From contig JAEKNN010000005.1 in assembly GCA_016464795.1 (NCBI GenBank), positions 65,483-129,482 on the forward strand: a stretch of 64,000 nt of DNA, written 5' to 3'. The DNA comes from Candidatus Amunia macphersoniae. Its GTDB lineage: Bacteria > Chloroflexota > Dormibacteria > Aeolococcales > Aeolococcaceae. Under the pieces are notes generated by a model. It saw only the letters and a program-made list of their open reading frames with translations. It made no database searches and was not told where the DNA came from. The translations under genes and the position numbers were made by a program. Positions 1 to 64,000 of this stretch are shown here, in pieces (positions within the stretch are counted from its first letter, which is position 1; every line of letters starts with the position of its first letter).

Positions 1-1
1 C

Positions 2-964
2 CTCCTCTCATGGCTGCGCTGGGCGTGCCGGATGGGCACGAGTGCGGCCGCGAGACGGCTGCACATGGCCCGGCAGCTCATCGAGTTGCCCCAGACCGAG
101 AGCGCCTGGCGGAGCGGAGCCATCAGCAGCGGCCATGCCGCGGTGATCGGCCGCGCGGTGGACGAGGTGGGCGCCGAGCACGCCCGTAGCGCCGAGCCGA
201 CCCTTCTTGAAGCCGCTGAGCATATGAACCCGGGGCATGTGTGGTTGGTGGGGCAGCAGATTCGCCATACCGTCGACCCTGACGGTGCGCTGGCAGCGAG
301 CAACGCTGCGTACGCCCGGCGCCGGCTCAACCTCACCACCAACATCGACGGGGCGCTGGAGCTCGCCGGGCTGTTCGACGCCGAGGGGGGCGCTGTCCTG
401 CGCACGGCCATCGATGCCCTCACCCGACCTCTGCCGGGCGATCAACGCATCTCCGCGCAGCGTCGTGCTGACGCGCTTGTCGAGCTGGCGCGTCGCCAAC
501 TCGATGGCGGGGTCCTGCCAGGAGCTGGTGGCCAGCGACCACACCTGAACATCACCGTCTCCGCAGGCGCCCTTCGTCGGGAGGACGACGCGCCACCGGC
601 TGAGCTCGAGTGGGTCGGCCCGATCACCGCTGACACGGTCCGCCGCTTGGGATGCGACGCGGTCCGGTGTACGCTGGTCCTGGACGAGCGCGGCTCCCCC
701 TTGAGTGTCGGCCGAGCCACCAGAACCATCTCTCCGGCGTTGCGTCGCGCTCTGATCGTTCGTGACCGTGGCTGTCGCTTCCCCGGCTGCGACCGGCCGC
801 CGAGCTGGACGGATGCGCACCACCTGGTCCATTGGGCCGACGAAGGCGACACTGAGATCAAGAATCTGGTTCTGTTGTGCCGTCCCCACCATCGCTTCGT
901 CCATGAGGAGGGGTGGACGCTGCGGTGGGGCGATGGGGCAGAGGTCCTCGCTACCCCGCCGTAG
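2..964 (+). CDS. HNH endonuclease domain protein of the DUF222/13E12-repeat type, 5' end truncated by the window edge
   Basis: C-terminal motif CRFPGCDRP...DAHHLVHWADEGDTEIKNLVLLCRPHHRFVHEEGW is a canonical HNH nuclease signature. The upstream part matches the conserved DUF222 region (EPTLLEAA...DPDG). The reading frame is open to nt 2, so roughly 90 N-terminal residues lie outside the window. Confidence 0.75.
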   Translation, partial: LLSWLRWACRMGTSAAARRLHMARQLIELPQTESAWRSGAISSGHAAVIGRAVDEVGAEHARSAEPTLLEAAEHMNPGHVWLVGQQIRHTVDPDGALAASNAAYARRRLNLTTNIDGALELAGLFDAEGGAVLRTAIDALTRPLPGDQRISAQRRADALVELARRQLDGGVLPGAGGQRPHLNITVSAGALRREDDAPPAELEWVGPITADTVRRLGCDAVRCTLVLDERGSPLSVGRATRTISPALRRALIVRDRGCRFPGCDRPPSWTDAHHLVHWADEGDTEIKNLVLLCRPHHRFVHEEGWTLRWGDGAEVLATPP

Positions 965-1060
965 TTGAGGCCGTGGCGCCCTCACCATGGTCGACACCCG
1001 CGGTTCACGCCCCGACGGCGCCGGCCTTCGCTTCTCCAGCGGCCCTTATACTCGGCCCAC

Positions 1061-2443
1061 ATGGCCGACGGTCCGCGGGCAGTGATCCTCGCTGCCGGAG
1101 ACGGCACGCGGATGCGCAGTGCCCTTCCCAAGGTGTTGCACCAGCTTGCTGGCCGCGCCCTCATCGACCACGTCATCGATGCCGCCACCGCTGTCACCAG
1201 CCGGCAGCCTGTGGTCATCGTCGGCGCGGGAAGAACCGACGTGGTGGCGGCTATCGGTCCGCGTGCCGAGTGTGTGGAGCAGTCCGAAGCTAGCGGGACC
1301 GGTGACGCGCTCCGCTCCGTTCCGGAGAGGCTGCGCGGGCCCGGCGAGGTCCTGGTACTTTCCGGCGATGTGCCGCTGGTGCGCCCCCAAACCCTGGGGC
1401 GCCTGATCGACCATCACCGCCGCACCAGGGCGGCGGCCACGCTGCTCACGGCGATGCCGGCAAATCCCCGGGGTCTGGGCCGCGTTTACCGTGATCCTGA
1501 GACGGGTCGAGTGGTGCGCACCATTGAAGAGCGGGATCTCCCACCGGGCGCGTACGCGCCGCCCGAGGTGGCCGCGGGCGTTTACGTCTTCAACGCGGCC
1601 AAGCTGTGGCCTGCGCTCGGCCGCATCAACAACAGCAACGCCCAGGGCGAGTATTACCTGCCCGACGTCCTGCCCCTGCTTGGGGGCCACGTCGAGGCCA
1701 TGCTCCTCGCCGACGCAGAGGAGGCGCTCGGGGTCAACGATCGCTCGCAACTGGCCACAGCGGAATCCGTGATCCGCGCACGAATCCTGGAGCGGCTCAT
1801 GGCAGACGGCGTCACCATCGAAGATCCGACCAGCACGTACGTCGACGCGGCGGTTCGGGTGGGTCGCGATTCTGTGATCCGACCAATGTCCTTCCTCCGC
1901 GGAACCACAGTCCTCGGGGAGGGTTGCCAGATCGGTCCGATGGCACAGCTCACAGATGTCACGGCCGGTACCCGGGTGATCGTCGGTTCCTCACACGTCG
2001 AAGCCAGCGAGCTCGGAGACGGAGTCGTCATCGGATCATTCAATCGCGTGCGGCCGGGAAGCGTGCTGGCGCCGGGCGTATCGATGGGGACGCATGCCGA
2101 GGTCAAGAACAGCCACATCGGCGCAGGCAGCCGCATCAACCACCTCTCGTGCGTCCTCGACAGCGACCTCGGGGAGCAGGTGAACGTCGGTGCCGGCGCG
2201 GTCACCTGCAACTTCGACGGCAGCGGCAAGCACCGCACAGTGATCGAGGATGGGGTGTTCGTCGGAACCAACAGCACACTGGTTGCGCCCCTGACCATCC
2301 ACCGTGACGCCTACGTCGCGGCGGGCTCGATCGTCAACGAGGATGTCCCTGAGGGTGCCCTGGCGGTCGGCCGCGGCCGACAGCGGAACGTCGAGGGCTG
2401 GTCCGCACGCCGGCGCAACCGACCGGTGAAGGCGCCTGGATGA
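1061..2443 (+). CDS. glmU: Bifunctional UDP-N-acetylglucosamine pyrophosphorylase / glucosamine-1-phosphate N-acetyltransferase
   Basis: N-terminal nucleotidyltransferase motif ILAAGDGTRMRSALPKVLH. C-terminal left-handed beta-helix hexapeptide repeats. ATG at 1061 (MADGPRAV). Conserved pairing with the downstream prs gene. Confidence 0.93.
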   Translation: MADGPRAVILAAGDGTRMRSALPKVLHQLAGRALIDHVIDAATAVTSRQPVVIVGAGRTDVVAAIGPRAECVEQSEASGTGDALRSVPERLRGPGEVLVLSGDVPLVRPQTLGRLIDHHRRTRAAATLLTAMPANPRGLGRVYRDPETGRVVRTIEERDLPPGAYAPPEVAAGVYVFNAAKLWPALGRINNSNAQGEYYLPDVLPLLGGHVEAMLLADAEEALGVNDRSQLATAESVIRARILERLMADGVTIEDPTSTYVDAAVRVGRDSVIRPMSFLRGTTVLGEGCQIGPMAQLTDVTAGTRVIVGSSHVEASELGDGVVIGSFNRVRPGSVLAPGVSMGTHAEVKNSHIGAGSRINHLSCVLDSDLGEQVNVGAGAVTCNFDGSGKHRTVIEDGVFVGTNSTLVAPLTIHRDAYVAAGSIVNEDVPEGALAVGRGRQRNVEGWSARRRNRPVKAPG

Positions 2444-3405
2444 GCGAGCCCTACCAGTTCGGCGACCTCATGCTGCTCAGCGGCACCGGCAACCCGGAGC
2501 TGAGCGAAAGAATCGCGCGCGAGATCGACCTCCCGCTGGCGAGCATGGAGATCACCCGCTTCGAAGACGGTGAGTTCGATGTCAAGATCGCCGAGTCGGT
2601 GCGCGGCCGAGATCTCTTCCTCATCCAGCCCACCTGTCATCCCGTCAGCGACAACCTGATCCAGCTGTTCGTCATCCTCGATGCACTGCGGCGGGCGTCG
2701 GCATCGCGGATCACCGCAGTGATCCCGTACTACGGCTACCAGCGCAAAGAGAAGAAGACCCAACCGCGTGATCCCATCAGCGCCAAGCTGATGGCCAACA
2801 TCATCGAGCTGGCCGGCGCCAACAGGGTGATCGCGGTGGACCTTCATGCTGACGCCATCCAAGGATTCTTCGACATTCCCGTCGACGCCCTCACCGCCAC
2901 CAAGATCCTGGCCCGCCGGGTGCGCGAGCGCCATGGACACAACGTCGTCGTCGTCTCCCCGGACACCGGGGGGGCCCTGCGTGCCCGCCGGCTCGGCCGC
3001 ATCCTCGACGCACCGATAGCGATCATCGACAAGCGACGCCCGCGCGACGACCAGACCGAGGTGATCAACGTCATCGGTGACGTGGACGGCTCGCACTGCA
3101 TCATCGTCGACGATCTAATCAGCACCGGCTCGACTCTCGCCAACGCCGCCGTTGCCCTTCGCGGCAAGGGTGCCACCGGGGTTGACGTGGTGGCGACCCA
3201 CGGCGTGCTCACTGAAGGATCTCTCTCCCGTCTTCATGCGGCGCCGATCGACGAGATCTGCATCACCGACACCATCCCGCTCCACGACGGCTCGCGCAGC
3301 TTCGACGACCACCCGCGCCTGCGCGTTCTCAGCGTCGCCCCGCTGATCGCTGAAGCGATAGTGCGCGTCCACGAAGGTCGCAGTGTCAGCGAGCTTTTTC
3401 GGTGA
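2440..3405 (+). CDS. prs: Ribose-phosphate pyrophosphokinase (PRPP synthetase)
   Basis: Motifs FSGTGNPELSERIA, YYGYQRKEKK, PRPP-binding loop VDDLISTGST. The ATG overlaps the glmU stop (ATGA), indicating translational coupling. Confidence 0.95.
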   Translation: MSEPYQFGDLMLLSGTGNPELSERIAREIDLPLASMEITRFEDGEFDVKIAESVRGRDLFLIQPTCHPVSDNLIQLFVILDALRRASASRITAVIPYYGYQRKEKKTQPRDPISAKLMANIIELAGANRVIAVDLHADAIQGFFDIPVDALTATKILARRVRERHGHNVVVVSPDTGGALRARRLGRILDAPIAIIDKRRPRDDQTEVINVIGDVDGSHCIIVDDLISTGSTLANAAVALRGKGATGVDVVATHGVLTEGSLSRLHAAPIDEICITDTIPLHDGSRSFDDHPRLRVLSVAPLIAEAIVRVHEGRSVSELFR

Positions 3406-3460
3406 CCACACCGTCAGAGTCGCGCGCTGAACCCGCCAGCACGGCCACATCACGCCGGCA

Positions 3461-4771
3461 ATGAGCGCACTCGTAGGCCTCCTGGTGGTGGCTCTCATGC
3501 TCGCCGCGTTCGCCGCGGCATCCGAGACGGCGCTCACCTCGGTGAGCCGTCTGCGCATGCGGTTGATGGCTGAGGAGGGCAACCGTCACGCCGCCGTGGT
3601 GGTACGACTTCACAACGATCCCAACGCGTACCTGTCAACCATTCTCAGCGTCAACACGGTTGCCGTGATCGTGGCCTCGACCACCTCCACCCTGATCATC
3701 GCCAACACCCATCCCGACTTCCCCGAGGCAGCTGGGACGGCCATCCTCTCGGTGATCGTGCTGGTGTTCTGCGAGATCGCCCCGAAGTCGTTGGCGCTGC
3801 GCTTCAACGAACGTCTGGCGCTGGTGCTCGCCCGCCCCGTGGCAACGCTGACCCGTTTGTTGCGCCCGCTGGTCGGCCTGCTGACCCTGATCAGCAACTC
3901 ACTGTTGCGCGTGGCCACACGAGGCCGCAACGTTGTCGGTCCCTTCGTCACCGAGGAGGAGCTCAAGCTCATGGTCAGCCTCGGCCAGCAGCAGGGAGTC
4001 GTCGAGTACGGTGAGCAGGAGATGATTCACGGCATCCTGGAGATGACCGACATGACTGTGCGCGAGGTGATGGTCCCGCGCATCGATGTCATCGCCATCG
4101 AGTCCCACAGAACGGTCGCTGAGCTTATCGACCTGGTGATTCAGCACGGGCACTCGCGCATCCCGGTGTTCGAGGAGTCGATGGACAACATCGTCGGCGT
4201 GGTGTACGCCAAGGACCTGCTCCGCGCTGCTGCCCGTGCCGATGATCAACGACCGGTGACCACGTTGATGCGCGACACCTATTTCACCCCCGAGGTCAAA
4301 CACGTTGGTGAGCTTCTCAAGGAGATGCAACAGCGCAAGGTGCACATGGCCGTGGTCGTCGAGGAGCACGGTGGCACCGCTGGGATCGTCACCTTCGAAG
4401 ACCTGATCGAGGAGATCGTCGGCCCCATCCGTGACGAGTACGACGTCGCCGAGCAGGAAGAGGTGCAGTTTCTCAACGACTGCGAGGTACTCCTCAACGC
4501 TCGCTTTCCGGTGGACGACATCAAGGACTTGCTCCACCTCGACATCGGTGAGACCGAGTCCGACTCCATCGGTGGCCTTGTCTACGAACGCCTGGGCAGG
4601 ATCCCCGCTGTGGGAGCGACAGTTGCGCTCGGCGAGGCCACCCTCACGGTCGAGCAACTGCGCCGTCAGAGCATCCAGCTGGTGCGGATCACGTCGCCCA
4701 ATCCCTTCCTCAACGAGGTCAACGGCGCCGCTCGACCGCCCGTCGACCAGGAGCACGGGGGCACGGGGTAG
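3461..4771 (+). CDS. CNNM/CorC/TlyC-family membrane protein (DUF21 transmembrane domain + CBS pair + CorC_HlyC domain), putative Mg/Co efflux
   Basis: N-terminal 4-TM DUF21-like region (ALMLAAFAAASETAL...). Tandem CBS motifs (TVREVMVPRIDV..., HSRIPVF..., KVHMAVVVEEHGGTAGIVTFEDLIEEIVG). C-terminal CorC_HlyC-like segment. Confidence 0.85.
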   Translation: MSALVGLLVVALMLAAFAAASETALTSVSRLRMRLMAEEGNRHAAVVVRLHNDPNAYLSTILSVNTVAVIVASTTSTLIIANTHPDFPEAAGTAILSVIVLVFCEIAPKSLALRFNERLALVLARPVATLTRLLRPLVGLLTLISNSLLRVATRGRNVVGPFVTEEELKLMVSLGQQQGVVEYGEQEMIHGILEMTDMTVREVMVPRIDVIAIESHRTVAELIDLVIQHGHSRIPVFEESMDNIVGVVYAKDLLRAAARADDQRPVTTLMRDTYFTPEVKHVGELLKEMQQRKVHMAVVVEEHGGTAGIVTFEDLIEEIVGPIRDEYDVAEQEEVQFLNDCEVLLNARFPVDDIKDLLHLDIGETESDSIGGLVYERLGRIPAVGATVALGEATLTVEQLRRQSIQLVRITSPNPFLNEVNGAARPPVDQEHGGTG

Positions 4772-4834
4772 AGCGACCTCGCAGGCCGGCCCGAGCCCGA
4801 CGCCTGGTCCTCCCCAACCCCGACACTGATCCCC

Positions 4835-5587
4835 ATGCCGACCTACGTCACCGACGGCGTCATCCTGCGTCGGGTCGACTACGGCGAGGCCGACCGGATC
4901 CTCACCGTGCTGACCCGGGACCACGGCAAGATCGGCGTCATCGCGCGCGGCGTCCGCAAGTCGGGCAGCCGGATGGCTGCCCACACCGACCTGTTCGCGC
5001 GCAGCCGCATGCAACTGGCTCGTGGTCGGGGTGAGCTGGATGTCCTGACTCAGGCGGAGACGCTGGGTCCGCACGCGCCGCTCGGTGATGCCCGCCGCGC
5101 CGCTTGCGCATCGGTGTGCGCGGAGCTGGCCGACCGCGTGCTGGAGAGCAACCACCCCGACGAGGAGACCTTCCAACTCGTCGCCGACGCGCTTGCCGAC
5201 TGCACCGACGACGACCGCGACCCACGCGCAGCCCTGGTCTGGTTGAGTCGCCGGATGATCGACCGCCTCGGCTACGCACCCCAGCTGTACCGGTGCGCGT
5301 CGTGCTCGACGATCCTTCCCCAGGTGAGTGCCTGGTTCAGCGCCGTGGCCGGCGGACTGCTCTGCGTGGGTTGTGCCGTCGCTGATCTTGGCGCTGTCGA
5401 GTGCTCCGTGCGGGTGATCAAGGTCCTCCGTGTCGCCGCAGACGGCGATGCCGCCCTGTACCGCCGCCTGCGTCTCGACGAGGCTGAGCTGGTCACCCTG
5501 GAGATGGTCGCGGAGCGTGAGCTTGCCCAACATCTCGACCGTCAGCTGCGCTCGCTCCCCGTGCTGCGGGCCATCGAGCGACGCTGA
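4835..5587 (+). CDS. recO: DNA repair protein RecO
   Basis: N-terminal OB-fold signature VILRRVDYGEADRILTVLTRDHGKIGVIARG. Internal zinc-finger CASCS...CVGC. Length is typical of RecO. Confidence 0.9.
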   Translation: MPTYVTDGVILRRVDYGEADRILTVLTRDHGKIGVIARGVRKSGSRMAAHTDLFARSRMQLARGRGELDVLTQAETLGPHAPLGDARRAACASVCAELADRVLESNHPDEETFQLVADALADCTDDDRDPRAALVWLSRRMIDRLGYAPQLYRCASCSTILPQVSAWFSAVAGGLLCVGCAVADLGAVECSVRVIKVLRVAADGDAALYRRLRLDEAELVTLEMVAERELAQHLDRQLRSLPVLRAIERR

Positions 5588-5598
5588 GGAGATGCGGG

Positions 5599-7827
5599 TC
5601 AGCCGAGGCTGACCATGGAGTCGAAGATGGCGTCGCCGTTGCTGTGATCACCGTTCCACTGGTCGCTGGGTGCGAAGACCACGCCGATCACCACGGCGCC
5701 GTCGGCGGTCACTCCAGAGCCGATGCGAAGGTCGCCGTTGTTGTAGCTGTAGTACGCCTCGTTGGCGCCTGACAGGCCAAGGAAGTAGGGCGCCGTCTGC
5801 TCCTGCGTGAATTGTGGTGACACCCCGCCGGGGAGGAATCCGGTGAGGTTGAAGAACTGGTCGCGGAACGCCTTGGCCTCAGTGGCCTTGTCGGTGCCGG
5901 CGGCGACGCTCGGGTTCTGGAAGCGCAGCACGTAGACGCCGGAGGTGTGGTCCGAGCTGACCAGGCCGCCGGAGAATCCCTGCAACACGTTGGTGGTGTC
6001 CACCTTCCACTCCGGAGGCCGGCAGACTGAGGCACCGACATCAGCGAGCTGGGCCGCGCTCAGGGTGGGCAGGGTGGCATCTGTCCGGGCCGCCCCCGCG
6101 AGATGACCGTTGACGTACACCTCGACCTTATAGCTGCCGGGCTGCAGGCATTGCTGAGCCACCTGCAGATAGCGGGTGATGTAGTAGTAGCCGTTGACAC
6201 CGCCGGACGAGTTGGCCACCGGAGTCGAGTTGCCGCTGACTGGTTCGAGCACTGCCCAACCGAGCTTGGCGGGCCCCTGGTAGTACCACTGCGTGGAGAT
6301 CTCGTCCTTGGTGGGGTCGTAGCCAGACAGTTTTGCCGTCCACTGCAGCTCCCCGCCGAACACCTGGATGGCGGTGTTGGCTAGTCGCACGGTGGCTTGG
6401 GAAGAAGGCATCGTGGGATTGTCGACACCGCCGATGATCAGCTCCTTCATCGCCGAGACCTGCGCTGCGAGGTCTGGTCGATGTGATGCCAGCAGGTCGA
6501 GCGGGGTCAACGCCCCACCTGCGTATCCCTCTTCGACGAAAGTATTGTTGCGCGGCGTCTTCTTGTCGACGTCCGTGTAGAGAGTGTGCGCAACCGCCTG
6601 CTGGTAGGCATCACGTGCGGCACTGAGGTCACCCGCGCCCAGGTGGGCGATCCCCTCGTTGTAGTAGAGGAGAGGATCAGCGCTGTCCAGCTTCAGAGCA
6701 TCGGCGAGGTAGCCGAGCGAGGTCGAGTAATCAACCGGGCGGTTGTCGGCGATGGCCAGCAGCAGGCGGTTGGCGGCGAGGTTGTTGAGCAATTGCTTGT
6801 CGCGATCACCAAGGCTGTACGCCATCTGCAGGTCGTCGCCCTGCGCCTGCAGGGCCTGCGCCGAGCTCACGCTGACGATGAGGTCGCTGCGCTGTGGTGA
6901 GCCGAGCAGGAAGCGCACCAGCGATCGGTGGAGGTATGCGTTGGCGAAGGTGGGACGCAGCGCGATCGCGCTGCTGAACGCGTCGTCGGCTGCGCGTAGA
7001 CCGCTGTCCCCGGGCTTCGAGTAGAAGGTGTTCATGGCCGCGACGCCATCGGCATATGCGTCCGCGGCAGCGTCGGGTGCCGCCACCGGGGTTCCGAACT
7101 GCAGCGCGACAGTCCACACCCCGCCCACGGCGACGAGCAGCAGCCCGAGCCCCACCAGCATCCGGCGCATCCGAGCCTGCAGGGTCAGCGACAGCCCGAA
7201 GAGGTAGATGGCCACGGCGAACAGGGTCAGCATCACTGACAGATAGCCGACCCTGGCCTGCCAGTCGGCCCGCAGCTGGTTGGAGGCGTCCTGCAAGGCG
7301 AAGAGGCGATCACTGGCGTGCTGCTTGGCGGTCAGCTCGAGGTTGGGGAACCTCGGGTCCTGCGCGGGCGCGCTGTTGCCGTCGGCCTTGAGGTCGGACA
7401 GCTGGCCGGTGAGCGCGGCGAGCTGGGTCCAGCGGGTCTCCTCGAGCTGGAGCAGGCCGGCCTGGGCGGAGCCCGCCGTGATGGTGGGCAGGAGGAACTG
7501 CTGGAAGGCGTTGCCTGCGCGTGCTCGCTGTTCGGCGCTGTACGCGAACGCCTCGATCTGGGTGCGCGCTGCATCGTTGGCCCGGACCAGCTCGCCCTGG
7601 CGCTGGATGCCGAGCAGCTGGGCCTCGCCGCCGGCGCGGTCGGCATTGTTGTCGGCAACGCTGTGCAGGTACTCGATGCAGGCCACACCGAGAGTGGACA
7701 CGACGATGAGAACCGCGAGCACCCTTGCGAATCTCTCGCGCATCTCGTGCGCCTCAGGGACCTCGATGCGCTCGGGCGGCTTGTACATGCCCACCCCTAG
7801 GCCCCCAGCTTGAGCACGACGAGCCAC
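5599..7827 (-). CDS. Large polytopic membrane protein with an N-terminal TM - coiled-coil - 2xTM module followed by a TPR-like region and a C-terminal extracytoplasmic domain (hypothetical)
   Basis: Hydrophobic helices VLAVLIVVSTLGVACIEYL, VGYLSVMLTLFAVAIYLFGLSL and MLVGLGLLLVAVGGVWTVALQF. Ala-rich helical repeats with TPR character (AYLHRSLVRFLLG, LYYNEGIAHLGAGDLSAARDAYQQA). The N-terminal module is paralogous to the downstream 291-aa ORF. Confidence 0.6.
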   Translation of the reverse strand: MARRAQAGGLGVGMYKPPERIEVPEAHEMRERFARVLAVLIVVSTLGVACIEYLHSVADNNADRAGGEAQLLGIQRQGELVRANDAARTQIEAFAYSAEQRARAGNAFQQFLLPTITAGSAQAGLLQLEETRWTQLAALTGQLSDLKADGNSAPAQDPRFPNLELTAKQHASDRLFALQDASNQLRADWQARVGYLSVMLTLFAVAIYLFGLSLTLQARMRRMLVGLGLLLVAVGGVWTVALQFGTPVAAPDAAADAYADGVAAMNTFYSKPGDSGLRAADDAFSSAIALRPTFANAYLHRSLVRFLLGSPQRSDLIVSVSSAQALQAQGDDLQMAYSLGDRDKQLLNNLAANRLLLAIADNRPVDYSTSLGYLADALKLDSADPLLYYNEGIAHLGAGDLSAARDAYQQAVAHTLYTDVDKKTPRNNTFVEEGYAGGALTPLDLLASHRPDLAAQVSAMKELIIGGVDNPTMPSSQATVRLANTAIQVFGGELQWTAKLSGYDPTKDEISTQWYYQGPAKLGWAVLEPVSGNSTPVANSSGGVNGYYYITRYLQVAQQCLQPGSYKVEVYVNGHLAGAARTDATLPTLSAAQLADVGASVCRPPEWKVDTTNVLQGFSGGLVSSDHTSGVYVLRFQNPSVAAGTDKATEAKAFRDQFFNLTGFLPGGVSPQFTQEQTAPYFLGLSGANEAYYSYNNGDLRIGSGVTADGAVVIGVVFAPSDQWNGDHSNGDAIFDSMVSLG

Positions 7828-8672
7828 AGCGCCACGCCGCTGACGGCAGCGACAGCGCCCGCCCCGGCGAACATCCGCCTGATCGTGGGGCGGGTGAACT
7901 GGGCGAGAGTGAGGAAGAGCAGCGCGGCGACGAAGAGGGTCACCAGCCCCACCAGGTTCACCGATTCGGTGTGCTTGGTGTCAGCCTGATCGCGGATCGC
8001 GTCAGGGCGCAGCTGTTGCAGGTCGGAGTTGTTGTTCTCGAGCGTCTGCAGCGCGGCTTTGGCGTCGTACTTGAGAGGGGCGGTGGCGTCGGTCGCGGAG
8101 GGCAGCGCGGCTTGGAAGAAACCCTGCCAGCTCCGCGCCAGGACGCGTTCGCTCTCGGCTTGGGCATGCAACAGGGCGGCGCTGGCGGGGTCGGATGACT
8201 GCAGCGCGGTGGCCTGGGCATCGAGTGTCTGGGCCGCCTTGATGTGCTCCTGGTAGGGCGCCAGGTAGCGCAGGTCCTCGTCGACAGTTGCCTGCAGGTC
8301 GGTGATGATCTGCTGCTGGCGAGAGGCATCCTGGATGCCCTGCTGGTCGAGCCGGCGGGCGTCCTGCTCGGTGAGGGTGGCGCTGAACGCGACCACGGCG
8401 CCGAGGATGGACACGACCGCGATGGCGATGGCCACCCAGGTGCGGAACCGATCCTCAGGCTCGCCGGCCTCCACCGTCGACTCGAGGTCGGCCATGGTCA
8501 TGGCGCCAGTCAACAGCGATGGTGTGGCGAGCGGCTCCTCGTCGCCGAGCTCGGACGGATGCTGATGCCGAGGGGAGAAAGGCGGAGGTGGCGGCGGGGG
8601 AGGAGGCGTCCACGCGTTGCTGTCGTCCGGCATGGCAACGGATCTTACGCACGCCCCGGCGGTTGCCTGCAA
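7797..8672 (-). CDS. Membrane protein, a paralog of the N-terminal module of the preceding gene (Pro-rich N-terminus, TM, coiled coil, two C-terminal TMs)
   Basis: PPPPPPPPPF run. TM helix WVAIAIAVVSILGAVVAF. Coiled-coil region with Q/A-rich heptads. C-terminal TMs LVGLVTLFVAALLFLTLAQF and AGAGAVAAVSGVALWLVVL. The segment RMFAGAGAV aligns with RRMLVGLGLL of the 742-aa protein. Confidence 0.55.
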   Translation of the reverse strand: MQATAGACVRSVAMPDDSNAWTPPPPPPPPPFSPRHQHPSELGDEEPLATPSLLTGAMTMADLESTVEAGEPEDRFRTWVAIAIAVVSILGAVVAFSATLTEQDARRLDQQGIQDASRQQQIITDLQATVDEDLRYLAPYQEHIKAAQTLDAQATALQSSDPASAALLHAQAESERVLARSWQGFFQAALPSATDATAPLKYDAKAALQTLENNNSDLQQLRPDAIRDQADTKHTESVNLVGLVTLFVAALLFLTLAQFTRPTIRRMFAGAGAVAAVSGVALWLVVLKLGA

Positions 8673-8840
8673 ACCTCCACAGCCGAACCCGCGCGCGGGA
8701 GGGGCGTCGGAGCCCGGCCGACACGGCTCGTCCGTGGTGTCACACAGGGCGCCGCTGCTGTCCTAGACTACCGCGAGCTTCGGCCGGTTCGGGCCGATTT
8801 CGGTAGGAGGGGGCGCCGATCGGCGGCGCGGAGGAAACAC

Positions 8841-9965
8841 GTGACTTGTGACCATTGCGGTCGCCAGGTGCCGGACGCCGTCTTCTGCACGGCCTGCGGT
8901 GCCCACCAGGGAACCACCGGGCAGAGTGGGAACCCGCGACTGCGGCACACGCATTACGCCGCGCATCCCGGCGAGCACGTCGGCCAACCGTCGGTGTTCT
9001 CCACCATCTTCCCCCATCTCGGCCACGGCCGCATCCACGAGTTCCGCTATGCCTTCCTGGGCGCCTTGGCCGTGCTGATCCTGCTGGTGGGCACGGGGCT
9101 GGTGGTGGCGGCGCTGCTCGGCGCCATCTTCCTGGTGCCAATCCTCTACCTCGTGTACCTGTACGAGGCCCAGGTGTACCGGGATGAGCCGGCGACAGTG
9201 CTCGGCTTCACCATCGGCGGCGGCGTCATCCTCGGCCTGGTGGTCAGCATCGTTGCCGACAAGGTGCTCCAGGGCACTGGCAAGGAAACCACCGTCGGCC
9301 AGATCGTCGGCCTCACTGTGATCCTGCCGATCGTGCAGGTCATCGCCATGGCGCTCCCCGCAGTTCTCCTGCGCGGCCGCCCGGCCTTCCCGGAGACCAT
9401 CGATGGCTTCGCCTTCGGCGTTGCCTCGGGCCTCGGATTCAGTGTCGCCGAGGGTCTGGTGCGATTCTCGAACGTGTTCACCGACCAGGGGCTGCAGACG
9501 GACTCAGCGAACTGGATCGCCCCGCTCCTCAGCGTCGCCATCCTCATCCCGCTGCTCCATGGCAGCGCCGGCGGCGTGGTCGCCGCCAGCCTGTGGCGGC
9601 GAGACCGTTCCGGCAACGCGCGCTCCCTCGGACTCGCCGGAGTTGTGGTCGCTGTGGCGCTGAGCATCGCCTTCTACCTCGTCGGTGAGCTGCTCCAGAT
9701 CAACGGTGTTGCCGCCCTCGTGGTGCTGGCGTTCCAGGTGCTGCCCGTCGCAGCACTGCTCGTGTACGCCCGGTTCCTGATGCACCACGCTCTCCTGGAG
9801 GAGGCAGCCGACATGGGATTCCGTCCTGCGGTGTGTCCGCACTGCCATCGCCACATCGTGGCCGCCGGCTTCTGTCCCAGCTGTGGGGTGGCGATCAGCG
9901 CGGGGCCACGATCCCAGGCGGACCTTGGTGACCCCATGGCCGCCGGCGCCGCGGAGGTCCGCTAG
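8841..9965 (+). CDS. PrsW-family-like polytopic membrane protein with N-terminal and C-terminal zinc-ribbon domains (module A)
   Basis: GTG start at 8841 preceded by GGAGG. N-terminal CDHCGRQVPDAVFCTACG and C-terminal CPHCHRHIVAAGFCPSCG ribbons. The core aligns to B. subtilis PrsW blocks: YLYEAQVYRDEP versus YFYLKDQYDNEP, FGVASGLGF versus YGASVSLGF, LLHGS versus LLHGS. It contains six or more TM helices. Confidence 0.7.
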   Translation: MTCDHCGRQVPDAVFCTACGAHQGTTGQSGNPRLRHTHYAAHPGEHVGQPSVFSTIFPHLGHGRIHEFRYAFLGALAVLILLVGTGLVVAALLGAIFLVPILYLVYLYEAQVYRDEPATVLGFTIGGGVILGLVVSIVADKVLQGTGKETTVGQIVGLTVILPIVQVIAMALPAVLLRGRPAFPETIDGFAFGVASGLGFSVAEGLVRFSNVFTDQGLQTDSANWIAPLLSVAILIPLLHGSAGGVVAASLWRRDRSGNARSLGLAGVVVAVALSIAFYLVGELLQINGVAALVVLAFQVLPVAALLVYARFLMHHALLEEAADMGFRPAVCPHCHRHIVAAGFCPSCGVAISAGPRSQADLGDPMAAGAAEVR

Positions 9966-10949
9966 ATGCCCCTCGGGTGCACCCGCTGCGGCACCGTCAA
10001 CCCCGATGGCAACGCCTTCTGCCAGAACTGCGGCGCTTCCCTGGCGGCCGCGGCACCACCGGGTCCTGCGCAGCAGTCTCCTCCGGCGACGCCGCAGCAG
10101 CCGGCACCTGCGTGGGCGCCTGGCCCGGCAGCCGCCGCGCCAGCGGCCGTCGTCGTCCCGCCGACGTACTACGCGAATCCCGCGCAGAGCCAGTACTACG
10201 CACCCCCGCTGGCCGCTCCTGGCGGTACGGGCCAAGTCCACCGGCTCTCGCGCAATGCACTGTTCGCGATCATCGGCAGTGCCGTCCTGGTAATCGCCGG
10301 CGTGGGAGCCATCGTCGCTCTCGCCGGCAAGGGGCCCAAGCCAACCCCGTACAGCCCACCGCCGGTGGTCTCAGCGGCCCCAGTCACATCCGGCCCAGTG
10401 ACCCCAAGTCCAACCAGCTCGGGCGCACCCCGGCCGACTCCACCGCCGGGCGGCCAGACCGGCCAGGTGATCAACGTGGGCTTCGCCTCCTTCCCGGCGA
10501 TCAGCGGGTTCACCCAGCAGACTGCTCAGGGCAACGTGACGGAGCTCGACCCCAATGACAAGAGTGGCCAGCTGTTCGTCGCCATGCTCCCCGCGGGCGC
10601 GATCACCACCAATCAGCAGGTGAGCGACAGCCTGCTCGCAGGTGATGCCAAGTCGTCTCCGGACGCGGTGCGGTGCTCGCCCGACGCTCCGGGACCGACG
10701 CTCGCCGGAACCGGCGGGGCGCAGATCGCCACCGTGGTGGTGACCATCTGCGAGACGCTGACCCCCCAGAACGGCCAGGCATTCAAAGCCGTCGATGCGT
10801 ACGTGGCCGGCCTCGCCAAGGACTCCAGCGGCGCCCCGGTGCAGGTGCTGATCAACCCCTTCGCACCCGACTCGAGCTTCGCCAACTTCGTCAAGGAGAT
10901 CCCGCAGGGCTGGGCCAGCCAGGTCCAATTCAACGCCACGGCGCGCTGA
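9966..10949 (+). CDS. Single-pass membrane protein: N-terminal cytoplasmic zinc ribbon, Pro-rich linker, TM helix, extracytoplasmic domain of unknown function (module A partner)
   Basis: CTRCGTVNPDGNAFCQNCG zinc-ribbon. Pro/Ala/Gln-rich low-complexity linker. TM helix ALFAIIGSAVLVIAGVGAIVALA. Globular C-terminal region of about 200 aa. The ATG directly abuts the stop of the PrsW-like gene (TAGATG). Confidence 0.65.
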   Translation: MPLGCTRCGTVNPDGNAFCQNCGASLAAAAPPGPAQQSPPATPQQPAPAWAPGPAAAAPAAVVVPPTYYANPAQSQYYAPPLAAPGGTGQVHRLSRNALFAIIGSAVLVIAGVGAIVALAGKGPKPTPYSPPPVVSAAPVTSGPVTPSPTSSGAPRPTPPPGGQTGQVINVGFASFPAISGFTQQTAQGNVTELDPNDKSGQLFVAMLPAGAITTNQQVSDSLLAGDAKSSPDAVRCSPDAPGPTLAGTGGAQIATVVVTICETLTPQNGQAFKAVDAYVAGLAKDSSGAPVQVLINPFAPDSSFANFVKEIPQGWASQVQFNATAR

Positions 10950-10975
10950 GGCGCCGAGCCGGAATATTCACGCCA

Positions 10976-12670
10976 GTGCCACACCGCCCGCGCAAGCTCA
11001 CCGCCTGCTTCGTCGTCCTCACCGCAGCGCTCGCGGGCTGCGCCTCGGCCACGTCCACGAATGGTCCGTCGCCGCGCCCCGCGCGCGTCGCTGAGGACCC
11101 GAGCCGCCCGTCGCTTGCCGCCGCCATCCGTCTGGGCAGAGACCTGGGCCCGATCGCGGCCGACCAGACGCTCACCGTCAGCCTCGGACTGCAGGGTCGC
11201 GATCAGGCGGCCCTGGCGGCGCTGGTCGCCCGCGGCGGGCGGGTCACGCCTGCGCAGTACGCGCAACGTTTCGGGCCCGCCCCCACAGCGGTCGCGGCGG
11301 TGGTGGCGACGCTCTCCGCCGCCGGGCTGCACGAGCAATGGCAGGCTGGTCAGCCGGTGCTCTCCGTGTCGGGCCCGGCCGGTGCCATCGAACGCACCTT
11401 CTCCGTGGCGGTTCACAACCACATCGGTCCTGACGGCACCCGGTTCCACGCTCCCACCCATGCGCCGACGGTGCCGGCCTCGCTGGCTCCCGAGGTGACC
11501 TCGGTCGCGGGACTGCAGGATTACCCCACCCACCGCACTCAGGACCTGACCAACCCCAGCGGCTTCCGGCCGACCGACGCCGCCGACTTCTACGACGTCG
11601 CGCCGCTGCAGAAGGCCGGGCTCAACGGGACAGGCCAGACGATCTACCTGGTGGAGATCGACGAGTTCGGCGCTCCGGCCCTCCAGGCCTACGCGTCCAA
11701 GTTCAACCTGCCGCCGTTCGACGTCACAGTCAAGCGGGACCCCACCAGCTGGGGTGATCCTGGCGCCGAGGGCAACAGCTCCAGCGAGACCGATCTCGAC
11801 CTCGAGATCATCCATGGCATTGCCCCCATGGCCAAGCTGGTCGTGTATTACGCCAGCGGCAAGGGGGACAACGTCGACAAGGCGCTCCGAGCTCTCGTGC
11901 AGGATCACCCGGCGAGCATCGTGACCATCAGCCTGGGGCAGTGTGAGGCCAGCGTCGACCCAGCCGTCCCGCCGCAGGACGATGCCGCCACCACCGCGGC
12001 CGCCGCCAGCGGGACCACCATCTTCGTCTCCAGCGGGGACCGGGGAGCGTATGAGTGCATCCCCAACGGTGACAACAACACCGTGTCGCCGAACTACATC
12101 TCGGCGCTGCCCTCGGTGACCTCAGTGGGCGGCACCACGGTGTACATGAGCGCGACCGGCGGCTACGGCCGCGAGTCTGCCTGGGGAGAACCCGCCGAGC
12201 AGTGGGGCTCGGGCGGCGGCAACAGCAAATTCTTCAAGCTGCCCGCCTGGCAGACCGGTCCCGGTGTCAAGAACCAGTTCTCCGATGGCAGCCGCCAGCA
12301 GCCCGACGTGGCTGCCAACGCCGACAGCCTCAGCGGCTGGGACATCTTCGGCTCGCAGCCCGGCGCCGAGGGTACGGTGGGCGGTACCTCCGCGGCCGCG
12401 CCGTTCTGGGCGGCGCTCACCGCGCTCGTCGACCAGAACCTTGCTCAGCTGAAGCTGCCCTCGGTCGGATTCGCCAATCCCCCGCTCTATGCCTTCGCCC
12501 AGAACCCCTCCGGGCTCCCCGCCAACCCGTTCCATGACATCGTCACCGGCACCAACCTGTTGAACCCGGCGACGCCGGGCTGGGACTACGCAACGGGCCT
12601 GGGCAGCCCCGACGCGGGCGCGCTGGCAGACGACTTCGAGTGGTACGAGAAGAACGTGGCGCCGCATTGA
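10976..12670 (+). CDS. S53 (sedolisin/kumamolisin-like) serine-carboxyl peptidase lipoprotein with an N-terminal pro-domain
   Basis: GTG start. Signal peptide with lipobox LTAALAGCAS. Pro-kumamolisin activation-like N-terminal domain. Catalytic-domain motifs IYLVEIDEFG, SSGDRGAYEC and the Ser-nucleophile block GGTSAAAPFWAAL. Confidence 0.82.
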   Translation: MPHRPRKLTACFVVLTAALAGCASATSTNGPSPRPARVAEDPSRPSLAAAIRLGRDLGPIAADQTLTVSLGLQGRDQAALAALVARGGRVTPAQYAQRFGPAPTAVAAVVATLSAAGLHEQWQAGQPVLSVSGPAGAIERTFSVAVHNHIGPDGTRFHAPTHAPTVPASLAPEVTSVAGLQDYPTHRTQDLTNPSGFRPTDAADFYDVAPLQKAGLNGTGQTIYLVEIDEFGAPALQAYASKFNLPPFDVTVKRDPTSWGDPGAEGNSSSETDLDLEIIHGIAPMAKLVVYYASGKGDNVDKALRALVQDHPASIVTISLGQCEASVDPAVPPQDDAATTAAAASGTTIFVSSGDRGAYECIPNGDNNTVSPNYISALPSVTSVGGTTVYMSATGGYGRESAWGEPAEQWGSGGGNSKFFKLPAWQTGPGVKNQFSDGSRQQPDVAANADSLSGWDIFGSQPGAEGTVGGTSAAAPFWAALTALVDQNLAQLKLPSVGFANPPLYAFAQNPSGLPANPFHDIVTGTNLLNPATPGWDYATGLGSPDAGALADDFEWYEKNVAPH

Positions 12671-12683
12671 TGGCGGCAATGCA

Positions 12684-13847
12684 ATGACCCAGCAACAGCC
12701 GCCGCCGCCGAGCGCTGCCGTGACCCTGGAGTCATGCCATCACTGCGGTGAGCTGGTCCCCGTCGGTGCCTTCTGTGGGCATTGCGGTTCCAACCTCGTC
12801 GACACCAGTGGCGGTCGTTCCCGCACCCATGCATTCGCGGCCGCGCCCCACGAACAGGTGGCCAGACCCGTGGTGATCAGCACCCTGTTCCCGCACCTGA
12901 CACGGCGTCACGCGCAGAGCTTTCAGCTGGTCCTGGCAGCCGGCATCCTGCTGGTGGTGGCTCTGGCGGCGCTGCAGCTGGTCGCGCCCGCCACCATCGC
13001 CGCCGCCGTGGTGCTGCCGGTGCTCTACCTGCTCTACCTGTATGAGGTGGAGGTGTACCAGCACGAGCCCGTCCAGGTCCTGCTCCTCACCGTGGTCGCC
13101 GGTGCCGCGCTTGGCGTCGCCTTCACACTGGTCACCGGCACATTCACCAGCGCCAGCCTCAACGGCACCCAACAGGGCGTCCTGGTGTCCGCTGTGCTGA
13201 TCCCGGTCATCGCCCAGGTGCTGATGGTGGCCACACCCCTGCTGCTGCTCTCCCACGCCCACTTCGACGAGACGCTCGACGGCCTCACCTTTGGCGTGGC
13301 CACGGCGTTGGGCTTCACCATGGCAACCGTCATCGGCGGCAACTGGCACCTGCTGACCGCGCCGCTGGTGGGCGGAGCCTCCAGCGAGGATGTGCTCAGG
13401 ATCCTTCGCGAGGGCGTGCTGGTGGCGGTGGTCAACGCCAGCACCACGGGCCTGGTGACGGCGGCCCTGTGGCTGCGGGTGCGCCGGCGCTCCCGCCGGC
13501 GTTTCGTCAGCCCCTGGCGTGGTCTCCAGGCCTCGGTGGTGGTGGCTTTCGCCGTGCAGATCGGCCTGGGCCTGGTGTCGTACTACGGACGCAGCCTGCT
13601 CGCGGTGGTGGTCGCGTATGCCATCGTCGCTCCGCTGCTGCTGATCTGGCTGCGCGTGGTGCTCCATTTCGCGCTCCTCGAGGAGGGCGCCGAGCTGGAG
13701 ATCGGTGACGCCACCGCCTGCCCCGAGTGCCATCGCATGGTGCCCACCATGGTCTTCTGCCCCGCCTGCGGCGTCGCCCGCTCGGCCAGCGCGCGTCAGG
13801 CCCGGCCCGAGCTGCCGATGCCGGCAGCAGCGGAGGCTCCGGCCTGA
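12684..13847 (+). CDS. PrsW-family-like polytopic membrane protein with N- and C-terminal zinc ribbons (module B, paralog of 8841-9965)
   Basis: CHHCGELVPVGAFCGHCG N-terminal ribbon and CPECHRMVPTMVFCPACG C-terminal ribbon. Shared blocks with module A (LYLLYLYEVEVYQHEP, LSHAHFDETLDGLTFGVATALGF, LHFALLEEG). The HAHFDE block is identical to B. subtilis PrsW HAHFDE. Confidence 0.7.
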   Translation: MTQQQPPPPSAAVTLESCHHCGELVPVGAFCGHCGSNLVDTSGGRSRTHAFAAAPHEQVARPVVISTLFPHLTRRHAQSFQLVLAAGILLVVALAALQLVAPATIAAAVVLPVLYLLYLYEVEVYQHEPVQVLLLTVVAGAALGVAFTLVTGTFTSASLNGTQQGVLVSAVLIPVIAQVLMVATPLLLLSHAHFDETLDGLTFGVATALGFTMATVIGGNWHLLTAPLVGGASSEDVLRILREGVLVAVVNASTTGLVTAALWLRVRRRSRRRFVSPWRGLQASVVVAFAVQIGLGLVSYYGRSLLAVVVAYAIVAPLLLIWLRVVLHFALLEEGAELEIGDATACPECHRMVPTMVFCPACGVARSASARQARPELPMPAAAEAPA

Positions 13848-14641
13848 TGGTGCAGGCACCCGTCATCGGTTTCTGCGGCCGCTGCGGAGCGCCCTTCACC
13901 GCTGCCTCCGGCAGCTTCTGTGGCCGCTGCGGCAACCCCGTGGCAGCCGCGCCGCCGGTGGCCTCGGGCTACACCTACCCGGTGGCGCCTCCCGGCAGCG
14001 TCCCGGCGATGCAGCACAAGCTCTCGCGGCAAAGGCTGTGGATCTTCGGCGCCGGCGCGGTCATCGCCCTGGTGGTGATCATGACCGTGGTGGTGGTGGT
14101 GGTCCGGCCGCTGGGCACGACCTGCCACTTCTCGTGCTCCAGCCAGCATGGACCGCCGCTGGTGGGCAACTCGCTCTACAAGAACGACAAGTTCGGCTAT
14201 TCCGTCGAGTACCTGGCGGCCAGCACCAAGGTCGCCTCGAGCGATGCCAACGGCGTCGTTCTGAACGTCGGTCAGGGATCGCAGATCAGCTTCACGGGCA
14301 CCTCGGGCACCGATGTGGATGGTGCCCTGCAGTCGGCCTTCAAGGGCATCGACTCCAACACCTTCCAGGACCTCCAGCCGGTCGGGCCGGTGCGCGGCGC
14401 GGAGATCGGCAACGTGCCCGCCAAAGGGACTGCCTACAAGGGCAACTTCGTCCCGCCCAACGGGGGGGCGAGCGGGCCGGTTGGCGCCATCGTCATGGCC
14501 GCATCCTTCAACAACGTGACGGTGGTCACCGTGATGTTCAGCGGCTACTCGACCGACCAGGCCAACCAGCCGTATGGGCTGGCGGAGGGCTCGTCGCTCG
14601 ACTACCCGATCACGCTGACCCACTTCCCCGGGTCGCCATAG
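13847..14641 (+). CDS. Single-pass membrane protein with an N-terminal zinc ribbon, TM helix and extracytoplasmic domain (module B partner)
   Basis: The ATG overlaps the upstream stop (ATGA). FCGRCGAPFTAASGSFCGRCG ribbon. TM helix IFGAGAVIALVVIMTVVVVVV. C-terminal globular region of about 180 aa. Confidence 0.65.
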   Translation: MVQAPVIGFCGRCGAPFTAASGSFCGRCGNPVAAAPPVASGYTYPVAPPGSVPAMQHKLSRQRLWIFGAGAVIALVVIMTVVVVVVRPLGTTCHFSCSSQHGPPLVGNSLYKNDKFGYSVEYLAASTKVASSDANGVVLNVGQGSQISFTGTSGTDVDGALQSAFKGIDSNTFQDLQPVGPVRGAEIGNVPAKGTAYKGNFVPPNGGASGPVGAIVMAASFNNVTVVTVMFSGYSTDQANQPYGLAEGSSLDYPITLTHFPGSP

Positions 14642-14652
14642 TCCGAGGCCCT

Positions 14653-16992
14653 TCAGCGGCCAGTCCGGGTGCGCCGGCGGCGGCGCCGCGCTGCCACTGA
14701 GGCGACGCCGATCACCAACCCGCCGGCGCCCATGGCGCCCAGGGCTCCCATCTCCGCGAGAGCAGTCGGCGGCGTGGATTGCGGGACAGTGGTCTCGATG
14801 GCGCTGACGCAGCCCGGCGGCGGTGTGCCGATCACCACGTACGCCGCAGCCCCCAGGTTGCCCCCGGCGCGGCCGGCGTTGTTGGTCGCCGACACGGCGA
14901 TGACCGCGGTGTTGGCCGGAACCTGGGACAGGGTGAGCTTCTCGGCGGTGCCGGCAGGGGATGCGGGTGCCACCAGGGCGGGCTCCGGGAACCCGGGAGA
15001 GGATCCCTCCGCCGAACAGGCGTAGGTGCGCACCTCGAAGTTGACAGCGTTGCCGCAGGCACCGTGACCGGTGGGCGCGGTGAAGGAGAGCGACTCACCG
15101 CCGCCAGTGGGGGCGCCGCTGAGGTCGGTGATGGTGGACGGCCGGTCCGCGACGGTGCTGAGGTTGCCGGTGTTCCAGCCGTCGTGACGGAACTTCGGCG
15201 ACGAGGCCACGGCGCAGGCGTTGGCCGGTGTGTTCCAGACGAACAGTGATCCCGATCGGGTCAGCGACACCAGCTTCAGGTTGGGGTCGGTGCCCAGGGT
15301 GGTCACCAGGGGCACGGCGATGGTCCAGTCGCCGGTGTTTTTGGTGAAGCCGGGGAGCTCGGCGCCTGCCGGCGTGATCGCGCGCAGGTCCGAGGTCGCC
15401 GAACCCTCGATGAGCTCCTGCAGGCCGGTCCCGCCCGGACCGATGTCGGCTGCTGCCGGTCCCGCGAGGAACTGCAGGTCGTTGACGAAGTGGGGGTAGG
15501 CAGGGTGCATCTTGCCGGTACTGACGCTCCAGGCGGCCAGCTGGTTCTGGGCGTTGAGCTGGTGATCGTTGATGGCCACGTCGAGCAGCTTCTTGGTGCC
15601 ACTGGTGGCGGTGGTGTAGACGATGTCCCCAGACCCGGTGAGGTCGGCGAACGCACCCTCACCGAAGGCCGGGACATAGGGTGAATCGACGCTGTTGCCA
15701 CCGCTGTTGACAGTGGAGTCCAGGGAGCGCTGCTGCGACGACGACCCGTCAGCGCCCGCCCCGGTGCCGTAGCAGGAGCTGCCGTCCGACTGGAACACGT
15801 ATGCAGGACCGGCAGCTGACGAGACGCCCACCTTGAGCCCCGGCTGGTTGCTGACCGGGCAGCTGAAGGCCGCCAGCGAGGCGCCGGTGTCGATGCCGGT
15901 CCCCACCTCGGGCAGGACCGACATGTCGGCGATGCCCACCTTCACCGGCCAGTGTGGCGCGTAGGCATTGCTCGGCACGGCCGCGGGTGGCGCGGCCATG
16001 CACGTTGAGAGTCCGTGGCAGTAGCCATCGGAGTACACCGCGTACAGTCGGCTGTTGCCGGTGGGAACCAGACCTGTCGACTGGAGGACCTGGGCGAGCG
16101 GGAATGAGTCGGCGGTGGCGTTGAAGCCGCCGTCACGGGCCGAGGCGTACTCTTCGTTGCGGCCGACGAGGATCTCCTGATGCCCATCACCGAGCAGGTC
16201 GCCGACAGCAGCCGTGCTGACGATCTTGGTACCGATATCCGCGCCACTGTTGGCCACCAGTGTCACCCGGTGGGTCACCGGGTCGACCGACTGCACCTTC
16301 TCGGGGGATGCGAGCAACACCGGGAAGCCCGGGCGCTGCGCACCGTCGCCGTTCCAGGCGTAGAGGTGCCGGTCCAGCGACCCGTCGATGATCGACAGCT
16401 GTCCGTTCTTGTCGAGGTCGGCCAGGGTCGGCGAGGCGAGGAAGCCGAACTGCACGCGGTTGTCGGTGTTGCGGTTGAAGAACGGCGGGGTTCCCTGGGC
16501 GCTGTAGTCGGGGTTGGCGCGCACCGGGAAGCCGGGGCGAAGACTGCCGTCCGCCTCGAAGGCGTAGATGTAGCCTGACATGTCGGCAGCGACCACCTCG
16601 AGGTGACCGGTGCGGTCGAGGTCGCCGACGGCGACGCTGGCGATGATCGCCGAGTGCACCCGCCCCGCCGCCGCGGCCACCTCAGGGTCCCTGAAGGCGG
16701 CCTCACCGGTGTGGTAGGCAAGCGGGCTCACCGACACCGGCCACCCCGGCAGTTCGGCGCCGTCGCTCCTGAGCGCGTGGACCTGGCCGTCGCTGGTGCC
16801 GAAGACTATCTCGTTCTGGTTGTTGCCGAGCAGGTCTGCCGCCGCCGGAGAGCTGGCCCCGTCGGCGCCGAGCTGCAGAGGAAAGTTGGCCGCCGACGTG
16901 CCCACACCCGCGACTGAGTCGTCGTGGTGCGACTGCAGGGTCTTGCGATCCTCGCCGGTCAGATGGTGGTCATCTGTCACCTGGACGCGCAC
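14653..16992 (-). CDS. FG-GAP/beta-propeller repeat surface-protein segment with a C-terminal membrane anchor. It is in the same reading frame as the upstream S8 peptidase, separated only by one TAG codon, so it is probably the C-terminal part of a split or read-through subtilase gene
   Basis: Repeated FG-GAP-like units (VAVGDLDRTGHLEVV, DLDKNGQLSIIDGS, AVGDLLGDGHQEILVG, ADLTGSGDIVY). No N-terminal signal peptide. C-terminal anchor [23 protein letters not shown]. 19020 and 16992 are congruent mod 3, and the 23 codons between the TAG and the first start codon contain no stop. Confidence 0.6.
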   Translation of the reverse strand: MRVQVTDDHHLTGEDRKTLQSHHDDSVAGVGTSAANFPLQLGADGASSPAAADLLGNNQNEIVFGTSDGQVHALRSDGAELPGWPVSVSPLAYHTGEAAFRDPEVAAAAGRVHSAIIASVAVGDLDRTGHLEVVAADMSGYIYAFEADGSLRPGFPVRANPDYSAQGTPPFFNRNTDNRVQFGFLASPTLADLDKNGQLSIIDGSLDRHLYAWNGDGAQRPGFPVLLASPEKVQSVDPVTHRVTLVANSGADIGTKIVSTAAVGDLLGDGHQEILVGRNEEYASARDGGFNATADSFPLAQVLQSTGLVPTGNSRLYAVYSDGYCHGLSTCMAAPPAAVPSNAYAPHWPVKVGIADMSVLPEVGTGIDTGASLAAFSCPVSNQPGLKVGVSSAAGPAYVFQSDGSSCYGTGAGADGSSSQQRSLDSTVNSGGNSVDSPYVPAFGEGAFADLTGSGDIVYTTATSGTKKLLDVAINDHQLNAQNQLAAWSVSTGKMHPAYPHFVNDLQFLAGPAAADIGPGGTGLQELIEGSATSDLRAITPAGAELPGFTKNTGDWTIAVPLVTTLGTDPNLKLVSLTRSGSLFVWNTPANACAVASSPKFRHDGWNTGNLSTVADRPSTITDLSGAPTGGGESLSFTAPTGHGACGNAVNFEVRTYACSAEGSSPGFPEPALVAPASPAGTAEKLTLSQVPANTAVIAVSATNNAGRAGGNLGAAAYVVIGTPPPGCVSAIETTVPQSTPPTALAEMGALGAMGAGGLVIGVASVAARRRRRRTRTGR

Positions 16993-17061
16993 CGTCAGCG
17001 CGAACTGGTCCCAGTCCGGTGTCAGCCGCGCGTTGGTGCTGACCGGCGCCGAGCGCCAGTC

Positions 17062-18987
17062 CTACTGGGCGCCGTTGGGGTCGACCGCATGCGCGTACGT
17101 CGCCGGGGTGTACGCCGCCATCGCAGCGTCGACCTGCGTGCCTGTGAGCGTGGTCAGGGTGCCGTCGATCGGCTGCGTCTGCTCGGTGCTGGTGTACACC
17201 GTTGACCAATCTGATTCGTGGGGTTGCACGCCGTATGCGATCTGCACCTTGTAGGTGTACGAGCCCGCGCGTGAGGCCGCCACGTGTCCGGTGATCGGAA
17301 AGCTCTGCTGGGTGGCGGTGTCGAGGTTGGAGAACCAGCCGGGTCCGTTGATCGCCGCCTCCGGTGGAACCTTGCCGTTCAGCACCGCGCGCACCATGCA
17401 GTTGGTGTTGACCCGGCCGTAGCCCGTGTACTGGTCCCACCCGGCGATGCTGTGGAATCGCTCACCGCCCTCGAGCGACGTGAAGTTGCCAGGAGGCCCG
17501 GCGGGGTACACCGGATGGGTCTCGCACCGGTTGGGCGAGTACGGGCTGGCCGCGTCCTCCAGGTCGAGGTCATCGGCGCTGCCGGCCACGATCTGCTTGG
17601 CCTCCTCCGCGCTGATGGCGATCCCCGGTGCATACGGCTTGAGCTTCCCCAGCGCCACCTGGTTGCGCGCCTCACTCTCCACCAGGCCGACCATGCCCGC
17701 CGCCTTGCCGGTGGCCTCGGAGCTGCACGACACCGAGGGCACGCTGACGATGGTGTGGCCGCCGAAGTTGGTGCAGCCGTTCAGCACCAGGTAGCTGCGC
17801 CCCGGTTGCGGCGCACCTGTCGATGGCGCGCTGTTGGCAACCTCCGCCGAGCGGATGCTGTTGACCACCAGGGTGTGGTTGTACGACGAGGGCCAGTTGT
17901 GGTGGCCGGCCTCCTCATCCGCCGCTGAGGCCACCACCACCACGCCATGGTTGTAGGCGTAGTCGACCGCCGCCTGCCCAAGGCTCGAGTGATTGAGGGT
18001 GCCCAGCGCCTCCTGGATCACCGAGACGCCCTGGTCGGTGGCGAACAGCGACGCCTGGGCAAAGTCGTTGACGTCCGCGATGAATGAGTCGCCGACCTTC
18101 AACGGCATCACCATGCAGCTGGGGCAGGTGCCCACATCGCCCCGGTTGGTGGGCTGCGCGTTGTTCGCCTCCGCGTTCGAGTCGCGCGCCTCACCGGTGC
18201 CGTGGCCGTAGTTGGGCTCGTCGTAGGGGTCGTTGGTACGCTCCATGAAGTTCCAGCCGGCGATGTCGTGGCTGAACCCGTCGCCGTCGTTGTCGACGTT
18301 CTCGGCGCCGTTGCTGCAGTGACGTGGTCCGGTGGGGGTGATGTTGGTGAACTGTCCCAGTGTGTTCGTGGCTGCGTCGTAGCACGAGAACACCTGGATG
18401 AGGTCCTCTGGAGTCAGCACGCCGGGCAGGAACAGGCTGTGGGCCGGAGCGTTCACCCGGGGATCGCCGGCGTAGTCGTCGATGTTGAAGACGCCGTCAC
18501 CGTTGATGTCGTAGCAGTGTGGGAAGGGCGTGTTGGCGTGTCGTGCCGGCAGGGCCACACCGGCGCACGCTGTGTGGAGCGTGCCCCCCGCTGTGTACTG
18601 CGGTGGCGGCAGCTCCGACCAGTTGAGGTAGACCTTCTTGCGCAGGTCGCTCATGGCGCCGGCGTTGTTCCACTCGATGCCCGAGTCGAGCACCGCGATG
18701 CGCACGTCAGGTCGCCCAGTGGTTACGTGCCACGCCTTGTCGACGGCCGGGCCCATCACCCCGCCGAGCTCCTGAGCGGTGGGTGGCACCGAGGGGTCGA
18801 CCGCCGAGTTCATCTTGAAGTCGTTGGGGTCGAAGTCGTTGGGTGGGGTGGGGGAGTGCAGGTAGTCCTGGTAGGCGTAGGGGTCCTGGCCCGCGGGCGC
18901 CTGGGGCCACGGCATCGATGCCGCCGCTGTCATTGGCGACAGCGCCACGCCCAGCACGGCCACGACAACCGAGAGCCGCCGCACCAT
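17062..18987 (-). CDS. Secreted S8 (subtilisin-like) serine peptidase domain protein. As annotated it is terminated by a TAG that is in frame with the downstream FG-GAP segment
   Basis: Signal peptide MVRRLSVVVAVLGVALSPMTAAAS. Catalytic Asp block RIAVLDSGIEW, His block NYGHGTGEA, and a Ser-region / P-domain-like C-terminus. Confidence 0.8.
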   Translation of the reverse strand: MVRRLSVVVAVLGVALSPMTAAASMPWPQAPAGQDPYAYQDYLHSPTPPNDFDPNDFKMNSAVDPSVPPTAQELGGVMGPAVDKAWHVTTGRPDVRIAVLDSGIEWNNAGAMSDLRKKVYLNWSELPPPQYTAGGTLHTACAGVALPARHANTPFPHCYDINGDGVFNIDDYAGDPRVNAPAHSLFLPGVLTPEDLIQVFSCYDAATNTLGQFTNITPTGPRHCSNGAENVDNDGDGFSHDIAGWNFMERTNDPYDEPNYGHGTGEARDSNAEANNAQPTNRGDVGTCPSCMVMPLKVGDSFIADVNDFAQASLFATDQGVSVIQEALGTLNHSSLGQAAVDYAYNHGVVVVASAADEEAGHHNWPSSYNHTLVVNSIRSAEVANSAPSTGAPQPGRSYLVLNGCTNFGGHTIVSVPSVSCSSEATGKAAGMVGLVESEARNQVALGKLKPYAPGIAISAEEAKQIVAGSADDLDLEDAASPYSPNRCETHPVYPAGPPGNFTSLEGGERFHSIAGWDQYTGYGRVNTNCMVRAVLNGKVPPEAAINGPGWFSNLDTATQQSFPITGHVAASRAGSYTYKVQIAYGVQPHESDWSTVYTSTEQTQPIDGTLTTLTGTQVDAAMAAYTPATYAHAVDPNGAQ

Positions 18988-19145
18988 CTTTGCCACGGGA
19001 CATGCCCTCCCTTCCTTCACCTTCCCGGCCGGAACTATCGTGGTTCAGGGCAGGTCCTGTAAAGCGCTCTCCGCGGCCGTCGGGGGGTCGAGGCGATGCT
19101 CATCCAGCGCCGAGCGTCCGGCGGCGGCCGGTACACTCGCCGCCG

Positions 19146-20582
19146 ATGCCACCACCAGACCCAGTCGCCCCCGATCTGCTCGAGCGGCTGGTCTCGCTGT
19201 GCAAGCAGCGCGGCTTCTTCTTCGGCTCCAGCGAGATCTACGGCGGCATCAATGCGCTCTACGACTACGGTCCGCTGGGGGCACGGATGCGTCGCAACGT
19301 GCGCAATCTCTGGTGGCGGGCCATGGTCGAGCTGCGCGACGACGTCGAGCCCATCGAGACCTCGATCATCATGAACCCGCAGGTCTGGGTGGCCAGCGGC
19401 CACGTGGCCACGTTCACCGACCCGCTGGTGGACTGCACGGGCAGCTGTCGCAAGCGCTGGCGCGCCGACCACCTGGGCGACCTGCGCCGCGAGCGTGGCA
19501 AGCCGGAGGATGCCCCGGGGTGTCCTGAGTGTGGCGGCCGGCTCACCGAGGCGCGCCAGTTCAACCTCATGTTCCGCACCCACCTCGGCCCCGTTGCCGA
19601 CGACGCCGCCCAGGTGTACCTGCGACCGGAGACCGCGCAGGGGATGTTCGTCGACTTCGCCACGGTGGTCCAGGCGACCCGCCGCCGCCTGCCGTTCGGC
19701 ATCGCCCAGCAGGGCAAGTCGTTCCGCAACGAGATCTCGCCGAGCAACTCCATCTTCCGTACCCGCGAGTTCGAGCAGATGGAGATGGAGTTCTTCTGCA
19801 AGCCGGGCACCGACCTGGACTGGCACTCGTACTGGTGCACGGAGCGAATGCGCTGGTGGATCGAGGATTGCGGGGTTCGCGCCGGCCGGCTGCGTCTTCG
19901 CGCCCACGATGAGGACGAGCTGTCGCACTACAGCGTCGCCACCAGCGATGTGGAGTACCTCTTTCCATGGGGCTGGGGCGAGCTCGAGGGCATCGCCGAC
20001 CGCACCGACTTCGACCTGCGCAGCCACATGGAGGCGAGCGGTCGCGACCTCAGCTACTTCGAGACCGAGACCAACGAGCGCTACGTCCCCTACGTCGTCG
20101 AGCCGGCGGCCGGGCTCGACCGCGGTTTCCTGACCATGCTCATGGACGCGTACCACGAGGAGGAGGTGCGCGGCGAGAAGCGGGTGGTGCTGCGGCTCCA
20201 TCCCGACGTCTCACCGTGGCAGGTGGCGGTGCTGCCATTGAGCAAGAAGCCGCAGCTCACCGAGGTGGCGCGCTCCCTCGAGCAGCGGCTGCGTAACCGG
20301 TTTCGCACCGAGTACGACGAGACCCAGTCGATCGGCCGCCGTTACCGCCGCCAGGACGAGATCGGCACGCCGTTGGCGATCACCGTCGATTTCGACACCC
20401 TTGACGACAACGCGGTCACCATCCGCGAACGCGACGGGATGACCCAGGTGCGCGTGCCCATCGATACCCTGGAGCAGGCCTGTGAGGATCAGCTGGTCGC
20501 CAGCCGTGCCGCCGCACTGGATCGCGCGCGCACCGCCGCAGACCAAGCAGGTCAGTCGGCGCAGCCCCAGCGGCAGGGCTGA
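19146..20582 (+). CDS. glyQS: Glycine--tRNA ligase (class II, dimeric GlyQS type)
   Basis: LVSLCKQRGFFFGSSEIYGGINALYDYGPLG, class II motifs (FRNEISP, RTREFEQMEMEFF), and a C-terminal anticodon-binding domain. ATG at 19146, in frame with the tool ORF. Confidence 0.9.
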   Translation: MPPPDPVAPDLLERLVSLCKQRGFFFGSSEIYGGINALYDYGPLGARMRRNVRNLWWRAMVELRDDVEPIETSIIMNPQVWVASGHVATFTDPLVDCTGSCRKRWRADHLGDLRRERGKPEDAPGCPECGGRLTEARQFNLMFRTHLGPVADDAAQVYLRPETAQGMFVDFATVVQATRRRLPFGIAQQGKSFRNEISPSNSIFRTREFEQMEMEFFCKPGTDLDWHSYWCTERMRWWIEDCGVRAGRLRLRAHDEDELSHYSVATSDVEYLFPWGWGELEGIADRTDFDLRSHMEASGRDLSYFETETNERYVPYVVEPAAGLDRGFLTMLMDAYHEEEVRGEKRVVLRLHPDVSPWQVAVLPLSKKPQLTEVARSLEQRLRNRFRTEYDETQSIGRRYRRQDEIGTPLAITVDFDTLDDNAVTIRERDGMTQVRVPIDTLEQACEDQLVASRAAALDRARTAADQAGQSAQPQRQG

Positions 20583-20636
20583 GCACACGCGGAGACGTCG
20601 GCTGCTGTGGCCCCGTGCCGCTCAAACCCCTCACGG

Positions 20637-21668
20637 TCAGGCGCGGCGCGCCTCCTGGGACTCGCGTGGGGTACCGGCAGACGACCTCGCTGTCGACGTC
20701 TCGCCGCTGGCGGCACCCCGGCGCCGGCTGGGCGCTTCGTGCAGATGGCCCCGACGAATCAGTACCAGGAACACAGCGCCCATACCGGCCATGAGGACGT
20801 CGTTGAAGCCGCGGAACAGCAGGCCGGCGGCTGCCCCGGCGGCCACGGGCACGCCGTTGGCGATCACCAGCACTGTGAGCAGGCCCTCAAAAAGTCCCAC
20901 CCCGCCAGGGATCAAGCTGATTCCGGAGATCACGAAGCTCAGCGCCAGCACGAACATGGCAGCGATGAAGCTCACCTGATTCGCACCGACGGCGTGCAGC
21001 GCCAGGTAGAACAGGAGGTACGACAGGAACACCGCCAGGGCGTTGCAGAGCAGCACGGGCACGACCACGCGCAGGTGCAGCAGCTCGACGAATGCCGGCC
21101 GGATGGAGCGCAGCTGCGAATCGAAGCGGCGCAGCAGCTTCACCTTCTCCACCAGCCCGATCGCCCAGTCGTATGCGGGCTTCCAGATGATCACTGTGAG
21201 GATGAGCAGGTGGATCAGCACCATGGCAATGACCAGCAGGGCGATGTCGGGGTGCCGCGCCACCCGGGGCAGCACCCCGAGCCCCATCAGGGTCATGAAG
21301 AGCAGCTCTTGGAAGGCGATGGTCGCGGTCAGCTCGCCGGATGTTCGCGGCGTGCCGGTGACCTCCTTGATCAGGGCGATGCGCGCCAGGTCCCCGGTCG
21401 GCATGAACACCATGGTCTGGCCGGCGAACTCCACCGCGACGGAGTGGGGGATGTCTACGTCGACGCCCACCCTGCGGAGCGTGAACCACCACCCCAGCGA
21501 ACGCGCCAGATAGGTGCCAATGGTCACCGGCAGCATCAGCAGCACGAGGGCCACGTCGGTTCTCGCGAAGACGCCGCCCAGGGCGGCGGGATTGACGGCG
21601 AGCACCAGCGCCAGCAGACACAGCACAGCGATGATCTCCATCGTGTGGTGCTTGAGCAAACGCGCCAT
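20637..21668 (-). CDS. Lysylphosphatidylglycerol-synthase-TM / flippase-like (UPF0104) membrane protein
   Basis: Eight predicted TM helices. Characteristic of the PF03706-like family (RSLGWWFTLRRVG..., GVGLFEGLLTVLVIANGV). Start taken at MARLLKHH. Confidence 0.55.
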   Translation of the reverse strand: MARLLKHHTMEIIAVLCLLALVLAVNPAALGGVFARTDVALVLLMLPVTIGTYLARSLGWWFTLRRVGVDVDIPHSVAVEFAGQTMVFMPTGDLARIALIKEVTGTPRTSGELTATIAFQELLFMTLMGLGVLPRVARHPDIALLVIAMVLIHLLILTVIIWKPAYDWAIGLVEKVKLLRRFDSQLRSIRPAFVELLHLRVVVPVLLCNALAVFLSYLLFYLALHAVGANQVSFIAAMFVLALSFVISGISLIPGGVGLFEGLLTVLVIANGVPVAAGAAAGLLFRGFNDVLMAGMGAVFLVLIRRGHLHEAPSRRRGAASGETSTARSSAGTPRESQEARRA

Positions 21669-21981
21669 CGCGCCCAGGGTGCGGTGTCGCTGCGAGGCAT
21701 CCCAGGCAGCATGCACGGCTCCAGCGACGCGGCCGAGGGCGCGATTGATCACGCTGCCGCGCCACCGGTGTAAGCCACGCTGGCACCATACGCGAAGGCG
21801 CGAGGATGCGCGTCGCAGCACCACCCGGCGCACGCTGTCCTGGTGGAGGGTGACGTCAGGGTGAGCTGCATGGCCGCAGCCGCAGTGGCAGGGGAGGTGA
21901 TCGCCAGCCACGAGGTAGGGGCGCGACCCCGGTCAGATGTTGCGCGTCTTCTGAGGCGCGACGGCGCTCATGGTCGCATTG

Positions 21982-23025
21982 TCACCTCTTCCGCTTGCGT
22001 GACAGTGCGGCTCCCAGGGCAGCGACGGCCACACCCGCACCAACGACGATGCGAGCCTCCCCGGGGCTGCGATGCGCCGGTGCCGCACCGTCTGCGACGC
22101 GGTAGCCCTCATGGTCCTCGGTACGGGCTTGGCGGCCGCTTCCCCTGATGGCACTTCCCTGCGTCTCGCGCTTCTCGTCCTCGATTGCGTCAGCCGGGTC
22201 CTTGCTCTCACGGCCCTCGGCCGGCGACGCGGCCACGATTCCCTCGTCCTGCGGAACGCCGAGGCGCAGCTTGTTGAACACCGCGCCGACCAGGATGAAC
22301 TGGCTCATGAAGGAGAGCCAGGTCGCCAGCAGGAAGAAGAGCGCGAAGTTCTGGCCATAGGTGCCGAAGCCCTTGGACAGCTTGGCGTACAGGGGAAACA
22401 CCAGTGAGAACACCTCGATCAGGGCTCCCGCGAGCAGCGCTCCGGGCCAGATGTCCTTGAGGGCAAAGGTGCGGTTGGGCACCCAGCGATAGATAAGAAC
22501 CATCAGTGCGATCAGCACCACGGCGCCGAGGATCGCGCCCAGCACGCCGGCCCCGGGGGACGCCGCGGCCGCGCTGTTGGCAGTCACCGCTAGCAACACG
22601 GCGGCGATGAACACCACCACCATGACCAGGCCCATGAAACGCTGGCGCAGGGTGTCACGCTGTTCGGTTCCGAAGATCTTGGTGAGCGCGAACTCCATGG
22701 CGGCGAAGAGGCTGGTGCCACTCCACAGCAAGCCCACGATGGAGACAACTCCGAGGATGCCCGCGTGATCCTTGACCCCGCTCAACGCGCCCGCGATCGC
22801 ATCGTGGGACTCGCGGGGAAACACCGACACGATGCCGTCGTAGAGCTTCGTCTGGGTCGCCTGGTCGTGGATCACCAGGCCGACGATCGAGAGCATGCCG
22901 AGGATCAGCGGGAACATCGCCAGGAAGGCCCTGAAGGCGAGGCCGCTGGCGTAGTTGCCGGCCTGGCTGGCGCCGTAGGCGGCGATCACCTGGAACGGTC
23001 GGGTCGCCTTGAGGCGGTTCAACAT
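21982..23025 (-). CDS. YihY/BrkB (virulence factor BrkB / RNase BN-like) family membrane protein
   Basis: N-terminus MLNRLKATRPFQVIAAYGASQAGNYASGLAFRAFLAMFPLILG is typical of the YihY family. Six TM helices. Acidic and basic C-terminal tail. Confidence 0.8.
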   Translation of the reverse strand: MLNRLKATRPFQVIAAYGASQAGNYASGLAFRAFLAMFPLILGMLSIVGLVIHDQATQTKLYDGIVSVFPRESHDAIAGALSGVKDHAGILGVVSIVGLLWSGTSLFAAMEFALTKIFGTEQRDTLRQRFMGLVMVVVFIAAVLLAVTANSAAAASPGAGVLGAILGAVVLIALMVLIYRWVPNRTFALKDIWPGALLAGALIEVFSLVFPLYAKLSKGFGTYGQNFALFFLLATWLSFMSQFILVGAVFNKLRLGVPQDEGIVAASPAEGRESKDPADAIEDEKRETQGSAIRGSGRQARTEDHEGYRVADGAAPAHRSPGEARIVVGAGVAVAALGAALSRKRKR

Positions 23026-23174
23026 TGGCGGGCCGGTGCCTCCTCGGTCAATGGGCTGAACAGCTGTCGATTGTGCTGATGGGGAAGGGCGCGAATACTA
23101 GCCGTCGCACGTGCGCTGCCCTGGCGACCGCGTGGGCGCGGCAGGGGACGGGAACATCCCGCCCCCTTTGTCGG

Positions 23175-23750
23175 CTACGTCTGCAAGGCCGATTGGGCCT
23201 CCTTGGCCGCCTCCTGCGTGTTCGTCTGTGCGGTCTCCGCAAGCTGCTCAGCGTGTGCCTGACCGCTCTCCTGCGCGGTTTGCGCAGCGGCCTGCAGCGA
23301 GTCCTGGGCGACGGCCTTGCCATGCTCCACGGCCTGCTGACCGGTTTCAACCAGGCGGCTCTTGACCTGGTCCGCGGCTGCGCCCAACCGCTCGTCCTCC
23401 ATCCGGCTAGATGGGACCGCCATCCCGGCCAGAAAGCCGAGCGCAACCGCGCCCAGGGCGAGCCCGAGCGGATTCTGCTGGGCGACGCTGATCGCCTGGC
23501 GTGCCGTCTGCTGGACGGCGGCCGGGTCGGGCAGGGCATCACCGACGGTGCCGCCGACCGCTCCCGCTTGTCCCACGACGGCGTCCTTCAGCCCCGTCAT
23601 CCGGCTCACCACCGCGTCCTTCTTGTCATTGATGGCGTCCTTGGTTCGCGCCGGCACGTCGGTCTTGTAGCTGAGAGCCTCCACGGTCTCGCCCATGCGC
23701 TGACGAGTGTCGGCTATCTCCTCCCTGATTCGGCTCGGGTCTTCGCCCAT
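23175..23750 (-). CDS. DUF3618 domain protein (stress-associated)
   Basis: N-terminal MGEDPSRIREEIADTRQRMGETVEALSYKTDVPARTKD matches the DUF3618 signature. One TM helix follows, then an Ala/Gln-rich helical tail. Confidence 0.7.
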   Translation of the reverse strand: MGEDPSRIREEIADTRQRMGETVEALSYKTDVPARTKDAINDKKDAVVSRMTGLKDAVVGQAGAVGGTVGDALPDPAAVQQTARQAISVAQQNPLGLALGAVALGFLAGMAVPSSRMEDERLGAAADQVKSRLVETGQQAVEHGKAVAQDSLQAAAQTAQESGQAHAEQLAETAQTNTQEAAKEAQSALQT

Positions 23751-24151
23751 TCCACGTCCTCCTTCACTGTCTGCACTGTTTGTTCTGGTGCGGGTGGCAG
23801 CGCCTCCTGCACCTGCTTCTTGCCTCTCAACGCGAGGATCCCCGCAGCCGCTCCGTACACGAGGGCGACGATCAAGGCGGCGAGCCACACCTGCGCCGCC
23901 AGGCTCAACGCGGCGATGATGCAGGCGGTCAACGCGGCCAGAGCGTAGAGGGCGAGGAGGCCGCCGGCGCCAACCATCCCGACCCCGAGCCCCGCTCGCT
24001 TGCCCTTGTCGGTCATCTCGGCCTTGAAGAGTTGAAGCTCCTGCTGAACCAGCGTGCTCGTCTCTTCGGCGAGCTGGCTCAACAACTCCCCGATCGGACG
24101 GTCGTGGCGGGGTGGAGGAGCCTGCGACCCCACTGGCGCGTTGTCAGCCAT
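23714..24151 (-). CDS. Phage-holin-family (actinobacterial Holin-X / DUF1469-like) small membrane protein
   Basis: IGELLSQLAEETSTLVQQELQLFKAEMTDKGKRAG followed by two TM helices (GVGMVGAGGLLALYALAALTACIIAAL and WLAALIVALVYGAAAGILAL). This is the typical Holin-X architecture. Confidence 0.65.
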   Translation of the reverse strand: MADNAPVGSQAPPPRHDRPIGELLSQLAEETSTLVQQELQLFKAEMTDKGKRAGLGVGMVGAGGLLALYALAALTACIIAALSLAAQVWLAALIVALVYGAAAGILALRGKKQVQEALPPAPEQTVQTVKEDVEWAKTRAESGRR

Positions 24152-24153
24152 TC

Positions 24154-24594
24154 TCAGATCCCAGGAGCCGGTGACTGCGACTCCTCGTAGCGCCGGCTGC
24201 TCGACGCCTTGAGGAAGCGAGAGGCGGCGAAGCCGACGAAGACGCCACCGGCGATCACCGCCCACGGCTGCTCACGGCCGAACCGTTCGACGTCGCCGAT
24301 GATCTGCTCGCCGTTGGAGGACCGCAGATACTGGCCCAGCTGCTCCACCCTCTCGGCGGCCTGCTCGATGACGCGAGCGGGCAGATCCTGGCCTTGCGAG
24401 CGCAGCTCGTCCGCTGAATGCCGCGCCGCCTCACTGATGGTGCCGACGCTCTCGCCGGCGGACGTCGACCGCTCGTCCAGCTTCTGCTTGATGGTGTCGC
24501 CAGCCTGTCCCGCCACCTGCTGAAGGGACTCCTGAGCCTGCCCGGCCACGTCCTGAACTTTCCCCTGAAGGTCGCTTGTCGGTGTCTGCGTCAT
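24154..24594 (-). CDS. Small stress-response-type membrane-anchored protein (DUF883/ElaB-YqjD-like: long amphipathic helix plus C-terminal TM)
   Basis: Gln/Ala-rich helical region. C-terminal PWAVIAGGVFVGFAASRFL helix followed by a basic tail. Tightly stacked with the Holin-X-like and DUF3618 genes. Confidence 0.5.
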   Translation of the reverse strand: MTQTPTSDLQGKVQDVAGQAQESLQQVAGQAGDTIKQKLDERSTSAGESVGTISEAARHSADELRSQGQDLPARVIEQAAERVEQLGQYLRSSNGEQIIGDVERFGREQPWAVIAGGVFVGFAASRFLKASSSRRYEESQSPAPGI

Positions 24595-24660
24595 GGTTGT
24601 CTACCTCTGAAAGAGCTGGATGTTGCAGTTAAACGAGCGGACAGATCGGGTTGCCCGAGG

Positions 24661-25377
24661 TCACAGAGCCTCCCTCTCGACGTCGACGCGTTCCTTGCGA
24701 AGGGACGCCTCGATCGGCCAGTCCGCGGTGACCCGGACGGTGCGCACTCGCACGTGCTCGTACGGCACGAGGCGCTTGTGGATGACCAGCTCCTCGCGGT
24801 GCAGGACCATGTCGATGTCCTCGTTCGCCGCCAGCCTGGCGGTGCCGAAGGAAACCTCGAGACGCTCGACCGCGCTGATCGGAAGGTCCTCGATGACGAG
24901 CTCCTCGTGGCGAACTGTGATGACCTCGGTGATCTCCTCGGTGCGGATCACCTTGCTGATTCGCAGCCGCTGGTAGGGCCGCCACTCCAACGTGCTGACG
25001 GACAGCCGTTCCTCGCTGCGGATCATGGTGAGAAGCGGCTCGGTGCCGGGTCGGGGCGGCGCTGGGGACGACTGTCTGGTGACGCCATCACCGAGCCCGT
25101 AGTGGGCGATCAGGGCCGTCTCCTCAGACCTGTACATCCGTTTGGGCTCGCCCAACACGGGAGCGCTCAACACCTGGGCCGCGTCATACGGCACGTGCAG
25201 GCCGTCCCCTTGGTTGATCGCCTGGACGATGGGCACGACCAAGAAACGGTGCTCTGCGTCTCCGCTGTCCAGCACCGCCCACCTCGCCCCTTTGGTGTCG
25301 GCGTCGCGATGGATGCCGACGATCGAGCCGAGCATGACGCCGTCGCTGCTCAGGCACGAGCGAACCGGCTGCTGCAT
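24661..25377 (-). CDS. PRC-barrel + DUF2382 (YsnF/AvaK-type) stress protein
   Basis: PRC-barrel-like N-terminus (GSIVGIHRDADTKGARWAVLDSGDAEHRFLVVPI). C-terminal repeat E(E/T)VTVRHEELVIE...V..ERVDVERE is typical of DUF2382. Confidence 0.7.
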   Translation of the reverse strand: MQQPVRSCLSSDGVMLGSIVGIHRDADTKGARWAVLDSGDAEHRFLVVPIVQAINQGDGLHVPYDAAQVLSAPVLGEPKRMYRSEETALIAHYGLGDGVTRQSSPAPPRPGTEPLLTMIRSEERLSVSTLEWRPYQRLRISKVIRTEEITEVITVRHEELVIEDLPISAVERLEVSFGTARLAANEDIDMVLHREELVIHKRLVPYEHVRVRTVRVTADWPIEASLRKERVDVEREAL

Positions 25378-25379
25378 TC

Positions 25380-26036
25380 TCAAACCCTGCGCAGCGCACG
25401 GTCGACCCGCTGGTGGTAACGAAGACCCATGGTGCCGCCGAGGATCGCCGCGGCCAGGGTGAGGATGGCGAGAGCGGCGAGCGCGATCGCCCCGCCGGTG
25501 GCGAAGGACTGGCCGTTGACAGGAATCGACGGCAGCCGCAGCTGCGCCAGCACGTTGTACTTGGACCCGGCCACGACTCCGGCGATCGCCAGAGCGACGG
25601 TGATCAGCAGGCCGATCACCCATACCCCGAATCCCTGAACGCCGCCAGAGAAGCGTGACAGCCGGCCGGCGACGTACCCGCCCGCGTAGTAGGCGAGCAG
25701 CAGGATCACCGCGAGCAGGACGGCCCCGGTGATGGTGAGGGTGAGGGTGGTGGTGGTGCTGGTGCTGCTCAGTGCGTCCTTGGTGAGCGTCAGAGCGGCG
25801 CCGGCCGCTCCCAGCACGGCCGCCAGCAGAGCGGCGATGCCGACCGCCACCAGCCAGCCGAAGAACGCGGCTCCGAGGTTGAGGCCACGGAAGCGGTTCA
25901 GCTCACGGTGGCGCGGGTCCTCCCGCTCGTCGGACTGGCGCGCCGCCACCGCCCCGCGTGCGTCGGCAGGCAGGGTGACCACCTGCTCGGCGGGCGGCGG
26001 CGCGTCCGCCCGCTGATACTCCGGAGTGGTGCTCAC
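25380..26036 (-). CDS. Hypothetical polytopic membrane protein
   Basis: Four hydrophobic helices. The stop abuts the start of the downstream gene. No recognisable catalytic motif. Confidence 0.45.
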   Translation of the reverse strand: MSTTPEYQRADAPPPAEQVVTLPADARGAVAARQSDEREDPRHRELNRFRGLNLGAAFFGWLVAVGIAALLAAVLGAAGAALTLTKDALSSTSTTTTLTLTITGAVLLAVILLLAYYAGGYVAGRLSRFSGGVQGFGVWVIGLLITVALAIAGVVAGSKYNVLAQLRLPSIPVNGQSFATGGAIALAALAILTLAAAILGGTMGLRYHQRVDRALRRV

Positions 26037-26770
26037 CGCTGCGGCTCGCGATCGACCTCGATCTGCTCCTTGCGGACCTCGCCGGTGACCTCGCGCTCCT
26101 CGGTGGTGACGTCCTTCTCGACGCGGACGCGCTCGACCGGAACCGTTGTCTTCTCGACCACGGGCTCCTCGCGGCTGAGGGTGACCTCGTGGACCTGCTC
26201 GGAGATCTCAGCCCCGGGGACGGCGCCGCCCTCGGTGATCGGCTCGCGCTCGACGCGGACCTCCTCGCGCTGCAATGGAATGGTCTCCGACACTGGTTCG
26301 GTGACCACTGTCTTGCGCAGCCGAACGAGCTCGGACGGGCGGCGCATCGCGCCGACGCGCATCTGCTCCTCCGAACGGGTGATCGATGCGTCGCTCTCGG
26401 CCCCGGTGGCGCCTGTCGTGGGAACTGGACGGCCCCCGGTGACAAGGCCGGTGCTCGACTGCTCGGTGGAGACACCGAGGCCGTAGTACCGAGCCAATTC
26501 CTCCTCATCTTCGATGGACAGCTCCCCGTCCGCCTCCATGCGGGGCGCATCGTTGATCTGAGACTTCTCGTAGGGGACGCGCAACTGGTCGCCCTCGGGG
26601 GTTGCGCCAACCAGCGGCACGAAGGTCTGCTTGGTGCCGAAGAGTCCGGTGTGAATCAGCCCCCACTGCGGTGCCTGGGTCTGGTCATCGACGTAGACCT
26701 CGCTGATCTTGCCGACCTTGTTGCCCTGGTTGTCGAGCACGGTGGTGCCTTCGTACTGCGTATGGTCCAT
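26033..26770 (-). CDS. PRC-barrel + DUF2382 stress protein (paralog of 24661-25377)
   Basis: MDHTQYEGTTVLDNQGNKVGKISEVYVDDQT matches the PRC barrel. C-terminal repeats REEVRVEREPITE and VERVRVEKDVTTEEREVTGEVRKEQIEVDRE. Confidence 0.7.
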   Translation of the reverse strand: MDHTQYEGTTVLDNQGNKVGKISEVYVDDQTQAPQWGLIHTGLFGTKQTFVPLVGATPEGDQLRVPYEKSQINDAPRMEADGELSIEDEEELARYYGLGVSTEQSSTGLVTGGRPVPTTGATGAESDASITRSEEQMRVGAMRRPSELVRLRKTVVTEPVSETIPLQREEVRVEREPITEGGAVPGAEISEQVHEVTLSREEPVVEKTTVPVERVRVEKDVTTEEREVTGEVRKEQIEVDREPQR

Positions 26771-26816
26771 GTCCTTCTCCTTGTTTCTTGTTGCTGGTTC
26801 GTTTTTTGTGGCTGTC

Positions 26817-27608
26817 TTACTGTCGGCGATAGGTATCGGTGGTTGGCGGTATGACGGTGGGCGGCCTGGACGCGCCGGGCGCCAGCTGAGGCGGTGTGGT
26901 GCTCGACGACTGTGGCGAGCTCTTGAGCTGCTGGGTGGCCTGCTGACCCTTGTCATACGCACCGGAGAGCATCTTTGCGGCGACCTCACGGCCACCGAGC
27001 CCGAAGGCCAGGCCGGCTGCCAGCGCCACAGCCACCAGAACGGCGATCAGCAGCTCGTTGACCAGCGTCTCGGCGACGTGCACTTGCTGTAGGGCGGCCA
27101 CGAAGACGAGCACGAGGACGGTGGCCTGGGTGATCTTGCCCAGCGCGTCGGCGTTGCTGAAGCCGGCGCCCTGGGCAATGCCCCGCACCGCCTCCGCGGC
27201 CAGCTTGGCCAGGAACGCCCCAATGAGGATGATGACCAGAGCGGCGATGATCGACGGGATGAAGGCGACGATCTTGTCCAGGGTGGTGGTGATTGCCGAG
27301 ATACCCAGCGCGGGAATGGCCACCTCAAGGACGATCAGGCGGATCCACCATTTGACGACGAAGCCCATCACCGACCCGGCCGAAGCGTCCTTGACTCCGG
27401 CCTTCTGCAGAAAGCCGTCGATTCCCGCGCGCTGGGTGAGGCGATCTGCGCCCGCCTTGTCGAGGAGCTTCTGGACCACACGCCCGACGATGCCGGCGAT
27501 GATCCAGCCGATGACCAGGAGGACGAGCGCCCCGAGGATCTGGGGGATCGCCCGGAAGAAGGTGTCGAAACCCCCGGTCACGGAGTCATTGAACGTCAAA
27601 CCAACCAT
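26817..27608 (-). CDS. Membrane protein with two 'conserved TM helix' (PF05552-like, MscS-associated) repeats
   Basis: Two copies of the FxxF..IP.I.GALVLLVIGWIIAG.VGRVVQKLL pattern (FDTFFRAIPQILGALVLLVIGWIIAGIVGRVV and IVAFIPSIIAALVIILIGAFLAKLAAEAVRGI). Pro/Ser-rich tail. Confidence 0.55.
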   Translation of the reverse strand: MVGLTFNDSVTGGFDTFFRAIPQILGALVLLVIGWIIAGIVGRVVQKLLDKAGADRLTQRAGIDGFLQKAGVKDASAGSVMGFVVKWWIRLIVLEVAIPALGISAITTTLDKIVAFIPSIIAALVIILIGAFLAKLAAEAVRGIAQGAGFSNADALGKITQATVLVLVFVAALQQVHVAETLVNELLIAVLVAVALAAGLAFGLGGREVAAKMLSGAYDKGQQATQQLKSSPQSSSTTPPQLAPGASRPPTVIPPTTDTYRRQ

Positions 27609-27755
27609 ACCCGTCGCTCCCCTTAAATATTATGGTCCACTTATCAGGTTTGCTTCACGAAGCAGTACCAGCTTTAAGGACCGTCCTGTATCAGCTATAG
27701 ATATGGACGTGGTGAAGCCGTTCGGATTACGCTCAGACCTCAGCTTGCCGGGACT

Positions 27756-29468
27756 TCAGCTCGCCGGCATGACGAAGGCGATGGCGCGGCCAGCCGGGTC
27801 GACGACCAGCGGAGTGGCGCCCGGCGGCGGGGTGAAGGCGGTGTGCAAGTAATTCTGCGCTTCGTCGCCGTTGCTGAGGCCCAGGGCGCCGGCGGCCGCG
27901 GTGACGGTGACGCCCACCTCGTACTCGCTCAGCGCTGCGGCGCTCATGGCGGTGGGGAGGAAGCCGAAAAACCCATGGCTGGTGGTCGGCGCTGAGCCCT
28001 GGGCCGCGGTCGCCCCAGCCTCGGCGAAGGCGACGATGCCGCCGCCGGCCCGAGCGAAGCTGGCCAGCTCCGCCTGGCGTGCGTCGAGGACGTCGAGCTC
28101 TGCTTGCCGCAGCCAACCGCCGAAGTCGGAGGCCACGATGACGGCGTCGTAGTCGGCGAAGCGAACGGTGTGGAGGTCCAGGACACCAGTCGCGCCGGAC
28201 CCGTCGTCGGCGACATCGACGGTGAACCCGGAGTCGTGGAGGCCGAGGCGGGGATCGCCGTGCAGCGACCCACCGGGATCCCGCAGGTCGGTGACCAAGA
28301 GCAGCCTGGGAGCGGTCTTCCCGGAGGTGACGTAGCCCACTGCCACCTGAATGAGGTGCTGGGCGCCGGCGGCGTTGGGGCCGTAGTGGGCGTGAACATC
28401 GGGATCGTCACCGGTGACGAAGATGCGTCCTCCGGGCGGTGGTGTTGCCGGGGTGGAGACTGGGATGGCCGAGGTCGAGTGAGTCGGGCTGGGGCCGGCC
28501 GGGGCGGCCGGTAGGAAGATGACAGCAGCTGCGGCGGCAACTCCCGCCAGGGTCACCCCGGCCGAGGCAAGGTGCGCGGCATGCCACGAATCGCGTGCCC
28601 CCTCGGCGACCGCGTTCGCGGCACCGGTTGCCGCCCCCGGGACAGCCCCGCCCGCGTGACCGATGGCCGCTTGGAGGGCATGGAGCCCGCCGGCGGCCAT
28701 TCCCGTCGGTGGCGCCAGCAGGGGGAGGGTGCCGAAGAGTCGCGCCGGCTCGGTCAGCCGGTCGGCCGCGGCGGCGCATGCCGGGCAGCGGCGCATGTGG
28801 TGCTCGACGGCGGCATGTTCACGGCGAGACAGCACGTGCAGCCCAGTCGGCACCAGTCGTTGCAGTCCGGCGCACTCCCGGGCGCCAGTGGTCACCAACA
28901 GAGTCCGGACGGCGATGCGGAGCGCCCGCTTGGCGCGATGGACGAGGACGGCGGCGTGCCCCGCCGAGACGCCGAGAACTGTCGCCACCTCGGGGCTCGA
29001 GAGATCCTCACCGACGGAGAGGTGGAGCACCTCCCGCTGACGCGGCTCGAGGCTGGACGCGGCCTTCCACACCAGCGCGGCTGCCTCGGAGACGACCATC
29101 GTGGCCTCGGTGTTGGCGGTCGATGCCAGCTCAGCCCAATCCGCCTCCTGCCATTGCATGCTCCGGCGCAGGTTCTGCTGCGACCGGCGTAGATGATCGA
29201 GGGCGAGGTTGCGCGCGGTCGCCAGCAACCAGGCGCGAAACTTGTCCGGGTCGCGAAGCCGGTCGCGGCGTTCCCAGGCACGGAGGAAGGCTGCCTGGAC
29301 CAGGTCGTCGGCGTCGGCCTGGCCGGCCACCCGCGCCACCACGCGATACACCGACGGACAGTGACGGCTGTAGAGCCGGCCCAGCGCATCGGCATCACCG
29401 TTGCGGAAACGCTCGGCCAGCACCGCCTCGTCGTCTGCCGAGACGTGCGGCGGTGTTTCAATGGTCAT
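27756..29468 (-). CDS. ECF sigma-70 factor fused to a ZAS-type anti-sigma zinc motif, a transmembrane helix and a C-terminal extracytoplasmic (ThuA/GATase1-like) domain (ECF52-like architecture)
   Basis: Sigma region 2 (DDLVQAAFLRAWERRDRL...FRAWLLATARNLALDHLRR). Region 4 (EVLHLSVGEDLSSPEVATVLGVSAGHAAVLVHRAKRAL). HHMRRCPAC matches the HxxxCxxC ZAS motif. TM helix VTLAGVAAAAAVIFLPAAP. C-terminal domain of about 260 aa. Confidence 0.8.
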   Translation of the reverse strand: MTIETPPHVSADDEAVLAERFRNGDADALGRLYSRHCPSVYRVVARVAGQADADDLVQAAFLRAWERRDRLRDPDKFRAWLLATARNLALDHLRRSQQNLRRSMQWQEADWAELASTANTEATMVVSEAAALVWKAASSLEPRQREVLHLSVGEDLSSPEVATVLGVSAGHAAVLVHRAKRALRIAVRTLLVTTGARECAGLQRLVPTGLHVLSRREHAAVEHHMRRCPACAAAADRLTEPARLFGTLPLLAPPTGMAAGGLHALQAAIGHAGGAVPGAATGAANAVAEGARDSWHAAHLASAGVTLAGVAAAAAVIFLPAAPAGPSPTHSTSAIPVSTPATPPPGGRIFVTGDDPDVHAHYGPNAAGAQHLIQVAVGYVTSGKTAPRLLLVTDLRDPGGSLHGDPRLGLHDSGFTVDVADDGSGATGVLDLHTVRFADYDAVIVASDFGGWLRQAELDVLDARQAELASFARAGGGIVAFAEAGATAAQGSAPTTSHGFFGFLPTAMSAAALSEYEVGVTVTAAAGALGLSNGDEAQNYLHTAFTPPPGATPLVVDPAGRAIAFVMPAS

Positions 29469-29563
29469 GCTTCCCCCACCTGCTCGTACTGGCTCCTCTC
29501 ACGACAACGTCCAGCACACCGTACCAAGCGTGGCCCGCGACGGCGGGTGTTGGAGTCGTGGGT

Positions 29564-29591
29564 GGTTGCCGGCAACGCCGCGCCGGTTGCC
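29564..29591. promoter_or_regulatory. Palindromic GGTTGCC/GGCAACC repeat cluster in the promoter region of the ECF sigma-fusion gene
   Basis: GGTTGCCGGCAAC is a perfect palindrome at 29564-29576, and GGTTGCC occurs again at 29585-29591. The gene start codon is at 29468, so the cluster sits about 100 nt upstream. Confidence 0.35.
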
Positions 29592-29601
29592 TGCGCCTTG
29601 G

Positions 29602-31323
29602 TCAGGTCCTCACGAGACGATCAGGTGAGGCGCCGCGACCACGGCGGCGATGGCGGATGACCACCGCGGCAGTCAACAGGCCGGCCACCGCAAGAGGCAG
29701 CAGCACCACCCGCGGCGCCTCAGGCAGAGCCGGGCCGATGGTGACCAGCCCACCGTTCGCGCACCAGCGGTTGTCAGGCACGCCGCTGCACGGGTTGGGC
29801 ATGGTGGTCTGGCTGGGAATTGGCAGAAGTAGAGCTACCTTCTCCTGCTTTGGGTACTCGGCTGCAGGTGTGGTCGGGCATGAAGTGACCACTCCCGAGG
29901 CGCAGGCCAGCTGCGCCGCCAGCACGGCGTCGGGGCTGCTGCCTGGCTGGCTGCTCGGGCACGGACCGCCGTCCAGGGTCTGGATCGCCGGCGGCTCCGA
30001 CGCGAGCCCGGCGGTGTCGGTGTTGCCGGCGAAGCAGTCCTTCGGGATGTCCTTCACGGAGACGAGGGCCAGATCGCCATTGGTCGGGTTCTTGAAGTAG
30101 CCGTTGTTGCTGAGGGTATTGTTGGTGATCACGTTCCCCTGAGCCGGGAAGAGGCACACGTACGTTGAGCCCGACCCGCTGCCGGTACCGCCCTGACAAT
30201 TCGAGAGGCCGCTCGCAGGGGGGGTCTCGGTGTCGGGAAAGTCATGCACCACGATGCCCCAGCTGCCCTGGTTGTAGACGGTGTTGCCATCGACGGTGTC
30301 AAAGGACGCACCGGCGAGCTCGATGCCAGAGCCGATGGGCGCGGCTCCGGCGATCCCGGAGCCGGGCACGTTGGGATTGTTGTTGTCGTGGACCTGGTTG
30401 CCGGTGATTCGTGTGCAGGACGCCGTCGTGGACCCTGGGCACAGCCCGTTCTGCGGGGGCGGGGCATCGTCGTTGTTCAACGAGTTGGGGACGATGCCGG
30501 CCTTGTTGTGATCCCACTCCGAGTTCTCGATGATCAGGTGACCGCCCGCGTTGGTGCCCGAGTACCCGAGCGCGCTGTTCTGCGCGTGCACGTGGTCGAG
30601 GGTGGCGTGGCAATCCGGGCAGGCGCCGACGTAGAACGCCGAGTCGCCCATGTTTGAGGCGTATGCATAGGAGATGGTTCCGGGACCGCTGGAATTGCTG
30701 ACAAAGATCCCGTACATGCCCATGTGGTCCGCGTTGTAGTACGTCGAGGTGCCGGTGATGTACGAGCCGTTGTACTTCCCGAGGCCGACCTTGCCGCTGC
30801 CGTCGCCCCCGTTCCACCAGATCTGGTTGCCCTGCGCGTCATGACCGTTGAGGAAGTTGCAGGCGGTGAGGTTCTCGATGGAGGTGCCGTCCACCTTCTT
30901 GACCACGATGCCGTTGCGCCCGCCGGTGTCCTGATCCCCAGGCTTGTCCGAACAGGGGCCGTTGGCGTTGGCGTTGGTGCCGTCGATGACGACCCCGTTG
31001 CGGTCCATGCCGCGCAGGTGGAGGCCGGGCGTGGTGATGGAAACGCCGACCCCGGTGCCACCACCCTTTTCGTGGTAGACGCCGGGTGCAACCAGCACCC
31101 AGTCACCGGGGCCGGCAGCGTCGACGGCGGCCTGGATCGACCTGTAGGGGCTGCCTGAGCAGTCGAGCTGGGGACCGGTGAGACCGGGTCCGTCATTTGG
31201 GCTCGACGGGCACACCAGCAGGACGTTCGGGCCGGTGGCGTGGGCGACAGGCGCGCCGCCGGCGACCCCGAACAGCAGGATCGCTCCGATCGCCGGGAGC
31301 ACAAGCCGACTGCGTCTGGACAT
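29602..31323 (-). CDS. Secreted right-handed parallel beta-helix (pectate-lyase/NosD-like) repeat protein with a C-terminal membrane anchor
   Basis: Signal peptide MSRRSRLVLPAIGAILLFGVAGGAPVAHA. PbH1-type repeats (ITGNQVHDNNN, VDGNTVYNQGSWGIVVHDF, IIENSEWDHNKAGIV). C-terminal LLPLAVAGLLTAAVVIRHRRRGRG anchor. Confidence 0.7.
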   Translation of the reverse strand: MSRRSRLVLPAIGAILLFGVAGGAPVAHATGPNVLLVCPSSPNDGPGLTGPQLDCSGSPYRSIQAAVDAAGPGDWVLVAPGVYHEKGGGTGVGVSITTPGLHLRGMDRNGVVIDGTNANANGPCSDKPGDQDTGGRNGIVVKKVDGTSIENLTACNFLNGHDAQGNQIWWNGGDGSGKVGLGKYNGSYITGTSTYYNADHMGMYGIFVSNSSGPGTISYAYASNMGDSAFYVGACPDCHATLDHVHAQNSALGYSGTNAGGHLIIENSEWDHNKAGIVPNSLNNDDAPPPQNGLCPGSTTASCTRITGNQVHDNNNPNVPGSGIAGAAPIGSGIELAGASFDTVDGNTVYNQGSWGIVVHDFPDTETPPASGLSNCQGGTGSGSGSTYVCLFPAQGNVITNNTLSNNGYFKNPTNGDLALVSVKDIPKDCFAGNTDTAGLASEPPAIQTLDGGPCPSSQPGSSPDAVLAAQLACASGVVTSCPTTPAAEYPKQEKVALLLPIPSQTTMPNPCSGVPDNRWCANGGLVTIGPALPEAPRVVLLPLAVAGLLTAAVVIRHRRRGRGASPDRLVRT

Positions 31324-31449
31324 CTCTTCCCTCCTCCCTCGCTTTCGCGTGAGGGTACAACCTCGCCCCCGCCGTCCACCAGGCACCCCGCCATCGGGTG
31401 ATTGTGGTGGCCGCCATGGCTCGGGTCCCCACGGCTCGGGCCGTCATCG

Positions 31450-32631
31450 TCAAGGCAAGCCGGCCGTACCGATCACCTCTGCGATGGTGCCCAGAGACTC
31501 GCGCCACACCTGGTCGTCGATGATCAGCGGGGGCAGCAGGCGGATCACCGTTCGTCCGCCCCGCAGCACCAGGATGCCCCGCCGCTGCAGCTCGGCGATC
31601 AGCGGTGTCGCGGGCACGCGAAGGTCGATGCCGATCATCAGGCCGCGACCTCGCACCTCGCGGACGAGCGGCGCGGGGAGCGCGCCCAGGCTGTTCACGG
31701 CTTCTGAGCCCAGCTCGGCCACCCGCCGATGCAGCAGCGGGTCGGCGAGGATCCGCAGCGTCACCGAGCCGGCGGCGCACACCAGCGGGCTGCCGGCGAA
31801 GGTGCTGCCGTGCCCGCCTGTGGGCATCCTCGCACCGACTGCTTCAGTGCACCCCGTCACCGCCATGGGAAGTCCGTTGGCGATGCCCTTGCCCAGGCAG
31901 ACGATGTCGGGGATGACCCCGTCGTGGCTGCATGCCAGGATGGCGCCGGTGCGCAGCCCGGTCTGCACCTCGTCGGCGACCAGCAGCGCGCCCGCGGCCG
32001 TGCACCGCTGCCGCAGCCCAGCCATGTACCCCGAGCTGGGCACGCGAACGCCCGCCTCTCCCTGCAGGGGTTCGACGACGACCGCCGCCACGCTCTCGTC
32101 GAGCACTCCGTCGAGGGCGTCGAGGTCGTCGTAGGCGACGTGGTTGACGCCCGGGAGCAGCGGGCCGAACGGGTCGCGGTAGGCCGCACTCGCCGTCAGG
32201 CTGAGTGCACCGAGAGTCCTGCCGTGGTAGCCGCGGTGCATGGCGACGATGCGCTCGCGGCCGGTGGCGACCCGGGCCAGCTTGATCGCCACCTCCAACG
32301 ACTCGCTGCCGGAGTTGAGGAAGCACACCTGGGTCAGCGCCGCCGGCAGCAGCGACCCGAGCGCCTCCAGAAACTCACCGCGCACCGGGCTGTCGAACGA
32401 CTGGTGCGCGTTGGTGAGGGTCGCCGCCTGGGCGGTGATCGCCGCCGTCACCGCCGGATGCGCGTGGCCCAGCACGTTGACCCCATAGTTGCTGACAAGG
32501 TCGACATATTCACGGCCATCCCTGTCGACCAGCGTGCAACCGTGACCGCTGACCAGGCTGATGCCGCGGCCGGTGAGCAGCGCCATGGCACGCAGCCGTG
32601 GTTCGGTCGCGGCCCCAGCGGTGGCCGTCAT
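31450..32631 (-). CDS. lysJ: Class-III aminotransferase, [LysW]-aminoadipate semialdehyde / acetylornithine aminotransferase
   Basis: PLP-fold motifs (LVADEVQTGLRTG, CLGKGIANGLP) and VNHVAYDDLDAL. Last gene of the lysW operon. The start overlaps the lysZ stop. Confidence 0.85.
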   Translation of the reverse strand: MTATAGAATEPRLRAMALLTGRGISLVSGHGCTLVDRDGREYVDLVSNYGVNVLGHAHPAVTAAITAQAATLTNAHQSFDSPVRGEFLEALGSLLPAALTQVCFLNSGSESLEVAIKLARVATGRERIVAMHRGYHGRTLGALSLTASAAYRDPFGPLLPGVNHVAYDDLDALDGVLDESVAAVVVEPLQGEAGVRVPSSGYMAGLRQRCTAAGALLVADEVQTGLRTGAILACSHDGVIPDIVCLGKGIANGLPMAVTGCTEAVGARMPTGGHGSTFAGSPLVCAAGSVTLRILADPLLHRRVAELGSEAVNSLGALPAPLVREVRGRGLMIGIDLRVPATPLIAELQRRGILVLRGGRTVIRLLPPLIIDDQVWRESLGTIAEVIGTAGLP

Positions 32632-33512
32632 CACACCGAGACCGCCGTCCCCGCGGCCGCCGCGGCCTGCGGCGCTGCGCCCGACGTCGCCTCCGCCTCC
32701 ATTGCCGGCGCGGTGAACCACGTGCCCTCGCCGTCCAGTGCGCGGCACAGCGGCCGAGCTCCGCGCCCGTCGCAGAGGGCTACCGCATCGATCCCCGCGC
32801 GCAGCGCGCGCTCGACCGCCGCCAGCTTGACCCGGACGCGGCCGCGCGCCGAGCCAGCCAACCCGCCGAGATCCTCAAGAGACGCGCGCGGCAGTGTGCT
32901 CCCGGCGTCGTCGGGGTCGGCGAGGAAACCGGCGGTGTCCGAGAAGATGATCAGCCGCTCTGCACCGATGGCGATCGCCAGCTCGGCGGCAAGCCGGTCG
33001 CCATCGACGTTGATCGGGCTGCCGTCGTCGCCGAGCGCCGGCGGGCACAGCACCGGGGTGTGGCCGGCCTCGAGCAGCGAGGTCAGCACGGTCGTGTCGA
33101 CGCTCTCGATGCTGCCGGCGTGGTCGCCGTGCAGCATCAGCGTGCGGCCGTCCTCGCGGATGCGCAGGTCCGTCCTGCGGCGACCGCGAACCATCCCCGC
33201 GTCCATGGCAGCGAGCCCGATCGCCCGCACGTCCCTGGCCAACAACTGCTGCACCAGGCGCTTGTTGACCAGCCCGCAGTACGCCATCAGGAAGTGGTCC
33301 ATCGCTGCCGCGTCCGTGTAGCGGCTGCTCTCTCCCCGCGCGGAGGTGACCAACCGTGGCGGGTGGCCGAGCCGCCGGGCGAGCTCATCGAGCACGCGGT
33401 GAGCCCCGTGGACGATGACCAGCGGCCCCTGGTGGGCGGCGATGTCATCGAGGAGGGTGGTGGGGTCCTCGAGGCTGCCGCCGATCTTGACCACCAAGGG
33501 AGGACCGCTCAT
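32631..33512 (-). CDS. lysZ: Amino-acid kinase family, [LysW]-aminoadipate kinase / acetylglutamate kinase-like
   Basis: LVVKIGGS nucleotide-binding N-terminus, VIVHGAH, a C-terminal domain typical of ArgB/LysZ. ATGA overlap with lysY. Confidence 0.8.
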   Translation of the reverse strand: MSGPPLVVKIGGSLEDPTTLLDDIAAHQGPLVIVHGAHRVLDELARRLGHPPRLVTSARGESSRYTDAAAMDHFLMAYCGLVNKRLVQQLLARDVRAIGLAAMDAGMVRGRRRTDLRIREDGRTLMLHGDHAGSIESVDTTVLTSLLEAGHTPVLCPPALGDDGSPINVDGDRLAAELAIAIGAERLIIFSDTAGFLADPDDAGSTLPRASLEDLGGLAGSARGRVRVKLAAVERALRAGIDAVALCDGRGARPLCRALDGEGTWFTAPAMEAEATSGAAPQAAAAAGTAVSV

Positions 33513-34543
33513 ATTGGGTAGAGCCCGGTGAAGTCGAGGCCACAGCACTCGTCGATGCCCGCGTGCACGTTGAGCGCGTGCACCGCCTGGCCGGCGCTGC
33601 CCTTGCCCAGGTTGTCGATGGCGGCAAGCACGACGGCGCGCGGCGCCCAGGGGTCGCGCTCGAAGCCCACGTCGCAGATGTTGGTGCCCGACAGCAGCTT
33701 CGGCTCCGGATGACGGTGGAGTCCCTGCGCCTCATGGACGACGCGGACGAAGGGCTCGGAGGCAAATGCCTCGCGGAGGAGGGCGCGCAGCCGGCGATCG
33801 TCGACTGCGTCGTCGGCCAGCGGCACGTGGGCGGTGACCAGCACGCCGCGGACAGCTTCGACAGCGGTCACCGACAGTGCCACGTTGTGCAGGCCCGTCT
33901 CCTGGACGATCTCGGCTGTGTGCCGGTGCCCGGTCGGTGCGAATGAGCGCATGGTCCCGCTGCGGTGGGGATGATGCGAGGACCCGCCCGGCTGTGCGCC
34001 GGCCGCCGACGATCCCACCTTGGCGTCGACGACCAACTGCTGGGTGGTGTCGACGACCCCAGCCCGCGCCAGGGGCAGGAGGGCCAGGATCGCCGCCGTG
34101 GCGACGCAACCGCCGGTGGCGAGGAGGCCGGCGCTGCGCACGCGATCGCGGTCGACCTCGGGCAGCGCGTACACCGCCTGAGCGAGCAGCTCCGGGCGCG
34201 AGTGCTTGCGGCCATACCAGCGCGGGTAGTCAGCGGGGTTGCGGAGCCGGAAGTCTGCGGAGAGGTCGATGACCAGCGGCGCGTGCTCCGCGAGCGAGTC
34301 GATGAACGCTTCGGATTCACCGTGGGGCAGGGCGCTGAAGAGCACGTCGCACTCCGGCAGGTCCGAGCGCTGGGTGAAACGAAGCGATGTCCGGCCACGG
34401 AGCACCGGATGGGTGTGGTGGACGAACCGTCCGGCCAGGCGCTCGCTGCTGGCGCCGACGACCTCGACGTGCGGGTGCTGGATGAGCAACCGCAACAGCT
34501 CGCCGCCGGTGTACCCGGCGGCGCCGGCCACGGCGACATTCAT
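33509..34543 (-). CDS. lysY: [LysW]-aminoadipyl-phosphate reductase / N-acetyl-gamma-glutamyl-phosphate reductase-like
   Basis: MNVAVAGAAGYTGGELLRLL Rossmann N-terminus. Catalytic Cys block LLATGGCVATAAILALLPL. C-terminal GKGSAGQAVHALN. Confidence 0.88.
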   Translation of the reverse strand: MNVAVAGAAGYTGGELLRLLIQHPHVEVVGASSERLAGRFVHHTHPVLRGRTSLRFTQRSDLPECDVLFSALPHGESEAFIDSLAEHAPLVIDLSADFRLRNPADYPRWYGRKHSRPELLAQAVYALPEVDRDRVRSAGLLATGGCVATAAILALLPLARAGVVDTTQQLVVDAKVGSSAAGAQPGGSSHHPHRSGTMRSFAPTGHRHTAEIVQETGLHNVALSVTAVEAVRGVLVTAHVPLADDAVDDRRLRALLREAFASEPFVRVVHEAQGLHRHPEPKLLSGTNICDVGFERDPWAPRAVVLAAIDNLGKGSAGQAVHALNVHAGIDECCGLDFTGLYPI

Positions 34544-34548
34544 CCTGC

Positions 34549-35661
34549 TCAACTGCCAGCTCCGCGCTGCGCTGGGGCACCGGGCCCGAACTCCCGGCTC
34601 GCCCCTGATGACAATGACCTCAGGGCCGTCTCGAGAACGTCGGCTCCGCGGCGCAGCTCGTCGATGTCGATGGACTCGTGCGGCGTGTGGTCGAGGCTGC
34701 AGTCGCCGGGGCCGTACACGGCCGCGTCACACCCCCACCGGGGGAGTACGACGTTGAGGTCCGAGGTCCCGGTCTTGCTGGTGTACCGCGGTCTTCCGCC
34801 GCTGGCGGCGACGCCTCTGGCCAGCGCACGCGCCACCGCGTTGCCGCGAGAGACGGCCACAGCGTCGCAGGCCGACTCGACCTGCACGCGCGCCTCCTTC
34901 ATCAGCGCCGCGACGCGCGCTGCGATGTCCTCGACGGCGACGCCCATGGGCATGCGCAGCTCGATCCCCGCCACCGCATGCTCGACGGTGCCGTTGTCGT
35001 TTGACCTCAGGGTGTTGACCCGAACCTGCACGCGGTCGACGGCGCGCTCGCCACCGGTCGGCAGCGAGCGCTGCAGCTCGGCAAGCCCCGCCACCAGACG
35101 GTCGGCGGCACCGGCGTGGGGCCCCGCGTGGTGCGCGGACTGGCGAGTGACAGTGGCCGTCAACCGCACGCAGCCGCGGTAGCCGGTGGTGACCGTGTCC
35201 CAGCCACTGGGCTCGAGGACGATGAGGTGTGACGGCGGCTTGCGGTCGCGCAGATACCGCGCGCCCAACGACGGACCCTCTTCGTCACAGGCGGCGATGA
35301 CTGTGATCCGCCGTCCGATGGGGCGTGGCAAGCGCGACACCGCCGCCAGAGCCGCTGCCAGCGGCCCCTTGGCGTCGACAGCCCCGCGTCCGTGCAGCCT
35401 GCCGTCCTGCTCGCGCACCTCGATGTGTCCGGGCACCGTGTCGAGGTGGCCGAGCAGCACGATCTCGTCCTCAATGGGCCCGTCGCCCCAGATCATCACC
35501 AGGTTGCCGGCCCCGTCGCGCTGCGCGTGATATCCGGCCTCCCGTGCACGGTGCAGCAACCGCGTCGCGGCCGCGTCCGTGTCTCCCGTCACCGAGGGGA
35601 TGCGCAGCAGCTCGTCGAGCAGGGTCAACGGGTCGAGCGCGAGGGTGACCGCCGCCGTCAT
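34549..35661 (-). CDS. lysK: M20-family metallohydrolase, [LysW]-lysine hydrolase (ArgE/LysK-like)
   Basis: LLGHLDTVP metal-binding His/Asp block, ACDEEG, and a dimerisation domain. The start, inferred at MTAAVTLALD, overlaps the lysX stop (ATGA). The longer tool ORF is an upstream extension that overlaps lysX. Confidence 0.78.
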   Translation of the reverse strand: MTAAVTLALDPLTLLDELLRIPSVTGDTDAAATRLLHRAREAGYHAQRDGAGNLVMIWGDGPIEDEIVLLGHLDTVPGHIEVREQDGRLHGRGAVDAKGPLAAALAAVSRLPRPIGRRITVIAACDEEGPSLGARYLRDRKPPSHLIVLEPSGWDTVTTGYRGCVRLTATVTRQSAHHAGPHAGAADRLVAGLAELQRSLPTGGERAVDRVQVRVNTLRSNDNGTVEHAVAGIELRMPMGVAVEDIAARVAALMKEARVQVESACDAVAVSRGNAVARALARGVAASGGRPRYTSKTGTSDLNVVLPRWGCDAAVYGPGDCSLDHTPHESIDIDELRRGADVLETALRSLSSGASREFGPGAPAQRGAGS

Positions 35662-36545
35662 CCGCTCAGCCCTGCGAGAACGCCGTCCGAAGCTGCCTGC
35701 CCAACCCTGCCTCCCACCTGGTCGCGAACGTGGGCGAGCGTGTACTCGACGATGCGCCCCGCGATGTCGACACCGGTCACCGCCTCGGAGTTGCGGAACT
35801 CCATGGAGTGGTTGACCTCGCTGACCAGCAGGCGCTTGCCATCCTCGAGCAGGTCGACGGCGAGCAGCCCTCCTCCCACCGCGCCGGCGGCGCGCAGTGC
35901 AACATCGGCGATAGCTGCGCTGACGGGGCGGTTGCGGGTGCTCGCGCCCCTGGCGGTGTTGGTGATCCAGTGCTCGGAGAGCCTGTCGACAGCGCAGATC
36001 ACCTCGCCGCCGGCAACGAACGCACGGATGTCGCGGCCCGGCTTGGCGACGTGTTCCTGCACGTAGTACACGTGATGTGCCGGCGAACCGAGGGTTGCCT
36101 TGTGGTCGAGCAGCGCCTCGGCGGCGTCGCGGTCGTTGACCCGCGCCAGGAGACGCCCCCACGACCCCACCGGTGGCTTGATTACCGCCGGATAGCCGAC
36201 GGTCTCGACGGCCTTCAGCCCACCCTCGACCGAGAAGGCCACCACTGTTCGCGGCACCGGAACCCCGGCGGCGGCGAGCAGCGCGGTGGTCACCACCTTG
36301 TCTGCACAGTTGGCGACCGCGCGGTGCTGGTTCACGGTGATGACGCCGCGACTCTCCAGCAGCTGGAGGACCGCCAGGGCATGGGACTGTTGCAGGCAAC
36401 GGTCCAGGACCACGTCCCATCGCGGCGTGTCCGCGTGCGTGTCCACCAGCAGATGGCGCACGTCGACCACCTCGACGGCCACCCCACGTGCCGAGAACGC
36501 CGCCAGGATCAGCTTCTCCTCGACACGCACGCGTGACACCAGCAT
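35658..36545 (-). CDS. lysX: RimK-type ATP-grasp ligase, alpha-aminoadipate--LysW ligase
   Basis: ATP-grasp blocks (GYPAVIKPPVGSWGRLLARV, LAVDLLEDGKRLLVSEVNHSMEF). ATG at 36545 (MLVSRVRVEEK). Located immediately downstream of lysW. Confidence 0.85.
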   Translation of the reverse strand: MLVSRVRVEEKLILAAFSARGVAVEVVDVRHLLVDTHADTPRWDVVLDRCLQQSHALAVLQLLESRGVITVNQHRAVANCADKVVTTALLAAAGVPVPRTVVAFSVEGGLKAVETVGYPAVIKPPVGSWGRLLARVNDRDAAEALLDHKATLGSPAHHVYYVQEHVAKPGRDIRAFVAGGEVICAVDRLSEHWITNTARGASTRNRPVSAAIADVALRAAGAVGGGLLAVDLLEDGKRLLVSEVNHSMEFRNSEAVTGVDIAGRIVEYTLAHVRDQVGGRVGQAASDGVLAGLSG

Positions 36546-36633
36546 GGCGACGCGCGGGTCACTCACCCCAGTCCTCCTCACGCACGCGTGACACCAGCAT
36601 GGCGACGCGCGGGTCACTCACCCCAGTCCTCCT
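36524..36633. repeat. Perfect 55-bp direct tandem duplication (2 copies) spanning the lysW 3' end / lysX 5' end junction
   Basis: The 55-nt unit CACGCACGCGTGACACCAGCATGGCGACGCGCGGGTCACTCACCCCAGTCCTCCT occupies 36524-36578 and repeats exactly at 36579-36633. Confidence 0.85.
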
Positions 36634-36781
36634 CCTCGGGCGGGGCGAGCACCAGCACCGGCGGTTGCAGAGCGGTCACCTCCAGGTCGGCTCCACAGTC
36701 GGGGCAGGGGACAACCTCACCCACCACCGTCCGCTCGTCGAGCGGAACGGCGGCGTCGCACTCCGGGCAGGGCATTGTCAT
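36614..36781 (-). CDS. lysW: LysW amino-group carrier protein (zinc-ribbon, C-terminal EDWGE tail)
   Basis: MTMPCPECDAAVPLDERTVVGEVVPCPDCGADLEVTALQPPVLVLAPPEEEDWGE. Features are the CxxC...CxxC ribbon and the hallmark C-terminal EDWGE. Confidence 0.9.
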   Translation of the reverse strand: MTMPCPECDAAVPLDERTVVGEVVPCPDCGADLEVTALQPPVLVLAPPEEEDWGE

Positions 36782-37278
36782 GCCCGGCTCTCCTCGAGGG
36801 CCGCCCACCCGGAGTCGTGAATCAGCTCGACCAGCCCGCCCGCGTCGGCGATACGCACCGCCAGCTGGGACGGGGCCTCGCCGTCGAAGCGGCGTCCGCC
36901 GCTGATCACAGTGCCGGTGCGAAGGTCGACCTCCACGCTGTCGCCATCGACGATGGCGGCCGCAGCTGCCGGGCAGCGAATCACCGGCAGGCCAATGTTG
37001 ACGGCGTTGCGCGCGAAGATGCGCGCGAAGCTGGCAGCAACCACTGCCACCACACCTGTCTCGCGGATCGACACCGGGGCGTGCTCACGCGAGGAGCCGC
37101 AACCGAAGTTGCGGCCCGCGATGATGACGTCGCCAGGTTGCACGCCGGCGGCGAAGTCCGGCCGCGCCTCGCAGAGGCAGGCGTGCGCCAGCGTCTTGGG
37201 GTCGGTGGTGAGGTTGAACCGGCCGGGCATGACCGCGTCGGTGGAGACGCCATCGCCAAGCACCCATGCACGTCCCAT
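36778..37278 (-). CDS. hacB: Homoaconitase / 3-isopropylmalate dehydratase small subunit (LeuD-like)
   Basis: MGRAWVLGDGVSTDAVMPGRF...IIAGRNFGCGSSREHAP is the LeuD fold signature. The true gene is about 166 aa, and the longer tool ORF is an upstream extension. It overlaps the lysW start. Confidence 0.85.
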   Translation of the reverse strand: MGRAWVLGDGVSTDAVMPGRFNLTTDPKTLAHACLCEARPDFAAGVQPGDVIIAGRNFGCGSSREHAPVSIRETGVVAVVAASFARIFARNAVNIGLPVIRCPAAAAAIVDGDSVEVDLRTGTVISGGRRFDGEAPSQLAVRIADAGGLVELIHDSGWAALEESRA

Positions 37279-38513
37279 CAGCGAGCACTCCGTGGATCGG
37301 TGATGCAGCCCGCGACAGCTGTGGCGGCCGCCACAGCGGGGCTGGTCAGGTAGATCTCCGCGTGTGGGCTGCCCATGCGCCCGGGGTAGTTGCGATTGCT
37401 GGTGGAGACGACACGTTCGCCGGCGGCGACCACGCCGTGTTGCCGGCCGAGACACGGTCCGCAGCCCGGATTCATCACCAGCGCACCCGCCTCGACGATG
37501 GTCTCGATCCAACCCCGGCGCAGTGCCTCTGTGTAGATGCGCCGCGACGCCGGCACCACCACCGTGCGGGTGTTCGGATGCACGGTGTGCCCCGACAGAT
37601 ACCGCGCGATCACCTCCATGTCCTCGAGACGGCCGTTGGTGCAGCTGCCGATGTAGACCTCGTCGATCGGTGTGCCCGCGACGTCGGCGATGTCGTGAAC
37701 GTTGTCGGCGGCCGGGGGCATGGCGATCTGCGGTTGCAGGTGAGTGACATCGACGTGCAGCGTGTCCGCGTAGCGCGGTGAGCGCGGCTGCGGGATGGGC
37801 ACGCCGTCGATCGGCGTGGTCCCCTCCAGGGTGGTCTCGTCGACCTCGCACAGCCCCGTCTTGCCGCCCATGTCTGCGGCCATGTTGGCGAGGGTGAGGC
37901 GCTGGTCGAGGGTCATCCGTGCCACGGTCTCGCCACCCCATTCGACGGCCATGTAGTCGGCACCGTCGCCGCCGATGCTCCCGAGCACGTGCAGGGCCAC
38001 GTCCTTGGCGGTCAGCGGCGCCCGCAGCTCTCCGGTGACCTCGACGCGCAGTGTCTGCGGAACCCTGAACCAGGTGCGCCCGGTGGCCAGGATCACCCCC
38101 ACGTCGGTGCTGCCCATGCCTGTCGAGAAGCAGCCCAGGCCGCCGTAGGTGGTGCTGTGCGAGTCGGCGCCGACGACGATCCCGCCCGGCCGTGCGTAGC
38201 CGCGCTCGACCATGATGATGTGGCAGATCCCCTCCGCGAAGAGGTTGCGGACCTGATGATCTGCGGCGAACCTGCGGATGCGCTGGTGCAGCTCGGCCGC
38301 GGCCACGGTTGCCGCCGGCATGACGTGGTCGAAGACCAGCACCACCCGCTGCGGGTCGTGCAGTGGCATCTCCATGCGTTCGAATGCCTCGATTGCCAGC
38401 GGGGCGGTGACGTCGTGGGCGAAGGCGCAATCGACAGGCGCGACCACTGTGTCGCCCGCGCTCACTGAACGCCCGAGCCGGTTGCCGATGATCTCCTCGA
38501 CGAGGGTTCCCAT
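37278..38513 (-). CDS. hacA: Homoaconitase / 3-isopropylmalate dehydratase large subunit (aconitase family, LeuC-like)
   Basis: Aconitase-family Cys ligands (GADSHSTTYGGLG, IGSCTNGRLED, NPGCGPCLG). The start is inferred at MGTLVEEIIG. Confidence 0.85.
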   Translation of the reverse strand: MGTLVEEIIGNRLGRSVSAGDTVVAPVDCAFAHDVTAPLAIEAFERMEMPLHDPQRVVLVFDHVMPAATVAAAELHQRIRRFAADHQVRNLFAEGICHIIMVERGYARPGGIVVGADSHSTTYGGLGCFSTGMGSTDVGVILATGRTWFRVPQTLRVEVTGELRAPLTAKDVALHVLGSIGGDGADYMAVEWGGETVARMTLDQRLTLANMAADMGGKTGLCEVDETTLEGTTPIDGVPIPQPRSPRYADTLHVDVTHLQPQIAMPPAADNVHDIADVAGTPIDEVYIGSCTNGRLEDMEVIARYLSGHTVHPNTRTVVVPASRRIYTEALRRGWIETIVEAGALVMNPGCGPCLGRQHGVVAAGERVVSTSNRNYPGRMGSPHAEIYLTSPAVAAATAVAGCITDPRSAR

Positions 38514-38517
38514 CTCC

Positions 38518-39645
38518 TCAGGCCCCCGCCGACGCGCGCAGCAGCGCGTCGACCTCGTCGTCGCGCAGGAGCCGTTCGCCCGCATGGCGCTTGACCTCGG
38601 CGGTGACGCGGCGCAGCCAGGTGTCGTCACCGGCAATTCCCAGCGCGGCCGCCCGCTGGCGCACCGCGTGGCGCCCCACCAGTTGATGGTTGACGAGCAG
38701 GCGGCGCTCGATGCCGAAGCGCTCTGGGGCAAAGGGCTCGTAGCTGCGCGGGTCTCCGAGCACCGCCTTGGTGTGCATCCCGGCCTTGTGGTGGAACGCG
38801 TAGGGGGAGGTGATCGGAGCGGTGAGCGGGATGTCGACGTCGAGGATCCCCGCGACCATGGCATCGAGCGCAGCCAGCCGTTCCAGTGCGTAGTGGTCAA
38901 CCAGCTCGGGCTGCACGGTGTGCAGCCGGGCGATCAACCCGGAGAGCGGGACGATGCCATTGCGCTCACCGATGCCCAGGACCGTGGTGTCGATGTGCGT
39001 GGCACCCGCCTGCAGCGCGGCCAGCGCGTTGGCCACCGCACAGCCGTTGTCGTTGTGGGCATGGAACTCGATGTCGCAGTCGACAGCATCGCGGAGCTGG
39101 GTGATCAGGGCGGTGACCTGCGCGGGTGTGGCGATGCCGACAGTGTCGGCGAGGCCGACGCGATCGACCCCGAGCGCGGCAACGGCGGCGAGGATGCGGA
39201 GCAGGTCGGCCGGCTCGGTGCGGAAGGAGTCCTCGCAGCTGAAACGCACCTCGAGCCCGGCGGCGCGGACCAAGGCGATGCAGTCGGCCGCAGCCACCAC
39301 GATGTCGTCGAGCTCCAACCCGTGGGAGTTAGACCGCAACCAGGACGAGGTGCCGAAGAGCAGGTCGACACCGCCCACACCGCAGTCGATGGCGAGGAGC
39401 ACGTCGTCGACAACGCAGCGTGTGTGCGTGAGCACTATGGCGCGCAGCGGCAGGGCTGCGATCTCGCGGCAGGACCTTTGCGCGGTGGGTGACGCCACCG
39501 GCGTGGTCAGCTCGATGTGCTCGACCCCGAAGTCGTCGACCGCGTGGGCGATCTGCCGGCGTTGGGCGAGGGTGAAGTGGGCGCCGGCGAACTGTTCACC
39601 CTCACGGAGGGTGGACTCGATGATGGAGAGGCGGCGGATTGGCAT
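38518..39645 (-). CDS. hcs: Homocitrate synthase (short LeuA/NifV-family enzyme without the LeuA regulatory domain)
   Basis: IIESTLREGEQ N-terminal motif of the DRE-TIM metallolyase family, plus HAHNDNG and ERNGI motifs. It is 375 aa and heads the lysW operon. Confidence 0.8.
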   Translation of the reverse strand: MPIRRLSIIESTLREGEQFAGAHFTLAQRRQIAHAVDDFGVEHIELTTPVASPTAQRSCREIAALPLRAIVLTHTRCVVDDVLLAIDCGVGGVDLLFGTSSWLRSNSHGLELDDIVVAAADCIALVRAAGLEVRFSCEDSFRTEPADLLRILAAVAALGVDRVGLADTVGIATPAQVTALITQLRDAVDCDIEFHAHNDNGCAVANALAALQAGATHIDTTVLGIGERNGIVPLSGLIARLHTVQPELVDHYALERLAALDAMVAGILDVDIPLTAPITSPYAFHHKAGMHTKAVLGDPRSYEPFAPERFGIERRLLVNHQLVGRHAVRQRAAALGIAGDDTWLRRVTAEVKRHAGERLLRDDEVDALLRASAGA

Positions 39646-39686
39646 GTGGATGAGTCCGATCTGTGGTGATGACGATGCAGTGGGAG

Positions 39687-39714
39687 AAACAAAAAAGAAC
39701 CCCCGCGGGGGTTC
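39687..39714 (-). terminator. Rho-independent terminator-like hairpin (GAACCCCCG-CGGGGGTTC followed by a U-tract on the minus strand)
   Basis: Perfect 9-bp GC-rich inverted repeat at 39697-39714 with an A6 run at 39691-39696 on the plus strand (U6 on the minus strand). It lies about 150 nt downstream of the cupredoxin-like gene and about 45 nt upstream of the hcs start. Confidence 0.6.
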
Positions 39715-39874
39715 TCTTCAGTGCTTTGGTCGCTTGCTGAGCTGTCGGTCAGCGTGCGGAGTCGCAGGGCACGTCAGGTTTCCCGGCGGGGAACGACGGT
39801 GCCATCGATTTGCGAATCAGGTGCGACATCTGCATGACGATGGCGCCAAGGGTACGGGACGATGGCGCTCTTCG

Positions 39875-40666
39875 TCAAACCACTGGCGGTCGCGATCTCA
39901 GCTGGCGGTATGCCAGAGCGCCAACCCCACTCAGTGCCATGAGCACCAGCGCGATCACCAGCAGCGATGACGCGCCGCCACCCTTGTCGATGGCGCCGAC
40001 GACTCCAGAGGGGGAGGGGGAGGAGGACGCCAGGGAGCTCGGGGTGACCAGGGCGACCGGCCCGGTGTCCGAGGGGGAGGGCGTGTCGCTGGGCGTGGGG
40101 GCCGGCGTCGGCGTGGGCGACGGTGGCGCGGTCGGCGGCGGCCCATTGCCTGGTGGGAGGGAGAACACCAAGGGAGTGGATGCTGGCGACGGTGTGGCCG
40201 CCGTGACGGAGACGTCTCCATGCAGGGCGGCGTAGCCGTCAGGGACCGAGTAGTAGACGTACGTGCCGGGGCTTGTGAAGGTGAAGGTGTATGACCGGCT
40301 CGGCGGGATGTCGGCCGTCGAACCGAAGCCGGTGTCGCCGCCTGTTCCACCGTCCTGCCCGGCGCATGGTTGGGGCGTGGGTTTGGCCTGCGCCTTGGTG
40401 GGGCATCGCGTGACCGTGTGCACCGCTCCCGTGTCGTTGGTCCAGGTCACGGTCGTCCCTGACGCGACCGTCAGTGAAGGCGGCTGGTAGCAATAGCTGC
40501 CCAGCGATTTGACGTCACCGGCGCAGGTCGTGCTGGGCCCGGCGACGGCGATCTTCACGCTCGCCGATTCGGCGGCCAGCGACGAACGCGGGCTCAGCAG
40601 CACGGCAGCGGCGACGATCAGCGAAGCCAGAGCCGCAAGCCCTGCCGCTCGGCGACGATGCGTCAT
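39875..40666 (-). CDS. Secreted cupredoxin-like domain protein with a Pro/Ser/Thr-rich linker and a C-terminal membrane anchor
   Basis: Signal peptide. GTTVTWTNDTGAVHTVT beta-sandwich motif, but no evident Cys/His/Met copper ligand set. PTPAPTPSDTPSPS linker. C-terminal GGGASSLLVIALVLMALSGVGALAYRQLRSR. Confidence 0.5.
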   Translation of the reverse strand: MTHRRRAAGLAALASLIVAAAVLLSPRSSLAAESASVKIAVAGPSTTCAGDVKSLGSYCYQPPSLTVASGTTVTWTNDTGAVHTVTRCPTKAQAKPTPQPCAGQDGGTGGDTGFGSTADIPPSRSYTFTFTSPGTYVYYSVPDGYAALHGDVSVTAATPSPASTPLVFSLPPGNGPPPTAPPSPTPTPAPTPSDTPSPSDTGPVALVTPSSLASSSPSPSGVVGAIDKGGGASSLLVIALVLMALSGVGALAYRQLRSRPPVV

Positions 40667-40675
40667 CAGCCGCCT

Positions 40676-40963
40676 TCAGGCCGCCTCGACCGTGACGCCC
40701 TTCCAGAAGGCGACGTGGTCGGCGATCTCCTTGGCTGCGTCCTTCGGTTCTGGGTAATACCAGGCCGCGTCGGTGTTGACGTCGTCACCGATCACGATGT
40801 CGTAATAGCTGGCCTCGCCCTTCCATGGGCAGGTGCTGTGCGTGGAGCTGGGCAGCAGCAGCTCGGTCTTCACCGCTGCCGGCGGAAAATAGTGGTTGCC
40901 TTCGACGACGACTGTGTCGTCGCCCTCGGCGATGACCGTGCCGTTCCATGTTGCGCGTGGCAT
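40676..40963 (-). CDS. DUF427 domain protein
   Basis: VVVEGNHYFPP and AWYYPEPK motifs are characteristic of DUF427. 95 aa. Confidence 0.7.
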   Translation of the reverse strand: MPRATWNGTVIAEGDDTVVVEGNHYFPPAAVKTELLLPSSTHSTCPWKGEASYYDIVIGDDVNTDAAWYYPEPKDAAKEIADHVAFWKGVTVEAA

Positions 40964-41132
40964 TGAGCGTCTCCTGTCGCGTGACGGGCTGGTTCCGTTG
41001 TCGGTTGTTGCCCGGCGGCCTGGCCGGTGGCCTGGTGGTCTCGCGGCTCGGTTGACGTCCCGGCCGAGGGGTCATCTTGCACTGCAGGCCATCAGGACGG
41101 CAGGGCCGCCTCACCGCGCTGGCCAACCCGGC

Positions 41133-41861
41133 TCACGACGGCAGCGCCGCCATCACCGCGCTGGTCACCGCGTTGGTCCCGGCAGTCCCGCCGAGGTCGG
41201 GCGTCAACACGCCCGCGGCGATCACCGAGTCGACAGCGGCCCGAACCTCGGCTGCCGCCCGTGGCTGGTCGAGCGAGTGCTCCAGCAAAAGACCTGCGCT
41301 GAGAATCGCGCCGATTGGATTGGCGATGCCACGGCCGGCAATGTCCGGGGCGCTTCCGTGAACCGGCTCGTACAGGGCTGGTCGCGAAGCGCCACCCCCT
41401 GCGTCGGCGGGCAGGCTCGCCGACGGGAGCAGACCGATGGAGCCGGACAGGGCGGCGGCCTCGTCGCTGAGGATGTCGCCGAACAGGTTCGCGGCGAGCA
41501 CGACGTCGAGTTCGAGCGGTCGTTGCACCAGGCGCAGGGCGAAGCTGTCCACGAGGGCGTGCTCGAGGGCCACCTTCGGATGATGGTCTGCGACCTCGGT
41601 GACCACCTCTCGCCAGAAGCGACTGCTGGTGGCGCCGAAGAGGATGGCGCGCGCCTGCTTGCACGAGGCGACGGTCTGCTCGGAGATCGGTGCGCCCTCT
41701 GCCCGGATGGCCGCGCCACCGATGTGGCGGTGCTCGACGCGCAGCGGGATGTCGCGCGCTGCGCAGACGGCCAGCAACACCCGTTCGGCGGCATCGACGA
41801 CCTCGGGGCCGACACCGTCGCCGGGCAGGATCACGATGGCGGCGGGCGGCGCGGCGGTCAT
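41133..41861 (-). pseudogene. Isocitrate/isopropylmalate/homoisocitrate dehydrogenase-family gene with a large in-frame internal deletion (probably inactive)
   Basis: N-terminal [13 protein letters not shown] and ILFGA blocks, and C-terminal [26 protein letters not shown] and [20 protein letters not shown] blocks, are intact. Aligned to E. coli LeuB, about 120-150 central residues are absent. Those residues include the substrate-binding Arg residues, the catalytic Lys/Tyr and the first metal Asp. The ORF is 242 aa versus a typical ~340-360. Confidence 0.6.
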
Positions 41862-42029
41862 TGGCGTGGCCAGTGTCGCGGGTGCGAGGCGCTCCGCGGA
41901 GCCGGGCGCGGCGGTTGATCGGGTGGCGGCGAGGCAGTTCGGCTCAGTCCGGGAACGAGACAGTTCAAGGCGGCCGGCGACGAGACAGTCGGCCCGGGCA
42001 GCGGGTCCCGCAATTCAGCCCAGGCGGGC

Positions 42030-43271
42030 TCAGGATCCTTCTGGGTGCGGCTCCGTGATCCTGGCGACGAACAGTGGCACCCCTGTGGCCGTGTCCTCGA
42101 CGACGAACAGGAACGGCCTGTCCACTGTCATACGGATGGGCTGCCGGATCAGCGCGGCGCCGGTTTCCACAGAGATGCCGGTGGCCGCGGACGCCTTGGT
42201 ACCGGCTTCGTCCACAGACATCCACGCCTTGTGCACTGCCCAGGCCACGCGCAGGTCGCCCGGTGCTCCAGCGATGCCGGAGAGGTCGGGGAACCGAAAG
42301 AGATCAGCGAGGCCAAGAGCGCCCAGCGATGACCTGAGGTCCGTTGACGTCTCGGCGGCGAACCGCGGCATGGCCAGCTGAACGGCGTGAGATGACAGCT
42401 GCGAGGTGATCCCCGGCAACCTGCCCAGAAGAGTCAGCGGGTCGGCGGCGGTGTCGGCGGACAGAACCACGAGGGCATCGAGACCGCCGGTCGCGTAGGG
42501 GAGGCGCACCGCCTGCGCATCGGCGGTCTGAACGTACTCCATGCTCGTGACAAGGTTCATGGTGGGCACTGACCGAGGCCCAGCCGGCGTGGTGAATGGC
42601 GCGTCCTGGGTGTCTCGCTGCGGGAACGGGGTCACCCACTGCGCGGTGAGCGCGACAGCGTTGGCGAGCACCAGGCGTGTGGTGTCGCTGATCGTTCCAG
42701 GTGCGAAGAGGTTGTCGATGCGGTTGCCGGTGTGGCCCAACACCCACTGGTTGATGGTCTGGCGTGCGCCGTCAGGGTCAGATATGAAGTCGAGCGCTTG
42801 CGGTGCCGCGCCGGCATCGGTCAGCAACTGGCGATAGCCGCTGACGATCTGATAACTCTGCTGCAGCCATGCTGCCGAGGCCATCGCCACGGTGCCGTCA
42901 GCGGTGCCGAGATGCTGTTCGAGGCCGACCAGGTCGGCGATGAGCTGACGTGATGAGCCGGCGGCGTGGAGCGCTCGGGTGAGCTGCGCGGAGGTCTGTC
43001 CCCGCGCGCCCGGCGCGAGGAGGCTGAGGGCGTCGAAGATGCTGGCAGGGGAGACGACCAGGTTGCCGCTGTGTTCTGCTGCGAGCGCTGCGACCAGGTC
43101 CTGTGCGAAGGCTCGCTCGCTGGCGGCGGCGGCCTCGGTGTGCGAGAGCGCGAGGAGCTGCGCAGTGGGCGCGGGCCGTCCGCTACCGAGGACTGTGGTG
43201 GCGGCACTGCCGCTGAGCGCGACCGACAGTGCGGCCGCCAGCCCGGCGGCGACGAGCGGCAGCCTCTTCAT
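42030..43271 (-). CDS. Serpin (serine/cysteine protease inhibitor) with a signal peptide
   Basis: Serpin signature blocks NAVALTAQWVTPF and MTVDRPFLFVVED. Hinge region DEAGTKASAATG. Signal peptide MKRLPLVAAGLAAALSVALSGSAA. Confidence 0.85.
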   Translation of the reverse strand: MKRLPLVAAGLAAALSVALSGSAATTVLGSGRPAPTAQLLALSHTEAAAASERAFAQDLVAALAAEHSGNLVVSPASIFDALSLLAPGARGQTSAQLTRALHAAGSSRQLIADLVGLEQHLGTADGTVAMASAAWLQQSYQIVSGYRQLLTDAGAAPQALDFISDPDGARQTINQWVLGHTGNRIDNLFAPGTISDTTRLVLANAVALTAQWVTPFPQRDTQDAPFTTPAGPRSVPTMNLVTSMEYVQTADAQAVRLPYATGGLDALVVLSADTAADPLTLLGRLPGITSQLSSHAVQLAMPRFAAETSTDLRSSLGALGLADLFRFPDLSGIAGAPGDLRVAWAVHKAWMSVDEAGTKASAATGISVETGAALIRQPIRMTVDRPFLFVVEDTATGVPLFVARITEPHPEGS

Positions 43272-43653
43272 GGGTGTGACCGAGGCTAGCACCGGTCACG
43301 GTGCGGCGCATCACCCCAGTGGGTGACCAGCACGGCTGTTCGCCTCAATCATCGTGCCGGTCGTCTCGCCGCACGTGACGCCGCTTCAGATGGCGGCAAG
43401 GAAGCTGGTGAGACAACGCTGCCAGCGATCTGGCTGTTCCAGGTGCAGGTCGCGGCCGGCGCCGGGTATCTCCACCACCGGCCACGTCGTAAGCCAGCGC
43501 ATCACCTGATCGCGACACGCCGGATCGGGCTCGGGCGTTGCCTCCACCACCACACCGTGCTGTCGCGGTGGAAGTGGTCGATGCACGCCAGCCGCACAGC
43601 CTCGCGCTCAGCGTGACGCCAGAGGTTCGCCTCGGCGCCCTCGGCCGGCGCGG

Positions 43654-44508
43654 TCAGGCTGAGTCGTCCTCAGCACGCTGGCTCGCCGATCCGGTGTGGC
43701 GCACCTTCAGGGGCGGACCGCCTGGGGCTGCCTGGATCGTCCAGAAGTCGGCGGCGAGGCCCCCGTCCAGCATGTACGCGTACGGCATGTACCCGTAGCC
43801 CGCGTCGCCCCACCCCGCGCCCCAGGAGTTGCGGATCGTGAACGCCTGACGTGCATCGTCGTAGCCGACGCAGACCACCGCGTGACCACCGACAGGGCTC
43901 TCCGACGGCTGCGGCAGCGGGATGATCCCGGTGGTGGCGACATCGGTCGCCTCGAATGAGCTGAACACCGTGAACCCGAAGACGAATGGGAACTCGGACG
44001 CCAGGCACGTCTTCAGCTGCACCAGTGACTGAGTGACCCGCTGGTAGCTGCCAACGCTCTCGTGCAGCGCGTCGGTGTAGGCCTGTTGCGGTGGGCGCTC
44101 GGCGAACTTGGTGACGTCGTACGGCCAGTCGGACTCCGGGCAGACGCCGTCGGCCGCGATCACCTTGATGCCGTCGCGCAGCTGCGCACCACTGTCGCTG
44201 CTGACGGTGCCCTCCACGTCGCGCTCGTTGTAATAGATGAAGAGGCGCGAGGGCGTCCAGCTCGGCGAGGTCCCGGTGCGGATCTCGTCGTACTCGAGCG
44301 CCCCGGCAATGGCGTTGGCAGTACACGAGCCGAGCTGGCCCTGGTCATACACCCCGGGACATTGCCGGCGCAGGTCGACCGATGTGGGGAGCTGAGCCGA
44401 GGCCAGGGGAGGAGCCAGCCACTGGCGGTCACGGTGGTCGGGGAGGTCGCGGACCCACCCGTATCGGGCAGTCTTCACGACCACGGATTCTGCGCGCTCG
44501 CCGGCCAT
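43654..44508 (-). CDS. Papain-like (C1A family) cysteine peptidase, no obvious signal peptide
   Basis: Gln/Cys block QGQLGSCTANA, His block GGHAVVCVGYDD, Asn block NSWGAGWGDAGYGYM. Confidence 0.8.
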   Translation of the reverse strand: MAGERAESVVVKTARYGWVRDLPDHRDRQWLAPPLASAQLPTSVDLRRQCPGVYDQGQLGSCTANAIAGALEYDEIRTGTSPSWTPSRLFIYYNERDVEGTVSSDSGAQLRDGIKVIAADGVCPESDWPYDVTKFAERPPQQAYTDALHESVGSYQRVTQSLVQLKTCLASEFPFVFGFTVFSSFEATDVATTGIIPLPQPSESPVGGHAVVCVGYDDARQAFTIRNSWGAGWGDAGYGYMPYAYMLDGGLAADFWTIQAAPGGPPLKVRHTGSASQRAEDDSA

Positions 44509-44763
44509 CTTGGGTGCCGGCCGCCGAGGTGCTACGCTCGGCCGACCCGCACTCGACGCACGTAGTCATGAGGTTCGTTCTTGCCCACGCGCACACCCAG
44601 CGCTCGCACTCGCCGGACGTCGACAGCGTCGGCCCCCAAGGCCGCGACCGCCGCGACCAACCGGCAGAAAGCGGCGAGCACGTCCGCGAGCTCCACCGCC
44701 GGCGAGACCGGTGCCGGCGCCAATGGCGCCAGACCGCGCCGCCGGAGCAGCGCGCATCGCTGG

Positions 44764-47403
44764 GTGTACCTCTTCGAGGATGGTGACGCCTCGATGCGGG
44801 ACCTTCTCGGCGGCAAGGGTGCGGGCGTTGCCGAGATGACCCGCGCCGGGCTTCCCGTCCCGCCTGGCTTCACCATCACCACCCAGGCCTGCAACGCCTT
44901 CTACGAGAGTGGACAGACGTTTCCCGACGGCATGTGGAAGCAGGTGCTCACCGCGCTCACCGAGACCGAGCGCAAGACGGGCAAGGGGTTCGGCGACCCG
45001 CGCAATCCATTGCTGGTGAGCGTGCGCAGCGGTGCCAAGTTCTCGATGCCGGGGATGATGGACACCGTCCTCAACCTCGGTCTCAACGCCGAGACTCTCC
45101 GCGGGCTGGCCGCGCTCACCGGCGACGAGCGTTTTGCCAAGGACGCCTACCGTCGCTTCATCCAGCTTTTCAGCAAGATCGTGCTCGGCATCGACGGTGA
45201 CCTGTTCGAGCACGAGCTCGACGCTGTCAAGCGACAGACCAAGGCGGGCACCGACGCCGACCTCACGCCCGCCGCCCTCGATCAGGTGATCGAGCGCTAC
45301 CGCGTGCTGGTGCGCGCGCACGCCGGGATCGAGTTCCCGGAAGACCCGATGGACCAGCTGCGCCAGGCGATTGGCGCGGTGTTCTCGTCCTGGAACAACA
45401 AGCGGGCCACTGACTACCGCAACTTCAACAAGATCCCCCACGACCTCGGCACTGCCGTCAACGTGCAGTCGATGGTCTTCGGCAACATGGGCGATGACTC
45501 CGGCACCGGGGTCGCCTTCACACGTGATCCGTCCACGGGTGAGCACGTGCTCTACGGCGAATACCTCACCAACGCCCAGGGGGAGGACGTGGTGGCCGGA
45601 ATCCGCACCCCCCGGCCGATCAGCGCCATGGCCGAGGACCTGCCCGCGGCGTACAAGCAGTTCGCCACCATCGCCAAGCGGCTCGAGAAGCACTATCGCG
45701 ATGTGCAGGACATGGAGTTCACCATCGAGCGCGGGCGCCTGTACATGCTGCAGACCCGCAGCGGCAAGCGCACCGCCGAGGCTGCCGTGAAGATCGCCGT
45801 CGACATGGTGCGCGAGCGGCTGATCAGCAAGCGAGAGGCGGTGCTCCGCGTCGAGCCCACCCACGTCGACCAGCTTCTGCACACCCGCCTCGACCCCGCC
45901 GCCAAGGTGGTGGTGCTCGCCACCGGCCTGGCGGCGTCGCCGGGCGCGGCGTACGGCAGGGCCGTGTTCGACGCCGACCGCGCCGAGTCCCTGGCCGCCA
46001 AGGGCGAGAGGGTGATCCTGGTGCGCATCGAGACCAATCCCGACGATGTCCACGGAATGATCGCTGCGCAGGGGGTGCTGACCGCGCGCGGCGGCCGCAC
46101 CTCCCACGCTGCTGTGGTCGCCAGAGGGATGGGCAAGCCGTGCGTTGCCGGGGCCGAGACGGTGCGCGTGGACCTCATCAAGCGACAGTTCCTGGCCGGC
46201 GGCACCACTGTCAGGGAGGGCGAGCATTTCACCCTCGACGGCAGCACCGGTCGCGTCATCGCGGGCCAGGTGGCGATGATCGACCCCGAGATCTCGGGTG
46301 AGCTGAAGGAACTGTTGCGCTGGGCTGACTCGTTCCGGCGCATGCAGGTGTGGGCCAACGGCGACTACCCGCACGACGCGGTGCTGGCTCGGGACTTCGG
46401 CGCCCAGGGCATCGGGCTCTGCCGCACCGAGCACATGTTCATGGAGCAGTCGCGGCTGCCCATCGTGCAGACCATGATCCTGGCGGAGACGGAGGCGCAG
46501 CGTCGCGCCGAGCTGGCCAAGCTGCTGCCATTCCAGCGCGACGACTTCTACGGGATCCTCAAGGCGATGAAGGGGTTGCCGGTGGTGATCCGGCTCATCG
46601 ACCCGCCGCTGCACGAGTTTCTCCCCTCACTGGAGGACCTGTTGGTGGAGGTGACCACCGCCCAGGCCAAGGGTGAGCCCGAGCGGAAGTGGAGGAAGAG
46701 CGCGCAGATGCTCGAAGCGGTGCGCCGGCTGCACGAGCAGAACCCGATGCTGGGCATGCGCGGGTGTCGCCTCGGCCTGACCTTCCCGGAGATCATCGAG
46801 ATGCAGGTGCGAGCGATCATCGAAGCGTCGGTGCGACTGCGCAAGGAGCGCGTCGACGTGCATCCCGAGATCATGATCCCGCTGGTGGGCACGCTCGAGG
46901 AGCTGCGGCGCACTCGCCGCTATCTCGAGGCAACTGTGAAGACGGTGCTCAGCGAGTCCAAGACCAAGGTCGACTACAAGTTCGGCACCATGATCGAGCT
47001 GCCCCGCGCGGCCCTGACCGCCGGCGAGATCGCCGAGGATGCGGAGTTCTTCTCCTTCGGCACCAACGATCTGACTCAGACGACGTTCGGATACTCGCGT
47101 GACGACGCCGAGGGCAAGTTCCTGCTCAGGTACGTCGAGGACAAGATCCTCCCCGCCAACCCCTTCGAGACCATCGACCGCAACGGCGTCGGCAGGCTGA
47201 TGCGGATCGCGGTGGAGGAGGGGCGGGCGACGCGTCCGGGGATGACCATCGGCATCTGCGGTGAGCACGGCGGCGATCCCGAGTCGATCGCGCTGTGCGA
47301 GGAGCTGGGGCTCGACTATGTGTCGTGCTCGCCGTATCGCGTGCCGGTGGCACGGCTGGCCGCAGCGCACGCGCGGCTGGCGGCGGTGGAGCGCGATCGC
47401 TGA
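44764..47403 (+). CDS. ppdK: Pyruvate, phosphate dikinase
   Basis: WVYLFEDGDASMRDLLGGKGAGVAEM N-terminus. Phospho-His domain GGRTSHAAVVARGMGKPCV. C-terminal PEP/pyruvate-binding TIM barrel (GLCRTEHMF, NDLTQTTFG). GTG start chosen at 44764. The N-terminal low-complexity extension in the tool ORF is probably not translated. Confidence 0.9.
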   Translation: MYLFEDGDASMRDLLGGKGAGVAEMTRAGLPVPPGFTITTQACNAFYESGQTFPDGMWKQVLTALTETERKTGKGFGDPRNPLLVSVRSGAKFSMPGMMDTVLNLGLNAETLRGLAALTGDERFAKDAYRRFIQLFSKIVLGIDGDLFEHELDAVKRQTKAGTDADLTPAALDQVIERYRVLVRAHAGIEFPEDPMDQLRQAIGAVFSSWNNKRATDYRNFNKIPHDLGTAVNVQSMVFGNMGDDSGTGVAFTRDPSTGEHVLYGEYLTNAQGEDVVAGIRTPRPISAMAEDLPAAYKQFATIAKRLEKHYRDVQDMEFTIERGRLYMLQTRSGKRTAEAAVKIAVDMVRERLISKREAVLRVEPTHVDQLLHTRLDPAAKVVVLATGLAASPGAAYGRAVFDADRAESLAAKGERVILVRIETNPDDVHGMIAAQGVLTARGGRTSHAAVVARGMGKPCVAGAETVRVDLIKRQFLAGGTTVREGEHFTLDGSTGRVIAGQVAMIDPEISGELKELLRWADSFRRMQVWANGDYPHDAVLARDFGAQGIGLCRTEHMFMEQSRLPIVQTMILAETEAQRRAELAKLLPFQRDDFYGILKAMKGLPVVIRLIDPPLHEFLPSLEDLLVEVTTAQAKGEPERKWRKSAQMLEAVRRLHEQNPMLGMRGCRLGLTFPEIIEMQVRAIIEASVRLRKERVDVHPEIMIPLVGTLEELRRTRRYLEATVKTVLSESKTKVDYKFGTMIELPRAALTAGEIAEDAEFFSFGTNDLTQTTFGYSRDDAEGKFLLRYVEDKILPANPFETIDRNGVGRLMRIAVEEGRATRPGMTIGICGEHGGDPESIALCEELGLDYVSCSPYRVPVARLAAAHARLAAVERDR

Positions 47404-47595
47404 GCACACAGGCCACACAGGTCCGCGTCCCGGTGGAGGTGGCGACGGAGCGCGTGTTGCCTCGGCAGCGGGCGCGGGTCTGACGTCGACGCCATGCACG
47501 CATCTCGCCGACGTGGCGGTCACACGTTTCGCTCCGCGCTTGAGCACGCGTGTCCGCGTCCTGCGTGAGCCTGGCGTCGAGGCCACCGGTCGCGA

Positions 47596-48291
47596 CTACG
47601 GCTCCCACACGGCGTTGTCGTGCGCGAAGACGACCCGAGCCGGGTCCATCTGATGCAGCCGCTCCATCCACGCGGGAGTGACAGGTAGCGGCTCCCCGTG
47701 GCCATCTCGTCGGGCGCGCCAGGCGAGCACGTCGGCGCTGAATGCGGTGGCCGTGTCGTGGCTCTGGCCTGCAAGCACCACCACTGTACCGTCACCGCCA
47801 CGCACCACCATCGACTGGTGGCCGCCGGTGTGCCCGGGAGTTGGCAGCAGAAGCACGCCAGGCAGCACCTCTGACTCGCCCGACAGCTCCTCGTAGAGCA
47901 CACCCGGGGCATCGATCAGATCGGGCAATGTGTAGTCCGGAGTGTGCCGGGCGGCGTCCAGCTCGATGGCCTGGGTGAAGACTGGCCGCCCCGACAGCTG
48001 CGGATTGCCGCCGCAATGGTCGAAGTGCAGATGACAGTTGGCCACCATCCGCACATGCTCCACAGCCGCCCCGCTGGCCGCCAGAGCTGCCCCCAGCGGT
48101 TGACGACGCGGCCGGTAGTGAAGATCGACCTCGGGATCATTGCCCATGCCGGTGTCGAAGAGCAGCAGCCCGTCAGGGTGGTCGACGAGATAACCGAGGC
48201 AACTCTCCACTCGTGGCGACCCAGTCCCTGTCTCCTCCGCCGGCCTCACGAAGTACCCGAAGTGCACCCGCCGAACTTGGACGTCAGCCAC
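47596..48291 (-). CDS. MBL-fold metallo-hydrolase (lactonase-like)
   Basis: HLHFDHCGG is the HxHxDH zinc motif. Downstream His/Asp ligands (TPGHTGGH, FAHD). Confidence 0.8.
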   Translation of the reverse strand: MADVQVRRVHFGYFVRPAEETGTGSPRVESCLGYLVDHPDGLLLFDTGMGNDPEVDLHYRPRRQPLGAALAASGAAVEHVRMVANCHLHFDHCGGNPQLSGRPVFTQAIELDAARHTPDYTLPDLIDAPGVLYEELSGESEVLPGVLLLPTPGHTGGHQSMVVRGGDGTVVVLAGQSHDTATAFSADVLAWRARRDGHGEPLPVTPAWMERLHQMDPARVVFAHDNAVWEP

Positions 48292-48300
48292 AACGCAAGA

Positions 48301-49047
48301 CTACTGATCGTTCCTGGGTTTCCGGTGGCTGACCCCCCGTCGGGGGAATCGCGACGACGGGTACTGTCGACCCGGTGACGTCCTGCCCTCGCCGGTGTCA
48401 GTGGGCCGCGGCCCGACGATCGCAACCTCCGAGACCGGCGTCGCATGTGGCTGACGCCGACCGCTGTCGACCGCAAGCATCGGCACGAAGATCTGCGCCA
48501 GCGGGCCGATGCCCAGCGCGTACACCACGGTCCCGATCCCCACGGTGCCACCGAGCAGCCAGCCGCACACCAGGACCGCCGCCTCGATGCACGTCCTCAC
48601 CACTCGCAGTGAATGACCGCGAACGGCCAGGCCCGTCATCAGCCCGTCGCGCGGTCCGGGACCGAGGCCGGCACCGATGTAGGCACCGGTGGCCACACCG
48701 TTGAGCCCCACACCGCCGAGCATCACCACCAGTTGCAGCGGCCAGCCGTGAGGTGCAGGGACGGTGGCGAGCATCAGGTTGATCACCAACCCGATCACCA
48801 CCACGTTGGCGACGGTGCCCAGCCCCGGACGCTGCCGCAGCGGTATCCAGAGCAGCATCACCACGGCGCCGACCACGATCGCCCAGGTGCCCACTGCCAC
48901 GCCGGTGCGCCGGGACAGGCCCTGGTGGAACACGTCCCAGGGGTCGACGCCGAGGCCGCCCAGCAACAGCATGCCATCGCTGACGCCGTAGAGCACCAAT
49001 CCTGCGGCCAGCTGAAGCAGGCGCCTGGTGCGTGGGCGAGGGAGCAT
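48301..49047 (-). CDS. YczE/YyaS/YitT-family membrane protein
   Basis: GVDPWDVFHQGLSRRTG motif and 5-6 TM helices are typical of the YczE-like family. Confidence 0.6.
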   Translation of the reverse strand: MLPRPRTRRLLQLAAGLVLYGVSDGMLLLGGLGVDPWDVFHQGLSRRTGVAVGTWAIVVGAVVMLLWIPLRQRPGLGTVANVVVIGLVINLMLATVPAPHGWPLQLVVMLGGVGLNGVATGAYIGAGLGPGPRDGLMTGLAVRGHSLRVVRTCIEAAVLVCGWLLGGTVGIGTVVYALGIGPLAQIFVPMLAVDSGRRQPHATPVSEVAIVGPRPTDTGEGRTSPGRQYPSSRFPRRGVSHRKPRNDQ

Positions 49048-49170
49048 GGCTGAGATGATGACTCCCCGGCCTTCATGTCAGGACTGGCAACAACAGAGCA
49101 CCTGCACTGGCGCAGCGGCCCCATCGCCATGGGCTACCATGATCAGGAGGCACAACTCAGGAGTCGACAC

Positions 49171-49743
49171 ATGCCCGCACCACGGGGCGCCAAACCGACA
49201 GGGGGCAGGCCCGGACGTCCGGGCAAGAAGGCAGGGCCACGCCCCGCGCGCCCACCGGCGCCGCGCGTTCCGATGCCTTCCGACGACACCGAGGATGGCA
49301 GGGCAGGCCCGCTGCGCCCGTTTCGCGGCGGTTCTGACTATCGCATCGAGTCGCCGAGCGGGCTGCGCCATGAGATTGCCGACCTCCGCATCGAGGTGCA
49401 CCGCCTCGCTGCCGAGATCGACAAGCTCTGGGCGCGGGAACGGGGTCGCGGCGTGGCCACTCCCGCCCGCACCGCGCGCAGCATTGCCGGCAAGCCGGTG
49501 CGCACCGGGACCAGAGCCTCTCGCCCCGGCGGCCGGCTGGCTCCTCCCGCGGGAGCGTCGGCCGGGCCCACGCGGCCGGCTGGAACCGGTCGGGCACCCG
49601 CGTCGCGGCCGGCGGGCTCAGGGAGCACGAGAAGCGCAGGTGCCAAGCGAACCGGGACCGGTGGCAAGCGCAGTTCTGGGTGGGCCAAGCCCAAGAGCAA
49701 GTCGCGTCGGTCGGGCACCACGCCCCCTCGTCGCGGCGGCTGA
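49171..49743 (+). CDS. Highly basic, low-complexity hypothetical protein (possible nucleic-acid-binding)
   Basis: ATG at 49171 preceded by AGGAGG. Composition is Arg/Lys/Pro/Gly-rich, with one predicted helix (LRHEIADLRIEVHRLAAEIDKLW). Confidence 0.45.
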   Translation: MPAPRGAKPTGGRPGRPGKKAGPRPARPPAPRVPMPSDDTEDGRAGPLRPFRGGSDYRIESPSGLRHEIADLRIEVHRLAAEIDKLWARERGRGVATPARTARSIAGKPVRTGTRASRPGGRLAPPAGASAGPTRPAGTGRAPASRPAGSGSTRSAGAKRTGTGGKRSSGWAKPKSKSRRSGTTPPRRGG

Positions 49744-49797
49744 CGGCGGCTGCCCCCAGCAGCGTGTGCCTGGGTCACTGCGGCTATCCTCACCCGC

Positions 49798-50064
49798 GTG
49801 GCAGAGCACGTCCGTGTCCGCAAGGTGTCGACCCGCGATGGTCGGCCGGTGATGCTCGACGACGGTCACGTGGTGGAGGGCGATGAGCTCCAGTCCCCGA
49901 CGCCGGGCATGCCCTACAGCGTGCGTCGCAGCGTGGCCGAGCACGACGATGCGCCGGACGTGTTCATGACCTCGCCCATCCGGGCGGTGATCACCGACGA
50001 CGGTGGCGCGATCATGCTGCTCACAGACAACTCTCGCTACGTGGTCGAGGTGATCGGCCGCTGA
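49798..50064 (+). CDS. DUF3107 domain protein
   Basis: C-terminal IMLLTDNSRYVVEVIG matches the DUF3107 signature. 88 aa with a GTG start. Confidence 0.55.
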   Translation: MAEHVRVRKVSTRDGRPVMLDDGHVVEGDELQSPTPGMPYSVRRSVAEHDDAPDVFMTSPIRAVITDDGGAIMLLTDNSRYVVEVIGR

Positions 50065-50136
50065 TGAGGCGGCGGAGAGCACTGGAATCGCCTACCCTTA
50101 CGTCGCAAGCTGATCTCCTCGGTTGATGACTTCCAC

Positions 50137-51486
50137 ATGTCCGACCACGTGACCAACAACGACGAGCCGTATCTCCTCGTTGAGGAGGTCGCGAAACGAC
50201 TTGGCCTTCCGCTGTCGGTGCTGTTGCGTCGCGTGGAGGCAGGTGACGTGCCCTCGAAGCGTGTCGAGCGCGACGACGGAACCCACTATGCCCTGCGACT
50301 CAGTGACCTCGGCATCGACACCGATGACCTCACATCGGCTGTGGGCGGTGACGAGGACGACGAAGCGGATCCCATCAGCCTCTTCGACACCTCGAGCTCG
50401 GGGGCACGGGAGCGCGAGGGACTCGACATCGCCGATGTCGCGGCCTGGCTCCGCGAAGCCGATGACCTCGCCGCGCCTCAGCAGGAGGTCGCGGGTCAGC
50501 GGGAGCTCGATTCTGCTGCCCGCGCAACCGAGCCGAGCGGGTCGTCCCCTGGCTGGGCTGAGCGGGTCCCCGCGGACGTCGCGTCGCCATCTGAGGAGGC
50601 CCAACCAGCCTGGGAGGACCCGGAGGACGCCTGGCGAAGTGGCCACACTTGGCCGCCCCAGCAGCCGGGCTCGCCGCCGCCGTCGTCTCGCCCGCTCGAG
50701 CCCCAGCAGCCGCCCGCATGGATCATCCCCCAGGCGCCGGCTGAAAGCGTCGTCGGCCCGGCACTTGCCCAGCCGCGACCCAGGTCGCTGTTCGACACCC
50801 CGGGGACGGATGCTGCGGGTGACCGGGAGTCGCAGGCGGAACCCGCGGAGGCGCACACGGCGGCACGGTCCACGTCGGAGCAGCCCTCAGCCGAGCAGGC
50901 CACAGAAGAGTCGCCTGCGGACGAAGCGCCGGCAGCCCAGCCGGGCGCTCCCAGGCCTCCAGAAGACGAGCGGCAGCACGCGCCGGCGGCACATGCCGGC
51001 CCCCACGACGACGCCCAGAGCACCGCCGATCACCAGGCGGTGGTTCCCGAGCTGGCGATGCCCGACCGACGCCGCGATCCCGCTCGTGGACTCTTCGATG
51101 CGGCGGCCGGCACATCGCGGAACGACCTGTCGTCGATGTCCTTGGACGCGCGAGACCTGGTCGCCGGTTTGCTCGACCGATGGGAGCGCACCCTGGAGCA
51201 GCGCATCTACACCGAGCAGCGGCAACGCTTCCAGGGTGAGCTGATGGCCCGCCAGAACATGGTCAAGCAGCTGCAGATGGAGCTTCAGACGGCCCGCGCG
51301 GAGCACGCCGCGGCCCAGGCGGAGAAGGACCGCGCTCTCGCCGAGAAGGAGCGTGAACTGGCTGAGCGCGAGCGTGACCTGGCCCACTCGCGGCGTCTCG
51401 CTGACGACCAGGGGCGACCGGTGGCGCCGGTGGCAGCTGCCGCATTGCGCCGGCGCCGCTGGTTCCGAGCCCGCGGCGACGACTGA
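50137..51486 (+). CDS. Hypothetical protein with an N-terminal helix-turn-helix (excisionase/MerR-like HTH_17) domain, a long acidic disordered region and a C-terminal coiled coil
   Basis: YLLVEEVAKRLGLPLSVLLRRVEAGDVPSKRV is an HTH. A Glu/Asp/Pro/Ala-rich low-complexity middle section. A heptad-rich C-terminus (ELQTARAEHAAAQAEKDRALAEKERELAERERDLA). Confidence 0.5.
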   Translation: MSDHVTNNDEPYLLVEEVAKRLGLPLSVLLRRVEAGDVPSKRVERDDGTHYALRLSDLGIDTDDLTSAVGGDEDDEADPISLFDTSSSGAREREGLDIADVAAWLREADDLAAPQQEVAGQRELDSAARATEPSGSSPGWAERVPADVASPSEEAQPAWEDPEDAWRSGHTWPPQQPGSPPPSSRPLEPQQPPAWIIPQAPAESVVGPALAQPRPRSLFDTPGTDAAGDRESQAEPAEAHTAARSTSEQPSAEQATEESPADEAPAAQPGAPRPPEDERQHAPAAHAGPHDDAQSTADHQAVVPELAMPDRRRDPARGLFDAAAGTSRNDLSSMSLDARDLVAGLLDRWERTLEQRIYTEQRQRFQGELMARQNMVKQLQMELQTARAEHAAAQAEKDRALAEKERELAERERDLAHSRRLADDQGRPVAPVAAAALRRRRWFRARGDD

Positions 51487-52942
51487 TCCAGCGCCGCTGG
51501 GGCCGAGCCCGCCGCGTATTGCGGCGGCCGGGGCACGCTACCGAAGCGCCGCTGGGCGCTGGATCATCGCGGCCACAGTTCTCGGCTCCGGTGTGGCATT
51601 CCTCGACTCCACTGTGGTCAACGTGGCGCTGCCGACCGTGGCCCGTGACCTGCACAGCGGGCTCACCGACCTGCAATGGATCTCGGACGCCTACCTCCTG
51701 ACCCTCGGAGCGCTGATCGTCCTGGGAGGCTCGCTTGGCGACCGGTTCGGCCGGCGCCGGGTCTTCGTCTTCGGGCTGACGTCCTTCACCGCCGCGTCCG
51801 TGATCTGCGGTTTGGCGCCGAACACCCTGGTGTTGATCGTCGCCCGGGCGTTGCAGGGGGTCGGCGGCGCCCTTCTGGTACCGGGCAGCCTGGCGATCAT
51901 CTCGGCATGCTTCGTGGCGGAGGACCGGTCGCGCGCGGTTGGGCTGTGGTCGGGGATGAGCGGGGTGACCACCGCCGCGGCACCATTCATCGGGGGCTGG
52001 CTGGTGGATTCGGTGTCTTGGCGAGCCATCTTCTTCATCAACGTGCCGCTCGCCGCGGGCGCCGTCGCTGTGGCTCTGCGGCACGTGCCCGAGACCCGAG
52101 ACGAGTCGGCCACCGGAAGCATCGACGCGGTCGGGGCGATCACCATCTCGGTGGGTCTCGCCGGGCTTGTCTACGCGCTCATCGGAGGCCCGGGGAACGG
52201 ATGGTCGGCGCCGACGGTGCTGGCGGGCATCGTCGGCGCGGTCCTGCTGCTGGCCTTCCCGCTGATCGAGCTGCGCCGTCGCAACCCGATGATCCCGATG
52301 GGCATCTTCGTGTCCAGGCAGTTCAGCGGCGCCAACCTCACCACCTTCGCGGTCTACGCGGCACTCTCGGCGACCGCGTTCCTGCTGGTGCTGCACCTCC
52401 AGCAGGACCTGCGCTACTCGGCTCTCCAGGCCGGCCTCGCCTTTCTCCCCGCATCGGTGCTGCTGATCCTGCTCTCGTCGCGGGCCGGAGCGCTGGCGCA
52501 ACGCATCGGCGCCCAGTTGCCGATGACCGTCGGTCCCATCGTGGCCGCGGCGGGCCTGCTGCTGCTCGGCGGCATCCGTCCCCACGATTCGTATCTCACC
52601 GCCATCCTCCCCGGCGTGCTGGTGTTCGGTGCCGGGCTGACGCTGACGGTCGCCCCGCTGACCGCGGCAGTGATGGCCGCCGTGGGCGCGCGCCATCTGG
52701 GGGTGGGCTCGGCGATCAACAACGCCACGGCGCGAATCGGCGGCCTCCTGGCAGTGGCGGTCGTGCCGGCACTGGCGGGGCTGACCGCCGCCTCGTCGCA
52801 CCTCGCCGGGGTGTCGCTCACCGACGGGTTCACCGCCGCCATGCGCATCTCCGCGGGGTTGCTGGTGGCCGGCGGCCTGATGGCCGCGCTGACCATACGC
52901 AGGGTGCCGCCCGCGCCTGAGCGGACGGGTGCAGCAGCCTGA
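51374..52942 (+). CDS. MFS transporter, DHA2-like (14-TM drug:H+ antiporter family); start codon uncertain
   Basis: LDSTVVNVALPTVARDL, GSLGDRFGRRRVF, LQGVGGALLVPGSLAIIS motifs. 14 predicted TM helices. The only in-frame ATG/GTG/TTG codons upstream of TM1 lie inside the preceding gene. Confidence 0.75.
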   Translation: MTWPTRGVSLTTRGDRWRRWQLPHCAGAAGSEPAATTDPAPLGPSPPRIAAAGARYRSAAGRWIIAATVLGSGVAFLDSTVVNVALPTVARDLHSGLTDLQWISDAYLLTLGALIVLGGSLGDRFGRRRVFVFGLTSFTAASVICGLAPNTLVLIVARALQGVGGALLVPGSLAIISACFVAEDRSRAVGLWSGMSGVTTAAAPFIGGWLVDSVSWRAIFFINVPLAAGAVAVALRHVPETRDESATGSIDAVGAITISVGLAGLVYALIGGPGNGWSAPTVLAGIVGAVLLLAFPLIELRRRNPMIPMGIFVSRQFSGANLTTFAVYAALSATAFLLVLHLQQDLRYSALQAGLAFLPASVLLILLSSRAGALAQRIGAQLPMTVGPIVAAAGLLLLGGIRPHDSYLTAILPGVLVFGAGLTLTVAPLTAAVMAAVGARHLGVGSAINNATARIGGLLAVAVVPALAGLTAASSHLAGVSLTDGFTAAMRISAGLLVAGGLMAALTIRRVPPAPERTGAAA

Positions 52943-52987
52943 GGACGTGGTCGCCGGTGGCCGGCGGGACCGCCCTACCATCGTGGG

Positions 52988-54838
52988 ATGGCTCGTGACG
53001 CAGTCGCTGAGATCAAGGGCCGCCTCGACATCGTCGATGTCGTCGGCGGCTACGTCACCCTGCAGCGGGCGGGTCGCCAGCACCGTGCGCTCTGCCCCTT
53101 CCACTCGGAGAAGACCCCCTCGTTCAACGTCAGCCAGGAGCGGCAGGCGTGGTACTGCTTCGGTTGCCAGGAGGGTGGCGACATGTTCACCTTCGTGGAG
53201 AAGGTCGAGCACACCGAGTTTCGCCAGGCACTCGAGCTGCTCGCCGAGAAGGCGGGTGTCGAGCTCGAGGCGCAGGCGCAGAGCCCCGCGCGCCGCGGAG
53301 CAGCCCAGCGGCGCAAACGCACCCTCGAGCTGAACTCCCGGGCCGGCGCCTTTTTCCAGCATGTGCTCTGGTCGAGCCCGGCGGGCCGGGACGGGCGCGA
53401 CCTGCTGGCCGCCCGCGCCGTGGATGAGTCGGCGGCGCGGCGATTCGGGGTCGGATTCGCGCCCGCAGGCGGTGCCGGCGAGGACGCGTTATCGCGGTAC
53501 CTGGCGGGCCGGGCGGCCGCCACCGTCGACGAAATCGTCGAGGCCGGGCTGGGCCATCACGCGCGCGGCGGCCGGCTTCGCGACCGGTTCAGGCACCGCC
53601 TGGTGTTTCCCATCCGTGAGGAGCGCGGCGAGGTGATCGCGTTTGGGGCGCGCGCGCTCGGCGACGACGTCCCCAAGTACCTGAACTCTCCCGAGACCGC
53701 CGTCTACCACAAGGGCAGCGCGCTGTTCGGCATCGACCTGGCACGCACCGCCATGCACGAGCGCCGCGTGGCGGTGATCGTGGAGGGCTACTTCGACGTC
53801 ATGGCCGCGCACCTCGCCGGCCTTGCCAACACCGTTGCCAGCAGCGGCACCGCCTTGAGCCGCGAACAGGCCAAGGTGCTCACCCGGCATGCCGACACCG
53901 TGGTGCTCTGCTTTGATGCCGACGAGGCCGGCCGAGCCGCTGCGTCGCGGGCCGTCGATGTCGTCGCTGCCGAGGGGCTGCCCGCGCGGATCTGCATCCT
54001 GCCCGAGGACGTCAAGGATCCGGACGAGCTGGTGCGCCGCGACCCGGCCGCCTTCACGGTGGCTGTCAACGAAGCTCCGCCGGAATGGCAGGTGCTGCTC
54101 GATCGAGCGCTGGGCGGCGACGAGGGGGGCAGCATCGACGCGCGGCGGGTTGCGGCCGAACGTGCGGTTGCGGTGCTGGCGCGCATCCCCGAGGCATCGG
54201 CTCGCGAGATGTATGTGCAGCAGGCGGCGGGGCGGTTGCGCCTCACCGCCGCCACGCTGGCGTCCGACGTCGCCGCAGCGTTGCATGCGGTGGCGGCCGG
54301 CCGGCCCCTGCGGGTGAGCGTGGCGCCCCCGGCAGTCGCAGCGGCAGCCGATGCGACTGCCGAGACGAGTGCCCCATCGGTTGCGCCGGCGGCGTGGGAC
54401 GGCTATCTGGCGACGCTGTGCGTCCACCGGCCGGAGATCGCGTCCAGGCTGTCCACCGATTTCGGTCTCGACGTCGCCGCCATTCAGAGCCCGATGGCAC
54501 GGCGGATGATCGAGCTGGCCAGGGCGACGCCCCCGGGCCAGCGGTTCCCGTTGACCTCGCTGCCGGCGGCTGAACGTGACTTTGCGGCCGGTCTGCTCCT
54601 GCGCACGGTGCCGGAGCTGCTCCCGGAGAGCCGGCTGGCGGATCTGGACACCGCCATCGCCGACTGCGTGCGCCTGGTCGCCGAGGCGCAGCGCATCACC
54701 GAGATCTCCGACCTCAGCCGGCGGATGGCGTCGGCCAAGGAACGAGGGGACACGGGAGAGGTGGGTCGACTGGCTGCCCGGCTCCGCCAGCTGGCCACTG
54801 AGTCTCCGCGCCTTCGCCGCAGCGCCGGTACTGGTTGA
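52988..54838 (+). CDS. dnaG: DNA primase
   Basis: CHC2 zinc finger (CPFHSEKTPSFNVSQERQAWYCFGC). TOPRIM domain (VIVEGYFDVMA, LCFDADEAGRAA). C-terminal helicase-interaction region. Confidence 0.93.
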   Translation: MARDAVAEIKGRLDIVDVVGGYVTLQRAGRQHRALCPFHSEKTPSFNVSQERQAWYCFGCQEGGDMFTFVEKVEHTEFRQALELLAEKAGVELEAQAQSPARRGAAQRRKRTLELNSRAGAFFQHVLWSSPAGRDGRDLLAARAVDESAARRFGVGFAPAGGAGEDALSRYLAGRAAATVDEIVEAGLGHHARGGRLRDRFRHRLVFPIREERGEVIAFGARALGDDVPKYLNSPETAVYHKGSALFGIDLARTAMHERRVAVIVEGYFDVMAAHLAGLANTVASSGTALSREQAKVLTRHADTVVLCFDADEAGRAAASRAVDVVAAEGLPARICILPEDVKDPDELVRRDPAAFTVAVNEAPPEWQVLLDRALGGDEGGSIDARRVAAERAVAVLARIPEASAREMYVQQAAGRLRLTAATLASDVAAALHAVAAGRPLRVSVAPPAVAAAADATAETSAPSVAPAAWDGYLATLCVHRPEIASRLSTDFGLDVAAIQSPMARRMIELARATPPGQRFPLTSLPAAERDFAAGLLLRTVPELLPESRLADLDTAIADCVRLVAEAQRITEISDLSRRMASAKERGDTGEVGRLAARLRQLATESPRLRRSAGTG

Positions 54839-54945
54839 CCGTCCATCCGCGGAACCGCGCTGTGGCCCTCGCCGATGTTTGTGCCGCGCGCCGGTGAGGA
54901 ACCTTGGCGTGAAATGCGTGAGTGGTTCGCTGTGGCGATGATGGG

Positions 54946-56034
54946 ATGACCGCCGTGGTTGCCATCGATGCGCTTGCCGGCGCGGCGGAAACGCTGATCG
55001 TTCGCGGCAAGGAACAGGGCTTCCTCACGCCCGACGAGGTGCTGGCCGCGTTGCCCGAGATCGACGCGGAGCTTGAGGATCTCCAGAGGGTCTTTGCCGT
55101 CTTTCGCGATATGGGCATCATCGTCGTCGACGGTGACCGGGATCTCGACATCGTCGACGACAGCGACGACAGCTCTGCCGCCGTCCTCGAGGCCCCCGAC
55201 GCGGTGCCGCTCGATGATCCGGTGCGAGTCTACCTGCGCGAGATCGGTCGGGTTGCATTGCTCAATGCCGAGCAGGAGGTGCAGTACGCCAAGCTGATCG
55301 AGCAGGGTGACCCGGCCGCCAAGGATGCTCTCACCGAGGCCAATCTTCGCCTGGTGGTGTCGATCGCCAAGAAGCACATGGGTCGCGGCCTGAGCTTCCT
55401 GGACCTCATCCAGGAAGGCAACCTCGGGCTGATCCGCGCCGTCGAGAAGTTCGATCACCACAAGGGCTTCAAGTTCTCCACGTATGCCACGTGGTGGATC
55501 CGGCAGGCGATCACCCGCGCCATCGCCGACCAGGCGCGCACCATTCGTGTGCCTGTGCACATGGTCGACATGATCAACAAGCTGGTGCGGGTCTCGCGAC
55601 GGATGCACCAGGAGCTGGGCCGCGATCCCAGCGACGAGGAGATCGGCGAGGAGTTGGGCATCGCTCCGGAGCGTGTCCGGGAGATCCGCAAGATCTCCCA
55701 GGAACCGGTCTCGCTGGAGCTGCCGGTCGGCGAGGACGACGGCGCCCATCTCGGTGACCTCATCGAGGACAAGGAGGCGGTCCCGCCCGCAGATGCCGCC
55801 TCGCAGACGATGCTTCGAGTGGAGATGGACGGCCTCCTCGAGACCCTCTCGCCACGTGAGCGTCGTGTCCTCCAACTGCGTTTCGGGCTCACCGACGGAC
55901 ACGAGCGAAGCCTCGAGGAGGTGGGCCGACGTTTTGGCGTCACCCGCGAGCGCACTCGCCAGATCGAGGCCAAAGCCCTGCGCAAGCTGCGCCATCCCTC
56001 GCGCAGCCGCAAAGTGCGCGACTTCCTCGAGTAG
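54946..56034 (+). CDS. rpoD: Primary (group 1) RNA polymerase sigma factor RpoD/SigA, short Bacillus-like form
   Basis: Near-identical conserved regions 1.2-4.2 ([119 protein letters not shown]). Alternative GTG start at 54922. Confidence 0.92.
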
Positions 56035-56113
56035 CCGACGCTCGACGGTTCATACGAACGTCCGCTCCCTATACTTCGCGTACGTTCACCCCAATCGAGA
56101 ACCACTCACTCAT

Positions 56114-56188
56114 TCCGGGTTAGCTCAGCGGTAGAGCAGGCGGCTGTTAACCGCAAGGTCACTGGTTCGAATCCAGTACCCGGAGCCA
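56114..56188 (+). tRNA. tRNA-Asn (anticodon GTT), CCA encoded
   Basis: Cloverleaf with 7-bp acceptor stem TCCGGGT/ACCCGGA, D-arm GCTC/AGCGGTA/GAGC, anticodon loop CTGTTAA, T-arm CACTGG/TTCGAAT/CCAGT, discriminator G plus CCA. Closely resembles the E. coli tRNA-Asn body. Confidence 0.9.
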
Positions 56189-56210
56189 TCAACGTTCGAA
56201 GGGGAAGCAC

Positions 56211-57209
56211 ATGGCCGACGACGCAGCACACGTTCCAGGAGGGCCGGCACCCGACATCACCCGCGCAGACATCGCAGCCAGGCCCCGCGGGACAGGTCCG
56301 GTCAAGAGGGACTCACCGGAGGTGGTGCCCACCTTCGCGCAGTTCGCCGGCAAATTCGGCAGCGACGTCGAGCTTGTCGGGCGCACGCCCGGCGATGCCT
56401 CGGCGGCCGCCGACCGCGAGCTCGTCGCCACGGGCGCTGCCGCCTCGGCGACGGCTGACCCGTTGGGGTCGCGGCCCGCGCCCGCGCAGCCCTCACCATG
56501 GCACACAAGCGAGACGATCGCTGCCGATGACGGCCCCAAATGGACCTTCGGCGGCGCGGCGGCGACGCGCGAGGTGGTCGCACCAGGTGCCGAGGACGTC
56601 GGTCAAGCGGAACTGCCGTTCGCGGCTACGGCGGCAGCGCCCCTGGCCTCGAGGCCGCTGCCACTGTTCGGCCCCGTTGGCCGAGCTCGAGCAGCGCTGG
56701 TTGTCCCGCTGCTCTCGGTGGTCACCTTGGGTGTCTACGCCTTGGTCTGGCACCATCGCATCAACCGCGAGTTGGAGGAGTTCGACCCGAAGCTCCACGC
56801 GCGGCCGCGTCGGAGCATGGTTGCCCTCCTCGTCCCGTGGCTGATCGGCCTGGCGGTGTCGCTCGCCGGCGCGACCATGATCATCTCGTCGCGCGTGGGC
56901 GTCCAGCTGCCGATCGACCTCCACGTGACCACGCTGCAGGCCGCCTGCCTGCTCGGCGGGCTCGCCGTCGTCCCCTACCTGACGATGCTGCTGCCGTTCA
57001 GCATCGTCGCCGTGGTGATGACACTCGAGCGGCTCCGCTGCGTCGAGGAGCACATCGGCGCCACCACCGACCGTCAGGTCCGTCCGGTCGGAACCTCTCT
57101 GCTTCTGGCCGTGCCGTTGGTCGGCGGGCTGGTCCTCATCGGGCTCGAACAGCGCCGGCTCAACGCCGTCTGGCAGGCGGTGGCTCCGGCTGGGCACCTG
57201 TACAGCTGA
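56211..57209 (+). CDS. Hypothetical membrane protein with a DUF4234-like C-terminal TM module
   Basis: ATG preceded by GAAGGGGA. Ala-rich cytoplasmic N-terminal half. LGVYALVWHHRINREL motif followed by three TM helices. Confidence 0.5.
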   Translation: MADDAAHVPGGPAPDITRADIAARPRGTGPVKRDSPEVVPTFAQFAGKFGSDVELVGRTPGDASAAADRELVATGAAASATADPLGSRPAPAQPSPWHTSETIAADDGPKWTFGGAAATREVVAPGAEDVGQAELPFAATAAAPLASRPLPLFGPVGRARAALVVPLLSVVTLGVYALVWHHRINRELEEFDPKLHARPRRSMVALLVPWLIGLAVSLAGATMIISSRVGVQLPIDLHVTTLQAACLLGGLAVVPYLTMLLPFSIVAVVMTLERLRCVEEHIGATTDRQVRPVGTSLLLAVPLVGGLVLIGLEQRRLNAVWQAVAPAGHLYS

Positions 57210-57656
57210 GCAGCCTGGACCCGCCGCCCCCGCCCCCCCTTCCGCCGTCCCCGCCCCCATCCGTCGCGCCGCCACCGGATGACCGCGGGGGCGGGGAGCG
57301 CCACGCCCGGCGGCGGCGCAGCGCCGTCCAGACCCCGGCGTTCGTGGACCGCATCGACGTGGCCGATGACGCGGCGGGCCGGGTACTCATCTTCAGCGTG
57401 GACGGCGACCCCGGGCGTGGCCCTGGCCGCTCGTCGGACGCGGGCAGGCTCTCCACTCCAGAGACGGGGTTGGTGGTCGATGACTCCCGTCCTGACCGAT
57501 CCCGTGGGCTCCAGCGACTCCTCGACGTCTTCGACGATCCCGGCGGCGCCGTCATCGTGGGAGCCGTCCTGGTGGTCATCCTGGTCCTCGGCCTGGCATC
57601 GACTCGATAGGACCGCACTCCATCCAACACGGATCTGTGTGTTACACTCGTCTGTT

Positions 57657-58310
57657 ATGACTCCACGGTGGTCGGCGGTCCTGGAGGACGGGCTTCTCGC
57701 CCGTCGAAGCGACGCCGAGCTGATCGCCAGGGTGCTGGGCGGCCGGGCTCCGTCCCCGGCCATCACCGAGTGCGCCACCCTGGTGTCGCGGGTGCCGGTG
57801 TGGGAACGGCGAATGCTCGGGGCTGACGGCCTCGTCCACCAGCATGGGATCAGACCGGATCGCGCCGTCCGCCTGGCGGCAATGTGGGAGCTGGCGGAGC
57901 GATGGTTCCCGGACAACCGCCCCTCGATCACGTCGCCACGAGACGCAGTTCTCCTGCTTGGCGCTCTGCGCGCCGCACCCAGGGAGCAGGTGCGCGTGCT
58001 CATGCTCGACGCCAGGCACCGCCCGATCAGCTGCGAGACGGTGGCCGTCGGCAGCATCAACAGCTCGCGGCTCACCCCTCGCGACGTGCTCTCGCCGGTG
58101 CTCCGTGTCGCCGCCGCCGCCTTCGTGGTGGCCCACAACCATCCCTCGGGCGATCCGTCTCCGTCGCGGGCGGACAGGGTGGTCACCGAGGCGCTGCGGA
58201 GCGCGGCTGCGCTGGTGGGAGTGCCGATGCTCGACCACATCATCGTCGCCGCCCGCGGTCACCATTCCTTCCGTGAGGTGGAGGGCTGGGACGCTGCCAC
58301 CGCCGCCTGA
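57657..58310 (+). CDS. radC: RadC-family (JAB/MPN domain) protein
   Basis: C-terminal HNHPSGDPSPSRAD JAMM-like motif, plus the upstream RadC core (VLMLDARHRPISCETVAVGSIN). ATG at 57657. Confidence 0.85.
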   Translation: MTPRWSAVLEDGLLARRSDAELIARVLGGRAPSPAITECATLVSRVPVWERRMLGADGLVHQHGIRPDRAVRLAAMWELAERWFPDNRPSITSPRDAVLLLGALRAAPREQVRVLMLDARHRPISCETVAVGSINSSRLTPRDVLSPVLRVAAAAFVVAHNHPSGDPSPSRADRVVTEALRSAAALVGVPMLDHIIVAARGHHSFREVEGWDAATAA

Positions 58311-58314
58311 GCGG

Positions 58315-59532
58315 TCAGGAAAACGCGTCCTCGCCGGTGATCGCCTTGCCCAGGATGAGCGTGTGCACCTCTTCGGTGCCTTCATACGTGAGCACCGACT
58401 CGAGGTTGTTCATGTGGCGGATGACCGGGTACTCGAGGGTGATGCCATTGGCACCGAGGATGGTCCGAGCCTCCCGCGCAATGTCGATGGCCGCACGCAC
58501 GTTGGCGCGCTTGGCCAGCGATACCTGCACCGGGTGGAGGCGCCCAGAGTCCTTGAGGGTGCCCAGCCGATGCGCGACCAGCCGTCCCTGGACCAGCGAC
58601 GTTGCCATGGTGGCCAGCTTGGCCTGGGTCAGCTGGAAACGCGCGATCGACCGGTCGAACATGCGCCTGGTGCTGCTGTACTCGACCGCTGCCTCAAAAC
58701 AGGCACGTCCGGCGCCCAACGCGCCCCAGGCGATGCCGTAGCGTGCCTCGTTCAGGCACGACAGCGGGCCGCGCATGCCGGTGACTCCAGGCAGCGCCGC
58801 CGTCTCTGGCAGGTAAACACTGTCGAAGTGGAGCTCGCTGGTGACTGACGCCCGGAGTGACAGCTTGCGGTGGATGTCGGAGGTGGTGAAACCCGGGGTT
58901 CCCCGCTCCACGATGAAGCCGCGCACCCCGTCCTCGGTCGCCGCCCAGACCACTGCCAGATCGGCGATCGAACCGTTGGTGATCCACATCTTGCTGCCGT
59001 TGAGAACCCAGCCCTCGCCTGCGCGCCGCGCGCTGGTTCGCATCCTGCCGGGATCGCTGCCCGCGTCTGCCTCGGTCAACCCGAAGCAGCCGATCATCGA
59101 GCCTGCTGCCATCTCCGGCAGAAACTTCTGCTTCTGCTCCTCGCTTCCGTAGGCGTGGATCGGGAACATCGCCAGCGAGCCCTGCACCGACACGAACGAG
59201 CGCAGCCCGCTGTCTCCCGCCTCGAGCTCCTCGCAGGCGATGCCGTACCCCACAGCGGAGGTTCCCGCGCAGCCATAACCGGTGAGGTGCATCCCGAGGA
59301 GCCCCAGCCCGGCCACCTCGGCGACGAGCTGGTGCGGGAAGGTGGCCGCCTCGAAATGATCAGCGATCACCGGGAGAACCCGCTCGCGCACCATCGCACG
59401 CACCGTGTCGCGGATGAGCCGCTCGTCGTCGCTGAGCAGATCGTCGACAGCGTAGAGGTCGCTGGCCGCGGGCAGCCTGAGCGTGGCCGGTGGCGATTGG
59501 GCGGTTGTCACCGCAGAATTGAAGCACGCCAC
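58315..59532 (-). CDS. Acyl-CoA dehydrogenase (glutaryl-CoA dehydrogenase-like)
   Basis: ACAD N-terminal helical, middle beta-barrel and C-terminal helical domains. Motifs GCFGLTEADAGSD, MWITNG, YEGTEEVHTLILGKAITG. Confidence 0.85.
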   Translation of the reverse strand: MACFNSAVTTAQSPPATLRLPAASDLYAVDDLLSDDERLIRDTVRAMVRERVLPVIADHFEAATFPHQLVAEVAGLGLLGMHLTGYGCAGTSAVGYGIACEELEAGDSGLRSFVSVQGSLAMFPIHAYGSEEQKQKFLPEMAAGSMIGCFGLTEADAGSDPGRMRTSARRAGEGWVLNGSKMWITNGSIADLAVVWAATEDGVRGFIVERGTPGFTTSDIHRKLSLRASVTSELHFDSVYLPETAALPGVTGMRGPLSCLNEARYGIAWGALGAGRACFEAAVEYSSTRRMFDRSIARFQLTQAKLATMATSLVQGRLVAHRLGTLKDSGRLHPVQVSLAKRANVRAAIDIAREARTILGANGITLEYPVIRHMNNLESVLTYEGTEEVHTLILGKAITGEDAFS

Positions 59533-59632
59533 CCGATCTGTCGGGACTGCGTGATGGGCGCGCTGTCGCGCGCTTGGGCCGAACGGCTACCCTCGGCCCA
59601 CCCACCAGACCAGCTCATCACGAGGATCGGCG

Positions 59633-60040
59633 GTGCCGGCGAAAGGTCGGGACATCACCTCACAGCTCCGCGAGGCCTTCGCCCGCGAGGCGGAGAGCGT
59701 GCTTCGCTGTCTCTTCTACGCCCGCCGGGCCGACGTCGAGGGGCGGGCAGACATCGCCGCAGCCCTGCGCTCGATCGCTGACGGCGAGATCAGCCAGGCC
59801 TTCGGCCACCTCGAGTTCCTCGAGGAGAGCGGTGATCCGCTTGCCGGTGGCGGCGATGCAGCCGGCGACCTGGCCGCCGTGATCGACGCCGAGGAGCGGG
59901 CGGTCGAGCGGTATGGAGAGCTGGCGGCCGCGGCCAGGGGAGCGGGTCAGGCGGATGCCGCGGACTGGTTCGACTCGCTTGTGGCGGCCGAGCAAGTCCA
60001 CCTGACTGTGCTCCGCCGGACGGCAGCCGTGGGCGACTGA
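59633..60040 (+). CDS. Rubrerythrin/ferritin-like diiron-fold protein
   Basis: Ferritin-like E...ExxH helical repeats (EAESVLRCLFYARRA, EISQAFGHLEFLEE, EERAVERYGEL, EQVHLTVL). Confidence 0.6.
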   Translation: MPAKGRDITSQLREAFAREAESVLRCLFYARRADVEGRADIAAALRSIADGEISQAFGHLEFLEESGDPLAGGGDAAGDLAAVIDAEERAVERYGELAAAARGAGQADAADWFDSLVAAEQVHLTVLRRTAAVGD

Positions 60041-60041
60041 G

Positions 60042-60605
60042 GTGGAACCGCTGCTTCCCCGGGTGGTGCGCACCGGAGCCGACTATGAGACGGAGCGCGC
60101 GGCCAGCAGGTTGCGACTGGCTGAGGCCGGCGAGGACCGCCGGGTCGATCTCGGCGGCGGCCTGGTGCTCGTCTTCGAGACCGCAGAGACGGTGCTGTCG
60201 GCATTGGAGGAGTGGCTGCGCGCGGAGCGTGTCGACGACCCCGATCGTATCGCGGCGGAGGCCACCGCCTTCTCTGCCCTGCTCGCCGGCGAGCAGGCGC
60301 TCGGGGCAACGCTCTACGTCGACGACGCCGATCCCGCAGGGCTGGCCGACAGGGTGGCCGAGCTCGAGGCCGTCGGGGCGGCGGTCTCGCTGGTCATCGC
60401 CGGGCGCCGCATCACCGCCCGCTCGGACGCTGAGGATGTTGGAGCCGGTGCCATGCCCCTGGCCTTTCCGCTCGACCAGTGGGAGCGACGCGCGCTCCTG
60501 GGTGGCGCCACGGTCGAGGTGGTGGTGGACCATCCCCGACACCGCGCCTCGGTGGCGCTCCGCGCTGAGCAGCTGCCGGCGATCAGCGTCGACGTCGAGA
60601 GGTGA
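60042..60605 (+). CDS. DUF3501 family protein
   Basis: Size, acidic composition and position immediately after a rubrerythrin-like gene match the DUF3501 context. GGGLVLVFETAETV and LYVDDADPAGLADRVAELE blocks. Confidence 0.5.
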   Translation: MEPLLPRVVRTGADYETERAASRLRLAEAGEDRRVDLGGGLVLVFETAETVLSALEEWLRAERVDDPDRIAAEATAFSALLAGEQALGATLYVDDADPAGLADRVAELEAVGAAVSLVIAGRRITARSDAEDVGAGAMPLAFPLDQWERRALLGGATVEVVVDHPRHRASVALRAEQLPAISVDVER

Positions 60606-61009
60606 GCTGGCCGGACTGGTCAGAGCCGCTGCGCCGGCTGGTTGGCTCGGTCGCGCCTGGGATGCTGGTCGTGGGCGTGGCCTGGCTGGCCCTGGCAGGT
60701 TGCGGCGACACCAGCTCCCAACCGGCGTGGGTCCCCGGTCATCCGGACACCTCCAGGCTGTCCTTCCAGACCACCGCTCCCGGCGTTTGTGCCATCACCG
60801 TCCGATACCCGAACGATGCTCCTGCGGCAATCGGGTACCTCGGCAACACCTATGTGCAGGTGGGTCGGCAGTCACACCCAGCCGCCCCCGGCGGCAGCGA
60901 GCTGGATCACTCCGGAGACTGGCACGTGTACCTGTCCGCGCCCAACGGTGACCTTCTCCTGGTGACTCCGGCTGACGCCTTCGACTACCGCCTCGAGAGC
61001 AATTGCTAG
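60602..61009 (+). CDS. Hypothetical lipoprotein
   Basis: Lipobox LALAGCG after a hydrophobic h-region. 135 aa. Confidence 0.5.
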
Positions 61010-61047
61010 CGAACGGCCGCTGGACGAGCCCCTGCGAGAATGGTCAG

Positions 61048-63228
61048 ATGAGGGAGCGAGGCGGGGTTCTGCCGTTCAGCGCACTGGTCGGACAGGAGGC
61101 CATGAAGCGCGCCCTGCTGCTCAACGCGGTCAACCCGGCGATCGGCGGTGTGCTCATCAGGGGCCAGAAGGGAACAGCCAAGTCCACGGCGGTGCGCGGC
61201 TTGATGGAGTTGCTTCCCGACATCGATGTGGTTGCCGGTTGTCGGTTCCACTGCGACCCTGGCGACGGCGCCCTGCTGTGCGACGAATGCCGGACGCGCG
61301 TCGTCTCTGGCGAAACGCTGCGCACCGAGTCCCGTCGCATGCGCCTGGTGGAGCTGCCCGTCAACGCCAGCGAGGATCGCGTGGTCGGGAGCATCGACGT
61401 CGAGGCGGCGATCAAGCGTGGTGAACGTCGTTTCGAGCCAGGGCTCCTGGCCGCCGCCAACCGGAACCTGCTCTACGTCGACGAGGTCAACCTGCTCGAC
61501 GACCATCTCGTCGACGTTCTTCTCGACGCCGCCGCGATGGGCATCAACACCGTGGAGCGCGAGGGTGTGTCCCTCTCGCACCCGGCCAGGTTGATGCTCG
61601 TCGGCACCATGAATCCCGAGGAGGGGGAGCTTCGGCCTCAGCTTCTCGACCGCTTCGGACTCTGCGTGGACGTCGGCGGGCTGCAGGCGCTGAGGGACCG
61701 CGTCAGCATCATGGAGCGGGCATCCGGCGGCCATCGCAACACCTCAGAGGCTGAACAGCTCGCCCAGCAACGGCTCCGCGGGCTGATCGCGCGGGCTGTG
61801 GAGTTGCTTCCCCTGGTGCGCATCCCGCCGGCGATGCGCCAGCTCATCGCCCTCATCTGCATCGACGCCGGCGCCGTGGGACACCGAGCCGACATCGTCA
61901 TCAGCCGCACGGCTCAGACTGTGTGCGCCTGGCGGGAGGCGGAAGCGCTCGCCGAGGCCGCCGCCATCGATGCGCCGGCCGGTGTCGACGCGCTCAGCGT
62001 CAGCGCAGACGACGTGATCGCCGCCGCCGAGCTGGCGCTGGCGCACCGCCGACGAGAACGCTCGTCACAGGATGCCAGCGGCTCGACCACCTCGCCGGTG
62101 GAAGCCGCCGCCGAGCGGATGGAGGAGATGCGCCGCCAGGCTGATGCCGCCGCCGAGTCCGAGGCAGCGCCGGACCCGGAGCCCTCCGAGGTGCCGGAGG
62201 CATCCAGTGGGTCCCCCGAGGAAGGGACCGGTTCGTCGCGGGGAGACGAGGCCAGGGCCACCGACTCGCCGGCTGCGGCGACGCCCCAGCTCTACGCGGG
62301 CGACCTCTTTCCGGTGCGCAAGATCAGCCTTCCCCGCGACCGGCGCAGCCGCAAGGCCAGCGGCAAGCGCAGCCAGTCGCGCAGCCAGGACCGGCGTGGG
62401 CGCTACGTGCGCGCCGTCCAGACGGACAAAACCACCGACGTGGCCTTCGACGCCACCGTTCGTGCCGCGGCGCCGCATCAACCGCGGAGGCGCAGCGAGG
62501 CGGCCGACGCCGGCGTGCTCGATGCTCCCGCCCTGCACCTGGAGCGTCAGGATCTGCGCCAGAAGGTGCGCAAGCGCCGCACCGGAACCCTGATCGTCTT
62601 TGTCGTCGACGCCAGCGCCTCGATGGACGCCGAGCAGCGGATGCAGGCGACCAAGGGAGCCGTTCTCTCGCTGTTGCGTGACGCCTACGTCCGTCGCGAC
62701 AAGGTCTCGTTGGTGGTCTTCTCGGGGCGGAGCGCGCGTGTGGTCCTGCAGCCCACCTCGAGCGTCGACCTCGCCGAAGAGCGGTTGCAGAGGCTTGCGG
62801 TCGGAGGCACCACGCCGTTGACCCACGGCTTGGTCGCAGGGCTCAAGGTGGTGCGCACGGAGAGGCTGCGCGACCCCTCGGTGTACCCGCTGGTGGTGCT
62901 GATCAGCGACGGCCGGGGCAACATCTCCCTCTTCGGCGAGGAGCCGCTGCTGGAAGCTCAGCGTCTCGCCGCTCAGATCGGCGCCGAGCACGTCCGCATG
63001 CTGGTCATCGACTCCGCGCGCGACCACATAGCGGCCACGCCCCTCCCCCGCGTCGGCACGGCGCCGTCGCCGTCGCCGCAGGCTCGCTCACCGCTCTTCA
63101 GCGGTGGCTACGGGTTCAATGCCTGCCTCGACCTGGCCGAGCGGTCCGGCGGCGAGTACCTGGGCCTCTACGATCTCAGTCAGGGCGCCATCCTCGCCGG
63201 GGTCGAGCGCAGCCTGCGCGGACGGTGA
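61048..63228 (+). CDS. Mg-chelatase subunit D-like protein (N-terminal AAA+ ChlI-like module, acidic/Pro-rich linker, C-terminal vWA domain with MIDAS)
   Basis: Walker [10 protein letters not shown], Walker [14 protein letters not shown], sensor [19 protein letters not shown]. Linker rich in E/A/P/S. v[14 protein letters not shown] (DxSxS MIDAS). Confidence 0.8.
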
Positions 63229-63277
63229 CGATCGCCGGTCGGGTCGTGGGAGGCGTTCCAGCGGCGACAATGCCCTT

Positions 63278-64000
63278 ATGCAGGTAGGTCGCGCCCTCTT
63301 CCCGTTCACCGCCATCGTGGGTCAGGAGCCGATGCGCCAGGCGCTGGTTCTCAACGCCATCAACCCCGCCATCGGCGGAGTGCTCATCCGCGGCGAGAAG
63401 GGCACCGCCAAGTCGACAGCGGTTCGGGCGCTGGCTCGCCTGCTTCCCGAGCAGGACGTGGTGGTCGGCTGCCAGTTCGGCTGCCCACCCGACGCCGGCG
63501 AGCAGCAGTGTGTCGACTGCAGCAGCCGCAGCGCCGCCGGCGAGGACCTGCCTCGCCAGGCTCGACAGATGCGCGTGGTCGAGCTGCCGATCAACGCCAG
63601 CGAGGATCGTGTTGTCGGCAGCATCGACATCGAGGCCGCCATCAAGACAGGAGAGAAGCGATTCGAGCCGGGAGTCCTGGCCGAGGCCAACCGCAACATC
63701 CTGTACGTGGATGAGGTCAACCTTCTCGACGACCACATCGTCGACGTCCTCCTCGACGCGGCGGCGATGGGCCTCAACACCGTCGAGCGCGAGGGGGTGT
63801 CCGTGTCCCACCCGTCGCGCTTCATCCTGGTCGGCACCATGAACCCGGAGGAGGGCGACCTGCGTCCCCAGCTGCTCGACCGCTTCGGGCTGTGCGTCGA
63901 CGTCGCCGGCATCCGCGATTTGGGTCGCAGGGTGGAGATCGTCGAGCGTCGCGAGCAGTTCGAGGAGGATCCCGAAGCGTTCGCCGTGCGTTTCGAGGCA
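63278..64000 (+). CDS. Mg-chelatase subunit I-like AAA+ ATPase, 3' end truncated by the window edge
   Basis: [50 protein letters not shown], Walker [33 protein letters not shown]. The frame is open to nt 64000. Confidence 0.8.

Follow-up and report, generated by a model that had tools for sequence, protein, structure and literature searches.

Candidatus Amunia macphersoniae, a bacterium of soil, is known from metagenomes alone. The stretch of its DNA analysed here (64,000 nucleotides, 68.9% G+C, hereafter the window) carries an α-aminoadipate (LysW-type) lysine cluster, and beside this cluster lies a gene of the β-decarboxylating dehydrogenase superfamily that encodes only 242 amino acids. 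The locus raises the question of whether this gene is a pseudogene, a fragment kept for another role, one allele among others or a mistake in the contig, and of how the homoisocitrate step of lysine synthesis would then be supplied. We favour a recent, lineage-specific deletion of 363 bp that abolished function and is in frame by chance, which would make the gene a young pseudogene; the probability of this reading is put at roughly 0.85. The features of the locus are listed in Table 1.

Table 1. Features of the window around the truncated dehydrogenase gene and the adjoining lysine cluster.
Feature	Position	Strand	Remarks
Peptidase C1, papain family	43654-44508		284 aa
α/β-hydrolase gene remnants	43359..43553	(-)	74 and 93 bp
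Bacterial serpin	42030-43271		413 aa
Truncated Iso_dh/LeuB-family ORF	41133..41861	(-)	242 aa; MBJ7608010.1, JF887_01065; ATG start
N-terminal remnant of the ORF	41631..41861	(-)	aa 1-77, from the GDGVGPEV nucleotide-binding start to ILFGA
C-terminal remnant of the ORF	41133..41630	(-)	aa 78-242 and stop; holds metal Asp D105, D129 and D133
DUF427 gene	40676-40963	(-)	between dehydrogenase gene and HCS, as in L001
Cupredoxin-like gene	39875-40666	(-)	between dehydrogenase gene and HCS, as in L001
Homocitrate synthase (HCS)	38518..39645	(-)	375 aa, intact
Homoaconitase large subunit	37278-38513	(-)	411 aa, intact
Homoaconitase small subunit	36778-37278	(-)	166 aa, intact
LysW	36614-36781	(-)	
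LysX	35658-36566	(-)	
LysK	34549-35661	(-)	
LysY	33509-34543	(-)	
LysZ	32631-33512	(-)	
LysJ	31450-32631	(-)	

The Truncated Gene and the Extent of the Deletion

The product of the truncated gene is annotated as a "hypothetical protein" at NCBI and as "3-isopropylmalate dehydrogenase" in UniRef, which gives a MAG of Candidatus Amunia macphersoniae (Dormibacterota, Aeolococcales) as its source, and it forms a singleton cluster in a search of a collection of 5.8 billion protein clusters. Its membership of the family is clear, as it scores 243.5 bits (E = 4.9e-72) against the Pfam domain Iso_dh (PF00180), for which the gathering cut-off is 27 bits. The match is nevertheless broken into two stretches instead of running continuously over the 348-position domain, the C-terminal stretch aligning amino acids 79-235 with profile positions 193-347. 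The best NCBIfam match is leuB (TIGR00169), where the ORF reaches 243.7 bits and falls below the cut-off of 353.2, whereas the intact protein of the closest relative reaches 423.5 bits.

This closest relative (P0002) has 363 amino acids, is 95-96% identical to the 242-aa ORF and is encoded on a Logan contig of run SRR22405878 (L001). Aligned with it, the ORF of the window shows a single gap that corresponds to P0002 residues 78-198, and the two genes differ at the DNA level by one gap of 363 bp (121 codons), with the rest about 96% identical. The junction lies between positions 41631 and 41630 (±1 nt) and has a microhomology of 1 nt. The preliminary description of this locus, made from the sequence by eye, had proposed that some 120-150 central residues were lost in frame and that ILFGA is joined directly to a downstream block. 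Both proposals hold: the pairwise alignment with P0002, of the kind it suggested for sizing the loss, gives one clean internal gap of 121 residues, at the low end of the estimate, and ILFGA runs straight into TSSRFW. Only the divisibility of 363 by 3 keeps the reading frame open, and since the deletion introduces neither a frameshift nor a stop codon, annotation pipelines call the truncated gene a protein. A split gene with its missing part encoded elsewhere was also considered and is ruled out within the whole 64-kb window, where searches with the deleted residues 78-198 (tblastn and blastn) returned chance-level matches only.

A separate small difference concerns the end of the gene. The relative's contig carries a 42-bp tandem duplication (L001 positions 5488-5575) of the last 27 bp of its Iso_dh gene, including the stop codon, and a diverged third repeat of that motif lies downstream in both that contig and the window (about 41090-41130).

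The Junction in Separately Assembled Contigs

The 242-aa protein itself had no exact match in the contig index, and contigs covering the locus were found instead through exact look-up of neighbouring proteins of the window. One Logan contig of run SRR31090145 (L088) is 100% identical to window positions 45063-41456, without a mismatch in 3,608 bp, and crosses both the junction and the three other deletions described below. A second contig of the same run (L086) is 100% identical to positions 41484-36605, and a third, from SRR24198227, matches positions 39790-37261. The run SRR31090145 may be the read set of the MAG or come from the same site, so that its agreement with the window excludes an artefact of the assembler and does not represent an independent population.

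The deletion is not an artefact of MAG assembly. If it were an assembly or sequencing error, the genome would hold a full-length gene and the contig would wrongly skip 363 bp. Mis-joins can occur in MAG contigs, four deletions are clustered here within 2.4 kb, and the junction was not found in the JGI metagenome contigs, either as an exact 30-mer or with a degenerate protein-level pattern. Such an error is nonetheless very improbable, given the mismatch-free passage of a separately assembled contig through all four deletions. The window contains no N bases, which also speaks against the sequencing gap that the preliminary description had named as a possible source of error, and no full-length protein more than 96% identical was found in a collection of 15 billion proteins. 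In addition, direct repeats are absent from the breakpoints, which show microhomology of 1-4 nt only; this rules out a repeat-mediated deletion and leaves no repeat able to collapse the assembly graph.

A second alternative accepts the deletion as real and places it in one allele that coexists with an intact one, in which case the species as a whole would not be deficient. The junction has been seen in one MAG and one additional run only, and the Logan contigs break inside the gene, between window positions 41456 and 41484. This break cannot be ascribed to k-mers common with the organism's own LeuB gene, a cause that was considered and rejected as the longest word shared by the two genes is 14 nt. 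However, the break falls within the universally conserved FGDILSDEA motif, which is common to other organisms in a metagenome, and 147 bp separate it from the junction. An intact allele of the same strain was present in none of the assemblies searched, and a polymorphism of this kind is considered unlikely.

Residues Lost and Retained

Five residues that are invariant in an alignment of 44 homologues, namely R100, R110, R138, Y145 and K194 in P0002 numbering, all lie within the gap. From the spacing of the motifs, we take them to be the equivalents of R94, R104, R132, Y139 and K185 of the isopropylmalate dehydrogenase (IPMDH) of T. thermophilus, that is, the triad of substrate-binding Arg residues and the catalytic Tyr/Lys pair. 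The 242-aa ORF consequently lacks five residues that a competent β-decarboxylating dehydrogenase requires, and the possibility left by the preliminary description, that a full catalytic core was present and had been missed in a manual alignment, does not hold. That description was correct in placing the Arg triad and the Tyr/Lys pair in the missing region but not in counting the first metal-binding Asp among the losses. All three metal Asp residues are present, D105 in LVDSF and D129 and D133 in NLFGDILSD, equivalent to D226, D250 and D254 of P0002 and presumably to D217, D241 and D245 of the T. thermophilus IPMDH, with D105/D226 assigned to D217 by motif spacing. The C-terminal remnant also keeps a ten-residue NAD-loop motif and a further stretch of ten residues. 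A further change was found next to the metal-binding motif, where the Glu of ENLFGD (E245) has given way to Ala in the window protein (A124, codon 41490-41492). The 44 intact homologues, drawn from both paralogue types, all have Glu here, and the substitution may reflect constraint that was relaxed once the deletion had occurred.

Structure prediction with AF2 gave a confident model for intact P0002 (pLDDT 92.4, pTM 0.92), in which the deleted part comprises the strands 105-113, 133-139, 149-152, 159-162 and 188-193, including those of the dimer arm, together with four helices. For the truncated protein, the model has a pLDDT of 81.6 and a pTM of 0.76, with high confidence for residues 1-77 and 180-242 and values of 44-73 for residues 111-170, although AF2 is no measure of stability and the drop in pLDDT is merely suggestive. 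Judging from the residues lost, the 242-aa product would be unable to catalyse the reaction, and it most likely does not fold properly.

Distribution of the Short Form and Fate of the Remnant

The deletion is confined to the Amunia lineage of the window. The other 119 best matches are 330-417 amino acids long or cut at their ends only, and none has an internal gap. A conserved short isoform was considered and rejected, as the other short matches (P0075, P0097, P0106 and P0039) are truncated at the N-terminus and not internally deleted. Neither the 8,000 homologues scored nor the 16 Dormibacterota lysine-cluster loci included another protein shortened in this way, and the Dormibacterota matches in species-representative genomes, with identities of at most 77%, all cover P0002 residues from about 5 to 361. 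The syntenic relative with 96% identity lacks the disruption, as is expected of a pseudogene, whose lesion should be absent from close relatives.

Two readings of the remnant had been offered beforehand, a decaying pseudogene and a repurposed non-catalytic fragment, of which the first is the better supported: the deletion occurs in this lineage only, five invariant residues are lost, the short form is not conserved and an intact LeuB is present in the same MAG. Within this first reading, the word "decaying" is only weakly borne out. The remnant has a dN/dS of 0.44 (13 nonsynonymous and 11 synonymous changes) against 0.08-0.40 in ten neighbouring genes, a difference that is not significant (Fisher p = 0.28) and so does not demonstrate decay after the deletion. 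The deletion looks young, with too little time for decay to become visible.

With the ORF, the start codon and the upstream region intact, a product may still be made. It could be argued that the 242-aa protein is kept for a non-catalytic role, such as pairing with LeuB or binding NAD or metal: the ORF is open from its original start and still encodes the three metal Asp, the NAD-loop motif and the helices that follow D105, and AF2 remains confident on both ends of the protein. Against this role, chance alone gives an in-frame outcome in one third of deletions, no other short form was found among the homologues and loci searched, and Ala stands at a position where the homologues invariably have Glu. 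AF2 gives low confidence for the central part of the truncated model, and the same kind of event destroyed neighbouring genes. A retained function of this sort is scarcely credible. The more specific proposal, that the remnant is expressed and pairs with or modulates LeuB through its metal Asp, NAD loop and interface helices, LeuB having taken over the homoisocitrate step, would be an outside chance at best. Read instead as the product of a loss-of-function deletion, the gene is an ordinary young pseudogene, with nothing in it to surprise a specialist.

Deletions in the Neighbouring Genes

Comparison with the relative's contig revealed three further deletions in the window, of 274, 273 and about 690 bp, located 1.7-2.4 kb from the one in the dehydrogenase gene. 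In the relative, two genes, for an α/β-hydrolase and a GNAT acetyltransferase, stand between those for peptidase C1 and the serpin; in the window the hydrolase gene is reduced to two remnants and the GNAT gene is wholly gone. The four deletions thus lie within 2.4 kb, the divergence of this lineage from the relative being only about 4%, and no comparable deletion was found in the other 12 kb compared between the two contigs. Two of the neighbouring deletions have cleanly defined junctions, with microhomologies of 1 nt and 4 nt. The minimal microhomology and the clustering of similar deletions point to illegitimate, microhomology-mediated end joining or template switching as the probable mechanism, as opposed to repeat recombination, and the four deletions could possibly stem from one complex event.

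Bacterial pseudogenes commonly form and erode by deletion, a tendency known as deletional bias. The dehydrogenase gene resembles such deletion-formed pseudogenes in its lineage-specific internal deletion, minimal microhomology, loss of essential residues and similarly eroded neighbours, but it differs from the typical case in that the deletion is in frame and leaves neither a frameshift nor a stop codon. The clustered microhomology deletions offer a glimpse of gene loss in the Amunia lineage.

The eroded region is flanked by the serpin and peptidase C1 genes. In more distant Dormibacterota (L004, L005 and L008) the peptidase C1 gene directly adjoins Iso_dh, which indicates that the serpin, hydrolase and GNAT genes are a variable insert in this clade.

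The Two Dehydrogenase Paralogues and the Homoisocitrate Step

The order of the genes is the same in the window and in the relative's contig: peptidase C1, serpin, Iso_dh, DUF427, cupredoxin-like, HCS, homoaconitase large and small subunits, LysW, LysX, LysK, LysY, LysZ and LysJ. The genes from HCS to LysJ are all open and 95-98% identical to those of the relative, and the genes of the α-aminoadipate cluster have dN/dS values of 0.18-0.40. Across 16 Dormibacterota loci, a dehydrogenase paralogue lies directly upstream of the HCS-homoaconitase-LysWXKYZJ genes, with a short extra ORF between them in a few. A second paralogue was found at 11 loci in an ilvD/ilvBN/ilvC/leuA/leuCD/leuB/cimA operon. 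The two types differ in a loop motif, which reads RCEAGLL(R/G)LR in the leu-operon type and RPG(S/A)A..(R/G)LR in the lysine-cluster type, and which we take to be the loop that forms the isopropyl-group pocket in IPMDH. This loop may determine whether the enzyme is specific for homoisocitrate or for isopropylmalate.

The conservation of the lysine-cluster paralogue next to the cluster across the phylum suggests that the intact enzyme is presumably a homoisocitrate dehydrogenase (HICDH), an assignment based on gene position and the difference in motif. Both intact paralogue types pass the LeuB equivalog model, and neither passes any HICDH model; P0002 scores 239 bits against AksF2 (cut-off 540), 239 against iso_homocit_dh (680) and 213 against AksF (500). 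Likewise, the solved structures nearest to P0002 are those of IPMDHs (E 1e-95 to 2e-102), whereas the HICDH of Thermus is found at E = 4e-56. From these scores, the Dormibacterota lysine-cluster enzyme would appear to have been recruited independently out of the LeuB branch, and published phylogenies indicate that HICDHs arose more than once within the superfamily (PMC7511310).

The closest known system by sequence is LeuB itself (TIGR00169; structures 1IPD, 2Y3Z and 1CM7), to the same family as which P0002 belongs, with a score above the model's cut-off. The protein of the window departs from LeuB by the absence of 121 residues and a score below that cut-off, and its gene adjoins an α-aminoadipate lysine cluster and not an ilv-leu operon. 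Its intact orthologues at lysine clusters have RPG(S/A)A.. in place of the E-x-G-L-L of RCEAGLL, and a separate canonical LeuB is encoded in the same MAG. The HICDH of T. thermophilus (1X0L, 3ASJ) belongs to the same superfamily, has the same expected role in the pathway and, as in the window and the 16 related loci, is encoded with HCS, homoaconitase and LysW/X/K/Y/Z/J. It is, however, distant from P0002 in sequence, with the E value given above against about 1e-97 for IPMDHs, and P0002 reaches no NCBIfam HICDH cut-off; activity of the Dormibacterota enzyme on homoisocitrate is suggested by the position of the gene and its motif. A precedent for one enzyme serving both leucine and lysine synthesis is provided by the broad-specificity β-decarboxylating dehydrogenases known from Pyrococcus and Thermococcus (PH1722; PDB 5HN3 series), and a single gene set has been proposed for both pathways in P. 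horikoshii (PMC1963480). Those organisms make do with one gene set by design; the situation here differs in that two specialised paralogues existed, one of them recently destroyed.

The search for an intact LeuB elsewhere in the genome, recommended in the preliminary description, was successful. A protein of 360 amino acids (P0111, MBJ7608841.1) scores 441.4 bits on the LeuB model (cut-off 353.2), and its gene shares 4 nt with the end of one whose product matches LeuD. It carries the same species taxid as the window protein, and its accession lies 831 from that of the latter, which places both in the same MAG submission; a protein identical to it is present in run SRR31090145, which also holds the contigs identical to the window. 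An intact canonical LeuB is thus encoded in the same MAG. LeuB or another route would then supply the missing homoisocitrate step, or else the pathway would now be broken. Alternatively, lysine could come from a DAP pathway encoded outside the window or from uptake, or the cluster could be retained for a shared role involving arginine.

The locus constitutes a small natural experiment: the dehydrogenase belonging to an α-aminoadipate cluster is lost, the other genes of that cluster are intact, and a LeuB paralogue is still there. Should lysine still be made through this cluster, LeuB must be promiscuous, which would echo the shared enzymes proposed for Pyrococcus. The case also calls for caution in the automated reconstruction of pathways, which for this Antarctic-soil species would count the homoisocitrate step as present with the dedicated enzyme dead.

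Minor Changes within the Lysine Cluster

Several small differences from the relative were observed in the genes of the cluster. A 55-bp tandem duplication (positions 36517-36634; 2.1 copies, 96% match) spans the stop codon of LysW and the start of LysX, with LysW ending in the first copy and LysX starting in the second. Both genes are intact, and their original 8-nt overlap, of the kind associated with translational coupling, has become a gap of 47 nt in the window. The Logan contig covering this side of the locus (L086) ends within the same repeat. At the stop codon of LysX (35658-35700), a 1-bp insertion relative to the contig of the relative adds 12 codons (302 against 290 amino acids) and creates a 4-nt overlap with the start of LysK. 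LysZ has 293 amino acids against 301 in the relative as a result of an in-frame 24-bp deletion near the C-terminus, and is otherwise intact.
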